From: an uncultured Actinomycetota bacterium | Lineage (GTDB): Bacteria > Actinomycetota > Actinomycetes > Mycobacteriales > QHCD01 | Reading direction: 5' to 3' | DNA length: 64,000 bases | NCBI GenBank assembly: GCA_963775655.1 | Contig: CAVZJT010000007.1 | Coordinates: 734 to 64,733 of the forward strand | In this document: positions 1 to 64,000 of the stretch, piece by piece | Layout: each line of letters starts with the position of its first letter | How positions within the stretch are numbered: the stretch's first letter is position 1 | Notes under the pieces: model-generated | Database searches by the model: none | What the model saw: only the letters and a program-made list of their open reading frames with translations | Told to the model about the DNA's origin: nothing | Position numbers and translations under genes: made by a program

Positions 1-596
1 TCCTGGAGGGGTGCCCTGCCGAGGTGGATGCGCTGCGGGACCGGATCAACTGCCGCCAGATCGTCATGCGCAACCTGCTGGCGCTCGCCGGCGGAGTCCG
101 TCGGACGGCTACTGGAACCTCGCACCCGAGGTCCCCGAGCCGGTCGATCCCCGGCAGATGATGCATCTGATGTTCGGAAGCTGCCGCTGCTTGCCTACGA
201 GGACAGGTCGTTGACCAGGCGCCGTCCGGCTGCGGACGCCTTCGCGCTCCTCGCCGAGGAACTTGCCGGCGTCGAGCAGGTGCGCCGACTGGCGATCGAC
301 GGAAGGCCCACGGTCTACGCGTTCGAGGTGCAGCGCGCCGATCGCTCACCCCTGCTCGTGCTGTGGGATCACCGGGACCAGATCGCCGGGGAGAGCGAGC
401 CCGCGGTGCGGGTCGACGTGCCATGGAACGCGCCAGGAGCGAAGTCCATCGACGTATTCGGAGCGGCACACCCCACGTCGGTCCGCGATGGTGAGCTCTC
501 GGTGGACGTGTCGATCACACCGCTTTTGTCACGGCCGAGCCGCAGCGCATGCATGCCGCGTCTGTCGGCGCGGCTACGAGGTCGGACCGTCCATGA
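1..596 (+). pseudogene. C-terminal part of an unidentified protein (gene runs off the window start); reading frame broken three times
   Basis: Protein-like translation passes from frame 3 (LEGCPAEVDALRDRINCRQIVMRNLLALAGG) to frame 2 (DGYWNLAPEVPEPVDPRQ) to frame 1 (KLPLLAYEDRS...TVYAFEVQRADRSPLLVLWDH...ELSVDVSITPL). It probably returns to frame 3 (FVTAEP..., TGA 594-596). Each switch fits one missing nucleotide (~100, ~176, T-run 524-527). Family not recognised. Confidence 0.4.
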
Positions 597-1453
597 ATGC
601 GGCGGCGTGATCGGTGACCCACTGGCGAAACGATCCCGCCGGCGATCCGAGGACGTCGTACACCGAAGTGGTGACGTACGCCGGCCGTCCCATCGTTGCG
701 CCCCACGCCGCGAGCAGCATGTCGACGGCCGGTCGCGGCCAGCTTCCCTCCGTCTCGCCTCGGAACTCGTCCGGCGACAGGTCCTCAAATCGGATCCGGC
801 GCCCGAGGACGTCGCCGATGATGGTGATCTGCTCCGCCTGACTCAGTGACTCGGGGCCGGTGAGGACGTAGTCGGCGCCGGCGTATCCGTCCTGATACAG
901 GGTCCGCGCGGCGACGGCTGCCACGTCACGGTCATCGACGGGCGCTGTTCTGCGGTGCCATAGGGCCATCGACGACGCCGTCGGCGCGAATCGCGGCCGC
1001 CCACCAGAAAACGGTGTTCGACGCGAACATTCCCGGCCGGATGATCGTCGACTCAAGCCCGGAAGCGGCGATGAGCCGCTCGATGTCGGCGTGCAGCGCC
1101 GCCATCGGATTCGGTTGCTGGAAGAAGGGGTGCGCGGTTTGGTGCGGAGACGAGAGAAAGACGACTCTCGGTGCGTGGGCCGCGAGGCGCTCGACGACCG
1201 CCGGAGCCGTCGTCGGCGGGACGGTCCAGACGAGGAAGACGGCACCGACACCGCGCAATGCTGCGTCGAGCGATTCGGGTGCGGTGAGGTCACCGGTGAC
1301 GACCTCGACCTCCGCCGGCAGCGTCGCCGCCTCGGGGCGATGCGTGAGGGCGCGGACCGGCACGCCCGCGTCTCTGAGTAGGTCGACTACCGAGCGCCCG
1401 ACCCGCCCGGTCGCTCCGGTGACGAGCACCGGAGGCACTCGCGTCCGTGTCAT
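574..1453 (-). pseudogene. NmrA/SDR-like NAD(P)-binding protein, frameshifted
   Basis: The Rossmann motif VLVTGATGRVGRSVV lies in ORF 932-1453. The C-terminal half (DRDVAAVAARTLYQDGYAGADYVLTGPESLSQAEQ) continues in ORF 574-1293. The frames join at G-run 940-942 (apparent extra nucleotide). Confidence 0.75.
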
Positions 1454-1619
1454 GAGAATCTCGGCGTCGTCCGTGGCAGGTGCACGTCATGAAGCATGCC
1501 ATCTTCTGAGAGCGGATGACGGCGAGCCGCGCTTGCACTCGATCGGTGACCTAAAGTTACTGCGGTGTAAGGGTTTCCGGGGTCGAAGAATTGTCGGTGG
1601 CTGGTTCTATCGTTGTCGC

Positions 1620-2981
1620 ATGGTCAGTGGTTCCGGTCCCGGTGAGCTCCCGGTGTGGGATGCGGTCGGCTGCCTGACCGCCGCCGTCGACGGGCTTGCC
1701 GGGGCGGCGTTGTGGCGGTGCGGGGATGCGGAGCTGCTGGATCTGCAGCGGGTGGTGGAGACGGCGGCCCGCCGGTTGTCGGCGGCGGCGTTGCGGCTGG
1801 TCGCGGAGGTCGACGACCGCCGGCTCGCCACCGACCGGGGGGCGGTGTCGACGGCGGCGTTGCTGCGGCAGGTGCTGAACATCTCCCCGGCGGAGGCGGG
1901 CTGGCGGGTCACCGCGGCGGAGAAACTGCTGGACCGGATCGGCCCGTCCGGGCAGACCGTGCCGGCGCGCTGCCGGCGACCGGGGCGGGGTTGGCGGACG
2001 GGTCGATCGGGGCGGGGCAGGCCCGGCTGATCTGCGACACGATCCGCCGCCTCCCCCCCGGGGTGGACGCCGACACCCGCGCCCGCGCGGAGGCGTTCCT
2101 GGCCGCCCAGGCCAGGGACCTGGACACGACGGCGTTGGGGAAGTGGCCCGCCGCATGCTCGCGACCCTGGACCCGGACGGGGCCGCGCTCGACGACGAGG
2201 ACGCGGTCCGGGCCCGGGAACTGTCCCTCGCCCGCGGGCCGGACGGGATGACGATGATCCGGGGCCGGCTCGATGCGGAAGGGGCGGCGGTGCTCCGCTG
2301 CGCGCTGGACCCGTTCACCGCCCCGGCCCCGTCCACCGCCGACGGCCCGGATCCGCGCAGCCCGGCCCGACGGCAGGCGGACGGGTTGATCGAACTGGCC
2401 CGCCGCGCCCTCACCGCCGGGGACCTGCCGGAGACCGGGGGCCAGCGCCCGCAGGTCACCGTCACCCTCGACTGGGAGACTCTCCGCACCCGGTTGGGGG
2501 CCGCGGAGCTGGGCTGGGGCGGGCCGGTCACCCCGGAGTCGGCCCGGCGGATCGCCTGCGACGCCCAACTCATCCCCGTCCTGCTCGGCACGGCCGGGCA
2601 GCCGCTGGACGTCGGGCGGGCCAGCCACACCATCCCGGTCGGCATCCGCCGCGCGCTGGTGGCCCGGGACCGGGGGTGCGCGTTCCCCGGCTGCGACCGG
2701 CCGGCCGCCTGGTGCGACGGGCACCACATCGAGCACTGGGCCGACGGCGGACCCACCGCGATCACCAACCTGGTGCTGCTCTGCGGGCACCACCACCGCA
2801 CCATCCACCACCACGACTGGCAGGTCCGACTTGATCAAGGCTTACCCGTGTTCCTGCCGCCACCCTGGATCGACCCCGACCAGACACCCGCCGTAACCGG
2901 CTGCACCACCTCCCCGCCATGCCCGACCCACCCGAGCCACCGGGCAGCCGCCGGCGACGCACCCTCGAGTTGGTCAACTAG
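1620..2981 (+). pseudogene. DUF222 / HNH endonuclease (REP13E12-type), three frameshifts
   Basis: The N-terminal DUF222-like part is in ORF 1014-2030 (from ATG 1620). The middle part (LADGSIGAGQARLICDTIRRLP) is in ORF 1655-2251. The HNH core (CAFPGCDRPAAWCDGHHIEHWADGGPTAITNLVLLCGHHHRTIH) is in ORF 2143-3051. A family-typical tail, PRRNRLHHLPA...LELVN, ends at TAG 2979-2981 in a fourth frame. Shifts occur at ~1961, ~2143 and C-run 2887-2889, each fitting one missing nucleotide. Confidence 0.8.
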
Positions 2982-2991
2982 TGGGACAGTG

Positions 2992-3325
2992 CGACATCGT
3001 GCGCCCTACCCGCACAATCGGGTCCTCGGATGCGAGTACGGCGCACGATGATGCCCAGCCGACCGCGGCCACCGGGCTATCGGCGAGCGCCGGCCGGACA
3101 TCGGACGCGCTACCCGCATAATCCAGCCTCAGATGCGAGTACAGGGTCCGATGATGGCGATGACCCCGAAGCCGCCACGACATCGTGCGCCCTACTCGCA
3201 CAATCGGGTCTTGGATGCGAGTAATTCGCCGGCACGGGCGATCGGCGAAGCGAGCCGAACATCGGACGCGCTCCACACATCATCCAGGCCCGCTGCGAGG
3301 ACGACGCACGATGATGCCCGCCATG
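2992..3325. repeat. Array of four related ~55-nt nested-hairpin units, two alternating subtypes (family C)
   Basis: Unit 1 (2995-3050) has outer stem CATCGTGCGCC/GGCGCACGATG and inner stem TACCCGCA/TGCGAGTA. Unit 2 (3099-3153) has outer stem CATCGGAC/GTCCGATG with the same inner stem. Unit 3 (3181-3223) has lost its 3' outer arm. Unit 4 (3260-3313) is a chimera. ORFs across the array only repeat DPIVRVGRTMS and are not credible. Confidence 0.7.
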
Positions 3326-3351
3326 CACCGGCCGCTCGAACGCTCACCTAT

Positions 3352-4167
3352 CTAGGCGGCGTTGTGCGACACGGGCCAACAGACCTCGGTCTCGTGGTTC
3401 AGCAGGTCGTCCTCGTCTCCGAGCGGGAGGTACCGCTCGCGGATTGGGCCGGTGGTGCCGACGGCGCGCTCGGCGACCCAGGTGCCGAGAACGCCATAGG
3501 TCTGGTCGAGATCACTGAACGGACCGTGATGCGAGGTGACGGCAAGTTCTGCAGCGGGGACGTCGTAGGCGACGACGCGTCCCCCGGCGGGAGGGGTGCC
3601 GGCGGCGGGTACGAAGGCGACGAGCTCACCTTCCTCGATCTCGAAGAAGTCGTCCGGGAACAACGCACCGTCCGGACCGGACCGCGTCGCGCCGGAGTCG
3701 CGCAGCGCCTTGTGCAGCTCCCCGAACGCCGCCATCCACCAGGCCACGGCGTCGGCGGACCGGACGCGCTCGATGATGGCGTACGACGGGGTCACCGGCT
3801 CGGATCGGTAGTGGACGTCGGCCGGCTTCCGTGTGCCCGAGAGCAGGCCCCGCAGCGAGGCGACAGTCTCCTGTGTCTGTGCCAACTGTCGCTCCATTCG
3901 CTCGAGGTGGGCGACGATCGCCCGGTTGCGCGCATCGACGTCCGGGGCCTGCAGCACCGACCGGACCTCATCCAGCGGCATGCCGAGGTCCCGGAATCTC
4001 CGGATGACCTGGGCCGTGGCCACCTGATTCGGCCGGTAGAAGCGGTATCCCGTCGCCGGGTCCACGGTGGCCGGCTCCAGGAGGTTGACGTCGTGGTAGT
4101 GCCGCAGGGCTTTGACACTGAGATAGGTCATCCGCGAGAAGTCGCCGATGCTGAGCAACACGTCCAT
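3352..4167 (-). CDS. MerR-family transcriptional regulator with GyrI-like effector-binding C-terminal domain
   Basis: N-terminal HTH IGDFSRMTYLSVKALRHYHDVNLLEP plus a coiled linker and a ~150-aa effector domain. Divergent from an MFS efflux gene. Start taken at ATG 4167 (MDVLLSIGDF). Confidence 0.85.
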   Translation of the reverse strand: MDVLLSIGDFSRMTYLSVKALRHYHDVNLLEPATVDPATGYRFYRPNQVATAQVIRRFRDLGMPLDEVRSVLQAPDVDARNRAIVAHLERMERQLAQTQETVASLRGLLSGTRKPADVHYRSEPVTPSYAIIERVRSADAVAWWMAAFGELHKALRDSGATRSGPDGALFPDDFFEIEEGELVAFVPAAGTPPAGGRVVAYDVPAAELAVTSHHGPFSDLDQTYGVLGTWVAERAVGTTGPIRERYLPLGDEDDLLNHETEVCWPVSHNAA

Positions 4168-4278
4168 GCGCGCAGCCTGCACCCTCCCCCTACCGGAGAG
4201 TCAAGCGAGGCGACCCGCCCGCGAAAAGTTCGGGAAGGTCGTTGACTCTCCTGTTACAGGAGGCCGGACAACAGACGC

Positions 4279-5760
4279 ATGAACGAAACCCTCAAGACCT
4301 CCACACCGCATCTCGTCGAGGCGCCCACCGAGGCGCGTGGACCGCTCGCCCGGCTCCGGGCGAGCCACTGGTCGGCCCTGCCGGTGCTCCTCGCCGGGAC
4401 CTTCCTGATCGTCCTGGACTTCTTCATCGTCAACGTGGCGCTCCCGTCGATGCAGACGGAACTGCACGCCACCACCACGATGATCGAGTGGGTCGTGGCG
4501 GGTTACGGCCTCACGTTCGCCGTACTCCTGCTCGCCGCAGGTCGGTTCGGCGATCGATGGGGCCGCCGGCGACTGTTCGCCATCGGCGTCGGGACATTCA
4601 CCGTCGCGTCCGCCGTCTGCGGCATCGCGCCGAACGCCAGCATCCTGGTGATCGCGCGTCTCGCCCAGGGAGCGGCCGCCGCGCTGATCAGCCCGACGGT
4701 TCTGGCCATCATCGGAGTCGTCTACAACGGCAAGGACCGGGCTCGCGCCATCGGCATGTATGCCACGGTCATGGGTCTCGCGGCGGCCGGCGGCCAGCTG
4801 ATCGGTGGTCTGCTGCTCAGCGCGGACGTCGCCGGACTCGGCTGGCGCACCGTCTTCCTCATCAACGTGCCGGTCGGAATCGTCGCGCTGCTGGCGACGC
4901 CGAAGTTCGTGCCGGAGTCACGCGAGGCCCGGCCCGCCCGTACCGATGTGGTCGGCCTCGTCCTCGCGACGGCCGGGGTCACCGCTTTCGTGCTGCCGCT
5001 GCTCGAAGGACGCCAGCAGGGCTGGCCGGTCTGGACGTGGGTGACCCTCGCTGCCGCTCCGCTGTTCCTCGTCGAGTTCGCGCTGCGCCAGCGCGCGCTG
5101 GTACGCCGGGCGGAGGCACCGCTGCTCGACCCGCGGCTGTTCCGGTCGCGCAGCTTCACCGCCGGGCTCGTCGCGCAGTTCGCCCTCTGGGGTGGGCAGG
5201 CGTCGTACTTCCTGATCCTGGCGCTGTTCCTGCAGCAGGGACGCGGATTGAGCGCACTGCAGTCCGGACTGGTCTTCACCATCGTCGCCGCGGCCTACCT
5301 CGTCGGGTCGGCGAAGGCTCCGGCGCTGTCGGCGCGCTACGGCCGCTCGGTGGTCACGGCTGGCGCGGTACTGCTGGCGGTCGGACACCTCGCGCTCATG
5401 CTGGCGACCACCGAGGTCGGCGTCGGCGGCTCGGTCTTCACCCTCGCGCCCGGCCTGCTATTCGCCGGAGTGGGCATGGGGCTGTGCATCACGGCGCTGA
5501 CCACGACGGTGCTGAGCGACGCCGACCCGCAGCAGGCGGGCGCGGTCTCTGGTGCGCTGTCGAGCGTGCAACAGATCGGCAACGCCGTCGGGGTCGCGGT
5601 CATCGGCCTGATCTTCTTCGGCGGGCTGGGCAGCGGATACGCCCACGCGTTCGACGCGAGCCTCATCGCGCTCGCCGGGCTGCTCGGCGTGCTCGCCGTT
5701 CTCAGCCGGTTCTTGCCGCGGAAGGACACCCCTGCCGTGGACAGCGGGATCGCCGCCTGA
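4279..5760 (+). CDS. MFS transporter, DHA2 (EmrB/QacA) drug-efflux family
   Basis: Intact 493-aa ORF that is hydrophobic throughout, with the MFS motif GRFGDRWGRRR after TM2. Confidence 0.85.
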   Translation: MNETLKTSTPHLVEAPTEARGPLARLRASHWSALPVLLAGTFLIVLDFFIVNVALPSMQTELHATTTMIEWVVAGYGLTFAVLLLAAGRFGDRWGRRRLFAIGVGTFTVASAVCGIAPNASILVIARLAQGAAAALISPTVLAIIGVVYNGKDRARAIGMYATVMGLAAAGGQLIGGLLLSADVAGLGWRTVFLINVPVGIVALLATPKFVPESREARPARTDVVGLVLATAGVTAFVLPLLEGRQQGWPVWTWVTLAAAPLFLVEFALRQRALVRRAEAPLLDPRLFRSRSFTAGLVAQFALWGGQASYFLILALFLQQGRGLSALQSGLVFTIVAAAYLVGSAKAPALSARYGRSVVTAGAVLLAVGHLALMLATTEVGVGGSVFTLAPGLLFAGVGMGLCITALTTTVLSDADPQQAGAVSGALSSVQQIGNAVGVAVIGLIFFGGLGSGYAHAFDASLIALAGLLGVLAVLSRFLPRKDTPAVDSGIAA

Positions 5761-5783
5761 CCGAAATCAGGAGGTGGCGTACG

Positions 5784-5823
5784 CCGCCGGAGGCGGGGAG
5801 CCGGGCTCTCCACCTCCGGCGGT
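5784..5823 (+). terminator. Possible stem-loop terminator after the MFS gene
   Basis: CGCCGGAGG ... CCTCCGGCG arms (9 bp) with further partial pairing inside the loop, 24 nt after the stop. There is no T-tract. Confidence 0.3.
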
Positions 5824-5926
5824 GCCGTGCGTACCAGGCCGGGTTCCCTCACCACGCGTTCGCCATCGGACTACGGTCGTCCCTGACGCGAGTTTTCCGG
5901 TACCGGCGAAGGGGAGGGCCACGGAG

Positions 5927-6403
5927 ATGGCTGATCAGGACGACGCGGACCAGATCGTCGGCTCCGATCGCCGCCGCCAACTCGACGAGGAGCTCGCAAG
6001 GCTGCGCGCCCAGAAGCGCGAGATCGAGGGCACCTTCGACACCGACAACCCCCGTGGCGACAGCGGCGACCAGGCCGACGAGATCGAACGCGGGTCGGAG
6101 CTGACCTGGATCGACGACCGCATCACCGAACTCACCGATCTCCTCGAGCACGGCGTGGGCGCCGACCGACCCACCGGGGACCGGGTCGAGGTCGGGTCGC
6201 AGGTGGTCCTGGAGTTCTCCGACGGGACCCGGGAGACCCTCCTCGTCGGCGACGTCGGCCTGGACACCGGGCAGTCGACGGTGCTCACCCCCGACAGCCC
6301 GCTCGGGCGATCCATACTCGGGCACCGGGTGGGCGACACCGTGACGTATCCGGCGCCGTCGGGCCCGACGCAGGCGACCGTTGTCGAGATCAGCGTTTCC
6401 TGA
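5927..6403 (+). CDS. GreA/GreB-family protein (Rnk-like regulator)
   Basis: Acidic coiled N-terminus followed by a GreA/B C-terminal-type domain (VEVGSQVVLEFSDGTRETLLVGD...LTPDSPLGRSILGHRVGDTVTY). ATG at 5927. Confidence 0.7.
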   Translation: MADQDDADQIVGSDRRRQLDEELARLRAQKREIEGTFDTDNPRGDSGDQADEIERGSELTWIDDRITELTDLLEHGVGADRPTGDRVEVGSQVVLEFSDGTRETLLVGDVGLDTGQSTVLTPDSPLGRSILGHRVGDTVTYPAPSGPTQATVVEISVS

Positions 6404-6511
6404 GCGCGGTTGATTCACGTCAACGAAGTACCCGTGACGTGCGTCGGCTCGTCGAGGACGGGATCGCAATAATCGGTCGCCACGCGGGGATCGCGGGCGT
6501 TTCCTGGAGCA

Positions 6512-7507
6512 ATGGAGTTGGGCTGGCTCGATCCGCAGCGCCTGGATGCCCGCGATGTCGCGGGGGCCGCGGCGGTGTTCGAGGCTGCCCGTGTGACCGA
6601 TTGCCCCCATGAGCATCCGGGGACCGCGGCATCCGTCGCGGCGGCCGTGACACATGGGTACGACGGTGACCCGCCGGCCGTAGGGCTCATGCGCGCCAAG
6701 GGTGGCCGCGTCGTCGGGATCGTCGAGGTCGAGCTTCCGCACTGGGACAACCGGCATCTCGGGTGGCTCGGGATCACGGTCGACCCGCTCGTCCGGCGGC
6801 AGGGGATCGGTCGGTCACTCTTCGAGGCGGGAGTCGACCGCGTGCGCGCCGAGGGGCGGCGCATGGTCATCGCCAACTCCTTCGAGGGCACCGCGGGCGT
6901 CCCTTTCCTCGAGGCGATGGGGCTTGGCCGGGTGTCGGTGGAGGTGCAGCGGAGGCAGCACATTCCCGACCTCGACTGGGAGCGGCTCGACCACGACTAC
7001 GCGACGGCAGAACGCCGCTGCATCGACTACGAACTCGTGCGCATGCCCGGCGCGACACCCGAGGACCTGCTCGACGACGTCGCCCGGATGACCGAGGCCA
7101 TCAACGATGCGCCGACCGACGACTACGACATCGAGGACGAGGTCTTCACGCCGGAACGGCTCAGGGCCTTCGAGGGTGCACAACGCGCGCACGAGCGGCG
7201 GGTCTATCGGCTGGTCGCCCGGGATCGTCGTACTGGCGACCTGGCCGGGCACACGATGGTCGGGGTCGACGGCCCTCGCCCGTGGTTCGGCTGGCAGTAC
7301 GACACGAGCGTGCTCCGCGCGCACCGCGGTCACCGGCTCGGGTTCGTGCTGAAGGCTGCGATGCTGCGCTGGCTCGCCGAGGAGGAACCGCAACTTCGTG
7401 ACCTCGACACCTGGAACGCGGCGTCCAACGACCACATGATCAGGGTCAACGAGATGCTCGGCTACCGGGTCGTCGCCAGCGTCATTGGCTGGCAGCGACA
7501 CCTGTAG
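6512..7507 (+). CDS. GNAT-family N-acetyltransferase, two tandem acetyltransferase halves
   Basis: Intact 331-aa ORF with acetyl-CoA pocket-like motifs VRRQGIGRSLF and HRGHRLGFVL. Confidence 0.75.
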   Translation: MELGWLDPQRLDARDVAGAAAVFEAARVTDCPHEHPGTAASVAAAVTHGYDGDPPAVGLMRAKGGRVVGIVEVELPHWDNRHLGWLGITVDPLVRRQGIGRSLFEAGVDRVRAEGRRMVIANSFEGTAGVPFLEAMGLGRVSVEVQRRQHIPDLDWERLDHDYATAERRCIDYELVRMPGATPEDLLDDVARMTEAINDAPTDDYDIEDEVFTPERLRAFEGAQRAHERRVYRLVARDRRTGDLAGHTMVGVDGPRPWFGWQYDTSVLRAHRGHRLGFVLKAAMLRWLAEEEPQLRDLDTWNAASNDHMIRVNEMLGYRVVASVIGWQRHL

Positions 7508-7523
7508 CCGAGCACCCCGCCCG

Positions 7524-9877
7524 TCACCGCACCTGCGTGAGCACCGTGTTGGACATGCCTGCGTTGGTGGTGTTGGTCGCGTAGTAGCGGTAGTCGGTGT
7601 TGGCGACGTAGCTCGTCATCCAGCGACCGCCGGCCGTGGCGGTGAGCGTCCGGCGAGCCGTGTAGCCCGGCACGTCCTTCTTCTTGAACCACACCCGGAT
7701 CGTCATTCCCGGCCGGGCGGTACCGACGATATTGACCGTCGAGCCGAGCGGGACCGTCGCCGGCCCCACCGTGAACGGCTTGATCTGAGTCAGGCCGTGC
7801 GGCGACATGCGTCCGCCGGAGGTGGCGTAGTAGCGGTAGTCGTTGTTGGCGACGTAACTGGTCGCCCAGTGACCGCTGCCATTGGCGTGCAGTCGACGGC
7901 GATTGGTGTAGTCGTCGGTGAGGTACTTGTGGAACCACACGTTGACGATCGCGTTCGGCGCGGCGGTGCCGCTCAACTCCACGCTCGTGTTGAGCTGGGC
8001 GAAGGCCGGCCCGGTGATGGTCACCGCCGGTCCGAGTGGAGTCACCGTGTTGGACGCCTTCGACGGCGCGGAGGGCCCGACCGAGTTGGTCGCGGTGACC
8101 TGGAACGAGTACTGGTCGCCGTTGGTCAGCCCGGTCACCGTGATCGGGCTCCCGGATCCGTCCGCGGTCTGGCCGCCGTGGCCGGGGTTGGTGTGATCAG
8201 TGGCCCGCACCGTGTACGAGGTGATGGCTGCGCCGCCGTCGTTGACGGGCGGCGTGAAGGTGACCGCGGCGGTGCCGTTCCCGGCGGTCGCGTGCGCGTC
8301 GGTCGGTGGGTCGGGCACGGTGACCGGGCCCATCGGCGTGACCGCGTTGGATTGCTCCGACGGGTCGGACGTGCCCACCCTGTTGGTGGCGGTGACCGTA
8401 AAGGTGTAGGTCGTGCCGTTGGTCAGCCCGTGCACCACGATCGGGCTACCCGGGCCGGTGGTCATCTGGCCGTCCAGCGGGGCCCGGCCGACGACCCGAC
8501 AACTCCGGGACACGCAGGGGGAGATCGCCTCGGCGGTCACGGTGTAGTGGGTGATCGCTGCCCCGCCGTCGTCCACCGGCGGCGTGAAGCTGACCGTCGC
8601 CTCCATGTGGCCCGCGAACGCGGTCACTTGGGTGGGTGCGCCGGGCACGGTCGCCGGAGTGACCGAGTTGGACGGATCCGACGGCAGCGATATCCCGTGG
8701 ATGTTCTTCGCGGTGACCGTGAAGGTGTACGCCGTGCCGTTGGTCAGACCGGGCACGGTGATCGGGCTGGCGAGTCCGCTGGCGGCTTTGCCGCCGGGGG
8801 ATGCCGTCACGGTGTAGCTGGTGATGGGTGCCCCGCCGGTGTTCACCGGTGCCGTGAAGGTCACTGCAGCGCTGGCGTTGCCGCCGGTCGCGTGCACGAG
8901 AGTCGGTGGGTGCGGCACCGTGCCCGGGGTCACCGTGTTGGAGACCGCCGAAGGCACCGAGTCACCGAAGGCATTCATCGCCTGGACGGTGAACGTGTAG
9001 TCGTCGCCGTTGTGCAGGCCGGTCACGGTGAGCGGGCTGCCGGGCCCGGTTGCGGTCTGGCCGCCGCGGCCCGGTTCGGTGGCATCGACGGCGAGCACGG
9101 TGTAGCCGGTGATCGGCGGGCCGCCGTCGTTCAGCGGCGGGGTGAAGGCCACGGCGGCAGACTGGTTCCCCGCGGTCGCGGTCACGCCGGTCGGCGGATC
9201 GGGGACCGTGCCGGGGATGACCGCGTTGGTCGGCGCTGACGGCTTCGACTTACCGAAGAAGTTCCGGGCGACGACGGTGAACGTGTAGCTGTCGCCGTTG
9301 GTCAGCCCGCGCACGGTGATCGGGCTCGTTACGCGGGTGGCGGTCTGCCCGCCGCGACTCGGATCGGTGTGGTCGGTCGCGGTGACGGTGTAGTCGCGGA
9401 TCTTTACGCCGCCGTTGCTCACCGGGATCTTGAACTTGACCAGGGCGTCGGTATTGCCCGCCGTCGCTTCGGCGCCGATCGGAGGTGCGGGCACGGTGCC
9501 CGGGATGACCGGGAAGGACGGCAGCGACGGGCGCGACGTACCGAAGAAGTTCCGCGCGGTGACGGTGAAGGTGTAAAGGTCGCCGTTGTGCAGGGTGCGC
9601 ACGGTCAGCGGGCTGGTCCGTCCGCGGCCGTCTGCCCGCCGCGCGCCGGATTGGTGAGATCGCGCGCGGTGACGGTGTAGCGGGTGATCGGGGCGAGGCC
9701 GCGGCGAGCCGGCGGGCTGAAGGTCACGGTCGCCTCGGCGTTGGCGGCCACGGCGTCGACGTTTCTCGGCGGGCCGGGCCGGCCGATCGCGTTCGGTGCC
9801 GGCGCGGCGGCGGCCGATCCCATCCCGAGCGTCTGCACTGATGCGGCGATGAGGATGGCGACAGACGCCACCTGCAT
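7524..9877 (-). pseudogene. Secreted protein with six fibronectin type III repeats and two C-terminal Ig-like repeats, one frameshift
   Basis: The signal peptide (MQVASVAILIAASVQTLGMGSAAA) and first FN3 repeat are in ORF 9605-9982; the rest is in ORF 7524-9602. The frames join inside the conserved GGQTA..SPLTV motif at ~9618 (one missing nucleotide). The repeated motif is P..NDGG..IT.YTV...GGQTA...SPITVTGLTNG..YTFTV.A.N. The C-terminal duplicated module carries YVAN.DYRYYAT. Confidence 0.85.
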
Positions 9878-9998
9878 GAAACGGATGCGTGGCACGATCC
9901 GACCCCCCGTCGGGTTACCCACCCTGAGTGGTCGAAGTATTACACAGCGCGTCCGACTTCCGGCGAGTCTCACGGGTCCCACCCGTTTCAGGGCTCCG

Positions 9999-10059
9999 AT
10001 TCCACGTCAACGTGACGTTGACGTGGCGAGAGCGCCGGAACGTCACGTTCACGCGGAAT
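9999..10059. repeat. Solo copy of the 61-nt palindromic unit (family A)
   Basis: Sequence is ATTCC-ACGTCAACGTGACGTTGACGTGG-CGAGAGCGCC-GGAACGTCACGTTCA-CGCGGAAT. Length and layout match the three units at 55136-55367. Confidence 0.75.
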
Positions 10060-10120
10060 GTGGGACCTATGCTTGCGGGACAGCTCGACTCTGCGTCGGG
10101 TTCCGGGGGCAGCCGTGGCC

Positions 10121-10798
10121 GTGAAAGCGCCGAGTGTGAGCCGCCAGCGATCCGCCGGCACGGCCGAGCCGCGGTGGCCGATGGCGCTGGCCATCCTCGC
10201 CTGCGGGGTCTTGCGGCTCGCCCTGCCGAAAGAACTTCGTGCCGGAGAAGCGTCCTGGCTCTTGCTCATCGTGGTCGCCGTCCTGCTCGGAATCCTCATG
10301 ATCGGTGACCCCGGGCGGATCGACCGCGATTCGACCTGGCTCCGGGTCATGACCGGATCGTTGATCGGCGTCATCACCCTTGCCAATACGGTCGGGGCGG
10401 TGCGGCTCGTGGCGAGCATCATCAGCACCGCGCCGTTCACCTCGGACGCCAACGTGCTGCTGGCGGCCGGCGGCGCGGTCTGGGCCTCCAACCTGATCGT
10501 GTTCGGGCTCTGGTACTGGGACCTCGATCGAGGCGGTGCGGCCGCCCGCGCCCGCGGAACGTCGGCCGCGCCCGCGTTCCTGTTTCCGGAGATGACCAAC
10601 CCGGACTTCGTCCGGCCGAACTGGTATCCGAAGTTCGTCGACTACCTCCATCTGTCCTTCTCGACGGCGACGGCGTTCAGCCCGACCGACGTGTCGCCGA
10701 TCAAACCGTGGGCGAAGTTGATGATGCTCGTCGAGGACGCGATCTCGCTGGTCGTCGCGTTGCTCGTCGTCGCCCGCGCGGTCAACATCCTGAAGTAG
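10121..10798 (+). CDS. DUF1345-family integral membrane protein
   Basis: The EPRWPMALAIL... N-terminus, four hydrophobic segments and the conserved YLHLSFSTATAFSPTDV stretch match the family. The start is uncertain (GTG 10115/10121/10136 or ATG 10058). Confidence 0.7.
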   Translation: MKAPSVSRQRSAGTAEPRWPMALAILACGVLRLALPKELRAGEASWLLLIVVAVLLGILMIGDPGRIDRDSTWLRVMTGSLIGVITLANTVGAVRLVASIISTAPFTSDANVLLAAGGAVWASNLIVFGLWYWDLDRGGAAARARGTSAAPAFLFPEMTNPDFVRPNWYPKFVDYLHLSFSTATAFSPTDVSPIKPWAKLMMLVEDAISLVVALLVVARAVNILK

Positions 10799-12084
10799 CT
10801 ACAGCTGGCCGAGATAGAACTGGGTGCCTTGGTCGTCGGTGCAGGTGCTCGTCGTCCCGTACGGCTGGCGCTCCGGATCGGTGGCGGTGCCGCCGGACCG
10901 GCGTACCCGATCGACCGCGGCGTCGATGTCGTCCACCCGCCACATCGGTACGCCGGTCGCGACGTCGTTGCCGCCGGCCAGCCCGGTCATCGCGACGACG
11001 TCGTCGACGCTCCAGCCGTCCTGCACCCGGCCGGCGCTGAACCGCCAGCCGAGTACGGCGCCGTAGAAGGCGCGGAACCGCGCGGAGTCGACGACCTGCA
11101 GGGTGAGGTAGCCGAGGTCGCCCTGCCGTTCGCCGTTCGCCGGCGGGCGGGCACCGGACGATCCGGCCGGCTGCTGGTAGACCGCGAACTGCGTGCCCTG
11201 GTCGTCGACGCACATCGCGGTGCGGCCGTACGGCTCCTCGGTCGGCTCGTCCGCCTGCCCGCCCGCGGCCCGGACCTGGGCGACCGCGACGTCGACGTCG
11301 TCGACGGCGTAGCAACAGAAGAGCGAGCCACGGTCCTGTCCGCCGAAGATGCCGATCGACGGCGTCGTCCCGACCACCCGCCGGCTCTGCGGGGCGTGCT
11401 GCGGCGCGTAGGTCCAGCCGAGCACCGACTCGTAGAACGCGGCCGCGCGGTCGACGTCGGGCACCCACACCGAGACGTAGCCGATGTCGCCGTGCCGGTA
11501 CGACGGAGCCGCGGCGGGCAGCGGCGTCTGCAGCATCCAGCGATGCTGGAAGGGGTCGACGACGGTGGCATTGCGGTGGCCGTAGCCCTCGTACGGCTCG
11601 CGGGTCAGTTGGCCGCCGGTGCGCGTCGCGGCGGCGATCGTCGCGTCGACATCGGGCACGGTGAGCACCAGGGTCACGGATGCGGCGCCCGGCTGCGGAC
11701 CGACCACCCCGATCTCGGGATGCTCGTCGGAGAGGTACAGCGTGCCGCCGGACACCTCGAGCTCGGCATGGCCGACCCGGCCGTCCGGCATGACGATCGA
11801 CTCGCCGACTTGACGGGCGCCGAGAACCTCGACGTACCAGTCGATCGCGCGTCGCGCATCGCTGACCGCGAGGTAGGGGATCGCGGCACCGGCGGCGGCC
11901 GGGACGGCCGTCTCGGCGGCGGGGCTGCGGCTGCGGCGGCGGTGGCGGTGGTGGTGGTGGTCATGGCGACTCCTCGGGGAAGGGCCAGCGCACGTTCGAC
12001 GCGGGCCCGCAGGCGGGCGGCAAAGGTGGGATCGGGGTCGGCCGGCGTGACCGGCGTCCGCAGGATGTCCAGGGGATCAGTCAT
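10799..12084 (-). pseudogene. VOC/glyoxalase-family protein (three VOC-like modules) with N-terminal extension, one frameshift
   Basis: The N-terminus MTDPLDILRTPVTPADPDPTFAARLRARVERALALPRG...TTTTTATAAAAA is in ORF 11674-12168. The VOC modules (IPYLAVSDARRAIDWYVEVLGA..., GYVSVWVPDVDRAAAFYESVLGW, GYLTLQVVDSARFRAFYGAVLGW) are in the frame of ORF 10799-11791. The frames join at G-run 11921-11924 (one missing nucleotide). ATG 12084 overlaps the sigma-factor stop by 8 nt. Confidence 0.75.
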
Positions 12085-12613
12085 CGCCGTCCTCCTCTCC
12101 GGATCGGTCTGTGGGGTAGGCGCGGCGGAAGGCGGCGCGGGCCCGGACGAGCAGTGCCTCGGTGGCATGCACGGTGCGGTCGAGGACCCGGGCGACGTCG
12201 GCCACCGGCAGGTCGTCGATGTAGCGCAGGGTCAGCGCGGCCCGATGGTGCGGGCCGAGTTGCTCCAACGTGTCGCGGGCCTGCAGCGCGTCGAGGGTGA
12301 TGTCCCAAGGATCATCGCTGTCGCCCTCGTCCGCGACCGCGCGCAGCCCGCGCTGTTCGCGGGCCTGGCCCCGCCAGTGGTCGGCGAGCTTGTGGCGGGC
12401 GACGCCGACCAGCCAGGCCGTGGTCACCGGCGGCGGATGCTCCCGGCGTACGGCGTCGACGGCGGCCAGGAAGGTCTCCGCCGTGAGGTCCTCGGCGAGC
12501 GCCGTGCGGCCGCAGCGCGACAACAGGTAGCCGTAGACATGCGGAAGAGCCGCGTCGTAGGTCGCGAGCAGGCCGGCCCGCGGATCGCGCGGTGCCGCCG
12601 GTTGCTCGCTCAC
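12077..12613 (-). CDS. ECF-type RNA polymerase sigma-70 family factor
   Basis: Region 2 (AEDLTAETFLAAVDAV...WLVGVARHKLADHWR) and region 4 (LTLRYIDDLPVADVARVLDRTVHATEALLVRARAAFR) are both present. GTG 12613 was chosen because the upstream gene ends at 12675. Confidence 0.8.
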   Translation of the reverse strand: MSEQPAAPRDPRAGLLATYDAALPHVYGYLLSRCGRTALAEDLTAETFLAAVDAVRREHPPPVTTAWLVGVARHKLADHWRGQAREQRGLRAVADEGDSDDPWDITLDALQARDTLEQLGPHHRAALTLRYIDDLPVADVARVLDRTVHATEALLVRARAAFRRAYPTDRSGEEDGDD

Positions 12614-12674
12614 ACCTGCATCGTCGTCCCGCGGGCCCGAACTCCGACGGGTCGGACCGAAAAATCTTTGCGGG

Positions 12675-13340
12675 TCAGCCGAGCCAGCCCGGCCGGACCA
12701 GCCCCGTCTCGTAGGCGATGACGACGAGTTGGGCGCGGTCGCGGGCACCCAGCTTCACCATCGCCCGGCTGACGTGGGTCTTCGCCGTCGCCGGGCTGAC
12801 CACCAGCCGGGCCGCGATGGCGTCGTTGGACAGACCTCCCGCGACGAGGGCCATGATCTCGCGCTCCCGCTCGGTCAGGCTGTCGAGTTCGTGTGCGGGC
12901 CGCGGTTCCTTCGCCCGGGTGGCGAACTCCGCGATCAGCCGCCGGGTCACCCCGGGGGAGAGCAACGCGTCGCCGTCCGCGACGGCGCGCACCCCGCGGA
13001 GCAGGTCGGCCGGCTCGGTGTCCTTGACGAGGAAGCCGCTCGCCCCCTGACGCAGCGCCTCGAAGACGTACTCGTCGAGCTCGAATGTCGTCAGGATCAC
13101 GATCCGCACCTTGTCCAGCCGCGGATCGGCCGTGATCCGGGCGGTGGCGGCCAGGCCGTCGACGGCCGGCATCCGGATGTCCATCAGCACCACGTCGGGC
13201 CGCAGGCTCGTCGCGAGCTGCACCGCCTCCTCGCCGTCGCCGGCCTCGCCGACCACCTCGATGTCCGGCTGCGCGTCGAGCAGCGCGCGGAAGCCGGCCC
13301 GGACGAGGACCTGGTCGTCGGCGAGCAGGATCGAGATCAT
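12675..13340 (-). CDS. Two-component response regulator, NarL/LuxR family
   Basis: REC domain (ILLADDQVLVRAGF...DVVLMDIRMP) plus LuxR HTH (LTEREREIMALVAGGLSNDAIAARLVVSPATAKTHVSRAMVKLG). ATG 13340 overlaps the kinase stop (ATGA). Confidence 0.9.
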   Translation of the reverse strand: MISILLADDQVLVRAGFRALLDAQPDIEVVGEAGDGEEAVQLATSLRPDVVLMDIRMPAVDGLAATARITADPRLDKVRIVILTTFELDEYVFEALRQGASGFLVKDTEPADLLRGVRAVADGDALLSPGVTRRLIAEFATRAKEPRPAHELDSLTEREREIMALVAGGLSNDAIAARLVVSPATAKTHVSRAMVKLGARDRAQLVVIAYETGLVRPGWLG

Positions 13341-14563
13341 CGGGAGCCCTCCAGCGGCAATGTGGCGCGGACCCGGAACCCGCCGTCCGACCGCGGCCCG
13401 GCCTCCAGCCGACCGCCGAGCGCGACGGCCCGTTCCCGCATGCCGGGGATGCCGTTGCCCCCAGAGTCGGACGCGGAGTCGGACGCAGTGTCGGACGCGG
13501 AGTCGGACGCGGCGACTCGGCCGGCGCCGTCGTCGGCCACCTCGACGGTCAACTGGTCCGTACCGTAGACGACCCGCACGACGGCGTTCGCCGGCCCGGC
13601 GTGGCGGGTCACGTTGGTCAGCGCCTCCTGCACGATGCGGTACGCCGCGAGGTCCACACCGGCCGGCAACGGCTGCGGCGCACCGTCGACCTCGGTCCGC
13701 ACCGACATGCCCGCCGCAGACGCGCGGGCGGTCAGGTCGTCCAGCCGCTGCAGGCTCGGCGCCGGTGCCCGCGGGGCGTCCTCGTCGACCTGGCGGAGCA
13801 CCCCGAGCACCGACCGCAGCTCCTGCAGCGCCTCCTTGCTCTCCTGCTTGATCGCCAGCAGGGCCTCCCGTCCCTGCTCGGGCCGCTCGTCGAGCAGGTG
13901 CAGCGCCACCCCGGCCTGCACGTTGATCAGGGAGATGTTGTGGGCGAGTACGTCGTGCAGTTCGCGGGCGATCCGCAGCCGCTCCTCGCTCGCCTGCCGG
14001 CGGCTGTGCTCCTCGCGGGCCCGGCGCCGCTCGATCCCCTGGGACCGCTGGGCGCGCACGACCTCGGCGATGGTGGCCAGCAGAAGCAGCCAGGCGGCGA
14101 CCCCGACGGCGAAGCCGAGCGAGGGCGCCGACCCGTGGCCGGCGAGGGGAGGGAGCCAGAGGAACGCGCCGTACGCCGCGGCGAGCGTGCCCCGGGCGAG
14201 CCACCGCCGGCCGGCTCCGACCGCCGAGAAGTAGGCGATGGCCGGCGCCAGGTAGACCGGTCCGGCGGGGTAGCCCAGCATCCGGTAGGCGAACGTGAGG
14301 GCGAAGACGGTGAGCAGCACCTGGGCCGGCCAGCGTCGGCGTACCAGCAGGGCCGCCGGACCGGCCACGAGCAGCAGGTAACCCCAGGCGTCGAGCGGGG
14401 CCGCGTGGGGGTGGCCGCGGGTGGCGAAGTGGCTGCCGGCGAGCTCGACGATCGCCACGATGACGGAGACGCGCAGGTCCGACGGCCGGAACCACCGCCG
14501 GTCGAAGACGTCGCCGCGGGTCACCACGTATCGAACGGTAGGGCACCGTCGCTCGTGGGGCAT
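13337..14563 (-). CDS. Sensor histidine kinase, HisKA_3 (DesK/NarX-like)
   Basis: Contains N-terminal TM segments, an H-box (ERLRIARELHDVLAHNIS), an N-box (QEALTNVTRHA), and G-boxes DDGAG and GNGIPGMRERA. The start could instead be GTG ~14524. Confidence 0.85.
   Translation of the reverse strand: MPHERRCPTVRYVVTRGDVFDRRWFRPSDLRVSVIVAIVELAGSHFATRGHPHAAPLDAWGYLLLVAGPAALLVRRRWPAQVLLTVFALTFAYRMLGYPAGPVYLAPAIAYFSAVGAGRRWLARGTLAAAYGAFLWLPPLAGHGSAPSLGFAVGVAAWLLLLATIAEVVRAQRSQGIERRRAREEHSRRQASEERLRIARELHDVLAHNISLINVQAGVALHLLDERPEQGREALLAIKQESKEALQELRSVLGVLRQVDEDAPRAPAPSLQRLDDLTARASAAGMSVRTEVDGAPQPLPAGVDLAAYRIVQEALTNVTRHAGPANAVVRVVYGTDQLTVEVADDGAGRVAASDSASDTASDSASDSGGNGIPGMRERAVALGGRLEAGPRSDGGFRVRATLPLEGSR
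13464..13511 (-). repeat. In-frame 4 x 12-nt tandem repeat inside the kinase gene (encodes ASDSASDTASDSASDS)
   Basis: The units are GAGTCGGACGCG / GAGTCGGACGCA / GTGTCGGACGCG / GAGTCGGACGCG on the plus strand. The repeat lies between the two G-boxes of the ATPase domain. Confidence 0.8.
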
Positions 14564-14615
14564 CGGTCGAGGACGGGCTCCCGGCGTACCACCGGGGGAG
14601 TACGCCGGGTCTCGC

Positions 14616-15371
14616 TCAGCGCCGCGGCGTCGCCACCGTCGTGGTCGGTGTCCGCGCCACCTCGCCCGGCGGCGGGTAGTGCCGGGGCCGCATCCGCAGC
14701 CGCCAGGTGAGCAGGGCGCCGGTCAGCAGGGCGGCCCCATAGAGCACGCAGTGCACCACCGGCCACAGCAGTGCGCCGCCGTACTGCGCGTGGTCGGCGA
14801 GCTGGCGCGGCCCCCAGAAGGGCAACAGCTCGCCGAGGGGAGACGTGCGGCTGAGGGAGAGCTGCACCCCCACCACGGCGATGAGCGTGAGGATCCCCTC
14901 CATCTCGTTGGGGATCGTCGTACCGACGGTGAGACCAAGGGCGATCGCCACCGCTGCGGTGAGCAGGACGGCGAGGAGCAGTTCGAGGCTGGAGTTGGCC
15001 GGATGGGAGCCGAGCACCATGATCACCGTGAAGACGCCGGCGATGGCCGCCGCGATCGCGTTGAGCAGGAGGAGCCGCCCGGCGAGGAGCAGCGCCGGCG
15101 GGTAGCCGCACAGCACCAGCCGGATGTCGACGTCGCGCGAGCCTGCCGTGGCGAAATAGGCGATGCCGCTGGTGGCGAAGGCCATGCCGACGGTGCCGTT
15201 CTCCAGCGGGATGGCCTTGAGCCCGTTGGCGAGGGCGGAGAAGTAGAAGACCAACGGCAGGATCAGGAGCAGCAGCAGGGTGACGTGCCGGCGCAGCAGG
15301 TTGCGGCCGTCCATCTCGGCGACGACGAGCACCCTGGTGGTGGCCCGGGTGACCCGGCCGCGCAGGCTCAC
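14616..15371 (-). CDS. ABC-2 type transporter permease
   Basis: Intact 251-aa ORF with about six hydrophobic segments. Its start overlaps the ATPase stop (15368-15371). Confidence 0.75.
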   Translation of the reverse strand: MSLRGRVTRATTRVLVVAEMDGRNLLRRHVTLLLLLILPLVFYFSALANGLKAIPLENGTVGMAFATSGIAYFATAGSRDVDIRLVLCGYPPALLLAGRLLLLNAIAAAIAGVFTVIMVLGSHPANSSLELLLAVLLTAAVAIALGLTVGTTIPNEMEGILTLIAVVGVQLSLSRTSPLGELLPFWGPRQLADHAQYGGALLWPVVHCVLYGAALLTGALLTWRLRMRPRHYPPPGEVARTPTTTVATPRR

Positions 15372-16027
15372 GCCGCCTCCTTGGCCGGCGGGGTCTGGTC
15401 CGGGACGTGGAGCTCGACGACCCGGTCGACCCGGTCGAGCTCGGCGAGCATGTGGGTGACGACGACGACCGCCTTGCCCTCCTCGCGCCAGCGGTCGACG
15501 TGGTGCCAGAACGACACGAACGAGCCGTGGTCGAAACCCTGGTAGGGCTCGTCGAGCAGCAGCACCGGCGGGTCGCCGAGCAGGGCCAGGGCGAGGTTGA
15601 GCTTCTGCCGGCTGCCGCCGGAGAGGTGTTTGGACACCGTGGTGTCACCGATCGGGAAGCTCAGGTCGTGCAGCAGGGCGCGGCCGTGGGTGAGCGCGGC
15701 CTGCCGACCCAGTCCGACGGCCTGGCCGAAGAGGATGAGGTGCTCGTCGGCGGTGAGCAGGTCGAGCACGCCCGGCTCCTGCGGGCAGTAGCCGACCCGG
15801 CCGCGTTCCTCGACGGTTCCGTCGTCGGGCTGGACCAGGCCGGCGCAGATTTTCAGCAGGGTCGACTTGCCCGCGCCGTTCTCCCCGACGATCGCCACCG
15901 CCTCGCCCGGGTCGATGACCAGGGACGCGTCGTCGAGCACCAGTCGTTGGCGATAGCGCTTGCGGATGTTCGTCGCGTGCAGCAGCGGTAGCCCTCGGTG
16001 TGCCGCGCCCACATCTGATGCTGCCAC
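15368..16027 (-). CDS. ABC transporter ATP-binding protein
   Basis: Walker A GENGAGKST, signature LSGGSRQK, Walker B LLLDEP. GTG 16027 was chosen because hisN ends at 16077. Confidence 0.85.
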   Translation of the reverse strand: MAASDVGAAHRGLPLLHATNIRKRYRQRLVLDDASLVIDPGEAVAIVGENGAGKSTLLKICAGLVQPDDGTVEERGRVGYCPQEPGVLDLLTADEHLILFGQAVGLGRQAALTHGRALLHDLSFPIGDTTVSKHLSGGSRQKLNLALALLGDPPVLLLDEPYQGFDHGSFVSFWHHVDRWREEGKAVVVVTHMLAELDRVDRVVELHVPDQTPPAKEAA

Positions 16028-16076
16028 GTATCCGTGGCCTGTGCCGCCGTCCGGTCGGGTGGTCTCGCCGTACCGG

Positions 16077-16874
16077 TCAGTCACCGTCCTGCAGCCGGGC
16101 GAGGACCTCGTCGTGCAGCAGTCCGTTGGTGGCCACCGCGCTGCCACCCGCCGGACCGGGCCGGCCGTCCAGGCTGGTGAAGCGGCCGCCGGCTTCCTCG
16201 ACGATCAGGGAGAGCGGGGCGAGGTCCCACAGCGACACCTCCGGCTCGCAGGCGACGTCGACGGCGCCGTCGGCGACCAGCGCGTGCGACCAGAAGTCGC
16301 CGTAGGCGCGGGTGCGCCAGGCCGTCTCGGCCAGGCTGAGGAACCGGCCCAGCCGCCCTTGCCGGTCCCAGCCGTCGAGGCTGGAGTAGGACAGGCTCGC
16401 GTCGGCGAGGTCGGACACCTGCGACACCCGGCAGGGAGACGCCGAGGACATGCTGCGGCCGGTGAACGCGCCCGCGCCGCGCGCCGCCCACCAGCGCCGG
16501 TTGAGTGCGGGGGCGCTCACGACGCCGGCCACCACGTCGTCGCCGTCCATCAGCGCGACCAGCGTGGCCCAGACCGGCACGCCGCGGACGAAGTTCTTCG
16601 TCCCGTCGATGGGGTCGATCACCCAGCAGCGTGAGCCCGCCCCCGACCGTCCCATCTCCTCACCGAGTACGGCGTCGCGGCGTCGGGCCCGGTGGAGCGT
16701 GGAGCGCATGGCCTCCTCGACCGCCTTGTCGGCGTCGGTGACCGGGGTCATGTCCGGCTTGGTCTCGACCACCAGGTCGAGGGCCCGGAAGCGCGACATC
16801 GACGTTGCGTCTGCGTCGTCGGCCAGCACGTGGGCCAGGGCCAGGTCGTCGGAGTAGCCGCGCGTTGCCGCCAT
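16077..16874 (-). CDS. hisN: Inositol-monophosphatase-family protein, probably histidinol-phosphatase
   Basis: IMPase motifs [12 protein letters not shown] and [15 protein letters not shown]. This actinobacterial HisN-type protein sits beside rsgA-aroA. ATG at 16874. Confidence 0.7.
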
Positions 16875-16954
16875 GGCTGGGCACGTTACCGCCGGGCCGG
16901 GTGCGGACCACACAGCGACGCACTCCGGCTACCAAGGTCCGGCTCGGCGGCCGC

Positions 16955-17036
16955 GGACAAAACCCACTACTAGTGGGTTTTGGACACCTGGCACGGCGTG
17001 TCGTGGACCAAAACCCACTACTAGTGGGTTTTGTCC
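16955..17036. repeat. 82-nt double-hairpin repeat (family B), copy 1, inverted relative to the other copies
   Basis: Two hairpins CAAAACCCACTA-C-TAGTGGGTTTTG (16958-16982 and 17009-17033) flank the linker CGGCGTGTCGTGGACC, which is the reverse complement of GGTCCACGACACGCCG. The copy lies 40 nt downstream of the rsgA stop. Confidence 0.85.
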
Positions 17037-17076
17037 AGCGGTCGATCCGGTTCAGCGGGGGCCGCCGCGCGGGTGC

Positions 17077-18069
17077 TCACCAGTGCTCCTCACCGGACCG
17101 GGCGCGCAGCAGCCGGCGGAAGGACTCCAGCCGTCGTGGTTCGGCATTGCCCGCGGCGACCCAGGCGTCCAAGGAGCACCGGTCGGCGGTGGCGCTGTGA
17201 TCACACCCGGGCGGGCACGTCTCCGCCCCCGCAGCCAGGTCCGGGAAGGCCGCGAGGATGTCGGCCGGCCGCACGTGCGCCAACCCGAACGACCGGATCC
17301 CCGGGGTGTCGACGACCCACCCGCCACCGGGCAGCGGCAGCGCGACCGCCGACGACGAGACGTGCCGGCCCTTGCCGATCGCGCTCACCGCCCCGACGGC
17401 GCGCTCCGCCTCGGGCACCAGGGTGTTGACCAGGGTGGACTTGCCGACGCCGGAGTGTCCGATGAAGACGCTGGTCCGCTCGCTCAGTCGCGCCCGCAGG
17501 GCGGCCGGCTCCTGGTCCCGACGGGTGGTCACGGCGGGCAGCCCCAGGTCGGCGTACGCCGCGAGCACCGGTGCGGCCGGGCTCAGATCCGCCTTCGTCA
17601 GGCACAGCAGCGGGTCGAGCCCCCCGGCGTAGGCGGCCACCAGGCACCGGTCGATGAAGCCCATGCTCGGCGGCGGGTCGGCCAGCGAGGTCACGACGAC
17701 GAGTTGGTCGGCGTTGGCGACGATGGCGCGCTCGACCGGGTCGGTGTCGTCGGCGGTACGCCGCAGCACACTCGTCCGCGGCTCGATCCGCACGATGCGG
17801 GCCAGCGAGCCGGGTCCGCCGGACAGGTCGCCGACCAGGGCCACCCGGTCACCGACCACGACCGACCCGCGGCCGAGTTCGCGGGCCCGCATCGCGGTGA
17901 CCGCCGCACCGTCGACCAGGCACGTGTACCGACCGCGGTCGACGGCGGTCACGACGCCCGCGGCGGCGCCGCGGTGGCGGGGCCGCTGTTTGGTCCGCGG
18001 GCGCGAGCCGTGCCGGCCCGGCCGGACCCGGACGTCGTCCTCGTCGAGCGGACGTCGACTCAGCGGAGG
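17077..18069 (-). CDS. rsgA: Ribosome small-subunit-dependent GTPase A
   Basis: The N-terminus DEDDVRVRPGRHGSRPRTKQRP, the circularly permuted GTPase motifs (LTKADL ... GHSGVGKSTLVN) and the C-terminal Cys/His cluster CPPGCDH...C all match RsgA. The start codon is not resolved (no clean ATG/GTG; ~18054-18069). Confidence 0.85.
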   Translation of the reverse strand, partial: PPLSRRPLDEDDVRVRPGRHGSRPRTKQRPRHRGAAAGVVTAVDRGRYTCLVDGAAVTAMRARELGRGSVVVGDRVALVGDLSGGPGSLARIVRIEPRTSVLRRTADDTDPVERAIVANADQLVVVTSLADPPPSMGFIDRCLVAAYAGGLDPLLCLTKADLSPAAPVLAAYADLGLPAVTTRRDQEPAALRARLSERTSVFIGHSGVGKSTLVNTLVPEAERAVGAVSAIGKGRHVSSSAVALPLPGGGWVVDTPGIRSFGLAHVRPADILAAFPDLAAGAETCPPGCDHSATADRCSLDAWVAAGNAEPRRLESFRRLLRARSGEEHW

Positions 18070-18071
18070 GC

Positions 18072-19367
18072 TCAGCGTCCCTCCCGCAGCAACTCGTCCC
18101 ACATCCCGACGAAGTCGGGGAGCGTCTTGCCGGTCGTGCCGATGTCCTGGACCGCCACGTCGTCGACGCGCAGCCCGAGCAGTGCGCCGGCCTGCGCCAT
18201 CCGGTGGTCGCCGTAGGTCGCCACGACTCCGCCGTGCAGCGGCCGTGGCCGGATCAGCAGGCCGTCGTCGGTCTCGGTCACGTCCGAGCCGAGCGCGGAG
18301 AGTTCGTGGGCAAGGGCCGCGAGCCGGTCGGTCTCGTGCCCGCGCAGGTGGGCCAGGCCGGACAGGCGGGAGGGACCGTCGGCGAGAGCGCACGCGGCCG
18401 CCAGCACCGGGGCCAACTCGCCGACCTCGTGCAGGTCGGCCGTCAGGCCGCGGACCCGTCCGGCGCCGCGCAGGGTGAGCCCACCGTCGTCGACGGCGCT
18501 CGTCGCCCCCATCTCGGCCAGCAGGTCGGGCAGGGCGGCCCCGGCCTGGGTGGTGCGGGCCGGCCAGTCCGGCACGCGCACCTGCCCGCCGGTCACCAGA
18601 GCGGCGGCGAGGAACGGGGCGGCGTTGGACAGGTCGGGCTCGACGACCACGTCGACGGCCCGGATCTCGCCGGGCGCCACCTGCCACCGGTCGGGGGTGG
18701 TGTCGTCGACCTCGACTCCTGCCGTCCGCAGCATCGCCACCGACATCGCGACGTGGGGGAGCGACGGCAGCGGCGGCCCCTCGTGGCGGAGGTCGAGCCC
18801 GCGGTCGTAGCGGGCCCCGGCGAGCAGCAGGGCGCTGACGAACTGCGAGGACGCCGAGGCATCGATCGTCACCGCGCCGCCGGGCAGCCGGCCGTCGCCG
18901 CGGATGGTCAGCGGTACGGCGCCCCGGCCCCCGTCGTCGATCTCGGCCCCGAGTGTCCGCAGCGCCGTGACGAGCGGCCCGAGCGGGCGTTCCCGCGCGC
19001 GGGGATCACCGTCGAAGGTCACCGGTCCCCTGGCGAGCGCCGCCACCGCGGGGACGAAGCGCAGGACAGTGCCGGCGAGGCCCACGTCGACGTCGGCCGG
19101 GCCGCGCAGCGGCTCCGGGGTGATCGTCCAGTCGACGGTGTCGGCCAGTCCCTCGGCCGGCCGCTCCACGATCCGGGTGCCGAGGGCACACAGGGCACGC
19201 AGCATCAATGTGGTGTCGCGGGCCCGCAGCGGGCGCCGTACCAGGGACGGCGCGTCGGCCAGCGCCGCGAGCAGCAGCGCCCGGTTGGTCATCGACTTCG
19301 ACCCGGGCAGCACGACGGTGGCGTCGACCGGCGAGGTCGCTCGCGGGGCAGGCCAGGGTGACTCCAC
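18072..19367 (-). CDS. aroA: 3-phosphoshikimate 1-carboxyvinyltransferase (EPSP synthase)
   Basis: [33 protein letters not shown] and the remainder of the ORF are colinear with AroA. GTG 19367 is preferred; ATG 19457 is an alternative. Confidence 0.9.
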
Positions 19368-19422
19368 CTGCCCAGTCTGCCCGATCTCGTCCGCCCGATC
19401 CGGCCCGGCCGATCGGCGGGCG

Positions 19423-19449
19423 GGAATCGGCTGCGGTGTCGATGACGTT
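19423..19449 (+). promoter_or_regulatory. Candidate SigH/SigR-dependent (autoregulatory) promoter
   Basis: GGAAT (19423-19427), then 18 nt, then CGTT (19446-19449), about 60 nt upstream of ATG 19507. This matches the published SigR/SigH promoter pattern GGAAT-N18-GTT. Confidence 0.5.
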
Positions 19450-19506
19450 GGGGTCACAGATGGCCGTCAGCTGCCGGGCTACGGGCAGCACGACCGGGAA
19501 GGAGCG

Positions 19507-20286
19507 ATGAGCGTGCAGGACACCCGGGTGAAGCCCACCTCGGACCCGAAACGATGGTCTGTTTGGACCCCTTCGCTGCCCGATGACCAGGTCGGTCGGG
19601 ATTCCGTGCCCGATGTGACCGGTCCGGCCGGACATCAGACCCCCCGCGTAAACTCGTGGCACAACGAGCCGACGGGAGAACGTGTGGTGGCCGAGGAAAC
19701 GCCGGAGCAACGGCGTGAACGGTTCGAACGCGATGCATTGCCTTTCCTCGATCAGCTGTACGCGGCCGCGATGCGGATGACCCGCAACCCCGCTGACGCC
19801 GAGGATCTCGTGCAGGAGACCTTCGTGAAGGCCTATGCCGCCTTCCACCAGTTCACCGAGGGAACCAACCTCAAGGCGTGGCTGTACCGGATCCTGACCA
19901 ACACGTTCATCAACAGCTACCGCAAACGCCAGCGTCAGCCGCAGCAGGCGGCCGGCGAGCAGGTCGAGGACTGGCAGCTGGCGGCGGCCGAGTCGCACAC
20001 CTCGAGCGGCCTGAAGTCCGCCGAGGTCGAGGCCCTCGACCACCTGCCCGACTCCGATGTCAAAAATGCTCTGCAGCAGCTTCCGGAGGATTTTCGGCTA
20101 GCAGTCTATCTGGCCGATGTCGAGGGCTTTTCTTACAAGGAAATTGCCGAGATCATGGACACGCCGATCGGCACCGTGATGTCGCGGCTGCACCGCGGGC
20201 GGCGCGGGTTGCAGCGGTTGCTCACGGACTACGCGAGAGAGCGCGGAATCACCCCGGCGGTGGTTGGCGAGGGGAGTTCGTCGTGA
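19507..20286 (+). CDS. sigH: ECF sigma factor SigH/SigR (thiol-oxidative stress)
   Basis: The core [42 protein letters not shown]...[42 protein letters not shown] is followed by a ZAS anti-sigma gene that overlaps its stop. The long form starts at ATG 19507 (RBS GGAAGGAG); a short form is possible from GTG 19684/19687. Confidence 0.9.
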
Positions 20287-20546
20287 GCTGCGGGAAGCCT
20301 CATGAGGTCGACTGCCGGGACGTCCTTTCCGACGTCTATTTGTTCCTCGACAACGAGTGCGACGGCGGTCAACGCGCGAAGATCGAGCATCACCTTGACG
20401 AATGCGGGCCGTGCCTGCAGAAGTTCGGCATCGAGGAGGAAGTCAAGGCGCTCCTCGCCCGCAAGTGCGGTGGCGATCGCGCCCCGTCCACGTTGCGGGA
20501 GACCGTCAAGATCCGGCTCAGCCAGGTCGTCATCACCACCGACTGA
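20283..20546 (+). CDS. rshA: Redox-sensing zinc anti-sigma factor (RsrA/RshA)
   Basis: 87-aa protein with the ZAS motif HHLDECGPC plus the upstream Cys (VDCRD). GTG 20283 overlaps the sigH stop (GTGA). Confidence 0.9.
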
Positions 20547-20563
20547 GCAGAAACGTCAGTCGA

Positions 20564-20638
20564 TCAGCTGTTCGGACGCTTTCCGTGGTTCGCTGCCTTC
20601 TTCGACCGCGCCTTGCGTTTGCGGCTGCGCTTGGCCAT
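20564..20638 (-). CDS. Actinobacterial small ribosomal protein bL37 (24 aa)
   Basis: MAKRSRKRKARSKKAANHGKRPNS is visible only as the tail of ORF 20564-20854. It has a GAGGAG RBS upstream of ATG 20638 and resembles the mycobacterial bL37 peptide as I recall it. Confidence 0.65.
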   Translation of the reverse strand: MAKRSRKRKARSKKAANHGKRPNS

Positions 20639-20795
20639 CGGGTCTCCTCTCATCTCGTGCACCGAGCTTGGCACAGCCCCGGCGGCTCGACCGAGCCGAC
20701 CCGGGTGAGCGCCGCCACTAAGGTCGTCTGAACGGATAATCCGGGGTCGGACCGAGGACATCGGTCCGGACAGGTCACGGGCAGGGAGGGCGGCG

Positions 20796-21941
20796 GTGTT
20801 CGAGACGGTTCTCGTCGCGAGCCGGGGTGGGGTCGCCGTAAAGATCATCGACACCTGCCGGCGGCTGGGCGTGAAGTCGGTCGCGGTCTACTCCGACATC
20901 GACGCCGACGCCCTGCACGTCAGCCTGTCCGACGAGTCGCTCCTCCTGGGTCCGGCACCGTTGACCGAGTCCTACGTCGACGTCGACCGCATCATCGAGG
21001 CCGCCCGGGTGACCGGCGCGCGCGCCGTGCACCCCGGTGACGGCCTGCTGGCCGGTGATCCGTCCGCGGCAGGCCGGGTCCGCGAGGCCGGCCTCGGCTG
21101 GGTCGGCCCCGGCCCCGAGGCGCTGACCCTGGCCGCCGATCAGGCCGTGGCGCGGGAGGCCGCCGCGTCGGTCGGGGTGCCGGGCACCGACGAGGCGGGC
21201 GGGACACCGCATCGCGCCCGCCGTATCGACGTCACGCTGCTCGGGCTCGTCGACCACCGAATCGTCGCGGTCAGCGAACGGGACTGCTCCGTGCGGTCCG
21301 GGAGCCGGACACTCGTCGACGACGTACCGTCGCCCGGCACCGACGAGGAGCTCCGTCGCCGGCTACGGCGGGCGGCGGCGCAGATCGCCGAGACCGTCGA
21401 CTACCGCGGACTCGGGACCGTCCGGTTCCTCGTCGACCGGGACACCGGTGAGCTCCGGTTCGGCGGACTGGAGCCGAGGCTGTCGGCCGGGCTCGCCGTG
21501 ACCGAACTCGTCACCGGGATCGATCTGGTCGAGCAGCAGCTGCTGATCGCCTCCGGCCAGCCGGCGTCCTTCGACGCCGACGCGCCGCCGTCGCGCGGGC
21601 ATGCCATCGGCGTCCGGATCTACGCCGAGGACCTCGACGCCGTTCCCGCCGGGTCGACCCGGATCGCGACGTGGGAGCTGCCCGGTGCCGATGGCGTGCG
21701 GATGGACTCCGGCTACCGGCCGGGCGACACCGTCACCCGGTACTACGACCCGCTGCTCGGCGTCCTCGCGGCCTGGGGCGACGACCGACGGGTCGCGCTG
21801 GTCAGGTTGCGCATGGCGCTGGCCGGGGTCCGGCTCGACGGGCCCGCCGCCAACCTCGACCTCCTGGCCGAGCTCCTCGACGACCCGCGGTTCGACATCG
21901 GTGACTACGACATCGGCCTGCTGCAGTCGCTGCGTCGCTGA
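20796..21941 (+). CDS. Biotin-carboxylase-like protein, truncated/degenerate ATP-grasp
   Basis: The N-terminus MFETVLVASRGGVAVKIIDTCRRLGVKSVAVYSDIDADALHV is typical of biotin carboxylase subunits. At 381 aa it is shorter than the roughly 450 aa I recall for canonical subunits, and I could not find the glycine-rich ATP loop. Confidence 0.7.
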   Translation: MFETVLVASRGGVAVKIIDTCRRLGVKSVAVYSDIDADALHVSLSDESLLLGPAPLTESYVDVDRIIEAARVTGARAVHPGDGLLAGDPSAAGRVREAGLGWVGPGPEALTLAADQAVAREAAASVGVPGTDEAGGTPHRARRIDVTLLGLVDHRIVAVSERDCSVRSGSRTLVDDVPSPGTDEELRRRLRRAAAQIAETVDYRGLGTVRFLVDRDTGELRFGGLEPRLSAGLAVTELVTGIDLVEQQLLIASGQPASFDADAPPSRGHAIGVRIYAEDLDAVPAGSTRIATWELPGADGVRMDSGYRPGDTVTRYYDPLLGVLAAWGDDRRVALVRLRMALAGVRLDGPAANLDLLAELLDDPRFDIGDYDIGLLQSLRR

Positions 21942-21993
21942 CCGAGCCGGAATGACCGAGCGGAATGACCGCGCCGGGGAATGACCGCGCCGG

Positions 21994-22797
21994 TCAGTGG
22001 GAGCGTCGGCGTACCAGTTCGTAGGCGACGACCGCCGCGGCGCTGGCGACGTTGAGCGACTCGACCCCGCCGAAGAGCGGGATGGACAGCCACTGTTCGA
22101 CCTGCCGGCGTACCTCCGGCGTGACACCGCGGGTCTCGTTGCCGAGGACGAACGCAGCCCTCGGCGCCAGGTCGGCCTCGAACAGCGGCGCGTCGCCCGC
22201 TCCGGCCAGGCCGTAGACGACGAACCCGGCCTGGCGCAGCAGATGAGTCGCCTGCGCCGCGGTTGCGCAGCGCAGGATGGGGGCCCGGAAGGCGACCCCG
22301 GCCGAGGCCTTGATGACCAGCGGGCCGACCTCGGGGGTGCCGGAGTGCGGGAGTACGACGCCGTCGAGACCGGCCGCCGTCGCCGTACGCAGGATCATGC
22401 CGACGTTGCCGGGGTTGGTGATCGCGTCGAGGACGAGTACGGCGGTGCTCCGCGGGTGTGCGTCTGGGGCCCGGCTCCGGCGGCGGGTGCGTCGCAGAAA
22501 GTCCTCCAGCGGCTGCATGCGGGGCGCGACGACGTCGGCGACGACCCCCTGGTCGTGCCGGCCGTTACCGGCGAGCAGCTTGACCCGCTGGGCGGAGGTC
22601 CGCTCCACCTCGAGGTCGGCGTCGCCTGCCGCGCGCAGGATCGCGTCGACCGTCTCGCCGTGGGCGTTGTCGGCGACGTGCACCTTCGCGACGGTGAGCC
22701 CCGGGTTGTCGAGGGCCTCGAGCACCGGCTTGCGGCCGTAGACGGTGATGAAGACGTCGCGCGGCGACGGACCCCGCTTCTTCGGACCGCTCTGCAC
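21994..22797 (-). CDS. TrmH/SpoU-family RNA 2'-O-methyltransferase
   Basis: SpoU motifs LVLDAITNPGNVGMILRTA, FVLGNETRGV and IPLFGGVESLNVASAAAV. GTG at 22797. Confidence 0.85.
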   Translation of the reverse strand: MQSGPKKRGPSPRDVFITVYGRKPVLEALDNPGLTVAKVHVADNAHGETVDAILRAAGDADLEVERTSAQRVKLLAGNGRHDQGVVADVVAPRMQPLEDFLRRTRRRSRAPDAHPRSTAVLVLDAITNPGNVGMILRTATAAGLDGVVLPHSGTPEVGPLVIKASAGVAFRAPILRCATAAQATHLLRQAGFVVYGLAGAGDAPLFEADLAPRAAFVLGNETRGVTPEVRRQVEQWLSIPLFGGVESLNVASAAAVVAYELVRRRSH

Positions 22798-22897
22798 GGT
22801 CGTTCCTCTCGTTCGCCGGTGATCCGGCTGCCACGATCGCACGGCGGGCGTCGTGCGTGATTGGATGCTCCCGGAAAGACCCGTTGCAGGAGGTGCT

Positions 22898-23113
22898 GTG
22901 GCCGAGGAGATCCGTGCGGAGATGGTCGCCAACGTCTGGAAGGTCGTGGTCGCCGAGGGCGACCAGGTCGCCGACGGCGACACGCTGGTGATCCTCGAAT
23001 CCATGAAGATGGAGATCCCGGTACTCACCGAAACCGCCGGCCGGGTGTCCGAACTCGCCGTCGCCGAGGGCGACGTCATCCAGGAAGGCGATCTGATCGC
23101 CATCGTCGACTGA
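22898..23113 (+). CDS. Biotin/lipoyl-attachment carrier protein (TB7.3-like)
   Basis: 71-aa protein with the biotinylation motif ESMKMEI. The RBS AGGAGG lies 5 nt before GTG 22898. Confidence 0.85.
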   Translation: MAEEIRAEMVANVWKVVVAEGDQVADGDTLVILESMKMEIPVLTETAGRVSELAVAEGDVIQEGDLIAIVD

Positions 23114-23117
23114 CGGC

Positions 23118-23225
23118 GCGGGTCTGTGCGGGTCAGCGCGGGTCAGGCGGGTTAGCGCGGGTCAGGCGGGTTGTCGCGGGTCAGGCGGGTTGTCGCGGGT
23201 CAGCCGGGTTGTCGCGGGTCAGCCG
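23118..23225. repeat. Tandem repeat, ~19-nt unit GCGGGTCAGGCGGGTTGTC (built from 9-10-nt half units), about 5.5 copies
   Basis: The sequence reads GCGGGTCTGT GCGGGTCAGC GCGGGTCAGGCGGGTTAGC GCGGGTCAGGCGGGTTGTC (x2) GCGGGTCAGCCGGGTTGTC GCGGGTCAGCC. The last unit supplies the stop codon (TCA 23219-23221) of the minus-strand GNAT gene. Confidence 0.85.
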
Positions 23226-23926
23226 GCGACCACGCCATGCTCGACGCACCGTGCGGTCCACGCGTCGGGCGTGATCTGGACGACCATCCGCCGGCGACAC
23301 TGCGGGCACCATCGAGCCGGCTCCAGCCGGCGTGCCTCGGCACAGCTGGCATGGTCGGCCCCGTCAAGTTCCCCGCCGCACCGGTCGCAGTAGCGCGGCG
23401 CCGGGTCGGTCGCGTCGGCTGTGAGGTCAAGGGCGTAGGTGATCAGCGCGACGTCCGGCGCGGGGGACCAGTCGCGGTCCGGCGTACGGCGGAAGCCGAA
23501 CCGGTCGTAGAGCCGGTGCGCGGCGACCATGTCGTGCTGGGTGGACAGTCGCATCGCGGTACTTCCCGCTGCGCGGGCCCGGCGTACGCACTCGCCGACC
23601 AGCGCGGTACCGATCCCGCGTCCGCGGATGGCCGGGTCGACGACCAGCATGCGAAACTCCGCCTCACCGGGCGCCGCGAGTTCGGCCCAGGGGCTACCAG
23701 CTGCGCAGTAGGTGACCGAGCCGAGGATGCCGCCGCCGGCTTCGGCAACTTCGGCAGCTTCGGCGACTAGGAGATCGGCCTCGCCGGCCCGCCGCTCGGC
23801 GTCGCGCAATTCCTTGAGATAGAACGAGTCCTGCGGCAGGAACCCGGCGTCGACGTAGACCCGCGCGGTCAGCTCGCCGATGGCGTCGTACTCCTCCGGG
23901 CGAGCAACGCGGACGACCGTGGCCAT
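23219..23926 (-). CDS. GNAT-family acetyltransferase with C-terminal zinc-ribbon-like extension
   Basis: Acetyl-CoA motif [15 protein letters not shown]. The C-terminal Cys pairs are CDRCGG and CPQCRR. Confidence 0.8.
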
Positions 23927-23976
23927 GCCCTACTCATACCTCATCCCCGAGTGGGCACATGCGCCGACTCGGCCTT

Positions 23977-24058
23977 GACCAAAACGCACTCCTAGTGCGT
24001 TTTGGTCCGCGACACGCCGGCGCGGCTCCCCAAAACGCACTAGGAGTGCGTTTTGGTC
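23977..24058. repeat. 82-nt double-hairpin repeat (family B), copy 2
   Basis: GACCAAAACGCACT-CCT-AGTGCGTTTTGGTC, then CGCGACACGCCGGCGCGGCTCC, then CCAAAACGCACT-AGG-AGTGCGTTTTGGTC. The copy lies 41 nt downstream of the DUF559 gene stop. Confidence 0.85.
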
Positions 24059-24099
24059 GCGAGGGCTGGGGCTCCGAGGTGCGATCTCGGAGTGTTGGG

Positions 24100-25012
24100 T
24101 CAGGCAGCGGGACGGAAGGCGGCGAGCGCGTCGGCGACGGTCTGTACGACGTAGCTGGGCCGCATCGTGGCGTCGTACCAGGTGAATCGGAGCACGTGCC
24201 ACCCGGCCAGCTCGACATCGTTACCGCGCTGCCGGTCCCGGTAGACGGCCTTGACCTCGTCGTGGACCGCCCGACCGTCCGCCTCGATCGCGATGCGCCA
24301 CTCGACGTAGGCGAAGTCCAGTCGGGCGACCACCCTCCCGTCGATGTCGGTGAGGACGTGCTGGAGCACAGGGAGTGGTAGGCCGCCGTCGACGAGGACG
24401 AGTCGGATCAGAGTCTCCAAGGGCGATTCGCTACGTGCGTCGACCAGCGACACCCGGCGACGGATCGGACAGGCGAACGGCTCAGATCCCACGTTCTCCG
24501 CGATGGTTGCAAGCTCGGACGGGGTGATGAGGTTCTTGCGGACGGCGTCCTCGCAAGCCCAGATTGCGGTCAGCCGGTCACTCCACCGCAGCAGGTCGAG
24601 CAATGTGCGACGCACGGTCGTCACCCGGATCCCGGCCACAGTCGTGACGTCGGATTCGGGGAGAGGACAGCTGTGCACCAGCAACAGCCGCCGGTTGCGC
24701 CGATGGTCGGTGGCGCATGCGTGCTCGTGCGGTTCCTTCCGAACGACATCGATCGCGTGCAGTCGGGCGGCAGTGTCCATGCTGACCACGGCACCGGCCG
24801 GCGCGCTCAGTGCGACGGCAGCGGCCCGAATCTCGGGAGTCAGGTTGAGTGCGGCGTCGGCGTAGACGCCGCGCTGGATCCGCCGCCAGTCTCCGCGTCT
24901 CACCAGGTAGGTGATGTCCTTGCCGGTCATTCCGGACGCGCGGGCTTGTGCCGACGGTGATCAAACCGTGCTGATGATCGGAATATCGGGTAAGGAGCGC
25001 GTCCACCCGCAC
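24100..25012 (-). pseudogene. DUF559 (Vsr/PD-(D/E)xK-like endonuclease) protein with AbiEi-like N-terminal domain, one frameshift
   Basis: The C-terminal DUF559 signature is SPLETLIRLVLVDGGLPLPVLQHVL...VARLDFAYVEWRIAIEADGRAVHD...DRQRGNDVELAGWHVLRFTW. The N-terminal 17 aa (VRVDALLTRYSDHQHGL) are in ORF 24578-25012 and join the main frame at ~24958-24962 (apparent extra nucleotide). Confidence 0.8.
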
Positions 25013-25142
25013 AGTGTCATCGCGAATATCGCCGACGACGACCGATCAATGACGGTGTGGATGAGCATTGCCGGCTGTGGAGAACGAGTTGACGCGGGCG
25101 CCGTACGCCACTCGCGGTACGCCGACCCCGGGGTTGCGGCGT

Positions 25143-25224
25143 GACCAAAACGCACTAGGAGTGCGTTTTGGTCCGCGACACGCCGGTGCGGGCCCCCAAA
25201 ACGCACTAGGAGTGCGTTTTGGTC
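25143..25224. repeat. 82-nt double-hairpin repeat (family B), copy 3
   Basis: Same orientation and subfamily as copy 2, with 76/82 positions identical by eye (three of the six differences are the inverted loop). The copy lies 39 nt downstream of the symporter stop. Confidence 0.85.
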
Positions 25225-25263
25225 ACGGGGCCCCGGAACGGGGCCGAGCGGGCGGGTGAGTGG

Positions 25264-26890
25264 CTACGCGGCGAGTTCGGGTTGGACGCGGGGGTCGTCG
25301 GCGTCGGCGTGGTAGTCGGCCGGCGCGGTCTGGTCCCGTCCGGCGGGCACCTTCAGGGCCCGGAAGACCAGGGTGAGTACGACGGCGATCACCACGTTCA
25401 TCACGAACGCGGTCAGGGCGATGTAGCCGGTCCGCCCACCCAGCAGGGGGATCGACGCCACCGAACCGCCGAAGTGCTTACCCGTCGCCGGATTCAGGAC
25501 GTTGTACGCCGACACCGTGCCGTAGACCATCGCCGCCGCCCAGCCGATCAGGAGCGCGTAGCGGTGCAGCCAGCGGGTGTAGAGCCCGAAGACGATGGCC
25601 GGGAAGGTCTGCAGGATCCAGATCCCGCCCAGCAGCTGGAAGTTCAGCGCGAGGGTCTTGTCGAGGAAGAGGACGAAGACGAGCGCGCCCAGCTTCACCA
25701 CCAGCGACACCAGCTTCGACACGGCCGCCTCGTGTGCCGGCGTGGCGCGGCGCCGGAAGAACTCGCGGTAGACGTTGCGGGTGAACAGATTCGCGGCGGC
25801 GATGGACATGATCGCGGCCGGCACCAGCGCACCGATCGCGATCGCGGCGAACGCGATGCCCGCGAACCAGCTCGGGAACATCTGCCGGAACAGCGCCGGC
25901 ACCACCAGCTGCGGGTTGGGCTTCCCGTCCAGCCCGATCACGCTCGTCTTCGCCGCGATCGCCATGAATCCCAGCAACGCCAGCAGGCCGAGCATCAGCG
26001 AGTACGCCGGCAGGATGGCGGCGTTGCGGCGGACGATGCCGCGGTTCTTGGTCGAGAGCACGGCGGTCACCGAGTGCGGATACATGAACAGCGCCATCGC
26101 CGATCCCAAAGCGAGGGTCGCGTAGGCCCACAATGCCTTGTCCGACGGGATCACCGAACTGCCCGGCAAGCGCCGACGGTGAACTCATCTTCGCCTGCGC
26201 GGCGTCGAAGATCTTGCCGAATCCGCCGAGTTTGTAAGGGATGTAGATGATCGCCACGATGACGACGAGGTAGATCAGGAAGTCCTTCACGAAGGCGATC
26301 AGCGCGGGCGCGCGAAGCCCGCTGGAGTAGGTGTATGCGGCGAGGATGGCGAAGGCGATGAACAGCGGCAGGTCCTTGGCGAAGGTGTTTCCGCCGCCAC
26401 CGATGCCGATCACCTCGAGCACCGCCTGGATTCCCACCAGCTGCAGGGCGATGTAGGGCATCGTCGCCAGGATCCCGGTGAGGGCGATCGCCAGTGACAA
26501 AGAGCGCGAGTCGAAGCGCCCGCGGATGAAGTCTGCCGGGGTGACGTAGCCGTGCCGGTGTGCGACCGACCACAGCCTCGGCATGAAGATGAAGATGAGC
26601 GGATAGACGATGATCGTGTAGGGCACGGCGAAGAAGCCGCTGACCGCGCCGCTGGCGTAGAGCGCCGCCGGCACCGCCACGAAGGTGTAGGCGGTGTAGA
26701 GGTCGCCGCCGAGCAGGAACCAGGTCACGAACGTGCCGAAGCCCCGCCCGCCCAGCCCCCACTCGTCGAGGCTGGACATTGCGTGGGTACGCCGCCAGCG
26801 GGTCGCCGCGAAGCCCACCACCGAGACGAGCAGGAAGAGCACGATGACGATGGTCAGCGCGACTCGCGTCGATCCCGTTTCCGGCCGCAC
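25264..26890 (-). pseudogene. Sodium:solute symporter (SSS) family transporter, one frameshift
   Basis: The N-terminal ~240 aa are in ORF 25478-26890 (VALTIVIVLFLLVSVVGFAATRW...GDLYTAYTFVAVPA). The C-terminal 300 aa are in ORF 25264-26169 (SSVIPSDKALWAYATLALGSA...). The frames join at ~26168-26172 (apparent extra nucleotide). The gene is preceded by a DUF3311 gene, as is typical for this transporter type. Confidence 0.8.
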
Positions 26891-26905
26891 CGGCGGCCAG
26901 GGTGC

Positions 26906-27220
26906 TCACCGGCCCTCCCCGTCGGAGCCGATACCGGAGCCGATACCGGAGTCGGCATCACGGTCGACCTCGACGTCGCGGCCCGTCCGGGTCATCAGCA
27001 GGTATGCGGTCGCGGTCGCGGCGGCGGCGATGACCACCCACAGCAGTTGGTACCAGTAGAAGAACGGGAATCCCCACAACCGCGGGGTTGCGGAGTTGTA
27101 GGTGCCGACCGACAGCAGCGCAACGAGCGGCGCAGCAAGCAGTACGGCGACGACCGCAAGCACCGCGGGGGAGTGCTTACGGCGGCGTACCCGGGACTGG
27201 TGCGGCTCTGCCACAGCGAC
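26906..27220 (-). CDS. DUF3311-family small membrane protein (SSS transporter accessory)
   Basis: Two TM segments with the conserved WGFPFFYWYQLLW. The start is uncertain (GTG 27220/27214). Confidence 0.65.
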   Translation of the reverse strand, partial: VAVAEPHQSRVRRRKHSPAVLAVVAVLLAAPLVALLSVGTYNSATPRLWGFPFFYWYQLLWVVIAAAATATAYLLMTRTGRDVEVDRDADSGIGSGIGSDGEGR

Positions 27221-27335
27221 CTCCGACGACGTGATCACCCCCGTGCGGGCCCGCACCCTACCCCGAGATCATCCGGCCGTCTGCCCCTGAGAGCGGCGGA
27301 GAACCGGCCGCAGCGCGCCAAGCCCGCCAAACCGG

Positions 27336-28328
27336 TCACAATGCCTGCGACAGCGCCTTGATCGGCATCCGCAGGTCGGCCAGCATCGCCAGGTCCTCGG
27401 TCGCCGGTCGGCCCAGCGTGGTCAGGTAGTTCCCGACGATCACGGCGTTGACGCCGCCGAGCATTCCCTTGCTCGCCAGGTCGCCGAGGGCGAGTTCACG
27501 GCCGCCGGCGTAGCGGATGATGGTGCGCGGCAGGGCCAGCCGGAAGGCCGCCACCGTCTTCAACGCCGTCGCCGCGTCGATCACCGGCAGGTCGCCGAAC
27601 GGCGTGCCCGGACGGGGATTGAGGAAATTCAGCGGCACCTCGTCCGGTTCGAGCGCCGCGAGCTGGGCCGCGAACTCCGCCCGCTGCTCCAGCGATTCGC
27701 CCATCCCGACGATCCCGCCGCAGCAGACCTCCATGCCGGCGGTGCGCACCATCGTCAGCGTCGACCACCGCTCTTCCCAGCTGTGCGTGGTGACCACCTG
27801 CGGGAAGTAGGACCGGGCCGTCTCCAGGTTGTGGTTGTAGCGGTGTACGCCGATCGCGGCCAGCTCGTCGACCTGCTCCTGGGTGAGCATCCCCAGCGAG
27901 CAGGCGATGTTGATGTCGACCTCGGCGCGGATCGCCGCGACCGACTCGCGTACCTGGTCCATCAGCCGCTGGTTCGGCCCGCGCACCGCGGCGACGATGC
28001 AGAACTCGGTCGCTCCGGTCGCCGCGGTCTCCCGGGCGGCGCGCACCAACGACGGCACGTCCAGCCAGGCCGAGCGCACCGGGGAGTCGAAAAGCCCCGA
28101 CTGGGAGCAGAAATGGCAGTCCTCGGGGCAGCCGCCGGTCTTGGCGCTGACGATCCCCTCGACCTCGACCTCCGGCCCGCACCAGCGCATGCGGACCTCG
28201 TGCGCGACCTCCAGCAGCTCGTCGAGCCGCCCGTCGTCCACCTGCAGGCAGGCGAGGGTCTGGGCCTCGTCGAGGCCGTGACCGCCGTCGCGGACCTGCT
28301 CGCGGGCGGTGGTCAGGATGTCGGGCAC
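27336..28328 (-). CDS. bioB: Biotin synthase
   Basis: Radical-SAM cluster CPEDCHFC; YNHNLET and the rest of the ORF are colinear with BioB. GTG 28328 lies directly after the bioD stop. Confidence 0.9.
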
Positions 28329-28329
28329 G

Positions 28330-29061
28330 TCAGGTGCTCCTGTCCTCGGCGCTGCCGTGCATCTGCACCCCGAAGTCTGCCGCATCGAATCGCCCGCCGT
28401 ACGCCGGGGAGAGACCGGTGCGCGCGACGCCGAGGAAGTCCGGGGACCGAGCCGCCCCTTCAGCGAGGGCGCCGGCGAGCGGTCGCCCGCCCAGTGCGGC
28501 CAGGTCGTCGACATTGGCCCGGGCGGCCAGGTCGGGGTGCCGCGGCCACGATCCGACGACGATGCCGGACAGCGTGATCCCGCGTCCGGCCATGACCTCG
28601 AGGGTGAGCGCGGTGTGGTTCAGCGTCCCGAGGCCGGCCGCGACGACCAGCAGCGCCGGGGCCGCGAGCAGCCGGGTCAGATCGGCGATCGTCCATCCGT
28701 CCGGGCCGAACCGCACCAGCAGCCCGCCGGCACCCTCCACGATGACCAGATCGCGCTGCTCGGCGAGCGTCCGGATCCGCCGAGCCACGTCGTCGACGGT
28801 GGGTGCGGGGAGCCCGCTGCGCCGGGCCGCGGCCTCCGGCGAAAGCGGGTCGGGGTAGCGGGCGTATTCGTGCAGATCGTCCACAGTGGACAGGCGTCGT
28901 ACCTCCGCCAGATCGCCCGGCTCATCGGGCCCCACGCCGGTCTGGGCGGGTTTCACCACCGCCACCGTCGACCGCCGGTCGGCGGCCAACGCCGCGACAG
29001 CGGCCGTCACGACAGTCTTTCCCACGTCCGTGCCGGTCCCGGTGACCACCAGAATGCTCAT
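28330..29061 (-). CDS. bioD: Dethiobiotin synthase
   Basis: [22 protein letters not shown]-loop and the EGAGG motif. ATG at 29061. Confidence 0.85.
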
Positions 29062-29112
29062 CGCCGGGAGCCTACGGTCCGTCCTCCGACGGCCTGCGGG
29101 AGAATGCCCCGC

Positions 29113-30174
29113 ATGACGGTGGACGACGCGCAGCCCGGCGCGCAGATGGGTGCCGACATCCTCGAGCAACCCGGCGTGCTCGGCACCCTGCTCGCCGAAG
29201 GTGCCGAGTCGATCGCGGCCGTGGCGGAGGTCGTCCGCGCCCGGCGGCCCCGGTTCGTGCTGCTGGTGGCCCGCGGCACCTCCGACCACGCGGCGCTCTA
29301 CGCGAAGTATCTCGTCGAGATCCGGCTCGGCCTCCCCGCCGGACTCGCCTCACCGTCGACCATGACCGTCTACGGCGCCCGCCCCGATCTGCGCGACGTG
29401 CTGGTCGTCGCCGTGAGCCAGAGTGGCGGGTCGCCCGACCTCGTCGGGTCGGTGGAGGCCGCCCGGTCCTGCGGTGGGCTGACCGTCGCGGTGACCAACA
29501 ACGCGGCGTCCGCCCTCGCGGCTGCCGCCGAACTGCACATCGACGTCGGCGCGGGGCACGAGCGGGCCGTCGCCGCCACGAAGACCTACACCGCCGAACT
29601 ACTGGCGCTCTACCTGCTGATGGAGGCGGTACGGGTCGGGTCGGTCGACGACGCCGTCGCCACGGCCAAGCCGCTGCCGGCACTCGCGGAGCATCTCATC
29701 AGCGAATCCGCCGATCCCGTCGCCACCCTGGTGCAGCGTTACCGGTTCGCCGAACGGATGGTCACCACCGCGCGTGGCTACGCCTACCCGACCGCCCGGG
29801 AGGCTGCCCTGAAGCTGATGGAGACCTGTTACCTGCCGACCCAGGCGTTTTCCGGCGCCGACCTGCTGCACGGCCCGATGGCGATGGTCGACCGGGAGAT
29901 GCCGGTGCTGGCCGTGGCGCCGCACGGTCAGGGCGGGCAGGCCCTGCGCCCGGTGCTCGAGCGGCTGGCCGAGGGCGGCGCCGACCTGCTTGTCATCGGC
30001 GACCCGGCGGCGGTGCCGCACGCCGCACACCTGCCGTTGCCCACCGTCGCGGAGGAACTCTCGCCGGTGCTGGAGATCCTTCCGCTGCAGCTGTTGGCCC
30101 GTGACCTCGCAGTGGCCCGCGGCGGTAATCCGGATGCGCCGCGCGGCCTGTCGAAGATCACCGAGACCTGGTGA
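29113..30174 (+). CDS. SIS-domain sugar-phosphate isomerase/deaminase (GlmS C-terminal-like)
   Basis: Two SIS modules (LVARGTSDHAALYAKYL...AVSQSGGSPD; ATKTYTAELLAL). Translationally coupled to murQ. Confidence 0.75.
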   Translation: MTVDDAQPGAQMGADILEQPGVLGTLLAEGAESIAAVAEVVRARRPRFVLLVARGTSDHAALYAKYLVEIRLGLPAGLASPSTMTVYGARPDLRDVLVVAVSQSGGSPDLVGSVEAARSCGGLTVAVTNNAASALAAAAELHIDVGAGHERAVAATKTYTAELLALYLLMEAVRVGSVDDAVATAKPLPALAEHLISESADPVATLVQRYRFAERMVTTARGYAYPTAREAALKLMETCYLPTQAFSGADLLHGPMAMVDREMPVLAVAPHGQGGQALRPVLERLAEGGADLLVIGDPAAVPHAAHLPLPTVAEELSPVLEILPLQLLARDLAVARGGNPDAPRGLSKITETW

Positions 30175-31112
30175 CCGGCGTGGACCTGGGTCGGTCTGCG
30201 GGCGGAGCGGCCGACGGCCTGGGTGGACTCACCACCGAGGGTCGCCGGCCGGATCTGGCCGACCTCGACCTGCGGTCCACCGCCGACCTCGTGGCCCTGA
30301 TGGCCGCGGAGGACGCGACGGTCCCGCTCGCCGTCGCCACCGCCGCGGCGCAGATCGCGGCGGTGGTCGACGCCGTGGCCGAGCGGATGCGTGCCGGCGG
30401 GCGGCTGATCTACGTCGGCGCGGGCAGTGCGGGGCGGATCGGACAGATGGACGCCGCCGAGATCGTGCCGACGTTCGGGGTCGACCCGGCCCGGGTGATC
30501 GGACTGCTGGCCGGTGGGCGGGATGCGGCGACGACCGCCCAGGAGAACGTCGAGGACGACGCGGCCGCCGGCGCGGCCGCGGTGGAGGCTCTGGCGGTGA
30601 CCGCCGCGGACAGCGTGATCGGTGTGGCGGCGAGCGGTCGGACGCCCTACACGCTCGGCGCCCTGCAGTCGGCCCGGCGCGCGGGGGCGTTCACCGCGGC
30701 GCTGGTCTGCAACCACGGCTCGCCGATGGCCGAGGCGGCCGAGGTGGCCCTCGAAGTCGTGGTCGGTGCCGAGGTGATCGCCGGCTCCACCCGGCTCAAG
30801 GCCGGTACCGCGCAGAAGCTCGTGCTGAACACGATCTCGACGCTGGTCATGGTGCGCCTGGGCAAGACCTACGGCGACCTGATGGTCGACGTCCGGCCCA
30901 CGAACGAGAAGCTGCGCGCCCGCGCACGGCGGATCGTGGCCCAGGCAGCCGGGTGCGACGAGCAGGTCGCGGCCGCCGCCCTGGACGACGCCGGCGGGCG
31001 GACCCGGGTGGCGATCGTGCACCTGCTCACCGGCGTGCCGATCGCGGCGGCGGCGGAGTTGACCGACTCCCACGACAGCCTGCGGGCCGCGGTCCAGGCC
31101 GGCCGGGTCTGA
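30171..31112 (+). CDS. murQ: N-acetylmuramic acid 6-phosphate etherase
   Basis: GRLIYVGAGSAGRIG, ASGRTPY and STRLKAGTAQKLVLNTIST are the MurQ signature stretches. GTG 30171 overlaps the upstream stop. Confidence 0.85.
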   Translation: MTGVDLGRSAGGAADGLGGLTTEGRRPDLADLDLRSTADLVALMAAEDATVPLAVATAAAQIAAVVDAVAERMRAGGRLIYVGAGSAGRIGQMDAAEIVPTFGVDPARVIGLLAGGRDAATTAQENVEDDAAAGAAAVEALAVTAADSVIGVAASGRTPYTLGALQSARRAGAFTAALVCNHGSPMAEAAEVALEVVVGAEVIAGSTRLKAGTAQKLVLNTISTLVMVRLGKTYGDLMVDVRPTNEKLRARARRIVAQAAGCDEQVAAAALDDAGGRTRVAIVHLLTGVPIAAAAELTDSHDSLRAAVQAGRV

Positions 31113-31126
31113 AAGGGCGACCCGCC

Positions 31127-32431
31127 CTACCGCACGATCTCACGGATCGCCCGGTCGACGACCGCCACCAGTTCGGTCACGTCGTCGGTCCCCATGGCGA
31201 GCGGCGGCATCAGGACGACCACGTCGCCCAGCGGCCGCACGATCACGCCGAGCTCCCGGGCCCGCCGGCACACCGCGTCGCCCGTGCGTTCGCCGACGCT
31301 GTGCACCTCGATCCCCGTCATCGTGCCGATCCGGCGGATCTCGCTCACGCCGTCGTAGGCCGCGAGCGGCTGCAGCAGCGTGCCCAGCCGGCGGCCGAGC
31401 GACTCGGCCGCGGCCACCGTGTCGCGCTCCCGCATCAGCCTGAGGTTGGCGATCGCCGCCGCGGCGCACAACGGGTTGGCGGTGTAGGTGTGCCCGTGGA
31501 AGAACGTCTTGTCGGAGGCGCCGAGAAAGGCGTCGTAGACCGACTCGCGGGCCAGGACGGCGGACAGCGGCAGGTAGCCGCCGGTCACCCGCTTGCCGCA
31601 GGTGAGCAGGTCCGGGCTGACGTCGGCGTGGTCGACCGCCCACCACCGACCGGTGGCGCCGATGCCGGTGGCGATTTCGTCGGCCACCATGGCCGCGCCG
31701 TAGCGGTCGCAGAGCCGTCGTACGCCGCGCAGGAATTCCGCGTCGTGGGTGAGCATGCCGCCGGCCGCCTGCACCATCGGCTCGACGACCACCGCGCAGA
31801 CGCGGTCGCCGTCGCGGGCCATCAGGGCGGCCAGTTCGTCGACCACCTCGGTGGCGCGGTCGGTCGCCGCCTGCCCGGGCTTGCGGACGCCCGGCGAGGA
31901 CACCATCCGGGTGTCGAGCAGGATCGGCCGATATGCCGCGTGGAACGTCGCGATCCCGCCGACGCTGACCGCGCCGAGGGTGTCGCCGTGGTAGCCCTCG
32001 GCCACGTGCACGAAGAGCGGGCGGACCTCGCCGCGCTGGTCGGCCGCTTGGAACGCCATCTTGATCGCGGCCTCGACCGCCGAGGCGCCGTCCCCGGCGT
32101 AGAACACCCGGGACAGCCCGGCCGGGGCGACCGAGAGCAACTCCTCGGCCAGCTCGACACCGGGCCGGTGGCTCAGCCCGAGAAACGTGGAGTGGTCCAG
32201 GCGGTCGAGCTGGGCCCGGATCGCGGCATCGATGGCGGGCTCGCGGTGTCCGTGCACCGTCACCCACAGCGAGCTGACTCCGTCGAGGTAGCGCCGGCCG
32301 CGATCGTCGACCAGGTGCATCCCGTCGGCGGACTCGATGACGAGCGGATCGTCGTCGGGCCACCGGCTGTGCTGGGTGAACGGGTGCCAGACCGAGCGCA
32401 GGTCCCGGTCGACCCAGTCGGAGGAGCTCAT
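31127..32431 (-). CDS. bioA: Adenosylmethionine-8-amino-7-oxononanoate aminotransferase
   Basis: Intact 434-aa class-III aminotransferase. The BioA-type N-terminus VWHPFTQH, plus DEIATG and the LTCGKRVTGG lysine region, are present. Confidence 0.9.
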   Translation of the reverse strand: MSSSDWVDRDLRSVWHPFTQHSRWPDDDPLVIESADGMHLVDDRGRRYLDGVSSLWVTVHGHREPAIDAAIRAQLDRLDHSTFLGLSHRPGVELAEELLSVAPAGLSRVFYAGDGASAVEAAIKMAFQAADQRGEVRPLFVHVAEGYHGDTLGAVSVGGIATFHAAYRPILLDTRMVSSPGVRKPGQAATDRATEVVDELAALMARDGDRVCAVVVEPMVQAAGGMLTHDAEFLRGVRRLCDRYGAAMVADEIATGIGATGRWWAVDHADVSPDLLTCGKRVTGGYLPLSAVLARESVYDAFLGASDKTFFHGHTYTANPLCAAAAIANLRLMRERDTVAAAESLGRRLGTLLQPLAAYDGVSEIRRIGTMTGIEVHSVGERTGDAVCRRARELGVIVRPLGDVVVLMPPLAMGTDDVTELVAVVDRAIREIVR

Positions 32432-32457
32432 GGTCCGCAGTCTGGCACGCTGGCCAC

Positions 32458-33933
32458 GTGTCGATCCTGTCCGACCTCCTCGCCGACAACACCACGTTGG
32501 AGCCGGCCGGGGTCGACCACCTGCAGTGGCTGGTGACCGAGTGGCAGCTTCTGGCCGACCTCTCCTTCGCCGACCTGCTGCTGTGGGTGCCGACCACGCG
32601 CGGTGACCTGCTGTGCGTCGCCCAGGTGCGTCCGACGACCGGGCCGACGACCTACCAGGAGGACCAGGTCGGACGCCGCCAGCCGGTCGACGCGGCCTTC
32701 CAGCTCGCGGTGGCGTTGCGGGAGCGGCGGATCTGCCGGGAGGCCGACCCGGACTGGGACGGTGATCTGCCGGTACGCCGGGAAGGGATCCCGGTCCGCA
32801 AGGGTGAGCAGGTCATCGCCGTTCTCTCGCGGGACACCAACCTCGCCGCCGCACGGTCCCCGAGCGCGCTCGAACTCGCCTACCTGCAGGCGGCCGGCGA
32901 GTTGTGCCAGATGGTCGCGGAAGGGACCTTCCCGACCGCCGGCGACGACCCCGAGGCGCACGTCGGGCCGCGTGCCGGCGACGGGCTGCTCCGGGTCGAC
33001 GCCATGGGCGTGGTCGTCTACGCCAGCCCCAACGCCCTGTCGGCGTACCGGCGGCTCGGGGTCGCGGGCGACGTCCGGGGAACGGAGCTCGGCCCGCTGA
33101 CCCGCTCGCTGGCCACCGACCCGTTCGACGGCGAGGAGGTCGCCAACCGGATCCGGGCGGCGGTGGCCGGCCAGCGTCCGGAGCGGATGGAGGTCGACGC
33201 CGGGGGCGCGACGGTCCTGGTCCGGGCGCTGCCGCTCCGGCCGGGCGGCGCGGCCCGCGGTGCCCTGGTCCTGATCCGCGACGTCACCGAGGTACGCCGC
33301 CGGGACCGGCAGCTGATGACCAAGGACGCGACCATCCGGGAGATCCACCACCGGGTGAAGAACAACCTGCAGACCGTCGCCGCCCTGCTGCGCCTGCAGG
33401 CCCGGCGGGTCGATCTCCCGCAGGCCCGGCTGGCGCTTCAGGAGTCGGTACGCCGGGTGAGCTCCATCGCCCTGGTCCACGAGACTCTCGCGCTCTCCCT
33501 CGACGAGCGGGTCGATTTCGACGAGGTCGTCGACCGGCTCCTGGGAATGGTGGCCGAGGTGGCGGCGCCCGAGTCGCGGGTCCGGCTCCGCCGGGAGGGT
33601 GACTTCGGCGAGCTGCTCGCGGAGGTCGCCACCCCGTTGGTGATGGTGCTCACAGAACTCATGCAGAACGCGGTCGAGCACGCCTTCGCCGGGGTGCCCC
33701 AGGGTGCCGTGGTGGTGGTCGCGGAGCGGTCCGCCCGGGCGCTCTCGGTGTGCGTCTGGGACGACGGCGCCGGGCTGCCACCCGGTTTCCGGCTCGAGGA
33801 CAGCGACCGGCTGGGCCTGCGGATCGCCCGGACGCTGGTCGACTCCGAACTGCGGGGGACCATCGACGTCGGGCCGCGCCTGCCGCACGGCACGCAGGCC
33901 CGGCTGCAGATTCCGCTGGCCCACCGGGGATGA
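32458..33933 (+). CDS. pdtaS: Cytoplasmic sensor histidine kinase PdtaS-like (GAF/PAS + HisKA_2)
   Basis: H-box IREIHHRVKNNLQTVAALLRLQ and ATPase motifs ELMQNAVEHAF and DDGAGLP. No TM segments. It neighbours whiB1, as in mycobacteria. Confidence 0.8.
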   Translation: MSILSDLLADNTTLEPAGVDHLQWLVTEWQLLADLSFADLLLWVPTTRGDLLCVAQVRPTTGPTTYQEDQVGRRQPVDAAFQLAVALRERRICREADPDWDGDLPVRREGIPVRKGEQVIAVLSRDTNLAAARSPSALELAYLQAAGELCQMVAEGTFPTAGDDPEAHVGPRAGDGLLRVDAMGVVVYASPNALSAYRRLGVAGDVRGTELGPLTRSLATDPFDGEEVANRIRAAVAGQRPERMEVDAGGATVLVRALPLRPGGAARGALVLIRDVTEVRRRDRQLMTKDATIREIHHRVKNNLQTVAALLRLQARRVDLPQARLALQESVRRVSSIALVHETLALSLDERVDFDEVVDRLLGMVAEVAAPESRVRLRREGDFGELLAEVATPLVMVLTELMQNAVEHAFAGVPQGAVVVVAERSARALSVCVWDDGAGLPPGFRLEDSDRLGLRIARTLVDSELRGTIDVGPRLPHGTQARLQIPLAHRG

Positions 33934-33952
33934 ACCACCTGCCCGGACACAG

Positions 33953-33986
33953 CAGTGGCCCGACACCGCGAGGTGTCGGGCCACTG
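33953..33986. terminator. Strong stem-loop between convergent pdtaS and whiB1 (bidirectional terminator candidate)
   Basis: CAGTGGCCCGACACC-GCGA-GGTGTCGGGCCACTG is a perfect 15-bp stem with a 4-nt loop. There is no T-tract. Confidence 0.6.
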
Positions 33987-34060
33987 TGACGACGGCATAG
34001 CCGATCGCCTGCCCGTGCAGTGGCGCGGGCCGAAGCCACACGCCGTGCCGTGAGGGCAGG

Positions 34061-34312
34061 TCAGGCCATGCGGGCGCGGGCGCGGGCCCGCCTCCGCTTG
34101 AGGGCGCGACGCTCGTCTTCGCTCATTGCGCCCCAGACGCCGGCGTCCTGGCCGCTCTCCAACGCCCACGACAAACACTCGTCGGTGACGGGGCAGCGAC
34201 GGCAGACCGCCTTCGCCTCTTCTACCTGCAGCAATGCTGGACCGGTGTTGCCGATCGGGAAGAACAGTTCAGGGTCTTCGTCACGACACAGCGCGCGGTG
34301 GCGCCAATCCAT
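34061..34312 (-). CDS. whiB1: WhiB-family [4Fe-4S] transcription factor, WhiB1/WblE type
   Basis: MDWRHRALCRDEDPELFFPIGNTGPALLQVEEAKAVCRRCPVTDECLSWALESGQDAGVWG carries four Cys, followed by a basic tail. 83 aa. Confidence 0.95.
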   Translation of the reverse strand: MDWRHRALCRDEDPELFFPIGNTGPALLQVEEAKAVCRRCPVTDECLSWALESGQDAGVWGAMSEDERRALKRRRARARARMA

Positions 34313-34414
34313 GCTTGCCTCCTCATCAGGTCTCTTACGCGTCAGTGGGGGATATCGCTCAGTGGTCTGGTGGTTCCGGATTTCGTGTTCAGGGGGCGTG
34401 GTGCGGCCCCCGCT

Positions 34415-34430
34415 TGTGAATACTTTCACG
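34415..34430. promoter_or_regulatory. Candidate CRP/FNR-family (Crp) binding site upstream of whiB1
   Basis: TGTGA-ATACTT-TCACG lies ~105 nt upstream of the whiB1 ATG. A TTGACA hexamer sits on the whiB1 strand at 34447-34442. Confidence 0.5.
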
Positions 34431-34551
34431 AGCAGCGCCGGTGTCAAGTGCTGAACCAGCTCAATCTGAATCGTGTAAGCCGGGTCACTCTCGCGTGCGG
34501 CGCTCTGGCCCACCCTGGCAGCAGTTTGTGCAGCCCGCAACCGGTGCCGGC

Positions 34552-35475
34552 TCAGGCGACCACACGCAGGGCGTCGGGGACCGCGGTGAACCGCACCGAG
34601 CGCCGCTGGCCGACGAAGTCGCCGTCCACCTGGAGCCCGACCGGCTCGTCGGCGGTGAGCGTGAGGTCGACCGCGTCGTGCAGGCGCAGTTGATGCCGAC
34701 CTCGGGGCCGGGGGTGACGGCGGAGGGCCTGGTAGGCGACCCGCAGCACCCGCACGGTGTGCATCGAGCGCATCGCAAACAGGTCGAGCCCGCCGTCGAA
34801 GGACGCGCCGGGCGTCGGATTCACCGGGCGATTGCCCAGATATGTCCACGGTGAGGTGTTCGACACGATGGCGAAGAACAGCGCGTCGATGGGGTCGTCC
34901 CCGGGCCGGTGCAGGGTCAGCCGGGGATGCCGCCGGTCCGCGCCGAGGAAGAACTCGCCGACGGCGGACCGGACGTACAGCCCCGGGGAGGCGCCGCGAC
35001 CCGCCCGCCGGTGCCGCTCCACCCGGGCGATCACCTCGGCGTCGAAGCCGAACCCGGCGTTGAAGGTGAACCACCGGTCGTCGGCCCGCCCGAGCCCGAC
35101 CCGGCGCGATCGGCCGGCGCGCAGGGCGTCGAGGATCGCGCTCGTCGCCTCGATCGGGTCGCGGGGAGCGCCGAGGGCGCGGGAGAAGACGTTGGCCGAC
35201 CCGCCGGGCACCACGGCGAGCGCCGGCACCTGCGGGCAGACGCCGTTCGCCAGCAGCCCGTTGACCACCTCGTTGACGGTGCCGTCACCGCCGAGGGCCA
35301 CGACCAGATCCACCTTGTCCGACGTGGCCTGGCGGGCCAGCGCGATCGCGTGGCCCCGGCCGAGCGTCTGCGCGACATCGACCCTGACCTCGGACCCGAG
35401 CGCCCGGGCCAGGATGTCGCGTCCGCGCCGCGTCGTCGCCGTGGCCTGCGGGTTCACCACGAGCAGCGCGCGCAT
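34552..35475 (-). CDS. Diacylglycerol/lipid kinase family protein
   Basis: MRALLVVNPQA...ALGGDGTVNEVVNGL and VVPGGSANVF are DAGK catalytic-domain motifs. Confidence 0.85.
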   Translation of the reverse strand: MRALLVVNPQATATTRRGRDILARALGSEVRVDVAQTLGRGHAIALARQATSDKVDLVVALGGDGTVNEVVNGLLANGVCPQVPALAVVPGGSANVFSRALGAPRDPIEATSAILDALRAGRSRRVGLGRADDRWFTFNAGFGFDAEVIARVERHRRAGRGASPGLYVRSAVGEFFLGADRRHPRLTLHRPGDDPIDALFFAIVSNTSPWTYLGNRPVNPTPGASFDGGLDLFAMRSMHTVRVLRVAYQALRRHPRPRGRHQLRLHDAVDLTLTADEPVGLQVDGDFVGQRRSVRFTAVPDALRVVA

Positions 35476-35509
35476 GAACCGGAGCGTACCGGCCGGTAGC
35501 ATCGCGCCC

Positions 35510-35914
35510 GTGCCAGAGCCCGATGCCCAAGGTGGCCCGCCGGTGCCGCGGGTCGTGACCGCGGCGGCCGTGCTCGCCGGCGTCCAAGGGCTCGCTCTGG
35601 TGGCGATCGCGATCCTGCTGATCGTCGACACGATCGTCGGGAGCCCGCACAGCCTCTTCGGGGGGTTGGGGGGTGCGGTGCTCGCCCTGATCGCCGCCGC
35701 CGTCCTCCTCGTCCTGGGTTGGTACCTGGCCCGGCTGCGTCGATGGGCGCGGTCGCCGATCGTGGTGCTGCAGGTGTTGTGGCTTCCGGTCAGCGTCAGC
35801 CTGGCGTTCCAGGCGGGCCGGCCGGGGTACGGCGGCCCCATCCTCGTGTCGGCGATCGCTGTCCTGCTGCTGCTCGCCACCCCGGAGGCGCGGGCGGCGT
35901 TCGACCCGCAATGA
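35510..35914 (+). CDS. Hypothetical integral membrane protein (four predicted TM segments)
   Basis: GTG 35510 is in frame with the tail of ORF 34757-35914. The sequence is hydrophobic and protein-like (VLAGVQGLALVAIAILLIVD...VVLQVLWLPVSVSLAF). Confidence 0.55.
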   Translation: MPEPDAQGGPPVPRVVTAAAVLAGVQGLALVAIAILLIVDTIVGSPHSLFGGLGGAVLALIAAAVLLVLGWYLARLRRWARSPIVVLQVLWLPVSVSLAFQAGRPGYGGPILVSAIAVLLLLATPEARAAFDPQ

Positions 35915-35938
35915 CCAGCCGACAGTGACCCGCGGCGG

Positions 35939-36730
35939 TTAGTCCTCGCGCAGCAGCGATTCGCGCAGCGTCGCCAGGGTGCGGGAGAGCAGCCGCGAGA
36001 CGTGCATCTGGGAGATGCCGAGCTCGGCGGCGATCTGGGACTGCGTCATGTTCTGGAAGAAGCGCAGGGCGAGCAGCCGCTTCTCCCGGTCCGGCAGCGT
36101 GTCGAGCAGCGGTTTGAGCGACTCACGGTTCTCCACCCCGGTGAGCGCCTCATCCTCGACGCCGAGGGTGTCGGCGACGCTCGGGACGTCCTCGCTGGAC
36201 GAGGTGTCCAGCGACATGGCGGCGTAGGCGTTGGCCGACTCGAGCCCGTCGAGGACCTCCTCCTCGTCGACCCGCAGCCGGACCGCCAGTTCCCGGACGG
36301 TCGGGGACCGACCCAGGTCCTGGGTGAGGTCGGCGGTGGCGGCGGAGATCGCCGCCCGGAGCTCCTGGAGTCGGCGGGGTACCCGGATCGTCCAGCCCTT
36401 GTCGCGGAAATGGCGCTTGATCTCGCCGACCACGGTCGGGGTGGCGTAGGTGGAGAACTCCACCTCGCGGTCCAGGTCGAACCGGTCGACGGCTTTGATC
36501 AACCCGAGCGTTCCGACCTGCACGAGGTCGTCGAGCGGTTCGCCGCGGCCGGCGAACCGGCGGGCCAGGTATTCGACCAGCGGCAGATGCATCTCGACCA
36601 GCTCGTCGCGGTACACCCGATGCTCCGCCGAGTCGTCCGGACTCGATGCCAGGCGGGCGAACAGGTCGCGGGCGTGGTCGCGGTCGTAATTGGATCCGGG
36701 CTCCGTTGCTCCGTTGGGGGAGGCGGTCAC
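35939..36730 (-). CDS. sigF: Group-3 sigma factor, SigF/SigB-like
   Basis: Regions 2-4 are present (LPLVEYLARRFAGRGEPLDDLVQVGTLGLIKAVDRFD...YATPTVVGEIKRHFRDKGW...SQIAAELGISQMHVSRLL). GTG 36730 overlaps the anti-sigma stop. Confidence 0.85.
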   Translation of the reverse strand: MTASPNGATEPGSNYDRDHARDLFARLASSPDDSAEHRVYRDELVEMHLPLVEYLARRFAGRGEPLDDLVQVGTLGLIKAVDRFDLDREVEFSTYATPTVVGEIKRHFRDKGWTIRVPRRLQELRAAISAATADLTQDLGRSPTVRELAVRLRVDEEEVLDGLESANAYAAMSLDTSSSEDVPSVADTLGVEDEALTGVENRESLKPLLDTLPDREKRLLALRFFQNMTQSQIAAELGISQMHVSRLLSRTLATLRESLLRED

Positions 36731-37176
36731 GGTCTCGCGCTGCGTTGCTTGCGGAGAGCGATCGTGACCCGGTCGTCCCGGTCGGTGTTGACCTCGACGT
36801 CGCCGCCGAGGGCAGACAGCACCGTCCACGCGAACGACGACCGGCCGGGCGTCTGCCCGGAGCGCGTCTTGGCGCTCACGGCGACGTGCAGCGTGGCGTC
36901 GTCCAACGTGTAGCGGCAGGCCAGCTCGCTGCCCGGCACGGTGTCGGGCAGGATCAGCGCGCACGCCTCGTCCACGGCGATGCGCAGGTCGTCGATCTCG
37001 TCGAGGGTGAAGTCGAGTCGGGCGGCGAGGCCCGCGGTCGCCGTACGGAGCACGGAGAGGTAGGCGGAGTTGGCCGGCAGCCGGATCTCGACGACGTCCC
37101 CCGTACCCGCTTCGGTGGTCTCGGGCTCTTCGCTCACTGGCTGGTCCTCCCGCATCGGCATGCCGTCATCATCCAT
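36727..37176 (-). CDS. rsbW: Anti-sigma F factor, RsbW/UsfX-like (HATPase-fold)
   Basis: VVEIRLPANSAYLSVLRTATAGLAARLDFTLDEIDDLRIAVDEA lies immediately upstream of, and coupled to, the SigF-like gene. Confidence 0.75.
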   Translation of the reverse strand: MDDDGMPMREDQPVSEEPETTEAGTGDVVEIRLPANSAYLSVLRTATAGLAARLDFTLDEIDDLRIAVDEACALILPDTVPGSELACRYTLDDATLHVAVSAKTRSGQTPGRSSFAWTVLSALGGDVEVNTDRDDRVTIALRKQRSARP

Positions 37177-37206
37177 TGTCTACCGGACCTTCGGTCACCG
37201 AGGCCA

Positions 37207-37686
37207 TCACCGCTCGGCGAGCTCGGCCAGTCGATCTCCGCTGAGCCGCCAGCCGGTCCAGTCGTCCATCGGTTCGGCGGACAGCGAGCGGTAGAAGCGG
37301 TGGGCGTCGACGTTCCAGTCCAGCACGCCCCACTCCAGCCGGGCGTAGCCGGCGGACCGGCAGATCCGGGCGAGCTCGGTGAGCAGGGCACGGCCCAGGC
37401 CGCTGCGCCGGTGCTCGGGGCGGACGTACAGATCCTCGAGGTGGATACCGTGCTCACCCGTCCAGGTCGAGTAGTTGAGGAACCACAGTGCGAACCCGAC
37501 CACCTCGCCGTCGACCTCGCCGACATGACCGAAGAGGGCCGGCTGCTCGCCGAAGAGCGACCGGCTCAGCTGGTCGTCGGTGAGCCGGCACTGCTCGGCC
37601 GCCCGTTCGTAGCGGGCGAGGTCGTGCACCAACGGGACCACCACCGGCACGTCGGCGGGCCGGACCCGTCGTACCGTCACACTCAC
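37207..37686 (-). CDS. GNAT-family N-acetyltransferase
   Basis: 159-aa protein with EDLYVRPEHRRSGLGRALL. GTG 37686 overlaps the upstream stop (GTGA). Confidence 0.8.
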   Translation of the reverse strand: MSVTVRRVRPADVPVVVPLVHDLARYERAAEQCRLTDDQLSRSLFGEQPALFGHVGEVDGEVVGFALWFLNYSTWTGEHGIHLEDLYVRPEHRRSGLGRALLTELARICRSAGYARLEWGVLDWNVDAHRFYRSLSAEPMDDWTGWRLSGDRLAELAER

Positions 37687-38360
37687 GGTGACTCCTCGGC
37701 GGGCGGCGGGACGTTCCAGATGTCGATCGTCGGTGTGTCGTGTTCGGTGCCGAGTGCGCAGAGCGTGGCGGGCTCGAGCAGGAAGTGGGCGCCGGCCGCC
37801 ACCGGGAAACCGAGGTAGCGGGCGGTGAGCACCCGGCCGAAGTGGCCGTGTCCGACGATCGCGACGTCGCCGTCGGCAAGGAACGGACTGACCGACGCGA
37901 GCAGCCGGTCGGCGCGGGCCCCCACCTCGGCGGCGGTCTCCCCGCCGGGCGGATCTCCGGTGAAGATGGTCCAGCCGGGCCGCTCGCTGCGGATCTCCTC
38001 GGTGGTCCGGCCTTCGTCGTCGCCGTAGAACCACTCGGCGGCGTCCGGGTCGACCACCGGGTCGGGCAGGCCGGCCAAGGCGGCCGTCTCGCGCGCCCGT
38101 CGGCGGGGACTGACGACGACCCGGACGATGTGCCGCGACGCCAGCTGACCGGCGAGTCCCCGTGCCTGTTGCGTGCCGCGGGCGGTCAGCGGGACGTCGG
38201 TGACGCTGGTGTGCCGACCCGACGCGCTCCACTCGGTCTCGCCGTGCCGGATGACCAGAAGCTCGCCGACAGGAATCTTGCCGACAGACGACCCGGCCGG
38301 CACCGGGTGTTGCGCGGTGCCGGCCGGGGTCTGCTGCTGCGGATCGTGCGGGTGGGTCAC
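37683..38360 (-). CDS. Histidine phosphatase (phosphoglycerate-mutase-like) family protein
   Basis: Catalytic LVIRHGETEW and GHGHFGRVL motifs. GTG 38360 overlaps the sodN stop (GTGA). Confidence 0.8.
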   Translation of the reverse strand: MTHPHDPQQQTPAGTAQHPVPAGSSVGKIPVGELLVIRHGETEWSASGRHTSVTDVPLTARGTQQARGLAGQLASRHIVRVVVSPRRRARETAALAGLPDPVVDPDAAEWFYGDDEGRTTEEIRSERPGWTIFTGDPPGGETAAEVGARADRLLASVSPFLADGDVAIVGHGHFGRVLTARYLGFPVAAGAHFLLEPATLCALGTEHDTPTIDIWNVPPPAEESP

Positions 38361-38764
38361 GCGGCCTTCTTGGTCTCCCAGAAGATCTCGGCGATCCGGT
38401 CGATCAGGTCGAGCAGCTTCTGGCCGTCCTTCGGGTCGACCGAGCCCTTGCCGCCGGACGCGCCGGCCTGCTTGGTCGCCTCGTTGAACAGCTGGTGCAG
38501 CTCGGGGTGGGCCTTGAAGTGATCCGGCTTGAAGTAGTCGGTCCACAGCACCCACAGGTGGTGCTTGACGAGCTCGGCCCGCTGTTCCTTGATGATCAGC
38601 GCACGGGTCCGGAACGCCGGGTCGTCGTTGCCCTGGTACTTCTCCTGGATCGCCTTGACCGATTCGGCCTCGATCCGGGCCTGCGCCGGGTCGTATACCC
38701 CGCACGGCAGGTCGCAGTGCGCATAGGCGACGGTCGTCGGGGTGAGCAGGTGGAACAACCGCAT
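38357..38764 (-). CDS. sodN: Nickel-containing superoxide dismutase precursor
   Basis: A propeptide (MRLFHLLTPTTVAYA) is followed by the Ni-hook HCDLPCGVYDPA. Confidence 0.95.
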   Translation of the reverse strand: MRLFHLLTPTTVAYAHCDLPCGVYDPAQARIEAESVKAIQEKYQGNDDPAFRTRALIIKEQRAELVKHHLWVLWTDYFKPDHFKAHPELHQLFNEATKQAGASGGKGSVDPKDGQKLLDLIDRIAEIFWETKKAA

Positions 38765-38785
38765 GGATGACCTCCTGGTGGCTTG

Positions 38786-38803
38786 CGATGATCTCTCTCA
38801 TCG
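38786..38803. promoter_or_regulatory. Inverted repeat in the sodN 5' leader / sodN-sodX divergent region (possible operator or RNA hairpin)
   Basis: CGATGA-TCTCTC-TCATCG lies 22 nt upstream of the sodN ATG, just before its AGGAGG RBS. Confidence 0.3.
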
Positions 38804-38848
38804 GACCCTACCCTCGGTCCGAACAGGTATTCAGGCGGGAGGACACGG

Positions 38849-39178
38849 GTGCGCTGGCCCCTGATGACGGTGCTCGTCGCCGGACCGTCGATGGTCCCCA
38901 CCCTGCGGCACGGTGACGCGGTGCTGGTACGCCGCGGTGACGGCGTACGGCCCGGCGATGTCGTCCTCGCGCGGTTTGCGCAACGCCCGGACCGGTTGGT
39001 CGTCAAACGTGCGGTCCGACGGTTCGAGGGCGGCTGGTGGCTGGAGGGGGACAACACCTGGGGGAGCGACGACAGCCGGTCGCTGGGCACCGGCGACGTG
39101 CTGGGCCGGGTGGTGCTGCGCTACGGGCCGCTCCGGCGCGGAGCCTCCCGCAGCGGGCTGCGCCGCAGCGTCTCGTAG
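38849..39178 (+). CDS. sodX: NiSOD maturation protease (S26 signal-peptidase-like)
   Basis: AGPSMVPTLRHGDAVLV...VVKRAV...GDNTWGSDDSR. The gene is divergent from sodN. Its 3' end overlaps the convergent epimerase gene by ~58 nt, so the C-terminus is uncertain. Confidence 0.8.
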   Translation: MRWPLMTVLVAGPSMVPTLRHGDAVLVRRGDGVRPGDVVLARFAQRPDRLVVKRAVRRFEGGWWLEGDNTWGSDDSRSLGTGDVLGRVVLRYGPLRRGASRSGLRRSVS

Positions 39179-39756
39179 AACGCCAGGCACTCGTCGTAGT
39201 GCGGCAGCAGCCCCGCAGACTGTGCCTCGGCCAGCGGGAGCGCGCCGCGGTCGCGATCGGAGAGCACCAGATCGAGGTCCGGGGGGATTCGCAGGCCGAG
39301 CGCCGGATCGAGCGCGCTGACTCCCCGCTCCCGTGCCGGGTCGTATCCCGTCGAGCACAGGTAGCTGATGACCGTGTCGTCCTCGAGCGCGACGACGACG
39401 TGGCCGAGCCCTTCGCCGACGTAGACCGCCGCGAGGTCGACGGTGTCCAGGCGCACGGTGTCGTGCCGGCCGAACGTCGGTGAACCGACCCGGATGTCGA
39501 CCACGATGTCGAGTGCGGCGCCGCGCGGACAGTAGACGTACTTCGCCTGCCCCGGCGGCACCATGGCGTAGTGCACCCCCCGCAGGGTGCCCCGGCGGGA
39601 CACGCTGTGGTTGGTCTGGGCCAGGGCCATCGGATGGCCGACCGCCCGCCCCACCTCGTCGGCGAGGTAGGGGTTCGCGAAGAGTCCGCGGTCGTCGGGA
39701 TGCTGGTCCGGGACGAACTCCCAGGCACCGTCGATCGTCAGCGGTCGGGTCTGCAC
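39121..39756 (-). CDS. dTDP-4-dehydrorhamnose 3,5-epimerase family (cupin) protein
   Basis: RmlC-type stretches are present (FVPDQHPDDRGLF...QTNHSVSRRGTLRGVHY...AKYVYCPRGAALDIVVDIRVGSPTFG). Start GTG 39756 or 39765. Confidence 0.8.
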   Translation of the reverse strand: MQTRPLTIDGAWEFVPDQHPDDRGLFANPYLADEVGRAVGHPMALAQTNHSVSRRGTLRGVHYAMVPPGQAKYVYCPRGAALDIVVDIRVGSPTFGRHDTVRLDTVDLAAVYVGEGLGHVVVALEDDTVISYLCSTGYDPARERGVSALDPALGLRIPPDLDLVLSDRDRGALPLAEAQSAGLLPHYDECLAFYETLRRSPLREAPRRSGP

Positions 39757-39799
39757 AGGCGGCACGCTACCGTGCCGGGCCCGACAATTCGGCGCGGCA

Positions 39800-40627
39800 T
39801 TGGACAAGATGCGTGCGAACCCGCCCCGACTTCGGCACTCTGGTCGCGTGGTGCTTCCGAGCTACGACCGGAACCCGGCCCGCCGGGTCCCGATCATCAC
39901 GTGGGCGCTGATCATTGCGAACATCGTCGTGTTCGTCCTCTCGCCCCTGGCACGGACGCCGTTCACCAGCGAATCCACCAGGCAGTTGTGCGGGCAGGAG
40001 GCGTTCGTCTACCAGTGGGGCGCGGTCCCGTGGGAGTTGACGCGCAACGAGGCGCTGCCCTACACGGTGGGCCCGCCGGCCGGTCGCAACGCCTGCCTGA
40101 CCGTCAAGCCGACGTATCACAAGTACCCGGCGTTGTCGTCGCTGACCGCCCTGTTCCTGCACGCCGGCTGGCTGAACCTGCTCGGCAACATGGTCTTCCT
40201 GTTCCTCTTCGGCGGCACGGTCGAGGATCGCGTGGGGCGGGTGCGCTATCTGCTCTTGTATTTGCTGGCCGGGGTTGTCTCGACCTATATCTTCGCCTTC
40301 ACCCGCGGCGGTTCGACGCTGCCGTTGGTAGGTGCCTCGGGTGCCATCGCCGGTGTGCTGGGTGCCTACCTCGTGAAGTTCCCGCGGGCGAAGGCCGCCG
40401 GCTTGATGGGGTTCCTCTACTTCCTTCCGGCGTGGATCCCGTCGTGGATCCTGCTCGCCGTCTGGTTCGGGCTGCAAGCCGTGTACGCGCAGGGCTGGGG
40501 CATGACCGGCGGCGGCGTCACCGCGATCCTCGTGCCGATCATCGGGTTCGTGTTCGGCATGGTCGCCGCGGCGATCTTCGTGCCCCGCAGGCAGTACGGC
40601 GGCTACCGGCAACGCCGGGCCTACTGA
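39800..40627 (+). CDS. Rhomboid-family intramembrane serine protease
   Basis: The catalytic GASGAIAGVLGAY and LHAGWLNLLGNM motifs sit in TM segments. The start is uncertain (ATG 39800 or later). Confidence 0.8.
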   Translation: MDKMRANPPRLRHSGRVVLPSYDRNPARRVPIITWALIIANIVVFVLSPLARTPFTSESTRQLCGQEAFVYQWGAVPWELTRNEALPYTVGPPAGRNACLTVKPTYHKYPALSSLTALFLHAGWLNLLGNMVFLFLFGGTVEDRVGRVRYLLLYLLAGVVSTYIFAFTRGGSTLPLVGASGAIAGVLGAYLVKFPRAKAAGLMGFLYFLPAWIPSWILLAVWFGLQAVYAQGWGMTGGGVTAILVPIIGFVFGMVAAAIFVPRRQYGGYRQRRAY

Positions 40628-40640
40628 CCGGGGCGGAGGC

Positions 40641-40814
40641 TCAGTCGTCCTCGTCGTCGCGGGCGAGGAACGTCGCCAGCCGGTCGACCGGGATCTCGAA
40701 GTCGGGATTGAGGTCGACGAAGGCGCGCAGCTGCTCGGCCAGCCACTCCAGGCTCACCGTCTCGGCGCCGCGCCGGCTGCTGAGTTCCTCGATCCCGCGG
40801 TCGGTGAAGTACAT
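40641..40814 (-). CDS. DUF6104-like small acidic protein
   Basis: MYFTDRGIEELSSRRGAETVSLEWLAEQLRAFVDLNPDFEIPVDRLATFLARDDEDD (57 aa) is visible only as the tail of ORF 40641-40979. It lies directly downstream of kgd. Confidence 0.6.
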   Translation of the reverse strand: MYFTDRGIEELSSRRGAETVSLEWLAEQLRAFVDLNPDFEIPVDRLATFLARDDEDD

Positions 40815-40822
40815 CGCGGTCG

Positions 40823-43800
40823 CTAATCGGCGAAGGCCTGCGTGATCAGGGCCCGCTGCTCCTGTTCGGCGACCTTGCTGGACCCGGCCGCAGGGCTGGC
40901 CGACGCCCGACGGGAGACCAGCCGGAGCGGCAGGTCGCCGGGGAGTTGCACCGGCAGGTTGAGCGCCATGAACGGCCACGCTCCCTGGTTGGCCGGCTCC
41001 TCCTGCACCCAGATGTAGCTGCGCACGTTGGGGTAGGCGGCCAGGGCGGCGCGCAGCGAATCGGCGGGCAGCGGGTAGAGCTGCTCGAGCCGGACGATGG
41101 CGGCGTCGTTCACGCCGTTTTCCTCGCGGTGGGCGGCCAGGTCGTAGTAGATCTTGCCGGAGCAGAGCACGACCTTGGTGACCTTGTCGGGATCGGGCGG
41201 CTGTTCGCCGACGCCCGGGTCGCTCAGCACCGGTGAGAAGGCGCCGGAGGTGAAGTCGTCGATGTCGGAGGTGGCCGCCTTGCGGCGCAGCAGGGACTTC
41301 GGCGTGAAGGCGATCAACGGCCGGTAGTTGTAGCGCAGTGCCTGCCGCCGCAGCAGGTGGAAGTAGTTAGCCGGCGTGGTGCAGTTGGCCACCGTCATGT
41401 TGTCCTCGGCGCACAGGGTGAGGAACCGCTCGATGCGCGCACTGGAGTGGTCCGGGCCCTGGCCCTCGTAGCCGTGCGGCAGCAGCAGGACGACGCCGGA
41501 CTGCTGTCCCCACTTCGCCTCGCCGGCCGAGACGAACTCGTCGACGATCGACTGGGCGCCACCGGCGAAGTCGCCGAACTGCGCCTCCCAGCACACCAGC
41601 GCCCGGCGGTTGGCCACCGAATAGCCGTATTCGAAGCCCATCGCCGCGAACTCGCTCAGCAGCGAGTCGTAGATCCAGAACCGGGACTGTTCCGGGTCGA
41701 GGTTTTTCAGCGGGGTGTATTCCTCGCCGGTCTTGCGGTCGACCAGGACGGCGTGGCGCTGGACGAAGGTGCCGCGCCGGCTGTCCTGGCCCGCCAGGCG
41801 GACCGGAACGCCCTGCAGGAGCAGCGAGCCGAAGGCGAGCAACTCGCCCATCGCCCAGTCGATCCCGCCCTCGCTGGTCATCGCGGCGCGCCGGTCGAGC
41901 AGCCGCTTCAGCCGGGGATGGACGGTGAAGCTCTCCGGCAGGCTGACGAACGAGTCACCGATCCGCTTGATGACCTCGTGCGTCACGCCGGTGGGCACCC
42001 CCTCGAACGGGGTGCCGGCCATCACCGGCTCGGGGGTGGACTGACCGGACGCGTCGCGCGTCTCGACGAAGACCTTCTCCAGCTGGTCGTGGTAGTCCTT
42101 GAGGGCCTCCTCGGCCTCGGCGATCGTGATGTCGCCGCGCCCGATCAGCGCCTCGGTGTAGAGCTTCCGGACCGACCGCTTGGCGTCGATGATGTCGTAC
42201 ATCAACGGCTGGGTCATCGACGGGTCGTCGCCCTCGTTGTGGCCGCGCCGGCGGTAGCAGACCATGTCGATGACGACGTCCTTCTTGAACGTCTGCCGGA
42301 AGTCGAAGGCCAGCTTGGCGACGCGGACGCACGCCTCGGGGTCGTCGCCGTTCACGTGGAAGATCGGCGCCTGGATCATCCGGGCCACGTCGGTGCTGTA
42401 GAGGCTGGACCGGGCCGCGGCCGGGCTGGTCGTGAAACCGACCTGGTTGTTGATCACCAGGTGAACCGTGCCGCCGGTGCGGTAGCCACGCAGCTGGGAG
42501 AGGTTGAGCGTCTCGGCGACCACACCCTGCCCGGCGAACGCCGCGTCGCCGTGGACCAGCAGCGGCAGGACGGTGAACCCGCCTTCGCCCTTGTCCAGGG
42601 CGTCCTGCTTGGCCCGCACGATGCCTTCGAGCACCGGGTCGACGGCCTCGAGGTGGCTCGGGTTGGAGGTGAGCGTGACCGGGATCTGTTCACCCGCCGG
42701 GCCGTTGAAGACGCCGTCGGCACCGAGGTGGTACTTCACGTCGCCCGACCCGTGCGTGCTGCCCGGGTCGATGTTGCCTTCGAACTCGCGGAAGATCTGC
42801 TGGTAGCTCTTGCCGATGATGTTGGCGAGGACGTTGAGTCGACCGCGGTGGGCCATGCCGATCACGGTCTCGTCGAGGCCGGCGCGGGCCGCCTTGGTCA
42901 GCACGGCGTCCAGGCCGGCGATCATCGACTCGGCGCCCTCGAGGGAGAACCGGCGCTGTCCGACGTACTTGGTCTGCAGGAACGTCTCGAAGGCTTCGGC
43001 GACGTTGAGCCGGCCCAGGATGTGCTTTTGTTCGTCCCGGTCGACCGGCTCATTGGTGACCTCGATGCGCTTCTGCAGCCAGGCACGCTCCTCGGGGTCG
43101 GTGATGTGCATGTATTCGATGCCGACCCGGCGGCAGTAGGAGTCGCGCAGCACGCCGAGCACGTCGCGCAGCTTCATCACCCGCTCGCCGGCGAACCCGC
43201 CGACCGGGAAGGTGCGGTCGAGATCCCACAGCGTCAGCCCGTGCTTGAGGACGTCGAGGTCGGGGTGGGTGCGGAGGGTGAACTCCAGCGGATCGGTGTC
43301 GGCCATGAGGTGGCCGCTGGTGCGGTAGGCATTGATCAGCTCGATCACGCGGGCCGACTTGTCGATCTGGCCCTCGTGGGTGGTGGTGATGTCCTGCACC
43401 CAGCGCACCGGCTCGTAGGGGATGTGCAGCGACCGGAAGATGTCGTCGTAGAAGCCGTCCGCCCCGAGCAGGAGTTCGTGCATGCGACGGAGGAACTCCC
43501 CGGACTGCGCGCCCTGGATGATCCGATGGTCGTACGTCGAGGTCAGCGTGATGATCTTGCTGACGGCCATGTCCGCCAGGGCCTCTTCGCTCATGCCCTG
43601 GAATTCGGCCGGGTATTCCATCGCACCGACGCCGACGATGGCGCCCATCCCGGTCATCAGGCGGGGCATGGAGTGCACGGTGCCGATGCCGCCGGGGTTG
43701 GTCAGGCTGATCGTGACGTCGGTGAAGTCCTCGGTGGTCAGCTTGTTCTGCCGGGCCCGGCGGATGATCTCCTCGTACGCCGACCAGAACTGCGAGAAGT

Positions 43801-44638
43801 CCATCCGCTCGCACCGCTTGATGGCGGCCACGACCAGTGATCGCCCGCCATCCTTCTTCGGCAGGTCGATCGCCAGCCCGAGGTTGATGTGTTCGGGGGT
43901 CGTCACCCCCGGCTTGCCATCGACCTCGGTGAAGGCGCGGTTCATCACCGGGACGTCGGCGAGCGCCTTCACCAGCGCGTAGCCGATCAGGTGGGTGAAC
44001 GAGACCTTCCCGCCGCGGCTGCGCCGCAGGTGGTTGGTGATCACGATCCGGTTGTCGGCGAGCAACTTTGCCGGGACGGCCCGCACGCTCGTCGCGGTGG
44101 GGACCTGCAGCGAGGCGTCCATGTTGGAGACGACCCGCGCAGCGGCCCCGCGCAGGACCTGGGCGCCCGGCTCGGCCGTCGCCGGACCGGCGCCGGACGC
44201 CGCGGCCGGTGCCGGCTCCGTCTTGGCGGCCGGAGGCCGGTTCGTCGGTCGTGGATCCGGCTTGGGCTCGTGGGTCTTCGGGGTCAGGGTCTTGGCGGCC
44301 TGGCTCTGCGGGCTTGGGGTGTTCGGAGACTGGGTCTTCGGGACCTGCGTCGCCTGCGCCTGCGCCTTCGGCGCCTGGGTCTTCGGCGCCTCCTGGGTGT
44401 TGGGAGCCGGCTTGGGAGGGGCGGCCACCGAGGTCGATCCCGCGACCCGCTGCTCGGCGCGCTGACCGTTGCCACTCGGTGTGTAGTCGCGGAAGAAGTC
44501 GTGCCATGCCGTCCCGACACTGCCCGGATCGGCGAGGTAGCGCTCGTACATCTCTTCGACGAGCCATTCGTTGGTGCCAAACTCGGGCCCGAAACCCGGC
44601 TTGTGCGCCTGATCCGACACGGTCGCGGGTCGCCTCAT
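40823..44638 (-). CDS. kgd: Multifunctional 2-oxoglutarate metabolism enzyme (2-oxoglutarate decarboxylase/dehydrogenase E1 with E2-like acyltransferase domain)
   Basis: [19 protein letters not shown] is followed by a Pro/Gln/Lys/Thr linker, then an E2-like domain ending in [15 protein letters not shown], then a ThDP-dependent E1 part ([21 protein letters not shown]). Start options are ATG 44638, GTG 44620 and ATG 44686. The 1550-aa ORF upstream of these is read-through. Confidence 0.9.
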
Positions 44639-44766
44639 TTCGCGGTCACCGGTGACTTCTGCAACTGTCGAGGTTACGCGTTCCATCCGCGCGCCGTCAT
44701 CAGCCTCCGGTCTCCGAGCCCCCATCGTGTCGCTCCGGGGTCGGCGCCGGTCGCTCTCTCCGCCGA

Positions 44767-45528
44767 TCAGGTGACGTCGCGACGGACAGTGATCAGGGCG
44801 CCGAGGAGCGCGAAGACCAGGCCATAGGCGACCAGGACCAGACCGGCCGGGGCGCGGGACAGGTGATCGGCGACGGCACTGTTGTTGCCCAGATTGCCGC
44901 CGGTGAGCGCCGATGCCGCGGCACCGGGCAGGTAGCGGTAGACGCTGTGGATCCCGGAGATGCTGCTGAGGATCGGCTCGGCGATGAAGAGGTAGACCAC
45001 GAGGCCCACGATGGCGGCGATCTGGTTGCGCAGGAGGGCGCCGAGACCGACGCCCACGATGCCGAAGATGGCGACGACGACCACGGCACCGATCAGGCTC
45101 GCCGTGACGCCGGGGGCTCCGAGCGACACGTCGGTGAAACCGCGGTGCGACAGCCAGGGGACCGCGATCACCATCGTCACGACGACATTGAGGATGCCGA
45201 GGACGGCGCCCCACACCAGGTAGGTGATGAGCTTCGCGGCGACCACGACGTGGCGCACCGGGACCGACAGGAACGTCGGGGTGGCGGTCTGGTGCCGGTA
45301 TTCGCCGGTGATCCCGATGACGCCGAGCACGGCGGAGAAGACGTAGCCGAAGCCCGCCGCGATCGACGCGATGCCCTTGAGCGCTCCCGGTCCGGTCTGG
45401 TCGGTCGTCTTGAGGTTGATGCAGACCAGGACCGTGATCAGCGCGGCGAGCAGCACCGACAAAACGGTGAGCCACAGTCCGGTACGGGTCGTGAACAGCT
45501 TGCGGAACTCGGCGGCGAGGGCGCGCAT
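44767..45528 (-). CDS. ABC-2 type transporter permease
   Basis: Intact 253-aa ORF with six hydrophobic segments. Its ATG overlaps the ATPase stop (ATGA at 45526-45530). Confidence 0.8.
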
Positions 45529-46553
45529 CAGCCGTTCCCTCCCTGCTGGCCGTAGGTGGAGGCGGGGACGGTGTCGCCGCCCGCGGCGGGCGGGCTGCCG
45601 GGCGGAGCGCCGGCTTCGCCCGCGCCTGCGGTCAGCTGGAAGAAGATCTGTTCGAGGTCGGATCGTTCGGTGTGCAGCTCGTGCAGCTCCACCCCGGTCG
45701 TAAAGGCGCGGTGACCCACGGCGGCGGCGTCGAGGCCGCTCACCCGGATCGTGCCCGGCTCCACATTCACCACCTGAGCGTTGTCGGCGAGCACCTTCGC
45801 GAGCACCTCGACCTGGGGGCTGCGGACGAGCACCGACTCGCCGACCCCGGCCGACAGCTCGGTGATCGTGCCCTGCTTCACCAGCTGCCCGCGGGAGAGG
45901 ATGACGACCCGATCGACCGTCTGCTCGACCTCCGACAGGAGGTGGCTCGAGACGAGGACGGTGCGCCCCTGGGTCGCGAGGTGGCGGAGGAAGCGGCGCA
46001 GCCAGGTGATCCCCTCCGGGTCGAGGCCGTTCGCCGGCTCGTCCAGGATCAGGACACCGGGGTCGCCGATCATGGCGAAGGCGAGCCCGAGTCGCTGCCG
46101 CATGCCGAGCGAATAGCCCTTGACCCGCCGCCGCGCCGAGTCGGTGAGGCCGACCAGGTCGAGTGTCTCGTCGGCCCGGGAGGCCGGCAGACCGGCGGCG
46201 GTGCAGTAGACCCGCAGGTGGTCGCGCGCGGTCCGGCCGGGATGGAAGCTGGCCGCCTCGAGCACCGCGCCGACCGTCCGCAGCGGGTCGCGCAGTTGGA
46301 CGTAGCGCTGGCCGCCGATCGTGGCCGCGCCGTCCGTGGGGGTCACGAGGCCGAGCAGCATGCGCAGGGTCGTGGTTTTGCCCGCACCGTTCGGCCCGAG
46401 GAACCCGGTGACCGAGCCGGGCTCGACGGTGAAGCTGAGGTTGTCGACCGCGCGGATCTGGCCGAATGTCTTCGTCAGCCCGGATACGACGATCCGGCCG
46501 GCGTCCTGGTCCACCCCGAAGTCCCCTCCCCTGATGACACCGTGAGGGGTCAT
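45528..46553 (-). CDS. ABC transporter ATP-binding protein
   Basis: Walker [10 protein letters not shown], signature YSLGMRQR, Walker [12 protein letters not shown]. It carries a Gly/Pro-rich C-terminal tail. Confidence 0.9.
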
Positions 46554-46609
46554 CCTGTCAGAAACCGGGCCCCGACCGGCGATCGGGTCGTCCCGCTCTC
46601 AGCGGGCTC

Positions 46610-48184
46610 TCAGCGGACGGCCGCGCCGAGGTCGGCGAGCATGCGCTGCGCCGCGTTGTGCCCCGCGCAGCCGATCACCGAGCCTGCGGGGTGGCATCCG
46701 GCGGCGCCGGCGTAGACGCCGGACAACCCCGTGTCGTAGGGCATCCGGTCGACGAAGGAGATCGCGTTGTCGACGTGGAAGATGTTGCCGCCGGTGATCC
46801 CGAACCGGGCGGTGATCTCGGGCGGCGTCAGGGCGTCGATGTCGACCACGCTCGCGCGGGTCCCCGGGGCGTAGGCCTCGACCAGGTCGAGCAGCCGGTC
46901 GACGTACGCCGCCTTCTCCGCCGGCCAGGACGAGCCGGCCGGCTCGTGCGGCACGCCCTGGACGAACAGGGCGCTGGAGTGCCGGCCCTCGTCGTCGCGC
47001 AGCGACGGATCGAGGGTGGAGTGCAGGTACCACTCCACCGGGGGCGTCGCCGGGAGCCGCCCGCCGGTGCCGTCGGCGAAGGCCGCGCGCACCGCGTCGA
47101 GCATGTCCGCGTCCGGGACCGGGGGGAGCAGGTGCACCGTGGTCCCGTGCTGGCCGCGGTCCTCGGGCAACGCGGCGAACCGCGGCAGGCCGGCCAGGGC
47201 CAGGTTGACCTTCATCGTCTGTCCGCCGGAACGGGCCGCCAGGTCGGCCACCCGTCCGGTGAGCGCGGGCGGGGCGTGGCCGTCGAGCAGATCGGGCAGC
47301 CGGAACGGGTCGGTGGCGACCAGCACGGCGCGCGCCGGGACGTCGTCGCCGTCGACGAGGGACACCCCCGACGCCGCACCCCGGTCGACGAGGATCCGCT
47401 CCACCGCCGCCCCGGTGCGGATCCGCGCCCCGGCGGCCATCGCCCGCTCGGCGAGCGTCCGGGTGACCGTCCCCATCCCGCCCCGGACCACCATCCAGGT
47501 GCCCCCCGCGCCCGGCAACCGGCACATGTTGTGCACCAGCAGGTTGTGCCCCGACCCGGGTGACCAGGGCGAGCCGGTCAGCCCGGGCATGCCGTCGGTG
47601 ACGGCGTACATCGCCAGCACGGTCTGGGAGGCGAACCCGAACCGGGAGAGGTAGTCGACGGCACTGCCGCGGACCAGGTTGACGAAGGTGTCGCGCAGGC
47701 CCGGCCGGACGTAGCGCTCCGCCGTCTCCTCGACGGTCAGGGGCGGAGCGAGCCAGGCGGGCGCGACGTCCGCGGCCAGCGCGGTGATCTCAGCAGCAAG
47801 GGCGTCGTCGGCGCGGGCGTCGGCCTCGGTGAAGAAGTCGGTGAACTGGCGACGGCTCGCCGCGCGGTCGGCGCCGAGCAGGAGTGACCGGCCGTCGAGC
47901 GTCGGCATGAAGTAGTGCGGGTCGCGACGGACGAGCGGCAGGTCGAGGTCGAGGAGAGTGAGCAACTCCGGGGGCATCAGCCCGAGCAGGTAGGCGCCGG
48001 TCGAGGCCGCCAGGCCGGGGGCCCGGGCGAACGGGTGTTCGGTCCGGCACGCGCCGCCGATGACGTCGGCGCGCTCGAGCACCTCGACGGTCAGCCCGGC
48101 GCGGGCCAGCAGGGTCGCGGCGACGAGGCCGTTGTGTCCGGCGCCGACGACCACGACGTCGACACCGGTGGGGTGCTCGGGCAT
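46610..48184 (-). CDS. Phytoene-desaturase-family NAD(P)/FAD-dependent oxidoreductase
   Basis: N-terminal dinucleotide fold DVVVVGAGHNGLVAATLLARAG in an intact 524-aa ORF. Confidence 0.75.
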   Translation of the reverse strand: MPEHPTGVDVVVVGAGHNGLVAATLLARAGLTVEVLERADVIGGACRTEHPFARAPGLAASTGAYLLGLMPPELLTLLDLDLPLVRRDPHYFMPTLDGRSLLLGADRAASRRQFTDFFTEADARADDALAAEITALAADVAPAWLAPPLTVEETAERYVRPGLRDTFVNLVRGSAVDYLSRFGFASQTVLAMYAVTDGMPGLTGSPWSPGSGHNLLVHNMCRLPGAGGTWMVVRGGMGTVTRTLAERAMAAGARIRTGAAVERILVDRGAASGVSLVDGDDVPARAVLVATDPFRLPDLLDGHAPPALTGRVADLAARSGGQTMKVNLALAGLPRFAALPEDRGQHGTTVHLLPPVPDADMLDAVRAAFADGTGGRLPATPPVEWYLHSTLDPSLRDDEGRHSSALFVQGVPHEPAGSSWPAEKAAYVDRLLDLVEAYAPGTRASVVDIDALTPPEITARFGITGGNIFHVDNAISFVDRMPYDTGLSGVYAGAAGCHPAGSVIGCAGHNAAQRMLADLGAAVR

Positions 48185-48332
48185 GTGCTCTGCCTACCAC
48201 GTCCCGGAGTCCTCCGATGGCTCCACGGATTGCCCTCCGGTCTCTTGACACGCGGGGAGCGCTCTGCTCAGCTGGGCCGTCGAAACATCGGGTGTCTGAT
48301 CCCGCCGGACGAGTCGAGGAGAACGGGCCGAC

Positions 48333-49676
48333 ATGGTCGAGCACAGGCAGCAGCAGCCGGACTGGAGCCGATTCGAGCGCCCCCTGCCGGACTGGTTCCG
48401 CGATGCGAAGCTGGGCATCTTCATCCACTGGGGGCTCTATTCGGTGCCGGCGTGGGCCGAGCCGACCGGTGAGCTCGGCGCGGTCGACGAGGCGACCTGG
48501 TTCCGGCACAACCCCTACGCCGAGTGGTACTGGAACACGATCCGGTTCCCGGACAGCCCGGCGCGGGCCCACCACACGGCGACCTACGGCGATGCGCCGT
48601 ACGACGACTTCCTCGACGCCTGGGGTGCGCAGGACTTCGACCCGAAGGAGTGGGCGGCGCTGTTCGCCCGGACCGGCGCGCGTTACGTCGTCCCCACCAC
48701 CAAGCACCACGACGGCGTGACGCTGTGGGACGCCCCGGGGACCGGCGGCCGGAACACCGTCCAGCGCGGACCGCGCCGGGACCTCGTCGGCGACCTCGAG
48801 GCCGCGGTGCGCGGAGCGGGGATGCGGTTCGGCGTCTACTACTCGGGCGGTCTGGACTGGCACGTCACCGACCTGCCGCCGCTGGACAGCTTTACCGCGG
48901 TCAGTGACACCGGCCGGCCGAAGGACGCGGCGTACGCCGCCTACGCGGCGCTGCACGTGCGCGACCTCGTCGACCGCTACCGGCCGGACGTGCTGTGGAA
49001 CGACATCGAATGGCCGGACGCCGGAAAGCATGCGGGTTCGCTGGGACTGGCCGAGGTGTTCGAGCACTACTACGACGTCGTGCCCGACGGTGTGGTGAAC
49101 GACCGCTGGGGCGACACGCACTGGGACTATCGCACGACTGAATACCAGCATGGCGTGGAGAACGAGTCGACGCAGGCGTGGCAGAGCTGCCGCGGGATCG
49201 GGCTGTCGTTCGGCTACAACCAGGTCGAGGACGAGTCGCACTACCTCGACGGCCCGGCCGTCGTGCGCCATCTCGTCGATGTCGTGTCCCGCGACGGCAA
49301 CCTGCTGCTCGACGTCGGTCCCACCGCCGAAGGCAGGATCCCCGATCTGCAGCGCCGGTCGCTCGAGGCGCTGGCCGACTGGATGGCGGTCAACGCCGGG
49401 GCCATCCACGGCACGCGACCGCTCGACCCCGCCGTCGGTGCGCCGACGGATCAGCCGTGGGTCCGCTGGACGCAGCGCGACGGGTCGGCGTACGCGATCG
49501 TCGAGACCGGCGGGCAGGTCGCGCTCGACGCGGCACCCGAGCGGCTCGACACCGAGTCGGCCACGGTGCTCGGCGGCGGTCCGGTCGCCGTCAAGGCACA
49601 GGGCCGGTCCGTCACCGTCGATCTGCCGGATTCTCCTGGTGCGGCGCCGGTTGTGGTCCGCTTCGCCATGCGCTGA
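48333..49676 (+). CDS. Alpha-L-fucosidase (GH29)
   Basis: WFRDAKLGIFIHWGLYSVPAW, YVVPTTKHHDGVTLWD and RFGVYYSGGLDW are GH29 hallmark stretches. Confidence 0.85.
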   Translation: MVEHRQQQPDWSRFERPLPDWFRDAKLGIFIHWGLYSVPAWAEPTGELGAVDEATWFRHNPYAEWYWNTIRFPDSPARAHHTATYGDAPYDDFLDAWGAQDFDPKEWAALFARTGARYVVPTTKHHDGVTLWDAPGTGGRNTVQRGPRRDLVGDLEAAVRGAGMRFGVYYSGGLDWHVTDLPPLDSFTAVSDTGRPKDAAYAAYAALHVRDLVDRYRPDVLWNDIEWPDAGKHAGSLGLAEVFEHYYDVVPDGVVNDRWGDTHWDYRTTEYQHGVENESTQAWQSCRGIGLSFGYNQVEDESHYLDGPAVVRHLVDVVSRDGNLLLDVGPTAEGRIPDLQRRSLEALADWMAVNAGAIHGTRPLDPAVGAPTDQPWVRWTQRDGSAYAIVETGGQVALDAAPERLDTESATVLGGGPVAVKAQGRSVTVDLPDSPGAAPVVVRFAMR

Positions 49677-49689
49677 CGGCGTCGGTTGC

Positions 49690-50742
49690 TCAGCCGGTCT
49701 CGTCGGACCACTGGATGGTCGCGCCCAGTGTGCGACCGGCGCCGTCGGCGAGGACGCGGTCGAAGAACTTCGGCGCCTCGGACGCGTGCAGTCGGTCGGT
49801 GATGGTCTCGTCCCACCGCAGCCGGCCCTGGGCCATCGAGTCGAGGACCGCGCGCCGGAACGGCCGGTAGCCGTCGTCGCAGGGAAAGACCATGCGCAGC
49901 CGCCGGACGTGCGCCGCCAGGAACTCGAAGGAGACCGGACCGTCGCCGTAGTTTCCCTGCCAGACGAAGCAACCCAACTGCCGGCACAGCCGGATGCCCA
50001 GGTCGACCGACGAACCGTGGCCGGTGGATTCGAAGACGAAGTCCGCACCGGCGCCGTCGGTGAGCCGGCGCACCTCGGCTTCGACATCGACCTGCGTGGC
50101 ATCGAGCACCGTGTGCGCGCCGAGCCGCCGCGCGACCTCGAGCGGTTCGGCCCGCAGGTCGACGGCCGTCACCTGTGCGCCGCGGGCGGCACAGGCCGCG
50201 ACGACGGCGAGTCCGACCATGCCGACGCCGAGTACGACGACTGACGCGCCGACGTGGACGCCGGCCATGTCGGTGCCCTTGAGGCCGACCGCGGGGACGA
50301 CGAACATGCTGGCCAGGTCGTCGGGAACGCCGTCGGGGACGAGGTCCGCACCGTGGTCGCCGGTCGGGTCGAGAACGGCGACCGAGGCGTGCACTCCGGC
50401 CGCGCAGTTGAGCGGTTGCCCGCTGTCGGCGAGGAGCAGTTCGGCGTTGCGCCGGTAGTAGACGCGATCGCCGACGTCGAAGCCGGTGACGTCGGCGCCG
50501 ACACCGGTGACTCGACCTACACCCATGTAGCCGGTGACGAGCGGGAAGCTGCCCCAGTCGAGCTTTCCCGACAGAACCGCGAATTCGGTGCCGATACTGA
50601 CGCCGGACCAGGTGGTGCGGATGGCGATCGTCGACGGCCCGACCGGCGCGGTGAGCACCTGCTCGAGGTCGAAGCGGCCGCCCTCCCTGGCGACGAGGGC
50701 CTGCCCGGTGATTCGCGATCCCGGTGACGACTGGGCGGTCAT
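49690..50742 (-). CDS. Medium-chain dehydrogenase/reductase (zinc-type alcohol dehydrogenase-like)
   Basis: GroES-like N-terminal domain plus Rossmann motif VVVLGVGMVGLAVV. ATG at 50742. Confidence 0.75.
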   Translation of the reverse strand: MTAQSSPGSRITGQALVAREGGRFDLEQVLTAPVGPSTIAIRTTWSGVSIGTEFAVLSGKLDWGSFPLVTGYMGVGRVTGVGADVTGFDVGDRVYYRRNAELLLADSGQPLNCAAGVHASVAVLDPTGDHGADLVPDGVPDDLASMFVVPAVGLKGTDMAGVHVGASVVVLGVGMVGLAVVAACAARGAQVTAVDLRAEPLEVARRLGAHTVLDATQVDVEAEVRRLTDGAGADFVFESTGHGSSVDLGIRLCRQLGCFVWQGNYGDGPVSFEFLAAHVRRLRMVFPCDDGYRPFRRAVLDSMAQGRLRWDETITDRLHASEAPKFFDRVLADGAGRTLGATIQWSDETG

Positions 50743-50774
50743 TTCCTGCGCATCCCTTCGATTCGGCGACGACC

Positions 50775-51788
50775 TCAGCTGAATGTGACGACTGCCTTGA
50801 CGACGTCTCCGCGGGCGATGTCGGAGAACGCGCTCGTGATCTCGGTCAGGGGATAGCGGTGGGTGAGGAAGGTGTCCTTGTCGAGGACTCTGCCGTCGAC
50901 CAGGCGTACGACGCCCGGGAGCACCGCGGCCTCGTCGGTGTTCGCGACGGTGACGGTGGCGTCGCGGGGGCCGGCCATGAGGTCGAGTGCGGCGAGATCC
51001 TCCGGGGCGCTGTAGACCACTTCGCGTCCGCCCGGGCGTAGCCATCCGTAGGCGCGGCCGACCATCGCGGCCACCCCGGAGGCCTCGAAGACGACGTCGA
51101 GGCCGCCGAGATCGGCGGCGACCGCCTCGGGTCCGCCGTCGGCTTCGAGCACGCCGATGTCGGCGCCGAGCCGCGTGGCCAACTCGAGCCGCTCCCGCCG
51201 GCGGCCGACGACCATGACGGTGCCTGCTCCAAGGAGCTTGGCGTAGGCGACGAAGGACAGCCCGGCGATGCCGGTGCCGACCACGCCGACATTCCGCCGT
51301 AGCACCGGGACCGGGCAGATGACGCTGAAGGTCTCGCTGAAACTGATCCCCAGGGCGACGCTCTCCGGATCGGTGGCCGGGGGGAAGAACACCTGGGAGA
51401 ACGTCGGCGACCCGGGCTGCGCGGGCCGATCCTCCTGCAGCGCCTGCCAATCGGTGACGACGCCGAACTCCGCGAGGCCACCCCAGTGCTGCTGCAGACC
51501 GTTCGGCGTGCGGCCGGGCGGGTAGGCGCTGGCCCGGGTCACGAGCGCGCCGACCTCGATGTGCCGCACCCGCGATCCCCGCTTCACCACCCGGCCGACC
51601 GACTCGTGGCCGAGGATGCTCGGATAGCCCACACCGCCGCGGAAGGTGCCGAGGCGCAGCATCTTGTCGGTGCTGGAACAGATCCCGCAGGCCACCATCT
51701 CGACAAGCGCGTCGTGATCGCCGATCTCCGGGTCGGGCACCTCCGCGACCGATCCCTTACCCGGGCCCTCCATCACGTACGCCAGCAT
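50775..51788 (-). CDS. Zinc-dependent alcohol dehydrogenase family protein
   Basis: Zinc ligand region VACGICSSTD...LGHESVGRVV and Rossmann motif VGVVGTGIAGL. ATG at 51788. Confidence 0.8.
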   Translation of the reverse strand: MLAYVMEGPGKGSVAEVPDPEIGDHDALVEMVACGICSSTDKMLRLGTFRGGVGYPSILGHESVGRVVKRGSRVRHIEVGALVTRASAYPPGRTPNGLQQHWGGLAEFGVVTDWQALQEDRPAQPGSPTFSQVFFPPATDPESVALGISFSETFSVICPVPVLRRNVGVVGTGIAGLSFVAYAKLLGAGTVMVVGRRRERLELATRLGADIGVLEADGGPEAVAADLGGLDVVFEASGVAAMVGRAYGWLRPGGREVVYSAPEDLAALDLMAGPRDATVTVANTDEAAVLPGVVRLVDGRVLDKDTFLTHRYPLTEITSAFSDIARGDVVKAVVTFS

Positions 51789-51804
51789 CTCGACGTCATC
51801 CCTT

Positions 51805-52422
51805 CTAGGGAGAGAGTGCGGTGCCGAGCGAGTCGGCACCGAACAGTTTGGGGACGCTGTCCTCGTAGAACACGTCGACGTCGGTGACGGTGAATCCCGC
51901 GTCGGTCAACTCGTCGACGATCCGGCGGGTGAGATGACATCCGCCGAACAACCGCTTCTGCACCGGCTCGAAGCGTCGTTGCTGGCGGCGTACCTTCTCA
52001 TCCGGCGCCAGTCCGTGCTCGACGAAATGCAGGCGGCCGCCGGGTTTGAGGACTCGGCGGACCTCGCGGAGGGCAGCGGGGAGATCGGGAATGGTGCACA
52101 GAGTCCACGTCGACAGCGCGGCGTCGAAGGTGTCGTCGGCGTAGGGCAACAACTGACCGTCCAACCCGGAGCGCTGCACAGGGATGCTCGTGGCGTCGAC
52201 GCGCTTCTCGGCGAGGTGCCAACCGAGGTCCGACGGCTCGACCGCGGCGATCCGGGTGACGGCCACCGGATAGAACGGCACGTTGAGTCCGGAGCCGAAA
52301 CCGATCTCGACGACGTCACCGGTGAGTCCGGCGCAGACGCGGGCGCGCAACGGGTGGGACACCTTTGCACCGCAGGTGACGTTGATGATGCGCGGGAGGA
52401 CCCGCTCTCGGTAGAAACCCAT
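51805..52422 (-). CDS. Class I SAM-dependent methyltransferase
   Basis: Motif I VVEIGFGSGLN and post-I/II LKPGGRLHFVEH. First gene of a three-gene minus-strand cluster with the two dehydrogenases. Confidence 0.8.
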   Translation of the reverse strand: MGFYRERVLPRIINVTCGAKVSHPLRARVCAGLTGDVVEIGFGSGLNVPFYPVAVTRIAAVEPSDLGWHLAEKRVDATSIPVQRSGLDGQLLPYADDTFDAALSTWTLCTIPDLPAALREVRRVLKPGGRLHFVEHGLAPDEKVRRQQRRFEPVQKRLFGGCHLTRRIVDELTDAGFTVTDVDVFYEDSVPKLFGADSLGTALSP

Positions 52423-52532
52423 GACCAGCCTCCTGGGGCAACGCTAGCCCGTGGCCGGACTCGGGCCGGCGGCCCGTGCCGAGAGCGTGTGGAAGGCTCG
52501 TCGTCGTGGCCGTACGCATCCGGGCGAACGAG

Positions 52533-53693
52533 GTGGGCACCGCGCCCCGGCGCGCGCGGGTCGCCGTCTCCTACGTCTTCGCGGCGCACGGCCTGCTGTT
52601 CGGGTCGTGGGCACCGCGCATCCCCGAGGTGAAGTCCAGCCTCGGCCTCTCGCCCGGACTGCTCGGTATCGCCCTGCTCGCGCCCGCGGCCGGCTCGTTG
52701 CTGACGATGCCGCTGGCCGGTGCGGCGGCATCTCGGGTGGGCAGTGCGCGGGCGACGCAGGTGGTCTTCGCGGCGTACTGCCTGCTGCCGTGGGTCGTCG
52801 GGCTGGCCGGCAACCTCGGCACGCTGTGGCTGGCGCTGTTCGGCTGGGGCGCCGCGCTGGGGTCGCTCGACGTCGTAATGAACGCCCAGGGGGTCACCGT
52901 CGAGAAGGCCTACCGGCGTCCCGTGCTGTCGAGTTTTCACGCGGCCTGGAGCATCGGCGCCCTGATCGGCACCGGAGTCGGCAGCCTCCTTGCCGGGGCG
53001 GGCGTGTCGCTGACCGTCCAGTTGGCCGTCGGCGGTGGCGTGTTGCTCGTGGTGGGGCTGCCGCTGACCCGCGCGTTCCTGCCCGATCCGGCAGACGGCG
53101 GTGAGCGACCGCCGGCCTTCGCCCGCCCGACCGGGCGGCTGCTCGCACTGGGCGCGGCCGCCTTCGCCTGTCTGGTTTGCGAGGGGGCGGCAGCGGACTG
53201 GAGCGCCGTACAGCTCCGGGAGTCGCTCGGCGCGGCCGTGGCGGTCGCCGGCTTGGGTTACGCGGCCTTCACCGCCGCGATGACCGTCGGGCGGCTGCTC
53301 GGCGACCGGACGGTGGCGCGGTTCGGCCGCGCGACGACCGTGCGCGCTCTCGGCCTGATCGGAACGGTCGGCATGGCCGGCGGGCTGCTCAGCGGCACCG
53401 TCGCGGGATGGATCGCCGGCATGGCCGTGCTCGGCCTGGGGCTGTCGGCGATGGTCCCGACGTTGTTCGGGGCGGCCGGGGAGGGCACCGGTCACGCGGG
53501 TCCGGCGATCGCGGCGGTCTCCACCTGCGGCTACCTGGGGATGCTGCTCGGGCCGTCGATCATCGGCGGCCTGGCGCAGGGCGTCGGGTTGACTGGTGCA
53601 CTGTGGATCGTGCCGGCGCTGACTGCGACCGCGGCGCTGCTGGGCCGGGCCGCCGACGTCCCCGCCGCAGACAAGGCCATGTCCGGCCGCTAG
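52533..53693 (+). CDS. MFS transporter
   Basis: About 12 hydrophobic segments. The start is uncertain (GTG 52533 or upstream to 52476). Confidence 0.75.
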   Translation: MGTAPRRARVAVSYVFAAHGLLFGSWAPRIPEVKSSLGLSPGLLGIALLAPAAGSLLTMPLAGAAASRVGSARATQVVFAAYCLLPWVVGLAGNLGTLWLALFGWGAALGSLDVVMNAQGVTVEKAYRRPVLSSFHAAWSIGALIGTGVGSLLAGAGVSLTVQLAVGGGVLLVVGLPLTRAFLPDPADGGERPPAFARPTGRLLALGAAAFACLVCEGAAADWSAVQLRESLGAAVAVAGLGYAAFTAAMTVGRLLGDRTVARFGRATTVRALGLIGTVGMAGGLLSGTVAGWIAGMAVLGLGLSAMVPTLFGAAGEGTGHAGPAIAAVSTCGYLGMLLGPSIIGGLAQGVGLTGALWIVPALTATAALLGRAADVPAADKAMSGR

Positions 53694-53748
53694 ATCAACG
53701 GACCGTCCGCGCGGCGGCGACGTCGTACGCTCGACCGGGGGCGATCGG

Positions 53749-55125
53749 ATGCGCCGACGTCGTGGGCTCGTCGTACCGGCTGCGGTGGCGCTCGTCGTGG
53801 CGGCGCTCGTTGTCGCGGCGTGCGGGACCCGGCTGCCGGCGAGCGCGTTCGCCAGTCATCGGGGTGTCGGCTCTGCGTCTCCGTCGGGCCGGTCTTCCGG
53901 CTCGACGGGCAATGCCGCGTCCGACATCGGCGTGACACCTACCGCCGTCCGGGTGGGGATCGTGGCCAGCCTGACCAGCCCGTTGGGTGCCGAGGCGTTC
54001 TCCGGGCCGATGTACGGCGCGCGGGCGTTCTTCGATGCACTCAACGCGCGCGGCGGAGTGCACGGGCGGCGGGTGCAGGTCAGTGTCTGTGACGATGGGT
54101 CGAGCGGCTCGGGAAACCAGTCATGCGTGCACCACCTGATCGACGACACCAAGGTCTTCGCGCTCACCGCGACGACATCGCTGGACTACGCGGGGGCGCC
54201 GTACGTCGACGCCAAGGGCGTGCCGGACGTCGGCGGGCAGCCGGTCGGCAACGCGTACGACCAGTACCGCCACCTCTATTCGATCTACGGCAGCAACGAG
54301 CCACGCGACGGCACGGTCGGTTTCGGCGGCGTGCTCTACGGCGGCACCGAGGTCTATCGCTACTTCAAGGCGAAGCTCGGCGCGCGCACGGCCGGGGTCG
54401 TCTACTACAACCAGGCCGACTCGCAGCGGTTCGCGAGTCTGACGATGAAGAGCCTTGCGGTCGAGGGATACCGAGTCGTTCCCGAGCAGGTCGACTTCGC
54501 GCTGCCCAACTTCGACTCGGCCGCGCTGGACATGAAGGCGCGCGGTGTCGACGTGGTCTTCGATGCGCTGGATTCGAGCGGCAACGTCGACCTCTGCCGC
54601 GCGATGGACAACGAGTCGCTGAAGGTGAAGGCCAAGGTGACGACGGTGCAGAACTGGAATTCCTCGGTCCGCAAGGACTTCGCCGCCTCACCGGTGTGCC
54701 GCAATTCGCTGTACTCCACCGGGAACGACCGCAACTATTCGGACGAGAAATATCCCGCGGTCAAGGCCTTCCGCACCGCGATACACCGTTATTTGCCCAG
54801 TAGGGACGGCAAGCTGTCGATGTGGGAACTCGAGGGCTGGGCCGCCGCGCAGTGGCTCACCGACGCGATGACCTCGTGCGGTGCGCAACTGACCCGCGGG
54901 TGCGTCGAGAGCTACATGAACCGGGCGCAGCCCTACGACGGCCACGGCCTGCTCACCCCGCGCAGCTTCGTGGTGGGCCGGCATCCCGCCCGGCCGAGCC
55001 GCAACTGTCTGAACGTGGCGCGCTGGCAGGACTCGGCCGACGGCGGACGGGGCGGCTGGGTGACCCAGGTCCCGAACATGGACACCAACTGTTTCGTCGT
55101 ACCCAACGTCCCCTACCGCCCCTGA
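53749..55125 (+). CDS. ABC transporter substrate-binding lipoprotein, type I periplasmic-binding fold (Liv/branched-chain amino-acid type)
   Basis: The signal peptide with lipobox VVAAC and GVTPTAVRVGIVASLTSPLG...ALNARGGVHGRRV are typical of LivK-like binding proteins. Adjacent to LivFGHM-type genes. Confidence 0.8.
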   Translation: MRRRRGLVVPAAVALVVAALVVAACGTRLPASAFASHRGVGSASPSGRSSGSTGNAASDIGVTPTAVRVGIVASLTSPLGAEAFSGPMYGARAFFDALNARGGVHGRRVQVSVCDDGSSGSGNQSCVHHLIDDTKVFALTATTSLDYAGAPYVDAKGVPDVGGQPVGNAYDQYRHLYSIYGSNEPRDGTVGFGGVLYGGTEVYRYFKAKLGARTAGVVYYNQADSQRFASLTMKSLAVEGYRVVPEQVDFALPNFDSAALDMKARGVDVVFDALDSSGNVDLCRAMDNESLKVKAKVTTVQNWNSSVRKDFAASPVCRNSLYSTGNDRNYSDEKYPAVKAFRTAIHRYLPSRDGKLSMWELEGWAAAQWLTDAMTSCGAQLTRGCVESYMNRAQPYDGHGLLTPRSFVVGRHPARPSRNCLNVARWQDSADGGRGGWVTQVPNMDTNCFVVPNVPYRP

Positions 55126-55135
55126 CGCCGCGCCG

Positions 55136-55367
55136 ATTCCGCTTGAACGTGACGTTCAAGCGCTCTAGCCGCATGAACGTCACGTTGAGGCGGAATGGGG
55201 GGGCGGCGGCCGCCGCCATTCGGCTTGAACGTCACGTTCAAGCCTTCTAGTGGCATCGACGTCACGTTGATGCCGAACGGGGCGGCGACTCGAGTCGGCG
55301 CGCCCCATTCCGCTTGAACGTCACGTTCAAGCGCTCTAGCCGCATGAACGTCACGTTCACGCGGAAT
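55136..55367. repeat. Three tandem 61-nt palindromic units (family A) separated by GC-rich palindromic spacers
   Basis: Units lie at 55136-55196, 55218-55278 and 55307-55367. Each has the layout ATTCCGC-TTGAACGT(C/G)ACGTTCAA-GCGCTCTAGCCGC-ATGAACGTCACGTT..-GCGGAAT. The spacers contain GGCGGCGGCCGCCGCC and CGACTCGAGTCG. Confidence 0.85.
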
Positions 55368-56085
55368 GGGAATGGGAATGGGAATGGGGACGGGGGCGGC
55401 GGGGGCCGAGGAGTACGTCGGCGCGGGCGCCGGTCAGCTCACCGGGTTCGCCGACGAACGCCACCTCGCCGCGGCGGAGGACGTAGGCGATGTCGGCGAG
55501 CCGGAGCGCCTGCCCGACGTACTGCTCGACGAGCAGCACCGACCGGCCGGGCTCCCGCGCCAGGTCGGCGACCACGTCGTAGAGCCGCGTCACCACCTGC
55601 GGCGCCAGCCCGCGACTCAGTTCGTCGAGTAGCAAGACCTGCGACGGACGGAGCAGCGCCCGCGACAGCGACAGCATCTGCCGCTCACCGCCGGACAGGC
55701 TGCCGGCGCGTTGGCCCAGCCGGCCCCGCAGCACCGGAAACACTGCCAGCGCCGGGTCGGGCGCACCGCCATCGCCGAACACGGCGAGGTTGTCCCGTAC
55801 CGACATCGTGGCGAAGACGCCGTGCTCGTCGGGGAGCAGCGCGAGCCCGTGACGCACCCGGTCGTACGCCGGCAGCCCACTCACGTCCTCGCCGTCCCAG
55901 CAAACCGCACCGGCGGTCAGCGGAAGCAGCCCGGCCAGGACCCGCAGCGTCGTCGTCTTGCCCGCGCCGTTGTGACCGAGCAGCGCGGTGATCCCGCGGG
56001 CGGGTATGGCGAGGTCGATGCCGTGCAACACCTCCAGCGGCCCGTATCCGGCCCGCGCGCCGCGCAGCGCGATCCCGGCGCTCAT
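55357..56085 (-). CDS. Branched-chain amino-acid-type ABC transporter ATP-binding protein (LivF-like)
   Basis: Walker A GHNGAGKTT, signature LSGGERQM, Walker B LLLDELSRGL. The last ~11 codons and the stop (TCA 55357-55359) lie inside the microsatellite and the family A unit. Confidence 0.85.
   Translation of the reverse strand: MSAGIALRGARAGYGPLEVLHGIDLAIPARGITALLGHNGAGKTTTLRVLAGLLPLTAGAVCWDGEDVSGLPAYDRVRHGLALLPDEHGVFATMSVRDNLAVFGDGGAPDPALAVFPVLRGRLGQRAGSLSGGERQMLSLSRALLRPSQVLLLDELSRGLAPQVVTRLYDVVADLAREPGRSVLLVEQYVGQALRLADIAYVLRRGEVAFVGEPGELTGARADVLLGPRRPRPHSHSHSHSA
55365..55388. repeat. Hexanucleotide microsatellite (AATGGG)x4
   Basis: The microsatellite is contiguous with unit 3 of the family A array. 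On the minus strand it encodes the HSHSHSHS tail of the ABC ATPase. Confidence 0.9.
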
Positions 56086-56852
56086 GGGCCGCTCCGCGAG
56101 AAATAGATCTCCTGCGCGGCGGGATCGGCGGCGACCTCGGCCGGGGTACCGGACACCACGACCCGGCCGGCGGCCATCACGTAGACCCGGTCGGCGACGT
56201 CGAAGACGAGGTCGACGTCGTGCTCGACGAGCACGATGGTCCGGCCGTCGTCGGCGAGACCGCGCAACACCTCCCGCAGCGCGCCGATCTCCCGGTCGTC
56301 AAGACCGCTTGCCGGCTCGTCCAGCAGCACCGCTGCCGGATCGGCGGCCAGGGCCCGGCCGAGCTCGACCATCCGCAGCGTGCCAGTCGGCAGCGCGCCG
56401 GCGGGGGTGTCGCGTAAGCCGCCGAGTCCCAGCAGATCCAGCACCCGCTCGACCGACGCGTCGACCGATCGCCGCGCCGGGTCGGGGAGCCCGAGCAGCC
56501 CGGCCAGGATGCTGCCGGACCGGCGGTTCTCGGCGCCGACCCGGATGTTGTCGGCCACCGTCATGGTGGCGAAGACCGCGAGCTCCTGAAAGGTGCGGGT
56601 CAGGCCCAGCCGGGCCCGGGCGTCGGTGCTGGCATCGGTGATGTCCCGATCGCCGAGCAGCACCCGTCCCCGGTCGGGACGTTCGAACCCGGACAGGCAG
56701 GCAAACAGCGTCGTCTTGCCGGCGCCGTTGGGCCCGATGAGAGCCGTGACGTCGCCGGGCACGGCGTCCAGATCGACGCCGTCCACGGCGTGCACGCCGC
56801 CGTAACTCCGGGCGATCCCGCGGACCCGCAGCGCCGCACCCGGCCCGGTCAT
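56082..56852 (-). CDS. Branched-chain amino-acid-type ABC transporter ATP-binding protein (LivG-like)
   Basis: Walker [25 protein letters not shown], Walker B VLLDEPASGLD. ATG 56852 overlaps the permease stop (ATGA). Confidence 0.85.
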   Translation of the reverse strand: MTGPGAALRVRGIARSYGGVHAVDGVDLDAVPGDVTALIGPNGAGKTTLFACLSGFERPDRGRVLLGDRDITDASTDARARLGLTRTFQELAVFATMTVADNIRVGAENRRSGSILAGLLGLPDPARRSVDASVERVLDLLGLGGLRDTPAGALPTGTLRMVELGRALAADPAAVLLDEPASGLDDREIGALREVLRGLADDGRTIVLVEHDVDLVFDVADRVYVMAAGRVVVSGTPAEVAADPAAQEIYFSRSGP

Positions 56853-58759
56853 CGGCGTATCCGGGCGGCGACGGCCCGCCCGGCAGGCGAGAGCTGTACC
56901 GCCGGTGCAGGTACGGCGCCCCCGGGTGCACGCCACCATCGACCCAGCGAGCTGAGCACCCCACCGGGCATCCGGCCGAGCAGCACGGCCAGCGCGCCGA
57001 TCACCACCGCGGACGCGCCCGCACCGAACGCACTGTCCAGCCCCACGACCAGGGCCGCGGCGAGTACGGCGCCCGCCGCACTGTCGGCGCCGAAGACCAC
57101 CACCGCGGCGAACCACAGCAGCGCCTGGATCGGGTCGAACGACGCCGGGTCGAAGGACCGGGTGCTCATCGCCAGCAGCGCACCGCCGAGCGCGGCAAGT
57201 CCGGAGCTCACCGCGAAGACGAAGACCTTCGTCCGGCCCACGTCGACGCCGCAGACGCGCGCGCCCAACTCGCTGTCGCGGATCGCGAGCAGGCCGCGGC
57301 CGAGCCGACCGATGTGCAGGTTGCGTACGACGAGCAGCGTCACGGCGAGAGCGACGACCTCCAGTGCGTAGAACGCGCGGTCGTCGGAGAAGCCGGCCGG
57401 TCGGTTCACGGCCAGGCCGGTGGTGAACAGCGGCTGCTCGAGGACGAAGCGGCTGATCACCATGCCGACCGCCAATGTGGTCAGCGCCAGGAACAGCCCG
57501 CGCCGCCGGATGGCCGGCCACCCGGTGAGCAGACCGACCGGCGTCACGAGCAACGCGCCGACCACCAGGGCGAGCAGGCCCGGGAACGCCGGCAGGCCGA
57601 AGAGCTCACCGCTGCCCAGCCGGGCGACGAGCAGCGCACCGAGTCCGGCGAATCCGGCCTGGCCGAGGGAGATCTGACCGCTGTACCCGGTTACCGCGAC
57701 GAGCGAGAGGAAGACGATGGCGAGGGCCGGGATGGTCAGGGCGGGTCGTAGCGCGGAGTCGGAGAAGAGCAGCGGAAGCGCGAGCAGCGCCGCTCCGGCC
57801 GCCCAGCCCCGGCGCAGCGGAGCGCCCGGCCGACGTCGGGCCAGCGCGGCCGCCACCCCGGCGTCGCCACCGACCTCCCGGAGCCGCGGCAGCAGCAGGA
57901 TCGCCGCGAGCAGCACGACGACGAACAGGTTGGCCTGCAGCGACTCCACCAGTTGCCCGGCCTGACCTCCGACGTGGACCGCCGTGAGCTCGCTCTGCCC
58001 GATCCCGACTGCGAGGGCGGCGACGATGGCCACGGTGATCGACGACAGCCGGGCGACGACCACGACGCCCACCGTCTCGAGGACGACGAGCGTCAGGCCG
58101 TAGGGGTCGAGGCGTAGCCGGGGAGCGAGCAGGACCCCGGCCAGTCCGGCGAGGAAGGCTCCGAACGCCCAGCCCACGGCGGACACCCGGTCGGCGTCCA
58201 CACCGGACAGTTCGGCGAGCTCCCGGCGGTCGACGACCGCTCGGACGGCGACGCCGAATCGGGTCGCGTGGGTGACGCTCGCCAACAGCGCGGTGATCGC
58301 GGCCGCGACGGCGAGGTCGACGACGGTGTCCAGCCGGACGCTCGCGCCCAAGGGCAGGGACAGTGAGCGGATGGGAACGAGAGAGGGGGCGTCGACCCGC
58401 GACTGCCCGCCCCAGATAGCGAAGGCGATCCCGACCAGCAGGACGAAGACCCCGATCGAGGCGACCAGCTTTTCCGCCGGACTCGCTCCGCGGCGCTCGA
58501 GCCGCCGGAAGACGACCCGGTCCAGCAGCACACCCAGGCCCGGGCCGACGAGGAGCAGATCGACCGGCGCAGCGACCGCCAGCGGCCACCCCCACACTTC
58601 GACCATCTGCCAGAGCAGATAGGCGACGAGCATCGCGATCGCCCCGAAGGCGATGTTGAAGACGCCGGTGGCGCGGTAGGTGGCGAGCAGGCCGAGTCCG
58701 GCGAGTGCGGCGATGCTGCCGATGGCGACGCCGGCGATCGCGAGGTCGACGGCCAGCAT
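56849..58759 (-). CDS. Fused LivH-LivM-type ABC permease (single 636-aa polypeptide)
   Basis: The N-terminal half is LivH-like (GVFNIAFGAIAMLVAYL...). The C-terminal half is LivM-like (GYSGQISLGQAGFAGLGA...). There is no stop or frame change between the halves. ATG at 58759. Confidence 0.8.
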   Translation of the reverse strand: MLAVDLAIAGVAIGSIAALAGLGLLATYRATGVFNIAFGAIAMLVAYLLWQMVEVWGWPLAVAAPVDLLLVGPGLGVLLDRVVFRRLERRGASPAEKLVASIGVFVLLVGIAFAIWGGQSRVDAPSLVPIRSLSLPLGASVRLDTVVDLAVAAAITALLASVTHATRFGVAVRAVVDRRELAELSGVDADRVSAVGWAFGAFLAGLAGVLLAPRLRLDPYGLTLVVLETVGVVVVARLSSITVAIVAALAVGIGQSELTAVHVGGQAGQLVESLQANLFVVVLLAAILLLPRLREVGGDAGVAAALARRRPGAPLRRGWAAGAALLALPLLFSDSALRPALTIPALAIVFLSLVAVTGYSGQISLGQAGFAGLGALLVARLGSGELFGLPAFPGLLALVVGALLVTPVGLLTGWPAIRRRGLFLALTTLAVGMVISRFVLEQPLFTTGLAVNRPAGFSDDRAFYALEVVALAVTLLVVRNLHIGRLGRGLLAIRDSELGARVCGVDVGRTKVFVFAVSSGLAALGGALLAMSTRSFDPASFDPIQALLWFAAVVVFGADSAAGAVLAAALVVGLDSAFGAGASAVVIGALAVLLGRMPGGVLSSLGRWWRAPGGAVPAPAVQLSPAGRAVAARIRR

Positions 58760-58763
58760 CGGC

Positions 58764-59234
58764 TCACTCCTCCGACGCGGGTTCGCACAACGGGCAGTCG
58801 CGCAGCCCGAGCGCGGCCACATCCTCGGGGCTCACCGGCCGCGCCTCCTTCCCGGCGAGGAGCGGGCAGCCACGGTGATGCACCCGGCTCCCTCCGGCCA
58901 CGGCCAGCCGGCTGCCGTCGTCGTCGGCCCCGTCGGCCGGGGACAGCTCCCGCACCGGCTCGACCAGCAGGGCGTGCAGTTCGGCGACCCGGCGCTGGGT
59001 CTCGTCGGTACGCCGGGCGGTCCGCTCGACGGCCACCAGGACCGCCCCGCACACGAGCAGCGCCGCACCGGGCAGGGTCGCAGAGGCGAGATAGGGCAAC
59101 TGGCGGGCGACGATCGCCTCGCCGGAGATGCCGTACCACCCGAGCACCAGAAGGACGACGCCGACGCCCGCCACGGCCCAGCCGAGGTGCCGGGGCATCG
59201 AGCGTCCGCCCGGGCGCCGGGACGTACCGGCCAT
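58764..59234 (-). CDS. Hypothetical membrane protein with C-terminal Cys/His motif
   Basis: Two TM segments (WAVAGVGVVLLVLGW, LPGAALLVCGAVLVAV), a helical linker, then HHRGCPLL...LRDCPLC. Its stop lies 4 nt before the permease ATG. Start ATG 59234 or 59198. Confidence 0.5.
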   Translation of the reverse strand: MAGTSRRPGGRSMPRHLGWAVAGVGVVLLVLGWYGISGEAIVARQLPYLASATLPGAALLVCGAVLVAVERTARRTDETQRRVAELHALLVEPVRELSPADGADDDGSRLAVAGGSRVHHRGCPLLAGKEARPVSPEDVAALGLRDCPLCEPASEE

Positions 59235-59394
59235 GTCTCACCACCTGACGGGCGACCCTTGGGGAGAATTTGAGGGGAGACCTTGACGGGAGGCGTCCCC
59301 ATCACGGTAGCCCCGCGCGGCGGTCTGATTCGGCTCATGCGCGCCTGCGCGGGGGAGTAAGACTGGAGTTGTCGATCACCTGGCTGGCGGGGCG

Positions 59395-59994
59395 GTGGTT
59401 CGGATGCGTGTCGGGCGGCACGATCGGGCGAGCGGGGCGACGAGGCGGGGCGGAGTCGCGGTGGCCGTGGTCGCCGCGGTGCTGCTCCTCGTCGCCGCCT
59501 GCAGTAGCGGCAGTAGTTCGTCGTCCTCGAAAGCCAGTAGCTCGCCGTCGGCCAGTCCGAGCGCCTCCGCGTCGCCCAGCGCGGCCAGCTCGCCGTCCGC
59601 GAGCGCCTCGGCGTCATCGGCAGGCTCCCAACCTGCCGACCCGGCCGCCGCGAAGGCCGAGATCACCAAGAACTGGGAGGCGTTCTTCAACGCCAAGACC
59701 TCGACGTCCGAGCGGCTCAAGCTGCTCCAGAACGGGCAGGTGCTGGCACCGGCCATCGGCGTACTGAGCCATAGCTCCCGGGGCCAGGCGGCCAGCTCCA
59801 CGGTCACCTCGGTCACCTTCACCAGCGCGACCACCGCGCGGGTCGGCTACACGATCTCCCTCGGCGGCCGGGTGGTCCTCCCCAACGGCACCGGCGAGTC
59901 GGTGCTGGACAACGGCACGTGGAAGGTCGGCACCAAGAGCCTGTGCGGGCTGCTCGCGCTGGTCGCGTCCGGGAAAGCGATACCCGGCTGCTGA
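59395..59994 (+). CDS. Hypothetical secreted lipoprotein with Ser/Ala/Pro linker
   Basis: A signal peptide with lipobox LVAAC is followed by a low-complexity SSSSSSKASSSPSASPSASASPS linker and a ~110-aa globular part ending in Cys. Confidence 0.6.
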   Translation: MVRMRVGRHDRASGATRRGGVAVAVVAAVLLLVAACSSGSSSSSSKASSSPSASPSASASPSAASSPSASASASSAGSQPADPAAAKAEITKNWEAFFNAKTSTSERLKLLQNGQVLAPAIGVLSHSSRGQAASSTVTSVTFTSATTARVGYTISLGGRVVLPNGTGESVLDNGTWKVGTKSLCGLLALVASGKAIPGC

Positions 59995-60071
59995 GCCGCC
60001 GGGAGCATTCTTCCGGCACCGGTCGACGTGCCCGCTCGACTATCCGGCGGTCGGTCGAGCAGACTGCGGGT

Positions 60072-61448
60072 ATGGGATTCGACCTTAACGGCCTCCTCGA
60101 CGCCCGCCGGGGGGAGGGGTACGAGCTGCACGGCCGGCACGTCAACCACCAGGTGCCGCGCATGCTGCACGCGATCGGCTTCGACAAGGAGTACGAGCGG
60201 GCCGAGGGCGCCTACCTCTGGGACCGGGCCGGAACCCGTTACCTGGACTTCCTCGCCGGCTTCGGGGTGTTCGGCGTCGGCCGCAACCACCCGGTGGTCC
60301 GGGAGGCGCTCCGGACGGTCATCGACGGCGAGCTGGCCGACATGGTCCAGTTCGACTGCCCACTGCTGGCCGGCCTGTTCGCCGAGCAGCTGCTCGCGAA
60401 GGCGCCGGGTCTCGAGCGGGCGTTCTTCTGCAACAGCGGGTCCGAGGCGGTCGAGGCCTCCCTCAAATACGCCCGGTGCGCCACCGGACGAGGTCGGATC
60501 GTCTACGCCGACCACGCCTACCACGGTCTGACAGCCGGGTCGCTGTCGGTCAACGGCGCGGAGGAGTTCCGCGCCGGGTTCGCACCGCTGCTGCCCGACA
60601 CCCGGATCCCGTTCGGCGATCTCGAGGCACTCGAACGCGAACTGAAGAAGGGCGACGTCGCCGCATTCCTGGTCGAGCCGGTGCAGGGCAAGGGCGTCTA
60701 CGTCTCGCCGCCCGGATTCCTCGGCGCCGCGCAGCGGCTGCTCCATAAGTACGGCGCGCTGCTCATCTGCGACGAGGTGCAGTGCGGGATCGGCCGCACC
60801 GGCCGGTTCTTCGCCTACCAGCACGAGGACGACGTCGAGCCCGACATCGTGACCGTGGCGAAGGCGCTGTCCGGCGGCTTCGTCCCCATCGGCGCAACGC
60901 TGACCAAGAAGTGGGTCTTCGAGAAGGTCTACTCGTCGCTGGACCGCGTGTTCGTCCACGCCTCGACCTTCGCCGGAAACGCACTGGCGATGGCGGCGGG
61001 GCTGGCCACGCTCGCCGTCATCGAAGACGAGGGCCTGGTCGCCAACGCCGAACGCACCGGCCTGGCTCTTCGTACGGGGCTGCAGGAGATGGCCGACCGC
61101 TACGAGTTGATCTCGCAGATCCGCGGCCGCGGCCTGATGATCGGCATCGAGTTCGGCAAACCGCGCGGGCTGAAGCTGCGGGGCGGCTGGAACATGCTGC
61201 AGGCCGCACGGCACGGCCTGTTCGCGCAGATGGTCGTCGTACCGCTGTTCCAGCGGCACCACATCCTCACCCAGGTCGCGGGCGACCACATCGATGTGAT
61301 CAAGCTGATCCCGCCGCTGATCATCGGCGAGCCCGAGGTGTCGACCTTCCTCGGGGCCTTCGGCGAATTGATGGACGACGCCCACCGGGGCGGCGGGCTG
61401 GTCTGGGACTTCGGCCGCACCCTGGTCAAACAGGCGCTGATCCGCTGA
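60072..61448 (+). CDS. Class-III (ornithine/GABA/putrescine-type) PLP-dependent aminotransferase
   Basis: FCNSGSEAVEASLK, ICDEVQCGIGRTG and the TVAKALSGG lysine region are present. ATG at 60072. Confidence 0.85.
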   Translation: MGFDLNGLLDARRGEGYELHGRHVNHQVPRMLHAIGFDKEYERAEGAYLWDRAGTRYLDFLAGFGVFGVGRNHPVVREALRTVIDGELADMVQFDCPLLAGLFAEQLLAKAPGLERAFFCNSGSEAVEASLKYARCATGRGRIVYADHAYHGLTAGSLSVNGAEEFRAGFAPLLPDTRIPFGDLEALERELKKGDVAAFLVEPVQGKGVYVSPPGFLGAAQRLLHKYGALLICDEVQCGIGRTGRFFAYQHEDDVEPDIVTVAKALSGGFVPIGATLTKKWVFEKVYSSLDRVFVHASTFAGNALAMAAGLATLAVIEDEGLVANAERTGLALRTGLQEMADRYELISQIRGRGLMIGIEFGKPRGLKLRGGWNMLQAARHGLFAQMVVVPLFQRHHILTQVAGDHIDVIKLIPPLIIGEPEVSTFLGAFGELMDDAHRGGGLVWDFGRTLVKQALIR

Positions 61449-61550
61449 AAAGGTGCCGGCAACTATCGTGAGGTAGGCTAACGACGCTGGCTCGGCGCAG
61501 CGCGGCGACCGCTCGGCATCCCCTTCCTCGATCCGCCCGGAGCCGCTCTG

Positions 61551-63044
61551 ATGTTCGGTCGCGCGATCACCCCACGGGTGGCCGTCAGCGTCGTCTTCGT
61601 GGCCTCGATGTTCGTCAACATCATGGACGCGACCATCGTCAACGTCGCGCTGCCGACCATCAGCCAGGACTTCCACATCGCGGCGGCGTCCAGCGGGGCG
61701 GTGGCAGTCGGCTACCTGGTCAGCCTCGCGATCTTCATCCCGGCATCGGGCTGGGTGGGTGACCGGTTCGGCACCAAGCGGACCGTGCTCTTCGCGCTCG
61801 CGGTCTTCACCGGGGCCTCGGCGCTGTGCGGGCTGGCGCAGAGCCTCCCGCAGCTGATCGCCTTCCGGGTGTTGCAAGGCGCCGGCGGCGGAATGCTGAT
61901 CCCGGTCGGGATGGCCATGCTCTACCGCGCCTTCCCGCCGGCCGAGCGCATCCGGGCCTCACGCATCCTGACCATCCCGACCGCGACCGCGCCTGCGCTC
62001 GGCCCCGTCATCGGCGGACTGCTCGTCGACCAGCTGTCCTGGCGGTGGGTCTTCTACGTCAACGTCCCGATCGGCATCGCGGCGTTCCTCTTCGGACTGG
62101 TCTTCCTTCCCGAGCACCGGGAGAAGACGCCCGGCCGGTTCGACCTGCCCGGGTTCCTGCTGTCCGGCTTCGGTTTCGCGATGCTGATGTACGCGCTGAG
62201 CGAGGGCGCGTCCCGCGGCTGGGGGTCGGCCGAGATCCTCACGACCGGGTTGCTCGGGCTGCTGCTCGTCGGCGTACTGGTGCCGGTGGAGCTGCGGGTG
62301 TCGCAGCCGATGATCAATCTGCGGCTCTACCGCGACCGGCTCTTCCGCAACACCAACCTGCTCACGATCTGCTCGGCGGCCGGTTTCCTCGGCGCGCTCT
62401 ACGCCTTCCCGTTGCTGCTGCAGGATGGGCTCGGGATGTCGGCGCTGGCGTCCGGCCTGAACACCTTCCCCGAGGCGATCGGGGTGATGACCGCCTCCCA
62501 GATCGTGACCCGCATCTATCCGCGGATCGGCCCACGCCGGTTGCTCACGACCGGCTTCATCGGGGTCCCGCTGCTGCTGGTCTCGCTCGGCTTCATCGAC
62601 GGGACGACCAACCTCTGGCTCGTGCGCGTCGTGATGTTCGTGCTCGGCCTGACGATGGCCACGATCTTCCTGCCGACCCAGGCCGCGTCGCTGGCCACCA
62701 TTTCCTCGGCCGACACGGGGCGGGGGTCGACGCTCTACAGCGCGGTGCGGCAACTCGGGTCGGCGCTGGGCGTCGCCGTACTCGGCACCGTGATCATCTC
62801 GGTGGGCCCGACGACGGTGACCGGAGGCACGACGGTCCCGAACCTCGCGGCCTACCACGCGGCCTTCTTCGCTGCGGCGGGTCTGGTGTTCACCGGTCTG
62901 GTGTTCGCGCGCGCCGTACGCGACCGGGACGCCGCCGGAACCATGGCACCGCGCCGCTCCGATGCACCGCCGGCGGCCGGTGCCGGGTCGAGCGTCGAGC
63001 GCGAGCCGGTGGGTACGCCGGCGGTCGGCGGCCCCGCGGAATGA
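61551..63044 (+). CDS. MFS transporter, DHA2 (EmrB/QacA) family
   Basis: Intact 497-aa ORF with IVNVALPTISQDF and GWVGDRFGTKR motifs and a 14-TM pattern. Confidence 0.85.
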   Translation: MFGRAITPRVAVSVVFVASMFVNIMDATIVNVALPTISQDFHIAAASSGAVAVGYLVSLAIFIPASGWVGDRFGTKRTVLFALAVFTGASALCGLAQSLPQLIAFRVLQGAGGGMLIPVGMAMLYRAFPPAERIRASRILTIPTATAPALGPVIGGLLVDQLSWRWVFYVNVPIGIAAFLFGLVFLPEHREKTPGRFDLPGFLLSGFGFAMLMYALSEGASRGWGSAEILTTGLLGLLLVGVLVPVELRVSQPMINLRLYRDRLFRNTNLLTICSAAGFLGALYAFPLLLQDGLGMSALASGLNTFPEAIGVMTASQIVTRIYPRIGPRRLLTTGFIGVPLLLVSLGFIDGTTNLWLVRVVMFVLGLTMATIFLPTQAASLATISSADTGRGSTLYSAVRQLGSALGVAVLGTVIISVGPTTVTGGTTVPNLAAYHAAFFAAAGLVFTGLVFARAVRDRDAAGTMAPRRSDAPPAAGAGSSVEREPVGTPAVGGPAE

Positions 63045-63706
63045 CCGGCAACGGCCCCGGCGCGATCACCCCGGACGGCTGCGCGGTGGAGGTGTACTCG
63101 CTGCTGCCGGCGATGGGCGAGCCGGAGATCATCCACGCCGCGGTCCTGCCCGGCGCCGCCGTACTCGACCTCGGGTGCGGTGTCGGCCGGCTCGCGCACC
63201 CCCTCATCGCCCTCGGCCACCCGGTGGTGGCCGTGGACGAGTCCCCAGAGATGCTGGCCCGGGTACGCGACGCCGAGACCGTCCGGTCCGGGATCGCGCA
63301 ACTCCGCCTCGGCCGCCGGTTCGGCGGCGTACTGCTGGCAAGTCACCTGATCAACACCCCGGACCCGGGGGAGCGGAACGCCCTGCTGGCGACCGCCGCC
63401 GCGCACCTCGCCGACGACGGCGTCCTGGTGCTCGAGTGGCACCCGCCGGAGTGGTTCGACACCGTCCGCTCGGGCACCGGTGGGACGGCGGGGCCGGTGC
63501 AGACGGCACTGGGCGGCGTACGCCGGGACGGGGACCTGCTGCAGGCCACGGCGGTCTACGTGGTCGGCGACCAGCGCTGGGAGCAGCCGTTCGTGGCCCG
63601 CCGGCTCACCGTGGCCGACCTCGACGGCGAACTCGCCCGGGTCGGGCTGCGGTTCGACGCTTGGTGCTCACCCGATCACTCCTGGCTCACCGCCGTCCCC
63701 GCCTGA
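63041..63706 (+). CDS. Class I SAM-dependent methyltransferase
   Basis: Motif I VLDLGCGVGRLA, then VVAVDESPEML and DDGVLVLE. ATG 63041 overlaps the MFS stop (ATGA). Confidence 0.75.
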   Translation: MTGNGPGAITPDGCAVEVYSLLPAMGEPEIIHAAVLPGAAVLDLGCGVGRLAHPLIALGHPVVAVDESPEMLARVRDAETVRSGIAQLRLGRRFGGVLLASHLINTPDPGERNALLATAAAHLADDGVLVLEWHPPEWFDTVRSGTGGTAGPVQTALGGVRRDGDLLQATAVYVVGDQRWEQPFVARRLTVADLDGELARVGLRFDAWCSPDHSWLTAVPA

Positions 63707-63736
63707 CCGCTGGCCCCGGTGTGCCGGGGTGCGGCT

Positions 63737-63818
63737 GGACAAAACCCACTAGTAGTGGGTTTTGGTCCACGACACGCCGATCGGGCTGCCCAAAACCCAC
63801 TAGTAGTGGGTTTTGTCC
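63737..63818. repeat. 82-nt double-hairpin repeat (family B), copy 4
   Basis: GGACAAAACCCACTA-G-TAGTGGGTTTTGGTCC, then ACGACACGCCGATCGGGCTGCC, then CAAAACCCACTA-G-TAGTGGGTTTTGTCC. The copy lies 30 nt downstream of the methyltransferase stop. Confidence 0.85.
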
Positions 63819-63934
63819 GCGATCCGGGGCGAGAGCGGTATCACACCGAAAACAAGTTGCCGACGGCGAAGTACAGGTGGATGCTGGACGCGAGCAAGTA
63901 GTTGCATGAGTCAGTTAAGGAGTACGTCGAGCGC

Positions 63935-64000
63935 ATGTCGATCTCCGAACAGCTCCGGGACATCACCGAGAGCATGGCGAGTGAGCGGCCGGACGCCCCC
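63935..64000 (+). CDS. 5' end of an unidentified gene (runs off the window)
   Basis: ATG 63935 is preceded by AAGGAG (63917-63922). The translation MSISEQLRDITESMASERPDAP is too short to assign. Confidence 0.4.
   Translation, partial: MSISEQLRDITESMASERPDAP

Follow-up and report, generated by a model that had tools for sequence, protein, structure and literature searches.

We lean towards the view that an 82-nt repeat, present four times in the 64,000-nt stretch of actinobacterial DNA analysed here (the window), belongs to a lineage-restricted, vertically inherited family of extragenic palindromic repeats whose mode of working resembles that of the REP/BIME (REPIN) elements. An earlier note, made from the sequence alone, had offered two options, a REP/BIME- or MITE-like element and a structured small RNA, and the first of these is the best fit. 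Reading the sequence directly, we found the four 82-nt copies where that note had placed them, copy 1 being inverted. Every copy consists of two perfect 25-nt palindromes of the form CAAAAC[C/G]CACT-NNN-AGTG[G/C]GTTTTG, set 51 nt apart from centre to centre around GGTCCRCGACACGCCG. The pattern CAAAACSCACT-N1-3-AGTGSGTTTTG is matched eight times in the window, against 0.00 matches expected from 100 shuffles, and no stray palindrome half-sites occur in the window beyond the four copies. The spacer between the palindromes, about 24-26 nt, reads GGTCC(A/G)CGACACGCCG followed by about 10 variable bases, so that the description of the linker as a conserved part plus some 10 variable nucleotides was accurate; GGTCCRCGACACGCCG itself occurs exactly four times in the window with 0 mismatches, and the loop consensus can be written (GG)TCCG-CGACACGCCG-TAC. 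The earlier reading of two subfamilies, and of centres that occur flipped (AGT/ACT, AGG/CCT), was likewise correct, except that the centre measures 3 nt in all eight palindromes, and not 1 nt in copies 1 and 4. The copies and their surroundings are as follows.

Copy 1, 16955-17036, loop motif on the - strand (16994-17009): A-type stems CAAAACCCACT...; palindromes 16958-16982 and 17009-17033; arms 16955-16983 and 17008-17036, 97% complementary; neighbours rsgA (stop 17077) and hisN (start 16913).
Copy 2, 23977-24058, + strand, loop motif 24004-24019: G-type stems CAAAACGCACT...; palindromes 23980-24004 and 24031-24055; arms of 29 nt, 100% complementary; neighbours a DUF559/AbiEi_4 gene (stop 24100) and a GNAT gene (start 23926).
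Copy 3, 25143-25224, + strand, loop motif 25170-25185: G-type stems; palindromes 25146-25170 and 25197-25221; arms 25140-25171 and 25196-25227, 91% complementary; 39 nt past the stop (25264) of a sodium:solute symporter gene and upstream of DUF559.
Copy 4, 63737-63818, + strand, loop motif 63764-63779: A-type stems; palindromes 63740-63764 and 63791-63815; 30 nt past the stop (63704-63706) of a + strand ORF with no identity assigned, and upstream of a conserved leader/start region.

Gene calling based on GC3 placed all four copies between genes. The window has a G+C content of 71%, and the flanking genes are ordinary chromosomal ones (aroA, rsgA, hisN, a sigma/anti-sigma pair, biotin carboxylase, sodium:solute symporter, bioB and kgd). 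A comparison of the flanks of the four copies revealed them to be mutually unrelated; the copies are thus not by-products of gene duplication, an explanation that the earlier note had kept in view.

That copies exist beyond the window was borne out by one genome. A pattern search of 185,579 species-representative genomes, a collection that excludes the window's own genome, detected the exact palindrome, both variable positions being set to N, in a single one, a related uncultured Actinomycetota MAG, MFD05442.bin.3.622, where 17 loci carry it. At least 27 units lie in the ~157 kb examined of this 3.6-Mb MAG and the density in the window is 4 units per 64 kb; from the sampled DNA the copy number looks modest, of the order of tens per genome. 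Searches elsewhere returned nothing related: JGI metagenome contigs scanned with the palindrome gave only four low-GC chance terminators, a blastn search of a plasmid collection with the element gave no match, viral contigs searched with the 14-nt loop motif gave at least 120 chance matches with no flanking stems among the matches listed, and a search of the literature by sequence string brought up only unrelated primers and similar. As far as found, the family is confined to a narrow group of uncultured soil actinobacteria. In the MAG, 2-4 palindromes follow one another in arrays with a strict 51-nt period, and the units fall into two stem classes with a common linker, GTCRGCGACACGCCGTAC: class A has the stem CGACAAAACCCACTASTAGTG[C/G]GTTTTG... 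and class B the stem GAACAAACGCACTASTAGTGCGTTTGTTC. Since the G subfamily of the window (copies 2 and 3) matches class B, both subfamilies must be old.

Syntenic stretches of relatives were located through homologues of HisN, of the symporter and of the DUF559 protein. Each of the four window copies is matched by an element at the equivalent position in the MAG, every family element of the MAG found in the compared stretches has a counterpart in the window, and 68-76 of 93-97 aligned bases are identical between the two. The MAG locus L153 is collinear with the window over ~14-34 kb and carries class-B elements at the 3' end of the symporter gene (8850-8935, the counterpart of copy 3, with the loop flipped), in the gap between DUF559 and the GNAT gene (10975-11060, copy 2) and just upstream of hisN (18585-18670, copy 1, for which counterparts were also found in L022-L025). 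At the site of copy 4, L009 8000-7296 is 79% identical to window 63249-63975 and has an element at the corresponding position. The four sites are thus kept across genomes that are ~80% identical, in which the neighbouring intergenic DNA is not alignable. Downstream of copy 4, window 63870-63940 (CAGGTGGATGCTGGACGCGAGCAAGTAGTTGCATGAGTCAGTTAAGGAGT) is nearly identical in the MAG and far better conserved than the surrounding coding DNA; it is probably the promoter or leader of the next gene.

In two more distant relatives the sites are occupied by hairpins with other stems. GCA_035547555.1 (L027; HisN 81% identical) has two hairpins between rsgA and hisN (9142-9325, the copy 1 site), and GCA_040414495.1 (L026; HisN 84% identical) has one hairpin 2 nt past the symporter stop (1126-1199, the copy 3 site). 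Their stems, GTTTCATGATCGACAGTGATTC..., CATGATCGTGAGTG... and GTGATCATGCAGAAATGG..., are unrelated to those of the window; their loops carry CGACACGCCGTAC, exactly in one hairpin and with a single mismatch in the other two, and the orientation of the loop motif relative to the genes is the same as in the window. Between the neighbouring copies of L027 there are compensated double changes, one copy having GAC...GTC and the other GTG...CAC. Stems are uniform within a genome and different between lineages: CAAAACCCACTAGT... in the window and the MAG, TCATGATCGACAGTG... in L027 and GTGATCATGCAGAAATGG... in L026. Stretches of other relatives, with 75-80% protein identity (L148-L152), contain no family member; one of them has an ordinary GC-rich 13-bp hairpin at the same position after the symporter gene. 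Judged from these alignments, the conserved features of the wider family are the long-hairpin layout discussed below, the loop motif and the genomic site. The elements have been inherited vertically at fixed sites since the lineages split. The statement of the earlier note that it is the pairing that is conserved, and not the primary sequence, does not hold at this scale, the linker/loop sequence being the most conserved part across lineages.

Two observations made in the same stretches concern other features. A further type of hairpin, with (G)TGATCATG-like stems, lies upstream of aroA in L153 (15620-15700), L027 (6722-6800) and L026 (~6235-6300); the loop of the L153 copy, GCGAAACGCCG, resembles the family motif, and there is no obvious counterpart at window 19457-19700. 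In the symporter gene of the window (25264-26392), tblastx similarity to the L026 symporter changes frame past 26169, so that, from the alignment, the gene may contain a frameshift or a sequencing error near 26170.

The layout of the element had been described as a double hairpin, each palindrome folding on itself. Instead, in the minimum-free-energy fold the two palindromes pair with each other, giving a single long hairpin with the linker as its loop; this was obtained for RNA and for DNA, on both strands and for every copy. The long hairpin comprises 28-31 bp, with -55 to -64 kcal/mol as RNA and z-scores of -7 to -11, and both strands fold equally well. To compare the two folds, 28 units of the window and its relatives were aligned without gaps over 93 columns: 84.4% of the cells are paired in the long hairpin, with 12 covarying pairs (changed on both sides) and a score of 0.130, against 79.2%, 8 covarying pairs and 0.090 for the double hairpin. 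The informative columns are the feet lying outside the palindromes (GGA...TCC, TGAC...GTCA, CGA...TCG), which covary between the outer ends of the unit and not inside a single palindrome. The compensatory C/G change, from which conserved pairing had been argued, is real in the window, where the two positions are complementary in 8/8 palindromes, but it does not extend to the family, for the position is unpaired in the first palindrome of 13 of the 28 units, and the commonest form of the palindrome in the MAG is mismatched at exactly the same place. The small centres (G/C, AGG/CCT) flip freely, which is the behaviour of inverted repeats. In L026 and L027 the arms are non-palindromic and only the long hairpin is possible; in class B of the MAG the outer arms pair perfectly over 13 bp and the individual palindromes pair less well, a further point in favour of the long hairpin. 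Within the loop, a 5-bp GACAC/GTGTC helix was considered as another conserved feature and dropped, as it is present in only about one third of the copies. As each arm is itself palindromic, the sequence can alternatively fold into the double hairpin. It is the loop and the long-hairpin layout that are conserved, not the double hairpin.

The position of the elements relative to genes is the next point to consider. In the window and in the loci of relatives, copies are intergenic or overlap just the final codons of an ORF, and most lie 0-60 nt after a stop codon. The genes on either side are convergent at about 7 sites, tandem at about 12 and divergent at 1; assuming that one quarter of intergenic regions are divergent, the probability of at most one divergent in 20 is ~0.02. 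In L022 and L153, an AAA_33 ORF upstream of the element ends at the TAG of the palindrome core. Such features would suit dedicated, TRIT-like hairpins for factor-assisted termination or 3'-end processing, which would not be selfish, would have their loop bound by a lineage-specific protein and would have evolved, or been recruited, at many gene ends. We regard this reading as possible, though rather unlikely. It would account for the placement after stops, with the stop codon sometimes supplied by the element, for the depletion between divergent genes and for the conservation of all four sites amid unalignable intergenic DNA; the ordinary hairpin at the equivalent position in one relative, and the precedent of TRIT, described in PMC3152330 as a sequence-conserved, palindromic, genus-restricted hairpin at gene ends, point the same way. 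The four T's of the element, however, belong to the stem, and what comes after them is GTCC or GGTC, so that there is no U-tract, and mycobacterial RNA polymerase needs one in vitro, according to PMC3993855. For the same lack of a U-rich tract after the hairpin, and as none was called at copy 1, a canonical intrinsic terminator was rejected. Moreover, of the independent tandem sites about 6 have the loop motif sense to the genes and 3 have it antisense, and at the symporter site it is flipped between window and MAG. Finally, the 51-nt arrays and the near-identical dispersed copies indicate copying rather than independent origin.

The two loop orientations relative to genes disfavour a simple reading in terms of an RNA loop. 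This bears most directly on the other option of the earlier note, a structured small RNA gene or, in a variant of it, an orientation-specific cis-regulatory RNA motif. The very stable predicted structure and the conserved loop sequence would be in keeping with such an RNA, but the elements sit between gene ends in both orientations with respect to the flanking genes, the loop is flipped between orthologues and both strands fold equally. In a scan made around copy 1 only, neither a sigma-70-type promoter nor a canonical terminator was called. Nor does any described RNA family fit, as had been suspected: at the Rfam gathering thresholds the window and L027 gave 0 matches, the elements searched in E-value mode matched only generic miRNA-precursor hairpins, far below threshold, and a tRNA/tmRNA scan found none. 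We consider a small RNA or RNA motif the least probable of the readings weighed here.

Scarcely more probable are paired double-stranded operators for a dimeric regulator or a nucleoid-associated protein, the 51-bp spacing (about five helical turns) allowing cooperative binding. The perfect 25-bp dyad symmetry in the window, the symmetric changes between subfamilies and the fixed spacing agree with such operators. On the other side, the sites are at gene 3' ends or between convergent genes and not at promoters, the arms in L026 and L027 are non-palindromic yet the loop and the inverted-repeat layout are kept, the most conserved part is the non-symmetric linker, and arrays may have 3-4 units.

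Resemblance to two other kinds of repeated structure was rejected. A CRISPR array is not compatible with 26-nt 'spacers' that all carry CGACACGCCG, and the window has no cas genes. As to integron attC sites, whose core-site consensus is RYYYAAC ... GTTRRRY, the ends CAAAAC/GTTTTG of the element do not fit on inspection, and there is no integrase in the window.

The question of mobility was approached through flanks, neighbouring genes and empty sites. No RAYT/IS200-type gene, for which the earlier note had advised a search, and no transposase, integrase or cas gene was found by Pfam among ~45 window genes and 10 neighbour genes in the MAG; a crude screen of 363 kb for the HUH...Y motif gave nothing. 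Around the four copies there is no target-site duplication, and no presence/absence polymorphism was seen, so that any mobility of the element is hypothetical. The findings count against the REP-like reading, as do the modest copy number and the lack of a U-tract, and they weigh on the possibility that the element is a MITE, i.e. a non-autonomous deletion derivative of a DDE-type IS, moved in trans by a transposase binding its terminal inverted repeats. Its size of ~82 nt, its long terminal inverted repeats, its multiple dispersed intergenic copies and its subfamilies are all MITE-like. But no shared direct repeat is present in the flanks of the four copies, nothing related was found in plasmids, no hairpin-flanked loop motif was seen among the first 120 viral-contig matches, the window has no transposase and there are no empty sites, 4/4 being occupied both in the window genome and in the MAG. 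Above all, the ends vary by lineage and the centre is conserved, the reverse of what is seen in a MITE. We therefore hold this origin to be improbable.

A different kind of variability is seen at the copy 1 site. Metagenome strains whose HisN is 98% identical have the flank towards hisN in common, and the other flank differs in three ways, starting from the element's edge. In the MAG, rsgA and the element are separated by an AAA_33 kinase-like gene (L153 18051-18608) that is absent from window 17037-17077; it is also found just upstream of the element in near-identical metagenome strains (L022 254-814), and L024 has yet another left flank. Gene content changes from the element's edge onwards; this is suggestive only, because the same junction is also variable in relatives without the element.

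The genes next to copies 2 and 3 were examined for a partner of the element. Between these two copies, which are in direct orientation, lies a DUF559/MTES_1575 endonuclease-like gene with an AbiEi_4 N-terminus (window 24100-24930). In the MAG, a 77% identical DUF559 gene occupies the same place, and an NmrA-like gene and the flipped element separate it from the symporter gene. We considered this gene as the nuclease of the element or as a mobile cassette and rejected it as a general partner, as none of the 17 MAG arrays has a homologue nearby and the extra gene parts it from the symporter-site element in the MAG. Besides it, the only selfish-looking gene of the window is a fragment at 2143-3051, a DUF222 + HNH endonuclease ORF of the '13E12 repeat' type, which matches the C-terminal part of DUF222 only. 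At or just past the 3' end of this ORF there is a related pair of hairpins (2995-3050 and 3099-3153), CATCGTGCGCCCTACCCGCA...TGCGAGTACGGCGCACGATG.

A second, unrelated family of hairpin repeats was noticed in the window (55133-55370 and 9990-10068), in L011 (6045-6111) and in L012 (564-651). It consists of three tandem ~67-nt units, CCGATTCCGC-TTGAACGTSACGTTCAA-GCG, loop CTCTAGC, CGC-ATGAACGTCACGTTSA-SGCGGAATGGG, each arm of which contains its own palindrome, as in the main family, and ~90% identical copies occur in MAG MFD05442.bin.3.622.

Returning to the REP/BIME-like reading, we may propose how such a family would work. The unit, an inverted repeat of ~82-88 nt, would have its arms pair whenever it is single-stranded, be it in the form of RNA or of ssDNA. 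In the window/MAG lineage the arms are 25-nt palindromes as well, which makes the unit a direct as well as an inverted repeat, able to take the alternative shape of two short hairpins and expanding into arrays with a 51-nt period. Templated copying from one dispersed copy to another would keep the stems of a genome uniform, whether through gene conversion, recombination or re-copying by a putative loop-recognising enzyme. Classes A and B are distinguished by three positions in each arm, with the differences mirrored across the four arms, and the hisN site has class A in the window and class B in the MAG; we infer templated replacement because twelve coordinated point changes are far less likely. 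At transcript 3' ends the hairpin probably acts in either orientation, as an exonuclease barrier or as a termination aid, and such action would cause copies to be retained; this function is proposed in view of the placement at gene ends, the retention of 4/4 sites amid diverged intergenic DNA and the independence of orientation. The dispersed copies may also serve as recombination points. More speculatively, and here we are doubtful, a putative enzyme could recognise the loop CGACACGCCGTAC as presented by the hairpin and re-copy or convert stems from a master sequence into resident sites, so that sites and loop would persist across lineages while stems are replaced genome-wide. If true, this would be a REPIN-like replicator in Actinomycetota with recognition reversed (the loop, not the stem), possibly relying on a non-RAYT enzyme.

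How does the family compare with known systems? Extragenic palindromes have been well studied in proteobacteria; the nearest actinobacterial precedent, TRIT, is still mechanistically unexplained. Both TRIT and the present family are sequence-conserved, bidirectional palindromic hairpins in many copies at gene termini, sometimes overlapping a stop codon, without classical U-tract and restricted to one actinobacterial lineage. TRIT, the Tuberculosis Rho-independent terminator motif, is reported only in Mycobacterium, with 147 copies in M. tuberculosis, and is proposed to act at transcript 3' ends, as given in the accessible part of the RNIE paper (PMC3152330); that part describes for TRIT neither double-palindrome arms nor a conserved 24-nt loop, and the two are compared here by general properties only, Rfam containing no TRIT model or consensus. 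The narrow distribution of the present family, its fixed orthologous sites and its conserved loop with lineage-specific stems are useful in this respect, since the three properties together make the concerted evolution of dispersed hairpins directly testable, and likewise a role at gene ends in high-GC bacteria without classical terminators. Such repeats can also be mistaken for mini-CRISPR arrays or small RNA genes, and they fall at points at which close strains differ in their gene order.

MITEs such as Correia, the IS-derived repeats of Neisseria, are likewise small (~80-150 nt) and intergenic, with terminal inverted repeats and subfamilies. The present elements depart from them in having no target-site duplication, parent IS or insertion polymorphism, and in conserving the centre instead of the ends. 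In the nick-site hairpins of HUH enzymes (origins of rolling-circle plasmids and ssDNA viruses, ends of IS200/IS605 elements), the loop or adjacent sequence is conserved and the stems vary. A conserved loop on stems that vary by lineage may be seen as an analogous arrangement; here the screens turned up no HUH protein, and hairpins in the viral contigs examined did not contain the loop motif.

The closest likeness is to REP/BIME and REPIN. In both cases short extragenic palindromes are arranged as inverted doublets that form one long hairpin, in regularly spaced clusters (here the 51-nt arrays) with defined linker motifs, placed after genes at stable sites with vertical inheritance and falling into genome-specific sequence classes; the extragenic REP unit of 20-40 nt also compares well with the intergenic 25-nt palindromes described here. 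In E. coli, REP hairpins at transcript 3' ends serve as an exonuclease barrier or a termination aid. The action of REP at transcript 3' ends is discussed too in PMC3993855. The differences concern copying and recognition. In Proteobacteria (E. coli, Pseudomonas) these repeats are mobilised by RAYT (Y1 HUH) transposases, of which none was found here in the DNA examined; the REP foot tag GTAG/CGTC is absent, the feet being GGAC/GTCC, TGACC/GGTCA or CGAC/GTCG and GTAG occurring only inside the palindrome core; and the copy number, typically >100 per genome for REP, is apparently lower. Unlike in REP/REPIN, each arm is a perfect palindrome, and, whereas a REPIN family is defined by its REP stem, here the spacer/loop is conserved and the stems change between lineages. 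The REP/RAYT literature examined describes no such family in Actinomycetota, and a literature search combining REPIN/RAYT with Actinobacteria returned no paper. Because the family lacks the GTAG/CGTC tag and the small parts of the genomes examined yielded no RAYT, we do not file the family as RAYT-REP and call it REP/BIME-like in its working only. It is a new, lineage-restricted variant on the theme of extragenic palindromic repeats.

What the first reader, a model, noticed from the sequence alone, without database searches (positions are those of the whole stretch)
23977..25224. DUF559/AbiEi-like nuclease gene bracketed by two direct copies of the 82-nt element: candidate mobile cassette
The only gene between copies 2 and 3 is a 300-aa protein combining an AbiEi-like winged-helix N-terminus with a DUF559 (Vsr-like PD-(D/E)xK) nuclease C-terminus. 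This is a DNA-binding-plus-nuclease architecture reminiscent of homing endonucleases. The two flanking copies share orientation and subfamily and are ~93% identical (76/82 by eye). They are closer to each other than to copies 1 and 4. The first hairpin loop is exactly inverted between them (CCT vs AGG). The repeat-to-repeat period is 1166 bp. The segment sits between unrelated housekeeping-type genes (a GNAT and an SSS symporter). In addition, the other nuclease-type gene in the window (DUF222-HNH, 1620-2981) also abuts a hairpin array. As I recall, DUF559 paralogues are numerous in actinobacterial genomes but have no described mobility mechanism or cognate DNA site. A nuclease gene riding between, or targeting, palindromic repeats would be new.
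Basis: partly seen in the sequence, partly recalled or inferred. Interest (0 to 1): 0.65.

Follow-up and report, generated by a model that had tools for sequence, protein, structure and literature searches.

The report
Nuclease gene bracketed by palindromic repeats
A DNA-binding nuclease gene from a very large, uncharacterised actinobacterial family sits between two copies of an 88-base double palindrome that is also scattered around the genome; more than half of 68 distant relatives show the same "gene between two matching repeats" layout, which points to an undescribed nuclease-repeat partnership resembling the REPIN-RAYT systems of proteobacteria.

Summary
Two direct copies of an 88-nt double palindrome (81/89 identical, 1166 bp apart) bracket a single minus-strand gene. 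The gene encodes an AbiEi-like DNA-binding module fused to a Vsr/I-Bth0305I-type nuclease, and it is frameshifted in this error-prone assembly. The predicted empty site exists: a near-identical metagenome strain has symporter, ONE element, then GNAT, having lost exactly the gene plus one repeat. The layout is also a family trait. In 37 of 68 distant paralogue loci, matching 30-100-nt repeats lie in both 300-nt flanks. The same was true of 0 of 562 control placements (p~1e-41). The repeats are lineage-specific, and the pairs are inverted or direct. In two lineages (this one and Tsukamurella tyrosinosolvens) the bracketing element also occurs as solo copies beside unrelated housekeeping genes. 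However, in this lineage the gene is single-copy and always sits upstream of GNAT-BsaP, so the empty site is best read as a deletion. The cassettes are far more divergent than their flanks, with sharp boundaries, and they occur inverted or in other contexts. My best reading is a nuclease-repeat partnership of the REPIN-RAYT type, or less likely an IS-like cassette. I found no description of this in the papers I could search. The mechanism is unproven.

The parts
25142..25230 (+). It consists of two 25-31-nt palindromes (CAAAACGCACTAGGAGTGCGTTTTG) with centres 51 nt apart, and a spacer carrying the conserved core CGACACGCCG. It begins 34 nt after the MctP stop and lies about 130 nt upstream of the nuclease gene's start.
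   Evidence: As single-stranded DNA it folds at -43 kcal/mol, z = -7.3.
25056..25084 (-). Pair of DnaA-box-like 9-mers 20 nt apart: TTCTCCACA at 25076-25084 and TCATCCACA at 25056-25064. They lie between the upstream element and the start codon, at -72 and -52. They are a candidate operator or DnaA site.
   Evidence: Exact TT[AG]TCCACA boxes lie upstream of 25/74 paralogues against 1/1024 control windows. DnaA box consensus taken from PMC4285127.
24100..25012 (-). AbiEi-like DNA-binding module fused to a DUF559/MTES_1575 (Vsr-fold) nuclease. The gene is 303 aa after removing one base at about 24951-24952. The family's conserved residues (SxxE, D, ExDG, H, DRxR, GWxVLRFT) are all present.
   Evidence: An AlphaFold model of the 92%-identical orthologue has pLDDT 93. 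Its N-terminal ~200 aa resemble AbiEi structures 6Y8Q and 1ZEL. Its C-terminal ~100 aa resemble I-Bth0305I (3R3P) and 3HRL.
23976..24064 (+). It has the same orientation as copy 3 and starts 36 nt after the nuclease stop codon. Its two arms are perfectly complementary, including the CCT/AGG centres, so it can form one long hairpin.
   Evidence: Folds at -46 kcal/mol, z = -9.7.
16952..17039 (-). Solo copy of the element ('C' variant) between RsgA and an inositol monophosphatase. An element occupies the same intergenic position in two related genomes.
   Evidence: Orthologous copies at L089 18593/18644 and L002 17347/17398.
63736..63824 (+). Solo copy of the element ('C' variant), 30 nt downstream of an unrelated gene's stop codon.
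23219..23926 (-). Flanking gene: a GNAT acetyltransferase fused to BsaP. It is the conserved downstream neighbour of the cassette in every related contig that carries the nuclease gene.
25264..26890 (-). Flanking gene: an MctP-type sodium:solute symporter, with a frameshift near 26170. It is the upstream neighbour.

Best explanation
**What it is.** The gene belongs to a huge actinobacterial family of ~300-aa proteins. Each combines an AbiEi-type DNA-binding module with a Vsr/EDxHD-type nuclease domain. These genes come as discrete cassettes with this order:
- a lineage-specific repeat;
- a pair of TCCACA (DnaA-box-like) motifs;
- the gene;
- a second copy of the repeat.

**This lineage.** Here the bracketing repeat is an 88-nt double palindrome. 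It has a fixed 51-nt arm spacing and a conserved CGACACGCCG core, and it is also scattered as solo copies in many intergenic regions.

**Proposed mechanism (inferred, not shown).** The repeats are the protein's cognate DNA sites. The protein binds them through its DNA-binding module and nicks or cleaves them through its nuclease domain. This promotes their copying, and promotes recombination at them, in the manner of a REPIN-RAYT pair. In such a pair a single-copy, vertically inherited enzyme gene is flanked by the very repeats it maintains.

**History of the window's cassette.** The cassette was inherited vertically. It can be lost by recombination between its two direct repeats, which leaves one solo element. 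Its DNA-binding half has been exchanged or has diverged far faster than its neighbours.
For: **Shown**
1. Bracketing is a family trait. 37/68 paralogue loci have matching sequence in both 300-nt flanks, against 0/562 same-size control placements in the same loci (Fisher p = 2e-41). These belong to about 33 unrelated element families. Within 30 long loci, the non-tandem repeat pairs are almost only those around the DUF559 gene.
2. The bracketing element is dispersed in two independent lineages.
   - In this lineage: 2 solo copies in the window, and at least 12 loci in the related MAG MFD05442 next to aconitase, DnaK, purC, SDRs and similar genes.
   - In the isolate T. tyrosinosolvens NCTC13231: the bracketing pair plus solo copies between unrelated genes on two other records of the assembly.
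3. The gene is single-copy and syntenic. Orthologues share 75-92% identity and the next homologue is at 49% or less. In every related contig that carries it and shows its surroundings, it lies upstream of GNAT-BsaP. Only one copy was found in the Tsukamurella records I could search.
4. L004 shows a precise loss of the gene plus one repeat, with the crossover inside the 32 nt shared by the two copies.
5. The cassette diverges much faster than its flanks.
   - Window against L003: about 96% nucleotide identity in the symporter 3' end, about 65% in the gene's N-terminal half, and about 90-95% beyond.
   - L110 against L159: flanks 99.3-99.6% identical, cassette 65-80%, with the change falling exactly at the neighbours' stop and start codons.
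6. A separate conserved promoter motif pair exists, so the bracketing repeats are not simply the operator.
7. Arm spacing is 51 nt in 25/25 elements from several genomes. The core GGCGTGTC/GACACGCC recurs in the bracketing elements of other families: 12 observed against 2.1 expected, p = 2e-6.
8. The nuclease motif residues are conserved, and the fold matches a homing endonuclease's catalytic domain.

**From the literature.** REPIN-RAYT features are taken from PMC3116915, PMC5581495 and bioRxiv 10.1101/2022.05.22.493013 (abstracts listed).
Against: - No biochemical evidence shows that the protein binds or cuts the repeats.
- PD-(D/E)xK/Vsr-type nucleases have no known role in propagating repeats. 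RAYTs use HUH chemistry.
- For most other paralogue families I saw no dispersed copies, although I held only about 8 kb per genome.
- L002, a close relative of the MFD05442 MAG, lacks the gene at this locus yet keeps the elements. The elements therefore persist without the local gene, and I could not check the rest of that genome.
- Solo elements could instead be footprints of deleted cassettes.
- The element at the RsgA site occupies the same position across genomes. This argues for low, old activity.
- The window's copy may be a pseudogene (frameshift), as is one short-read variant (L005).
Confidence: 0.45

Rival explanations
1. An autonomous mobile cassette, either IS-like or homing-like. 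The bracketing repeats are the terminal repeats of a one-gene element whose AbiEi-Vsr protein is its own mobility nuclease. Solo elements are footprints left when cassettes are deleted between their repeats, or MITE-like derivatives.
For: - One subfamily's unit (78-83% identical) lies in three different contexts, and similarity stops at the outer ends of the ~60-nt inverted repeats: TAGGTGGCTCTTCAAGGACTACCAACC... and ...CTTGAAGAGCCGCCAACTA.
- Inverted pairs predominate, 26 against 11.
- In Williamsia maris the gene is flanked by inverted arrays of 5 x 23-nt units, which look like multi-site transposon ends.
- The same neighbour gene carries cassettes in opposite orientation and of different type (L135/L133 and L107/L119).
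- L004 shows how a solo element can arise.
- The nuclease has a homing-endonuclease-type fold.
Against: - No two near-identical copies were seen in different places.
- Orthologues are single-copy and syntenic in this lineage and in most related pairs.
- I saw no clear target-site duplication.
- Direct-repeat brackets, as in the window, are not what terminal inverted repeats look like.
- The solo element at the RsgA site is conserved across genomes sharing ~80% GNAT identity.
Confidence: 0.25
2. Incidental association in this lineage. The 88-nt element is a generic REP-like intergenic repeat spread by some other factor, and two copies happen to occupy the two spacers around a non-essential gene. 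The empty site is plain homologous deletion.
For: - Most element copies lie beside unrelated genes.
- In L071 two elements bracket three unrelated genes.
- With 4 copies among roughly 55 spacers, an adjacent pair is not very improbable (my rough estimate is about 0.2).
- In L089 the upstream copy is separated from the gene by an extra NmrA-like gene and is inverted.
Against: - The family-wide enrichment of bracketing repeats (54% against 0%) makes chance an unlikely reason for this member.
- A bracketing pair is present in the window, L003/5/6, L090 and, in altered form, L089.
- The same pattern of a bracketing pair plus solo copies recurs in Tsukamurella.
Confidence: 0.1
3. Purely regulatory or insulating sites. 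The repeats are protein-binding operators and/or bidirectional terminators that isolate a potentially toxic nuclease gene from read-through. No mobility is involved.
For: - AbiEi antitoxins autoregulate by binding inverted repeats in their promoters (abstracts of PMC7319586 and PMC3985639, listed).
- All four window copies start 30-38 nt after a stop codon.
- The palindromes end in T-runs on both strands.
Against: - A separate conserved TCCACA motif pair already occupies the promoter.
- Regulation does not explain identical sequence downstream of the gene.
- It does not explain solo copies at unrelated loci, including divergent promoter regions (L071 at 3336 and L174).
- It does not explain unit boundaries that coincide with the repeat ends in different contexts, or the cassette-level replacement.
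Confidence: 0.1
4. A programmed inversion switch. Inverted repeats flanking the gene let a recombinase flip it, giving phase variation.
For: - 'DUF559 domain-containing protein' (odds ratio 14.3) and 'Endonuclease domain-containing protein' (odds ratio 9.6) are enriched among predicted programmed-inversion targets (PMC9881135 Table 1).
- Two locus pairs show the cassette in opposite orientation relative to a shared flank.
Against: - In the window and in about 30% of bracketed loci the repeats are direct.
- The conserved promoter motifs lie inside the unit, so flipping would not switch expression.
- No recombinase gene was seen next to the loci examined.
- The 'inverted' pairs also differ greatly in protein sequence (41-53% identity).
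Confidence: 0.05
5. A cassette moved by a host site-specific recombinase, like an integron attC cassette or a pdif module. The palindromes would be the recombination sites and the nuclease merely cargo.
For: - The layout is one gene between palindromic sites.
- A gene-plus-one-site unit is precisely lost.
- The cassette is replaced between conserved neighbours.
Against: - The cargo is always the same protein family, whereas integron and pdif cassettes carry diverse genes.
- The elements differ completely between lineages, which does not fit a conserved host recombinase.
- No integrase was seen nearby.
- The cassettes are solitary, not in arrays.
Confidence: 0.05

Closest known systems
REPIN-RAYT systems (REPtrons) of Proteobacteria
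   Same: - A single-copy, vertically inherited nuclease-type gene is flanked on both sides by copies of a short palindromic element.
- The same element is dispersed in intergenic regions.
- The element is a doublet of inverted arms around a short spacer.
- Element sequences are lineage- and gene-specific.
   Different: - The enzyme is an AbiEi-like DNA-binding module fused to a Vsr/PD-(D/E)xK-type nuclease, not an IS200/IS605-type HUH tyrosine transposase.
- The hosts are Actinomycetota.
- Brackets may be direct or inverted.
- Dispersal was shown in only two lineages and at modest copy number.
- No activity on the repeats has been shown.
Insertion sequences with MITE-like derivatives
   Same: - A one-gene unit is bounded by 30-100-nt repeats, mostly inverted.
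- One subfamily's unit occurs in different contexts with boundaries at the repeat ends.
- Solo short elements occur elsewhere.
   Different: - I saw no multi-copy near-identical gene copies and no evident target-site duplication.
- The protein is not a known transposase family.
- The window's brackets are direct full-length elements rather than terminal inverted repeats.
EDxHD/Vsr-like homing endonuclease I-Bth0305I (PDB 3R3P; PMC3239194)
   Same: The C-terminal ~100 aa of the modelled protein superpose on its catalytic domain (Foldseek probability 1.00, target-normalised TM 0.74). In both, a nuclease domain is fused to a separate DNA-recognition region.
   Different: - I-Bth0305I is encoded inside a phage group I intron and homes into recA.
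- Here there is no intron or intein, the gene is free-standing between chromosomal genes, and the DNA-binding part is AbiEi-like.
AbiEi antitoxin of type IV AbiE toxin-antitoxin systems (PDB 6Y8Q, 1ZEL)
   Same: The N-terminal ~200 aa match AbiEi in sequence (PADLOC AbiEi models, E down to 3e-30) and in fold. AbiEi binds repeats in its own promoter.
   Different: - No AbiEii (DUF1814) toxin gene is adjacent in any locus examined.
- A nuclease domain is fused to the module instead.
- Repeats flank both ends of the gene.
Vsr very-short-patch repair endonuclease and stand-alone DUF559 proteins (PDB 3HRL)
   Same: The nuclease superfamily is the same: Pfam DUF559/MTES_1575 hits and a profile hit to 3HRL.
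   Different: - No adjacent cytosine methyltransferase was seen next to the window gene or in the related loci examined.
- The protein has an extra 200-aa DNA-binding module.
- The gene has a cassette-like organisation with bracketing repeats.
Integron gene cassettes and pdif modules
   Same: A single gene is delimited by palindromic sites, and the unit that is gained or lost is a gene plus one site.
   Different: - The cargo is always the same nuclease family.
- The sites are lineage-specific rather than matched to a conserved recombinase.
- I saw no integrase and no arrays.

Membership tests
AbiEi_4 + DUF559/MTES_1575 protein family (Pfam PF13338 + PF04480/PF18741) | N-terminal AbiEi-type winged-helix domain | tested here: met
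   PF13338 at E 2.7e-11, 43.8 bits against a cut-off of 25. PADLOC AbiEi models hit the orthologues at E 3e-30. Fold matches to 6Y8Q and 1ZEL.
AbiEi_4 + DUF559/MTES_1575 protein family (Pfam PF13338 + PF04480/PF18741) | C-terminal Vsr-fold nuclease domain with the family's conserved residues | tested here: met
   PF04480 scores 25.8 bits against a cut-off of 20.6. The invariant S, E, D, E-x-D-G, H and R columns are present in the window protein. Fold matches to 3R3P and 3HRL.
REPIN-RAYT system | Enzyme is an IS200/IS605-like HUH tyrosine transposase (RAYT) | tested here: not met
   The Pfam, PADLOC and fold searches give only AbiEi and Vsr/PD-(D/E)xK matches.
REPIN-RAYT system | Enzyme gene flanked by copies of the element | tested here: met
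   Copies lie at 23976-24064 and 25142-25230 in the window. The same holds in L003/5/6 and L090. Family-wide the figure is 37/68.
REPIN-RAYT system | Element dispersed through the genome, mostly in intergenic regions | tested here: met
   There are 2 solo copies in the window and at least 12 loci in MAG MFD05442. Tsukamurella has solo copies.
REPIN-RAYT system | Enzyme gene single-copy and vertically inherited | tested here: met
   There is one orthologue group per lineage and a gap to 49% or less identity. Synteny with GNAT-BsaP is conserved. However, cassette divergence does not track that of the flanks.
REPIN-RAYT system | Enzyme binds and cleaves the element | not testable with these tools
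   This needs EMSA and nicking assays.
Insertion sequence / transposon | Multiple near-identical copies at different sites in one genome | tested here: not met
   No such pairs were found among the homologues or among the 80 loci. Units in different contexts are only 78-83% identical.
Insertion sequence / transposon | Terminal inverted repeats that delimit the unit | tested here: inconclusive
   Met in many paralogues: 26 inverted brackets, with boundaries at the repeat ends. Not met in the window, where the copies are direct.
Insertion sequence / transposon | Target-site duplication | tested here: inconclusive
   No duplication is evident around the window copies. The L095-type unit begins and ends with TA(G), which could be a duplication or part of the repeat.
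Homing endonuclease gene (EDxHD family) | Encoded within an intron or intein, or inserted in its own recognition site | tested here: not met
   The gene is free-standing between two complete elements and two intact neighbour genes. The empty site is one intact element.
Type IV AbiE toxin-antitoxin system | Adjacent AbiEii (DUF1814) nucleotidyltransferase toxin gene | tested here: not met
   The neighbours are GNAT-BsaP and MctP. None of the related loci has a DUF1814 gene next to it.
Integron cassette | An integron integrase, and arrays of diverse cassettes each with an attC site | tested here: not met
   No integrase is annotated in the related loci. The cassettes are solitary and always encode the same family. 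The whole window was not exhaustively annotated.

The most novel reading that the evidence does not exclude
Actinobacteria carry a widespread, undescribed class of selfish or domesticated DNA. The family has at least 15,000 clusters at 50% identity. In it, an AbiEi-type DNA binder fused to a Vsr/EDxHD nuclease is expressed from a promoter carrying paired DnaA-box-like motifs. The protein recognises lineage-specific palindromic repeats that bracket its own gene, and it drives their spread, cassette exchange and inversion. This would be a non-HUH counterpart of REPIN-RAYT, and it would assign a function to the large actinobacterial AbiEi-DUF559 family.
Probability: 0.35. Interest if true: 0.85.

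Novelty: new variant of a known kind. Interest (0 to 1): 0.72.

Why it matters
- **It suggests a function for a large orphan family.** AbiEi-DUF559 proteins are among the most numerous uncharacterised proteins of Actinobacteria, with 47,069 cluster representatives at E<=1e-10. I found no described function, DNA site or mobility mechanism for them in the papers I could search. The cassette layout (matching repeats on both sides, a conserved promoter motif pair, sharp hyper-divergence relative to the flanks) gives each protein a candidate cognate DNA site that can be read straight from the genome.
- **It makes the family testable.** Suitable culturable strains exist, such as Tsukamurella tyrosinosolvens NCTC13231 and Williamsia maris.
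- **If the nuclease maintains the repeats, the wider consequences are these.** The REPIN-RAYT principle would extend to a different enzyme chemistry and a different phylum. It would also explain the origin of actinobacterial intergenic palindromes.
- **Practical consequences.** The repeats are hot spots for deletion, inversion and allele replacement, which matters for comparing genomes and for assembling these high-GC organisms.

Tried and rejected
- **Rfam.** Scanning the whole window at gathering thresholds matched no family.
- **Source contig.** Exact look-ups of the window's GNAT protein found no record, so the rest of the 884-kb source contig could not be read.
- **Genome-collection scan.** My hairpin pattern was too loose. 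Only the 12 loci of one related MAG were useful, and no genome-wide copy number could be obtained.
- **Locus scan with the 25-sequence alignment.** A 12-sequence alignment worked.
- **Plasmid search.** It found no close homologue. At a looser threshold it gave the Tsukamurella case, and a Nonomuraea chromosome whose paralogue has no bracketing repeats.
- **G/C stem variants as compensatory covariation.** I considered this reading. It is undermined because about half the palindromes in MAG MFD05442 carry G..G or C..C at that position. Orthologous elements at the RsgA site do still differ by a paired change.
- **Which symmetry is conserved.** I tested whether the two arms are better conserved as inverted or as direct copies. 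There is no difference: mean 2.4 against 2.3 mismatches.
- **Terminator-only reading.** Rejected because copies occur in divergent promoter regions.
- **L004 as a mis-assembly.** This is unlikely. L004 comes from a different sample, has an extra SNP in the symporter and a different GGGGCC repeat number, and is about 99% (not 100%) identical elsewhere. It cannot be excluded without the reads.
- **Other isolates.** The Geodermatophilus and Polymorphospora paralogues lack bracketing repeats, consistent with a prevalence of about 50%.
Full report
**1. The observation**

The window has 71% G+C and comes from an uncultured actinobacterium. Its closest named relative is the MAG 'uncultured Actinomycetota MFD05442.bin.3.622'. 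It holds four copies of one ~88-nt element, at 16952-17039 (opposite orientation), 23976-24064, 25142-25230 and 63736-63824. The palindrome pattern gives 8 matches against 0 in 100 shuffles.

Each element consists of two 25-31-nt palindromes, CAAAAC[G/C]CACTnnnAGTG[C/G]GTTTTG. Copies 2 and 3 are direct and start 1166 bp apart. They share the 'G' variant, whereas copies 1 and 4 carry the 'C' variant.

The single gene between copies 2 and 3 runs on the minus strand from 25012 to 24100, with a 1-nt frameshift near 24951. The repaired 303-aa protein has an AbiEi_4 domain and an MTES_1575/DUF559 domain. The neighbours are a GNAT-BsaP fusion and an MctP-type symporter. The symporter and the DUF222-HNH gene also carry frameshifts. 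Assembly error is therefore a likely cause of the frameshift, and I treat the gene's integrity as undecided.

**2. The protein**

A 40-sequence alignment gives a confident model of the 92%-identical orthologue (pLDDT 93).
- The first ~200 residues resemble whole AbiEi antitoxins (6Y8Q, 1ZEL).
- The last ~100 residues resemble the catalytic domain of the homing endonuclease I-Bth0305I (3R3P, target-normalised TM 0.74) and the DUF559 protein 3HRL.
- The family's invariant residues (S, E, D, ExDG, H, R) are present in the window protein.
- No AbiEii toxin gene is adjacent.

The family is very large. A profile search finds 15,778 cluster representatives (clusters at 50% identity) at E<=1e-30 and 47,069 at E<=1e-10.

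**3. Related genomes at this locus**

I used the GNAT-BsaP neighbour as an anchor.
- Contigs with 93%-identical GNAT (L003, L005, L006) have the same layout: symporter, element, intact 301-aa gene, element, GNAT. Both elements there are the 'C' variant.
- L090 (orthologue 79% identical to L003's) has the same layout.
- The MAG MFD05442 (L089, 75%) keeps the gene upstream of GNAT-BsaP with an element after it. An NmrA-like gene has come between the gene and the upstream element, and that element is inverted.
- L001 has other genes at this position and no elements. L002 has an IS at this position but keeps elements elsewhere.
- Homologues form one tight group (75-92% identity), followed by a gap to 49% or less.

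The gene is therefore single-copy and positionally conserved in this lineage.

**4. The empty site**

L004 encodes the same GNAT protein as L003 and is about 99% identical to it overall. It reads symporter stop, ONE element, GNAT start.

L003 1-433 aligns to L004 21-453, and L003 1478-5739 aligns to L004 368-4647. L004 therefore lacks exactly 1130 bp, which is the gene plus one element. The single copy has the left flank of the upstream copy and the interior and right flank of the downstream copy. This places the crossover in the 32 nt that the two copies share.

The filled state is shared by much more diverged lineages, so a deletion between the direct repeats is the simplest reading.

L005 carries a frameshifted copy. 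Inactivation and loss therefore recur in this lineage.

**5. Elements away from the gene**

- In the window, copy 1 lies between RsgA and an inositol monophosphatase, and copy 4 lies after an unrelated gene.
- In MFD05442, twelve element loci lie next to aconitase, DnaK, SAICAR synthase, SDRs, TetR, MerR, MarR, MFS and similar genes. None contains a DUF559 homologue.
- The RsgA-site element is positionally conserved in the window, L089 and L002.

Seen from the element's side, then, adjacency to the nuclease gene is the exception.

**6. The decisive result: bracketing is a family trait**

A protein-pattern scan of metagenome contigs returned 80 loci with paralogues 29-43% identical to the query. 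I aligned the 300 nt upstream of each gene against the 300 nt downstream, in both orientations.
- 37 of the 68 testable loci score at least 25.
- 0 of 562 same-length segments placed elsewhere in the same loci reach that score (Fisher p = 2e-41).
- In cross-locus controls the 95th percentile was 15.
- In self-comparisons of 30 long loci, the dispersed repeat pairs are almost exclusively those around the DUF559 gene.

The repeats are 30-100 nt long. They lie about 20-190 nt before the matched coding region and 2-150 nt after it. They fall into about 33 unrelated sequence families, and they are inverted-best in 26 loci and direct-best in 11.

Cultured isolates show the same layout.
- T. tyrosinosolvens NCTC13231 has a 42-nt palindrome on both sides of its single DUF559 gene. 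It also has solo copies between unrelated genes on two other records of the assembly.
- Williamsia maris has inverted arrays of five 23-nt units on either side of its gene.
- Two other isolates show no bracketing repeats.

**7. Cassette behaviour**

- Window against L003: nucleotide identity is about 96% in the symporter 3' end and collapses at its stop codon. It is about 65% through the gene's DNA-binding half and about 83% in the nuclease half. It returns to 90-95% from the GNAT start onward.
- Protein identities among the four lineages are star-like (75-79%). GNAT identities, in contrast, range from 80% to 93%.
- L110 and L159 have flanks 99.3-99.6% identical but a cassette only 65-80% identical. 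The change falls exactly at the neighbours' stop and start codons.
- One subfamily's unit occurs in three different contexts, with similarity confined to the unit and ending at the outer ends of its ~60-nt inverted repeats.
- Two locus pairs share a flank but carry cassettes in opposite orientation and of different type.

These patterns show that the cassette has an evolutionary history separate from its neighbours: replacement, inversion, and occasional relocation.

**8. Anatomy shared across the family**

- Between the upstream repeat and the start codon lies a conserved motif, GTT[A/G]TCCACAGG, often in two copies 19-22 nt apart.
- Exact TT[AG]TCCACA 9-mers occur upstream of 25/74 paralogues, against 1/1024 control windows.
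- These are the high-affinity DnaA box sequences of E. coli/B. subtilis (TTATCCACA) and M. tuberculosis/S. coelicolor (TTGTCCACA) (PMC4285127).
- The window gene keeps a degenerate pair 20 nt apart, at 25076-25084 and 25056-25064.
- Within the window's element family, the arm-to-arm spacing is 51 nt in all 25 elements examined.
- The spacer core CGACACGCCG is invariant in the four window copies. It also recurs in the bracketing elements of other families: 12 observed against 2.1 expected.
- The centre triplet of each palindrome flips (ACT/AGT, CCT/AGG). In copy 2 this makes the two arms perfectly complementary, so the element can form one long hairpin.

**9. Interpretation**

The following are shown:
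- the layout at this locus;
- its family-wide enrichment;
- dispersal of the bracketing element in two lineages;
- single-copy synteny in this lineage;
- repeat-mediated loss;
- cassette-level divergence.

It is inferred, not shown, that the repeats are the protein's cognate sites and that the nuclease promotes their copying or recombination.

The closest known logic is REPIN-RAYT (sources), and membership fails on the enzyme class. An IS-like or homing-like autonomous cassette is the main rival. It is favoured by the multi-context subfamily and by the bias towards inverted repeats. It is disfavoured by the lack of multi-copy near-identical genes.

The regulatory, incidental, inversion-switch and host-recombinase readings each fail to explain several observations.

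**10. Verdict**

The window's cassette is probably not moving now. It is nonetheless a typical member of an apparently undescribed class of repeat-bracketed nuclease cassettes.

Noticed in passing
window 25056-25084 (- strand); L091-L170 upstream regions: Paired DnaA-box sequences (TT[AG]TCCACA, usually 19-22 nt apart) lie upstream of AbiEi-DUF559 genes in 25/74 loci, against 1/1024 control windows. The window keeps a degenerate pair. These could reflect DnaA control of a nuclease gene, or a self-operator that mimics the DnaA box.
   Followed up: partly
window ~24951, ~26170, and 1014-3051: The DUF559 gene, the MctP symporter and the DUF222-HNH gene (two shifts) all carry frameshifts. This suggests indel errors in a long-read MAG assembly rather than true pseudogenes.
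   Followed up: partly
window 2989-3287: A different hairpin and repeat array (units of about 80-104 nt) starts within the last ~60 nt of the DUF222-HNH reading frame (frame ends at 3051). Whether DUF222-HNH genes are also systematically repeat-associated was not tested.
   Followed up: no
window 55127-55376 and 9990-10068: A third palindromic family (TTGAACGTGACGTTCAA-type arms) has three tandem 82-89-nt units between a periplasmic binding-protein gene and an ABC ATPase gene that converge on each other, plus one distant copy. No nuclease gene is adjacent.
   Followed up: partly
window 23219-23926 and 27336-28514: The GNAT protein carries a C-terminal BsaP (biotin synthase auxiliary protein) domain. 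It is separated from bioB by DUF3311, MctP and the nuclease cassette. The interval between the symporter and GNAT-BsaP is variable in relatives: PhyH plus an esterase in L001, an IS in L002, and an NmrA-like gene in L089.
   Followed up: partly
window 23118-23222: A tandem array of a ~19-nt unit (GCGGGTCAGGCGGGTTAGC-like, about 5 copies) lies just downstream of the GNAT-BsaP stop codon, beside the biotin-carrier-like gene. It is absent from L003, where the alignment shows a gap.
   Followed up: no
window 8038-9628: Diverged repeats with a period of about 288 nt (60-79% identical) lie inside what looks like a large repeat-domain coding region.
   Followed up: no
L110 4774-6040 vs L159 2338-3500: Two strains with 99.3-99.6% identical flanks carry DUF559 cassettes only 65-80% identical. 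The divergence starts at the upstream gene's stop codon and ends at the downstream gene's ATG. Neither locus has bracketing repeats.
   Followed up: partly
L175 2808-2911 and 3868-3970 (Williamsia maris): The DUF559 gene is flanked by inverted arrays of five 23-nt units (CCAGTTGGGCACGTAA core). They resemble iterons or the multi-site ends of transposons.
   Followed up: partly
L013-L088 (MAG MFD05442): About half of the palindromes carry G..G or C..C at the variable stem position. They are imperfect as hairpins but identical as direct copies within an element. This hints at recognition of duplex half-sites rather than a need for hairpin pairing, or at systematic base-calling error.
   Followed up: partly
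L002 8876 and 9004-9898: In a genome whose GNAT is 98% identical to that of L089, an IS5-like element (DUF4096 plus DDE_Tnp_1) lies where the nuclease cassette should be. A lone half-element lies just upstream of the IS.
   Followed up: no
L103 3969-4035 vs L098 5739-5778: In L103 a third copy of the bracketing repeat occupies an intergenic spot 2.1 kb from the DUF559 gene. At that spot the orthologous locus L098 has a different palindrome. This is evidence that this second element family also moves or is replaced.
   Followed up: partly

Follow-up and report, generated by a model that had tools for sequence, protein, structure and literature searches.

A probable REP/BIME-like palindromic repeat family in uncultured soil Actinomycetota, and capture of a repeat unit as the C-terminus of a LivF-like ATPase

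Introduction

Short palindromic repeats of the REP, BIME and REPIN-RAYT systems have been described from Enterobacteria and Pseudomonas (PMC2817692; PMC3116915; PMC3733652), and the roles of REPs at the RNA level are summarised in PMC5082802. In REP systems one end of the palindrome bears a conserved tetranucleotide, GTAG or CGTC, that stays unpaired, and the Rickettsia elements RPE-4 and RPE-6 have been classed as CGTC REPs (PMC3733652). Repeats can also become fused to gene ends, as described for the ERIC/RU-1, RU-2 and RU-3 repeats (Delihas, 2007; PMC2759123) and, at gene 3' ends, for QMITE1/2 of Coxiella (PMC5896051). Such fusions add from a few to about 35 residues past the conserved domain (PMC2759123; PMC5896051); in ECA4072, an ABC transporter ATPase is lengthened by four residues through a fused repeat (PMC2759123).

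Here we analyse an array of three palindromic units at the 3' end of a livF-like gene in a 64,000-nucleotide stretch of DNA (the window). The units belong to a larger family with a common architecture that is supported by covariation. We conclude that the array very probably represents three copies of a lineage-specific, non-coding, interspersed REP/BIME-like repeat that is intergenic in a clade of uncultured soil Actinomycetota.

Array layout between livF and the binding-protein gene

The array lies between two convergent genes (Table 1). The livF-like gene is the last in an operon that also contains a fused livH/livM-type permease gene and livG, and a gap of 10 nt separates unit 1 from the stop of the binding-protein gene. 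Direct reading gives the core order ATTCCGC / 17-nt palindrome / 13-nt middle (GCG..CTAG..CGC) / 17-nt palindrome / GCGGAAT. The original prediction of three 61-nt units with outer arms, two 17-nt palindromes and a central helix, separated by spacers that are themselves GC palindromes and ending in four AATGGG hexamers, agrees with this reading throughout. The ATPase reading frame ends in ...LLGPRRPRPHSHSHSHSA, and the TGA that follows it lies within unit 3, as had been claimed; a further in-frame TGA is found at 55351-55353.

Table 1. Coordinates of the repeat units and associated features in the window.
Feature	Coordinates	Strand	Description
Unit 1	55136..55196	-	Type A, 61-nt core; last unit in livF orientation; nhmmer 80 bits
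Spacer 1	55197..55217	.	G-run then C-run; perfect 16-nt palindrome GGCGGCGGCCGCCGCC
Unit 2	55218..55278	-	Hybrid near type B; minus strand GTTCGGC...GCCGAAT, middle GCCA-CTAGAA-GGC
Spacer 2	55279..55306	.	GC-rich; palindrome CGACTCGAGTCG
Unit 3	55307..55367	-	Type A; first unit in livF orientation; contains livF stop codon
(AATGGG)4	55365..55388	-	Coding strand (CCCATT)4; with CATTCC of unit 3 encodes (His-Ser)4
livF stop TGA	55357..55359	-	Within the unit 3 palindrome nearest livF, first in livF orientation
livF-like ABC ATPase gene	55357..56085	-	242 aa; Pfam ABC_tran
Convergent periplasmic binding-protein gene	53749..55125	+	Peripla_BP_6
Solitary fourth unit	9999..10059	+	Diverged variant; first palindrome CACGTCAACGTGACGTTGACGTG with internally compensated changes

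Tandem Repeats Finder reported a period of 89 (2.8 copies, 55127-55370) and a perfect hexamer array (4.3 copies, 55363-55388), and a repeat search detected 11+1+11 palindromes and 30-nt arm pairs within the array. The sequence AACGTNACGTT occurs seven times in the window against an expected 0.01, and the array folds far better than its shuffles on both strands (z = -9.9). Since a solitary fourth unit is present elsewhere in the window, the units are not limited to the array, and the earlier description is corrected in this respect.

The repeat family in related genomes

The related DNA comes from soil MAGs of the Microflora Danica set labelled "uncultured Actinomycetota", with one close relative labelled Mycobacteriales. 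A 19-mer scan of species-representative genomes gave hits at no fewer than about 60 loci, in two soil MAGs from long reads, and a profile search of approximately 0.7 Mb of related soil-MAG DNA recovered 111 units (98 full and 13 half) in 66 arrays. With over 100 copies in related genomes and a fourth unit in the window, the family is dispersed, and the units are not unique to the livF locus. Matches of the 19-mer in Saccharothrix/Actinosynnema, Mycobacterium, Schlesneria and others were rejected: they are LNVTFK coding sequence of conserved genes, and the unit architecture is missing. No match to the element was found in a viral collection or in a metagenome collection evidently without the JGI samples in which the element is seen, and a literature search for the core sequence returned only an unrelated primer.

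The basic module of the family is a 31-nt palindrome, ATTCCGC-TTGAACGT-G-ACGTTCAA-GCGGAAT, and in the usual 61-nt unit a CTAGA linker connects two of these modules head to tail. Alignment of the 98 full units separates a subfamily with ATTCCGC/GCGGAAT arms and a GCG/CGC middle from one with GTTTGGC/GCCAAAC arms and a GCC/GGC middle, with intermediates between them; the differences between the two subfamilies are fully compensated. Unit 2 of the window is near the second subfamily. The compensatory changes originally noted in this unit are present (it reads ATTCGGC...GCC/GGC...GCCGAAC), but they are the mark of that subfamily and not the product of local evolution.

Units occur singly or in same-orientation arrays, mostly at the 3' ends of genes, and 64 of the 66 arrays lie outside predicted genes (the other two looked possibly intragenic). 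Orientation is uniform within each array except for two arrays involving half units. A spacer motif, GCGCGGAAAG..CCGGAAA..GCCGACCCC, recurs in several arrays, and in one relative (L082) the spacer that follows a half unit is homologous to spacer 2 of the window. Array contexts comprise about 20 convergent, 30 tandem and 8 divergent gene pairs. The directionality of the unit, which scores about 80 bits on one strand and about 55 on the other, would fit a strand-specific structured RNA (a cis-regulatory 3'-UTR element or a small RNA) acting in one orientation only, as would its very high predicted stability and a G-T pair that borders the first palindrome in 24 of 98 units and would be G-U on that strand only. 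We consider this very unlikely, as in tandem contexts the units are oriented at random relative to transcription (15 co-oriented, 14 opposed), eight arrays lie between divergent genes, and the G-T variant is the dominant subtype of one genome and so probably reflects a single event. Rfam 15 also gave no match at gathering score anywhere in the window; at E-values up to 10, just sub-threshold matches of generic hairpin type appeared, e.g., miRNA precursors.

Different MAGs carry arrays at orthologous positions, with 83-96% identity in the flanking DNA (mostly 84-92%), and therefore do not demonstrate recent mobility. Where units of two MAGs occupy orthologous sites, they differ by compensated pairs, and each resembles the subtype of its own genome; within a genome, the units show concerted evolution. 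Units also border kilobase-scale insertions or deletions that distinguish the two MAGs. This last observation would suit a conventional MITE, an internally deleted IS whose ATTCCGC/GCGGAAT arms are the terminal inverted repeats for a DDE transposase encoded elsewhere, as would the 7-9-nt outer inverted repeat found in every unit and the joint change of both arms between subfamilies, as expected with one transposase. Such an origin is nonetheless quite improbable: inverted terminal arms are present, but left flanks are rich in C and right flanks in G, with no direct repeat that could be a target-site duplication, and same-orientation arrays, short spacers and half units are atypical of MITEs. 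No parent IS or other longer element with unit-like ends was found in the 703 kb examined. The only IS seen, with an rve integrase (L069), has ends that differ from those of the units and is itself located inside a unit. Copy-specific pairing between flanks, suggested by eye where many units looked bracketed by complementary C-rich and G-rich sequence, was also considered and rejected, with true pairs no more complementary than shuffled ones (duplex energy p = 0.26; in-register matches p = 0.69); the base bias of the flanks is generic.

Fold, covariation and the conserved core

As a single strand, a unit could form an outer helix that encloses two hairpins and a short helix in the middle, the fold originally drawn on paper. 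Across the 98 full units, this four-helix fold pairs 94.3% of cells; its covariation is 0.172, whereas shuffles give 0.078 and slid versions no more than 0.048, which supports the proposed fold family-wide. A plain long hairpin of the REPIN-like kind pairs 82.6% and leaves the discriminating pairs unpaired in 71-85 of 98 units, which rules it out for most units; units 1 and 3 of the window are able to adopt it. Two independent extended hairpins pair 94.1% of cells and are a less likely, though still plausible, alternative to the four-helix fold: they suit the recombinant A/B units less well, with 25 cells of the discriminating pairs unpaired in the former and 12 in the latter. Because template switching or gene conversion between copies can also yield compensated changes in inverted repeats without selection, the covariation should not be taken as proof that the units function when folded.

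There is little variation in the 11-nt core AACGTGACGTT, and such near-invariance fits recognition by a sequence-specific protein better than a purely structural role; since loci were retrieved with the sequence of the second palindrome, its conservation is overestimated. The 17-nt palindromes may on this evidence serve primarily to bind a protein dimer, for instance a nucleoid-associated protein, a regulator or a domesticated recombinase, making the family a dispersed set of sites. Over approximately 200 palindromes, AACGT-N-ACGTT is almost invariant while the flanking stem positions vary, and the two centres always lie 30 nt apart, about three helical turns, which would permit cooperative binding. 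The lack of an orientation preference with respect to transcription is expected for a feature of double-stranded DNA, and E. coli REPs and BIMEs bind proteins (PMC2817692). We regard this as an unlikely primary function: few of the sites are at promoters, the majority being found where genes end or where two genes converge, and the variation in outer arms, middle and palindrome edges is compensated rather than conserved, for which a protein site has no need. Core invariance is in part an ascertainment effect of the search pattern, and no candidate protein was identified. LexA and parS boxes are unlikely candidates, given their different spacing and sequence. Protein binding and a REP/BIME-like identity are compatible and do not exclude each other.

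Under the REP/BIME-like explanation, the stable RNA structures may act as REPs do, stabilising 3' ends or forming a barrier in both directions between the convergent genes; we infer this role on RNA by analogy. A stop codon within a stable helix or at most 10 nt from it may in addition slow translation termination. A scan limited to canonical terminators (a GC-rich hairpin with a T-run behind it) found none in 54800-55700 on either strand, and the helices of the array have no T-run after them.

Comparison with known repeat classes

The family resembles REP, BIME and REPIN sequences in its short palindromic modules (31 nt), its many copies, almost all extragenic and favouring gene 3' ends, its clusters with recurring spacer motifs and species-specific sequence variants, its stable hairpins near stop codons, and its use as an IS insertion target. 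In contrast to REPs, the units lack an unpaired GTAG or CGTC tag: neither tetranucleotide is at either end of the 98-unit consensus, in which CGTC appears solely at the paired palindrome centre on the opposite strand. The dimer is head to tail and not the inverted pair of a REPIN, and array units do not alternate in orientation as in BIMEs, although a recurring spacer motif is present. A profile of Y1/HUH transposases (IS608, ISDra2 and two Sulfolobus TnpA), from which RAYTs are distant, matched none of the six-frame ORFs in the 703 kb examined, which cover less than 10% of each genome, and no RAYT gene was found there. Pfam searches of ORFs between or beside units gave no relevant match and no transposase or mobilising gene. 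The host also sets the family apart from known REPs: actinobacteria do not figure in the REP and RAYT surveys considered here, and REP-type surveys in general barely represent the phylum. The element is REP/BIME-like, but not a demonstrable member of the REPIN-RAYT group.

It is conceivable, if improbable, that this is the first REPIN-like system described in Actinomycetota, with vertically inherited head-to-tail palindrome dimers kept uniform in each genome by a dedicated protein that recognises the AACGTGACGTT hairpin or cruciform. The recognising protein might then be a domesticated HUH enzyme or another structure-specific enzyme, and host C-termini would be repeatedly rewritten as a side effect, through SAST-stop ends and length-variable His-Ser tails.

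MIRUs are non-palindromic, lie between co-transcribed genes and carry small coupling ORFs that overlap both neighbours. Reportedly described by Supply et al. in 1997, they are intergenic tandem units of actinobacteria, about 50-100 bp (46-101 bp) long, with a copy number that varies among strains. Compared by description, the present units are similar in these points and in that a unit may share its end with the stop or start codon of an adjacent gene, and differ in being dyad-symmetric and often between convergent genes (about a third of arrays). The Rickettsia palindromic elements, an account attributed to Ogata et al. in 2000, are said to be palindromic selfish repeats that join protein-coding sequence in frame. 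Here too a palindromic repeat becomes in-frame coding sequence; the capture is C-terminal, unlike the RPE segments internal to genes.

Capture of the livF 3' end from the repeat

LivF orthologues with 56-71% identity end at ...LFD or in short unrelated tails, about 15 residues earlier than the window protein. The tails of close relatives past ...LLG(P/R)RRP all differ (PHSHSHSHSA, PHTHSHSA, PHSHSA, RSDSA, RSAST, RHSAST and RRPE), and one further relative has a frameshifted read-through, PIPRQRDIHAEWRAD. The His-Ser tail, missing from these more distant orthologues and variable among close relatives, is not native, in agreement with the original prediction that the repeat has replaced or extended the 3' end of livF. 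Of the eight relatives whose DNA was read, a set in which L079 and L084 have a common layout, seven take the tail from the first repeat unit. The exception is L003, where livF still ends at a TGA of its own; from there it is 28 nt to the matched envelope of the first unit and 42 nt to the ATTCCGC arm of that unit. Because GPRRPRP is common to the relative with its own stop, the microsatellite and unit supply only the last nine codons and the stop. In the window, the reading of livF enters the unit by 16 nt of matched envelope, or 11 nt of the 61-nt core.

Both unit and hexamer copy number vary. The nine orthologous loci whose DNA was read hold 1 to 4.5 units each, and close relatives have 0 to 4 hexamer copies at the livF site. 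Repeats of (CCCATT)n with n of at least 2 occur at this locus only, in 2 or 4 copies, with (CCCATT)2 in L005 and L079-L081 and (CCCATT)4 in the window, so that the in-frame length variation that had been predicted is found among relatives. Since the tail and units are present in independent assemblies (JGI metagenomes L004, L005, L079-81 and L083; NCBI GCA_036497565.1, L084), they are no assembly artefact. Capture is not confined to livF: 11 confident genes have a stop inside a unit, and SAST-stop ends six genes of five different kinds.

We propose that an ancestral unit 3' of livF became fused into the reading frame, probably after livF had lost its native stop together with a short spacer. 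Translation of livF would then proceed into the unit and halt at the TGA in the first hairpin, and the terminal CCCATT hexamer of the unit may subsequently have grown by slippage into a variable (His-Ser)n tail. We infer that the His-Ser tail is a neutral by-product. That the tail is instead adaptive, its length tuned to benefit the ATPase (for example through metal binding or contingency-type variation), is extremely unlikely: the hexamer does keep the reading frame, and repeat number does vary among LivF orthologues at least 90% identical, which carry (HS)2, an impure form or (HS)4, but the tail is located past the end of the conserved ABC domain, is missing in close relatives with RSAST, RSDSA, RRPE or frameshifted tails, and unrelated genes acquire arbitrary tails from the same repeat unit.

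As with ERIC/RU and QMITE, an intergenic palindromic repeat overlaps a gene 3' end and removes or replaces the native stop. The pair formed by the window and L003 is paralleled by Coxiella enhC, where one strain reads into the repeat and another stops just before it (PMC5896051). The sequences and hosts are unrelated, and unlike in those systems the captured tail includes a hexamer microsatellite grown from the repeat end and the SAST-stop tail recurs on different genes.

Conclusions

The repeat family is new, and repeat-donated C-termini are already documented for ERIC/RU repeats and Coxiella MITEs; because both the kind of element and gene-tail capture are documented elsewhere, no new question is opened. 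The analysis adds an undescribed small palindromic repeat family from an uncultured actinobacterial clade, with an unusual architecture of head-to-tail dimers in same-orientation arrays. One orthologous site provides a natural series: in some relatives the gene has its own stop or one that lies in the repeat, in others it is read through after a frameshift or carries a microsatellite that grows in frame. In annotation, C-terminal SAST-stop or (HS)n tails in this clade should be read as derived from the repeat.

An array of palindromic repeats supplies the livF C-terminus

The original prediction placed three 61-nt palindromic units between the convergent binding-protein gene and a livF-type ABC ATPase gene, and direct reading together with repeat searches confirmed all three cores. 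Tandem Repeats Finder reported a period of 89 with 2.8 copies, as well as a perfect hexamer array, and a repeat search detected 11+1+11 palindromes and 30-nt inverted arm pairs. The plus-strand layout of a core is ATTCCGC, a 17-nt palindrome (TTGAACGT-N-ACGTTCAA), a 13-nt middle (GCG-CTCTAG-CCGC), a second 17-nt palindrome and GCGGAAT. Unit 2 has the anticipated altered arms (ATTCGGC/GCCGAAC) and inner pair (GCC/GGC), and the GC palindromes expected in the spacers are present in both. The array folds far more strongly than shuffles on either strand (z about -9.9). Within the window AACGTNACGTT occurs 7 times (0.01 expected), two of these in a fourth, solitary unit. That unit lies alone in a 192-nt gap and is a diverged variant (middle GTGG-CGAGAG-CGC) whose first palindrome, CACGTCAACGTGACGTTGACGTG, is perfect via three internally compensated changes.

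Features of the window and of loci from related genomes (L numbers)
Feature	Locus and position	Strand	Remark
Unit 1 core	window 55136-55196
Unit 2 core	window 55218-55278
Unit 3 core	window 55307-55367
Hexamer array	window 55363-55388		perfect
livF-type ORF	window 55357-56085	-	ends ...LLGPRRPRPHSHSHSHSA
livF stop	window 55357-55359	-	TGA, inside unit 3
livG-like gene	window 56082-56852	-	256 aa; codon usage and orthologous loci
Fourth unit	window 9999-10059	+
ORF beside fourth unit	window 9605-9922	-	weak
Gene beside fourth unit	window 10115-10798	+
SAST-ending genes	L001 10714; L004 3376; L014 2778; L059 5172; L063 247; L078 1798		L001, L004: livF orthologues
Spacer motif	L016 2069-2095; L041 727-752; L060 6646-6703; L001 10764-10789; L059 5221-5237
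Terminal-arm duplications	L037 5100-5130; L053 2700-2730; L073 5085-5115; L062 1850-1880; L004 3415-3430
Split units	L053 2594-2706 vs L054 730-4913		4.2 kb (two-component system, ABC genes)
Split units	L062 1868-2005 vs L008 1370-3175		1.7 kb (truncated ABC ATPase ORF)
IS within unit	L069 5076-6236		MFD00822, contig_86001
Units in long predicted ORFs	L054 730-799; L056 4597-4660
Half unit read by livF	L082 2200-2244

The livF stop was read directly within unit 3, where it had been predicted, and a second in-frame TGA lies six bases past it. Of the window gene, no more than the final nine codons plus the stop derive from the microsatellite and unit; L003 shares the C-rich stretch that encodes GPRRPRP, which marks this stretch as native to the clade. 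LivF orthologues at 56-71% identity end in ...LFD or in short unrelated tails, and the tails of close relatives vary, in agreement with the predicted replacement or extension of the native 3' end by the repeat. The hexamer also varies in frame as proposed, and among the units examined (CCCATT)n with n>=2 was found nowhere beyond the livF site. One further LivF protein (P0129), read at protein level, has the tail PRRPRSDSA. Because these tails and units recur in independent assemblies (JGI metagenome contigs, an NCBI MAG), an assembly artefact of the Nanopore MAGs is ruled out.

Tails of LivF orthologues at >=82% identity
Locus	Tail	Units	(CCCATT) copies
Window	PRRPRPHSHSHSHSA	3	4
L005	PRRPHPHTHSHSA	>=1	2 + 2 decayed
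L079	RRPHPHSHSA	2	2
L084	RRPHPRSHSA	2	1
L082	PRRPRPIPRQRDIHAEWRAD, other frame through half unit	4.5	0
L083	RRGGTRSAST	1	0
L004	PRPRSAST	1.5	0
L001	RRPPRHSAST	2	0
L003	RRPRRPE, own stop 28 nt before first unit's matched envelope	2	0

In L082 (protein P0128), livF passes a half unit in a different frame and yields 247 aa ending PIPRQRDIHAEWRAD; the site therefore produces frameshifted as well as in-frame tails. At the livF site of L079 (3810-3880), L084, L004 and L082, units are separated by a spacer of ~125 nt with a 22-nt imperfect inverted repeat inside it (cgacatcgtgcgccgtactcgc ... gcgagtagaacgcacggtgtcg); this spacer is missing from the window, where unit 2 occupies its position. A mechanical 479-aa ORF overlapping livG (56082-57521, minus strand) was rejected as having a long, implausible N-terminal extension.

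A dispersed repeat family

The window array is a member of a dispersed palindromic repeat family. A scan of one genome per species found TTGAACGTSACGTTCAAGC at at least 73 loci, with ~60 among the matches listed coming from two long-read soil MAGs, MFD00822.bin.2.25 and MFD05442.bin.3.622, both labelled "uncultured Actinomycetota bacterium" and from the Microflora Danica Nanopore study (PMC12313526). The label of one close LivF relative is Mycobacteriales bacterium. Hits scattered over other taxa encode the peptide LNVTFK in conserved genes, without the unit, and were discarded. A profile built from eight units then identified 111 units (98 full, 13 half) in 66 arrays among loci retrieved from related genomes, so that the other genomic copies sought exist, in addition to the fourth copy in the window. 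Arrays beyond those that triggered retrieval give an estimated density of roughly one array per 60-80 kb, which extrapolates to arrays numbering on the order of 100 in each genome.

The unit is directional: it scores about 80 bits on one strand and about 55 on its complement. In livF orientation the type-A consensus is CCATTCCGC-[ATCAACGTGACGTTGAT]-GCGG-CTAGAG-CGC-[TTGAACGTGACGTTCAA]-GCGGAATGG, and a second subfamily, type B, reads CCGTTTGGC-[...]-GCCG-CTAGAA-GGC-[...]-GCCAAACGG. Intermediates exist (GTTCGGC/GCCGAAT, GTTTTGC/GCAAAAC, ATTTGGC/GCCAAAT), and unit 2 of the window falls among them. Half units consist of a single palindrome flanked by both outer arms, which makes a 31-nt palindrome the basic module. 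In full units, the middle opens with the start of the right arm (GCGG or GCCG) and closes with the end of the left arm (CGC or GGC). A full unit is therefore two modules linked head to tail by CTAGA, and for this reason the middle helix varies in step with the outer one. A spacer motif, GCGCGGAAAG..TTCCGGAAA..GTTGCCGACCCC, recurs between type-A units of several arrays and recalls the mosaic organisation of BIMEs. Short duplications of terminal arm and flank recur at unit ends (e.g., GCGGAATGGGGAGG or GAATG twice), and unit termini may be unstable in general, the expanded hexamer of the window being one instance.

Three fold models were compared on the 98-unit alignment. The four-helix fold originally drawn on paper pairs 94.3% of cells and is favoured by covariation (0.172, vs 0.078 shuffled and <=0.048 with slid partners). 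Two separate extended hairpins pair 94.1%, with 25 unpaired cells at discriminating pairs vs 12 for the four-helix fold. A single long hairpin, as in a REPIN-like inverted dimer, pairs 82.6%, and was rejected for most units, with its discriminating pairs unpaired in 71-85 of the 98 units. Two-sided changes in the four-helix fold occur at pairs 14/75 (AU 55, GC 20), 17/72 (CG 65, UA 22), 18/71 (CG 65, GC 22, UA 4), 23/36 (CG 68, GC 23) and 41/49 (GC 61, CG 31), counts that reflect few independent events because the copies are related; complementarity of inverted repeats can also persist without selection, by template switching or gene conversion. Conservation of the second palindrome is inflated by its inclusion in the search pattern.

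Genomic context and dynamics

Gene calls came from a codon-usage caller whose training set was the loci themselves; its L001 output agreed with the public calls. The 66 arrays include about 20 in convergent, 30 in tandem and 8 in divergent contexts; in tandem contexts units are co-oriented with transcription in 15 cases and opposed in 14. Units of the same array nearly always point one way, and unit flanks are C-rich on the left and G-rich on the right. Copy-specific flank complementarity, striking by eye, was not significant on testing.

Units capture gene tails repeatedly, in roughly one array out of six. The stop codon of eleven confidently called genes falls within a unit, and eight of these genes enter it from its 5' side. 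Six genes of five kinds end in ...SAST, read from (C)ATTCCGCATCAACGTGA or its type-B equivalent in the first palindrome. In co-oriented reading one frame stops within the unit and the other two cross all 61 nt. Two units lie within long predicted ORFs, and the one in L054 is translated through as ...PLRINVTLMWLERLNVTFKRNEEG...; intragenic copies in frame are one possibility, artefacts of the simple gene caller another.

Arrays occupy orthologous sites in both MAGs, with differing unit counts. Flanks of 500 nt are 83-96% identical (mostly 84-92%) and orthologous cores 91%, with unalignable immediate flanks. Differences between orthologous units are often compensated pairs, and the dominant variant of the first palindrome differs from one MAG to the other, a pattern that points to concerted evolution or constraint. 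Some units that adjoin in one MAG lie apart in the other, and units thus border kilobase-scale insertions or deletions. An IS of about 1.1 kb with an rve-type integrase is inserted exactly in the central CTAG of one unit, with CTAG on either side (...GCGCT CTAG/CTGTACTTGGCC ... GGCCGAGTACAG/CTAG GCGCATC...), paralleling the role of REPs as IS targets.

Relationship to known repeats and possible roles

No Rfam family, one of the checks originally proposed, matches the repeat, and a literature search for the core sequence returned nothing but an unrelated primer. The GTAG and CGTC tags that define the two REP super-families (PMC3733652) are absent from the 98-unit consensus. There is no T-run terminator at the array, no target duplication is visible at unit flanks, and ORFs between units contain no relevant Pfam domain. 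A Y1/HUH transposase profile, with seeds distant from RAYTs, had no match in the 703 kb of DNA searched. The REP and RAYT surveys consulted (PMC2817692, PMC3733652) do not mention Actinobacteria. Repeat-derived C-termini like that of livF are supplied by enterobacterial ERIC/RU repeats, one example being an ABC ATPase that gains 4 residues (PMC2759123), and by Coxiella QMITEs, where translation enters the repeat in one strain and ends immediately ahead of it in another (PMC5896051). The kind of element and its effect on the gene are already known; the repeat family is new, and its head-to-tail architecture is unusual.

Overall, the original interpretation is supported: the array belongs to a dispersed family, the tail is repeat-derived and variable, and the hexamer varies in frame. 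Loss of the stop and of the short spacer still present in L003 would have produced the livF fusion, with the tail probably a neutral by-product. The core, AACGTGACGTT, is nearly invariant, which suggests that a putative protein recognises it. As summarised in PMC5082802, E. coli REPs block decay, aid termination and, if a stop codon lies no more than 15 nt away, stall ribosomes. Here the livF stop lies inside a helix, and the convergent binding-protein gene stops 10 nt upstream of the helix of unit 1. By analogy, the array structures on RNA would block 3'-to-5' decay, help termination and stall ribosomes.
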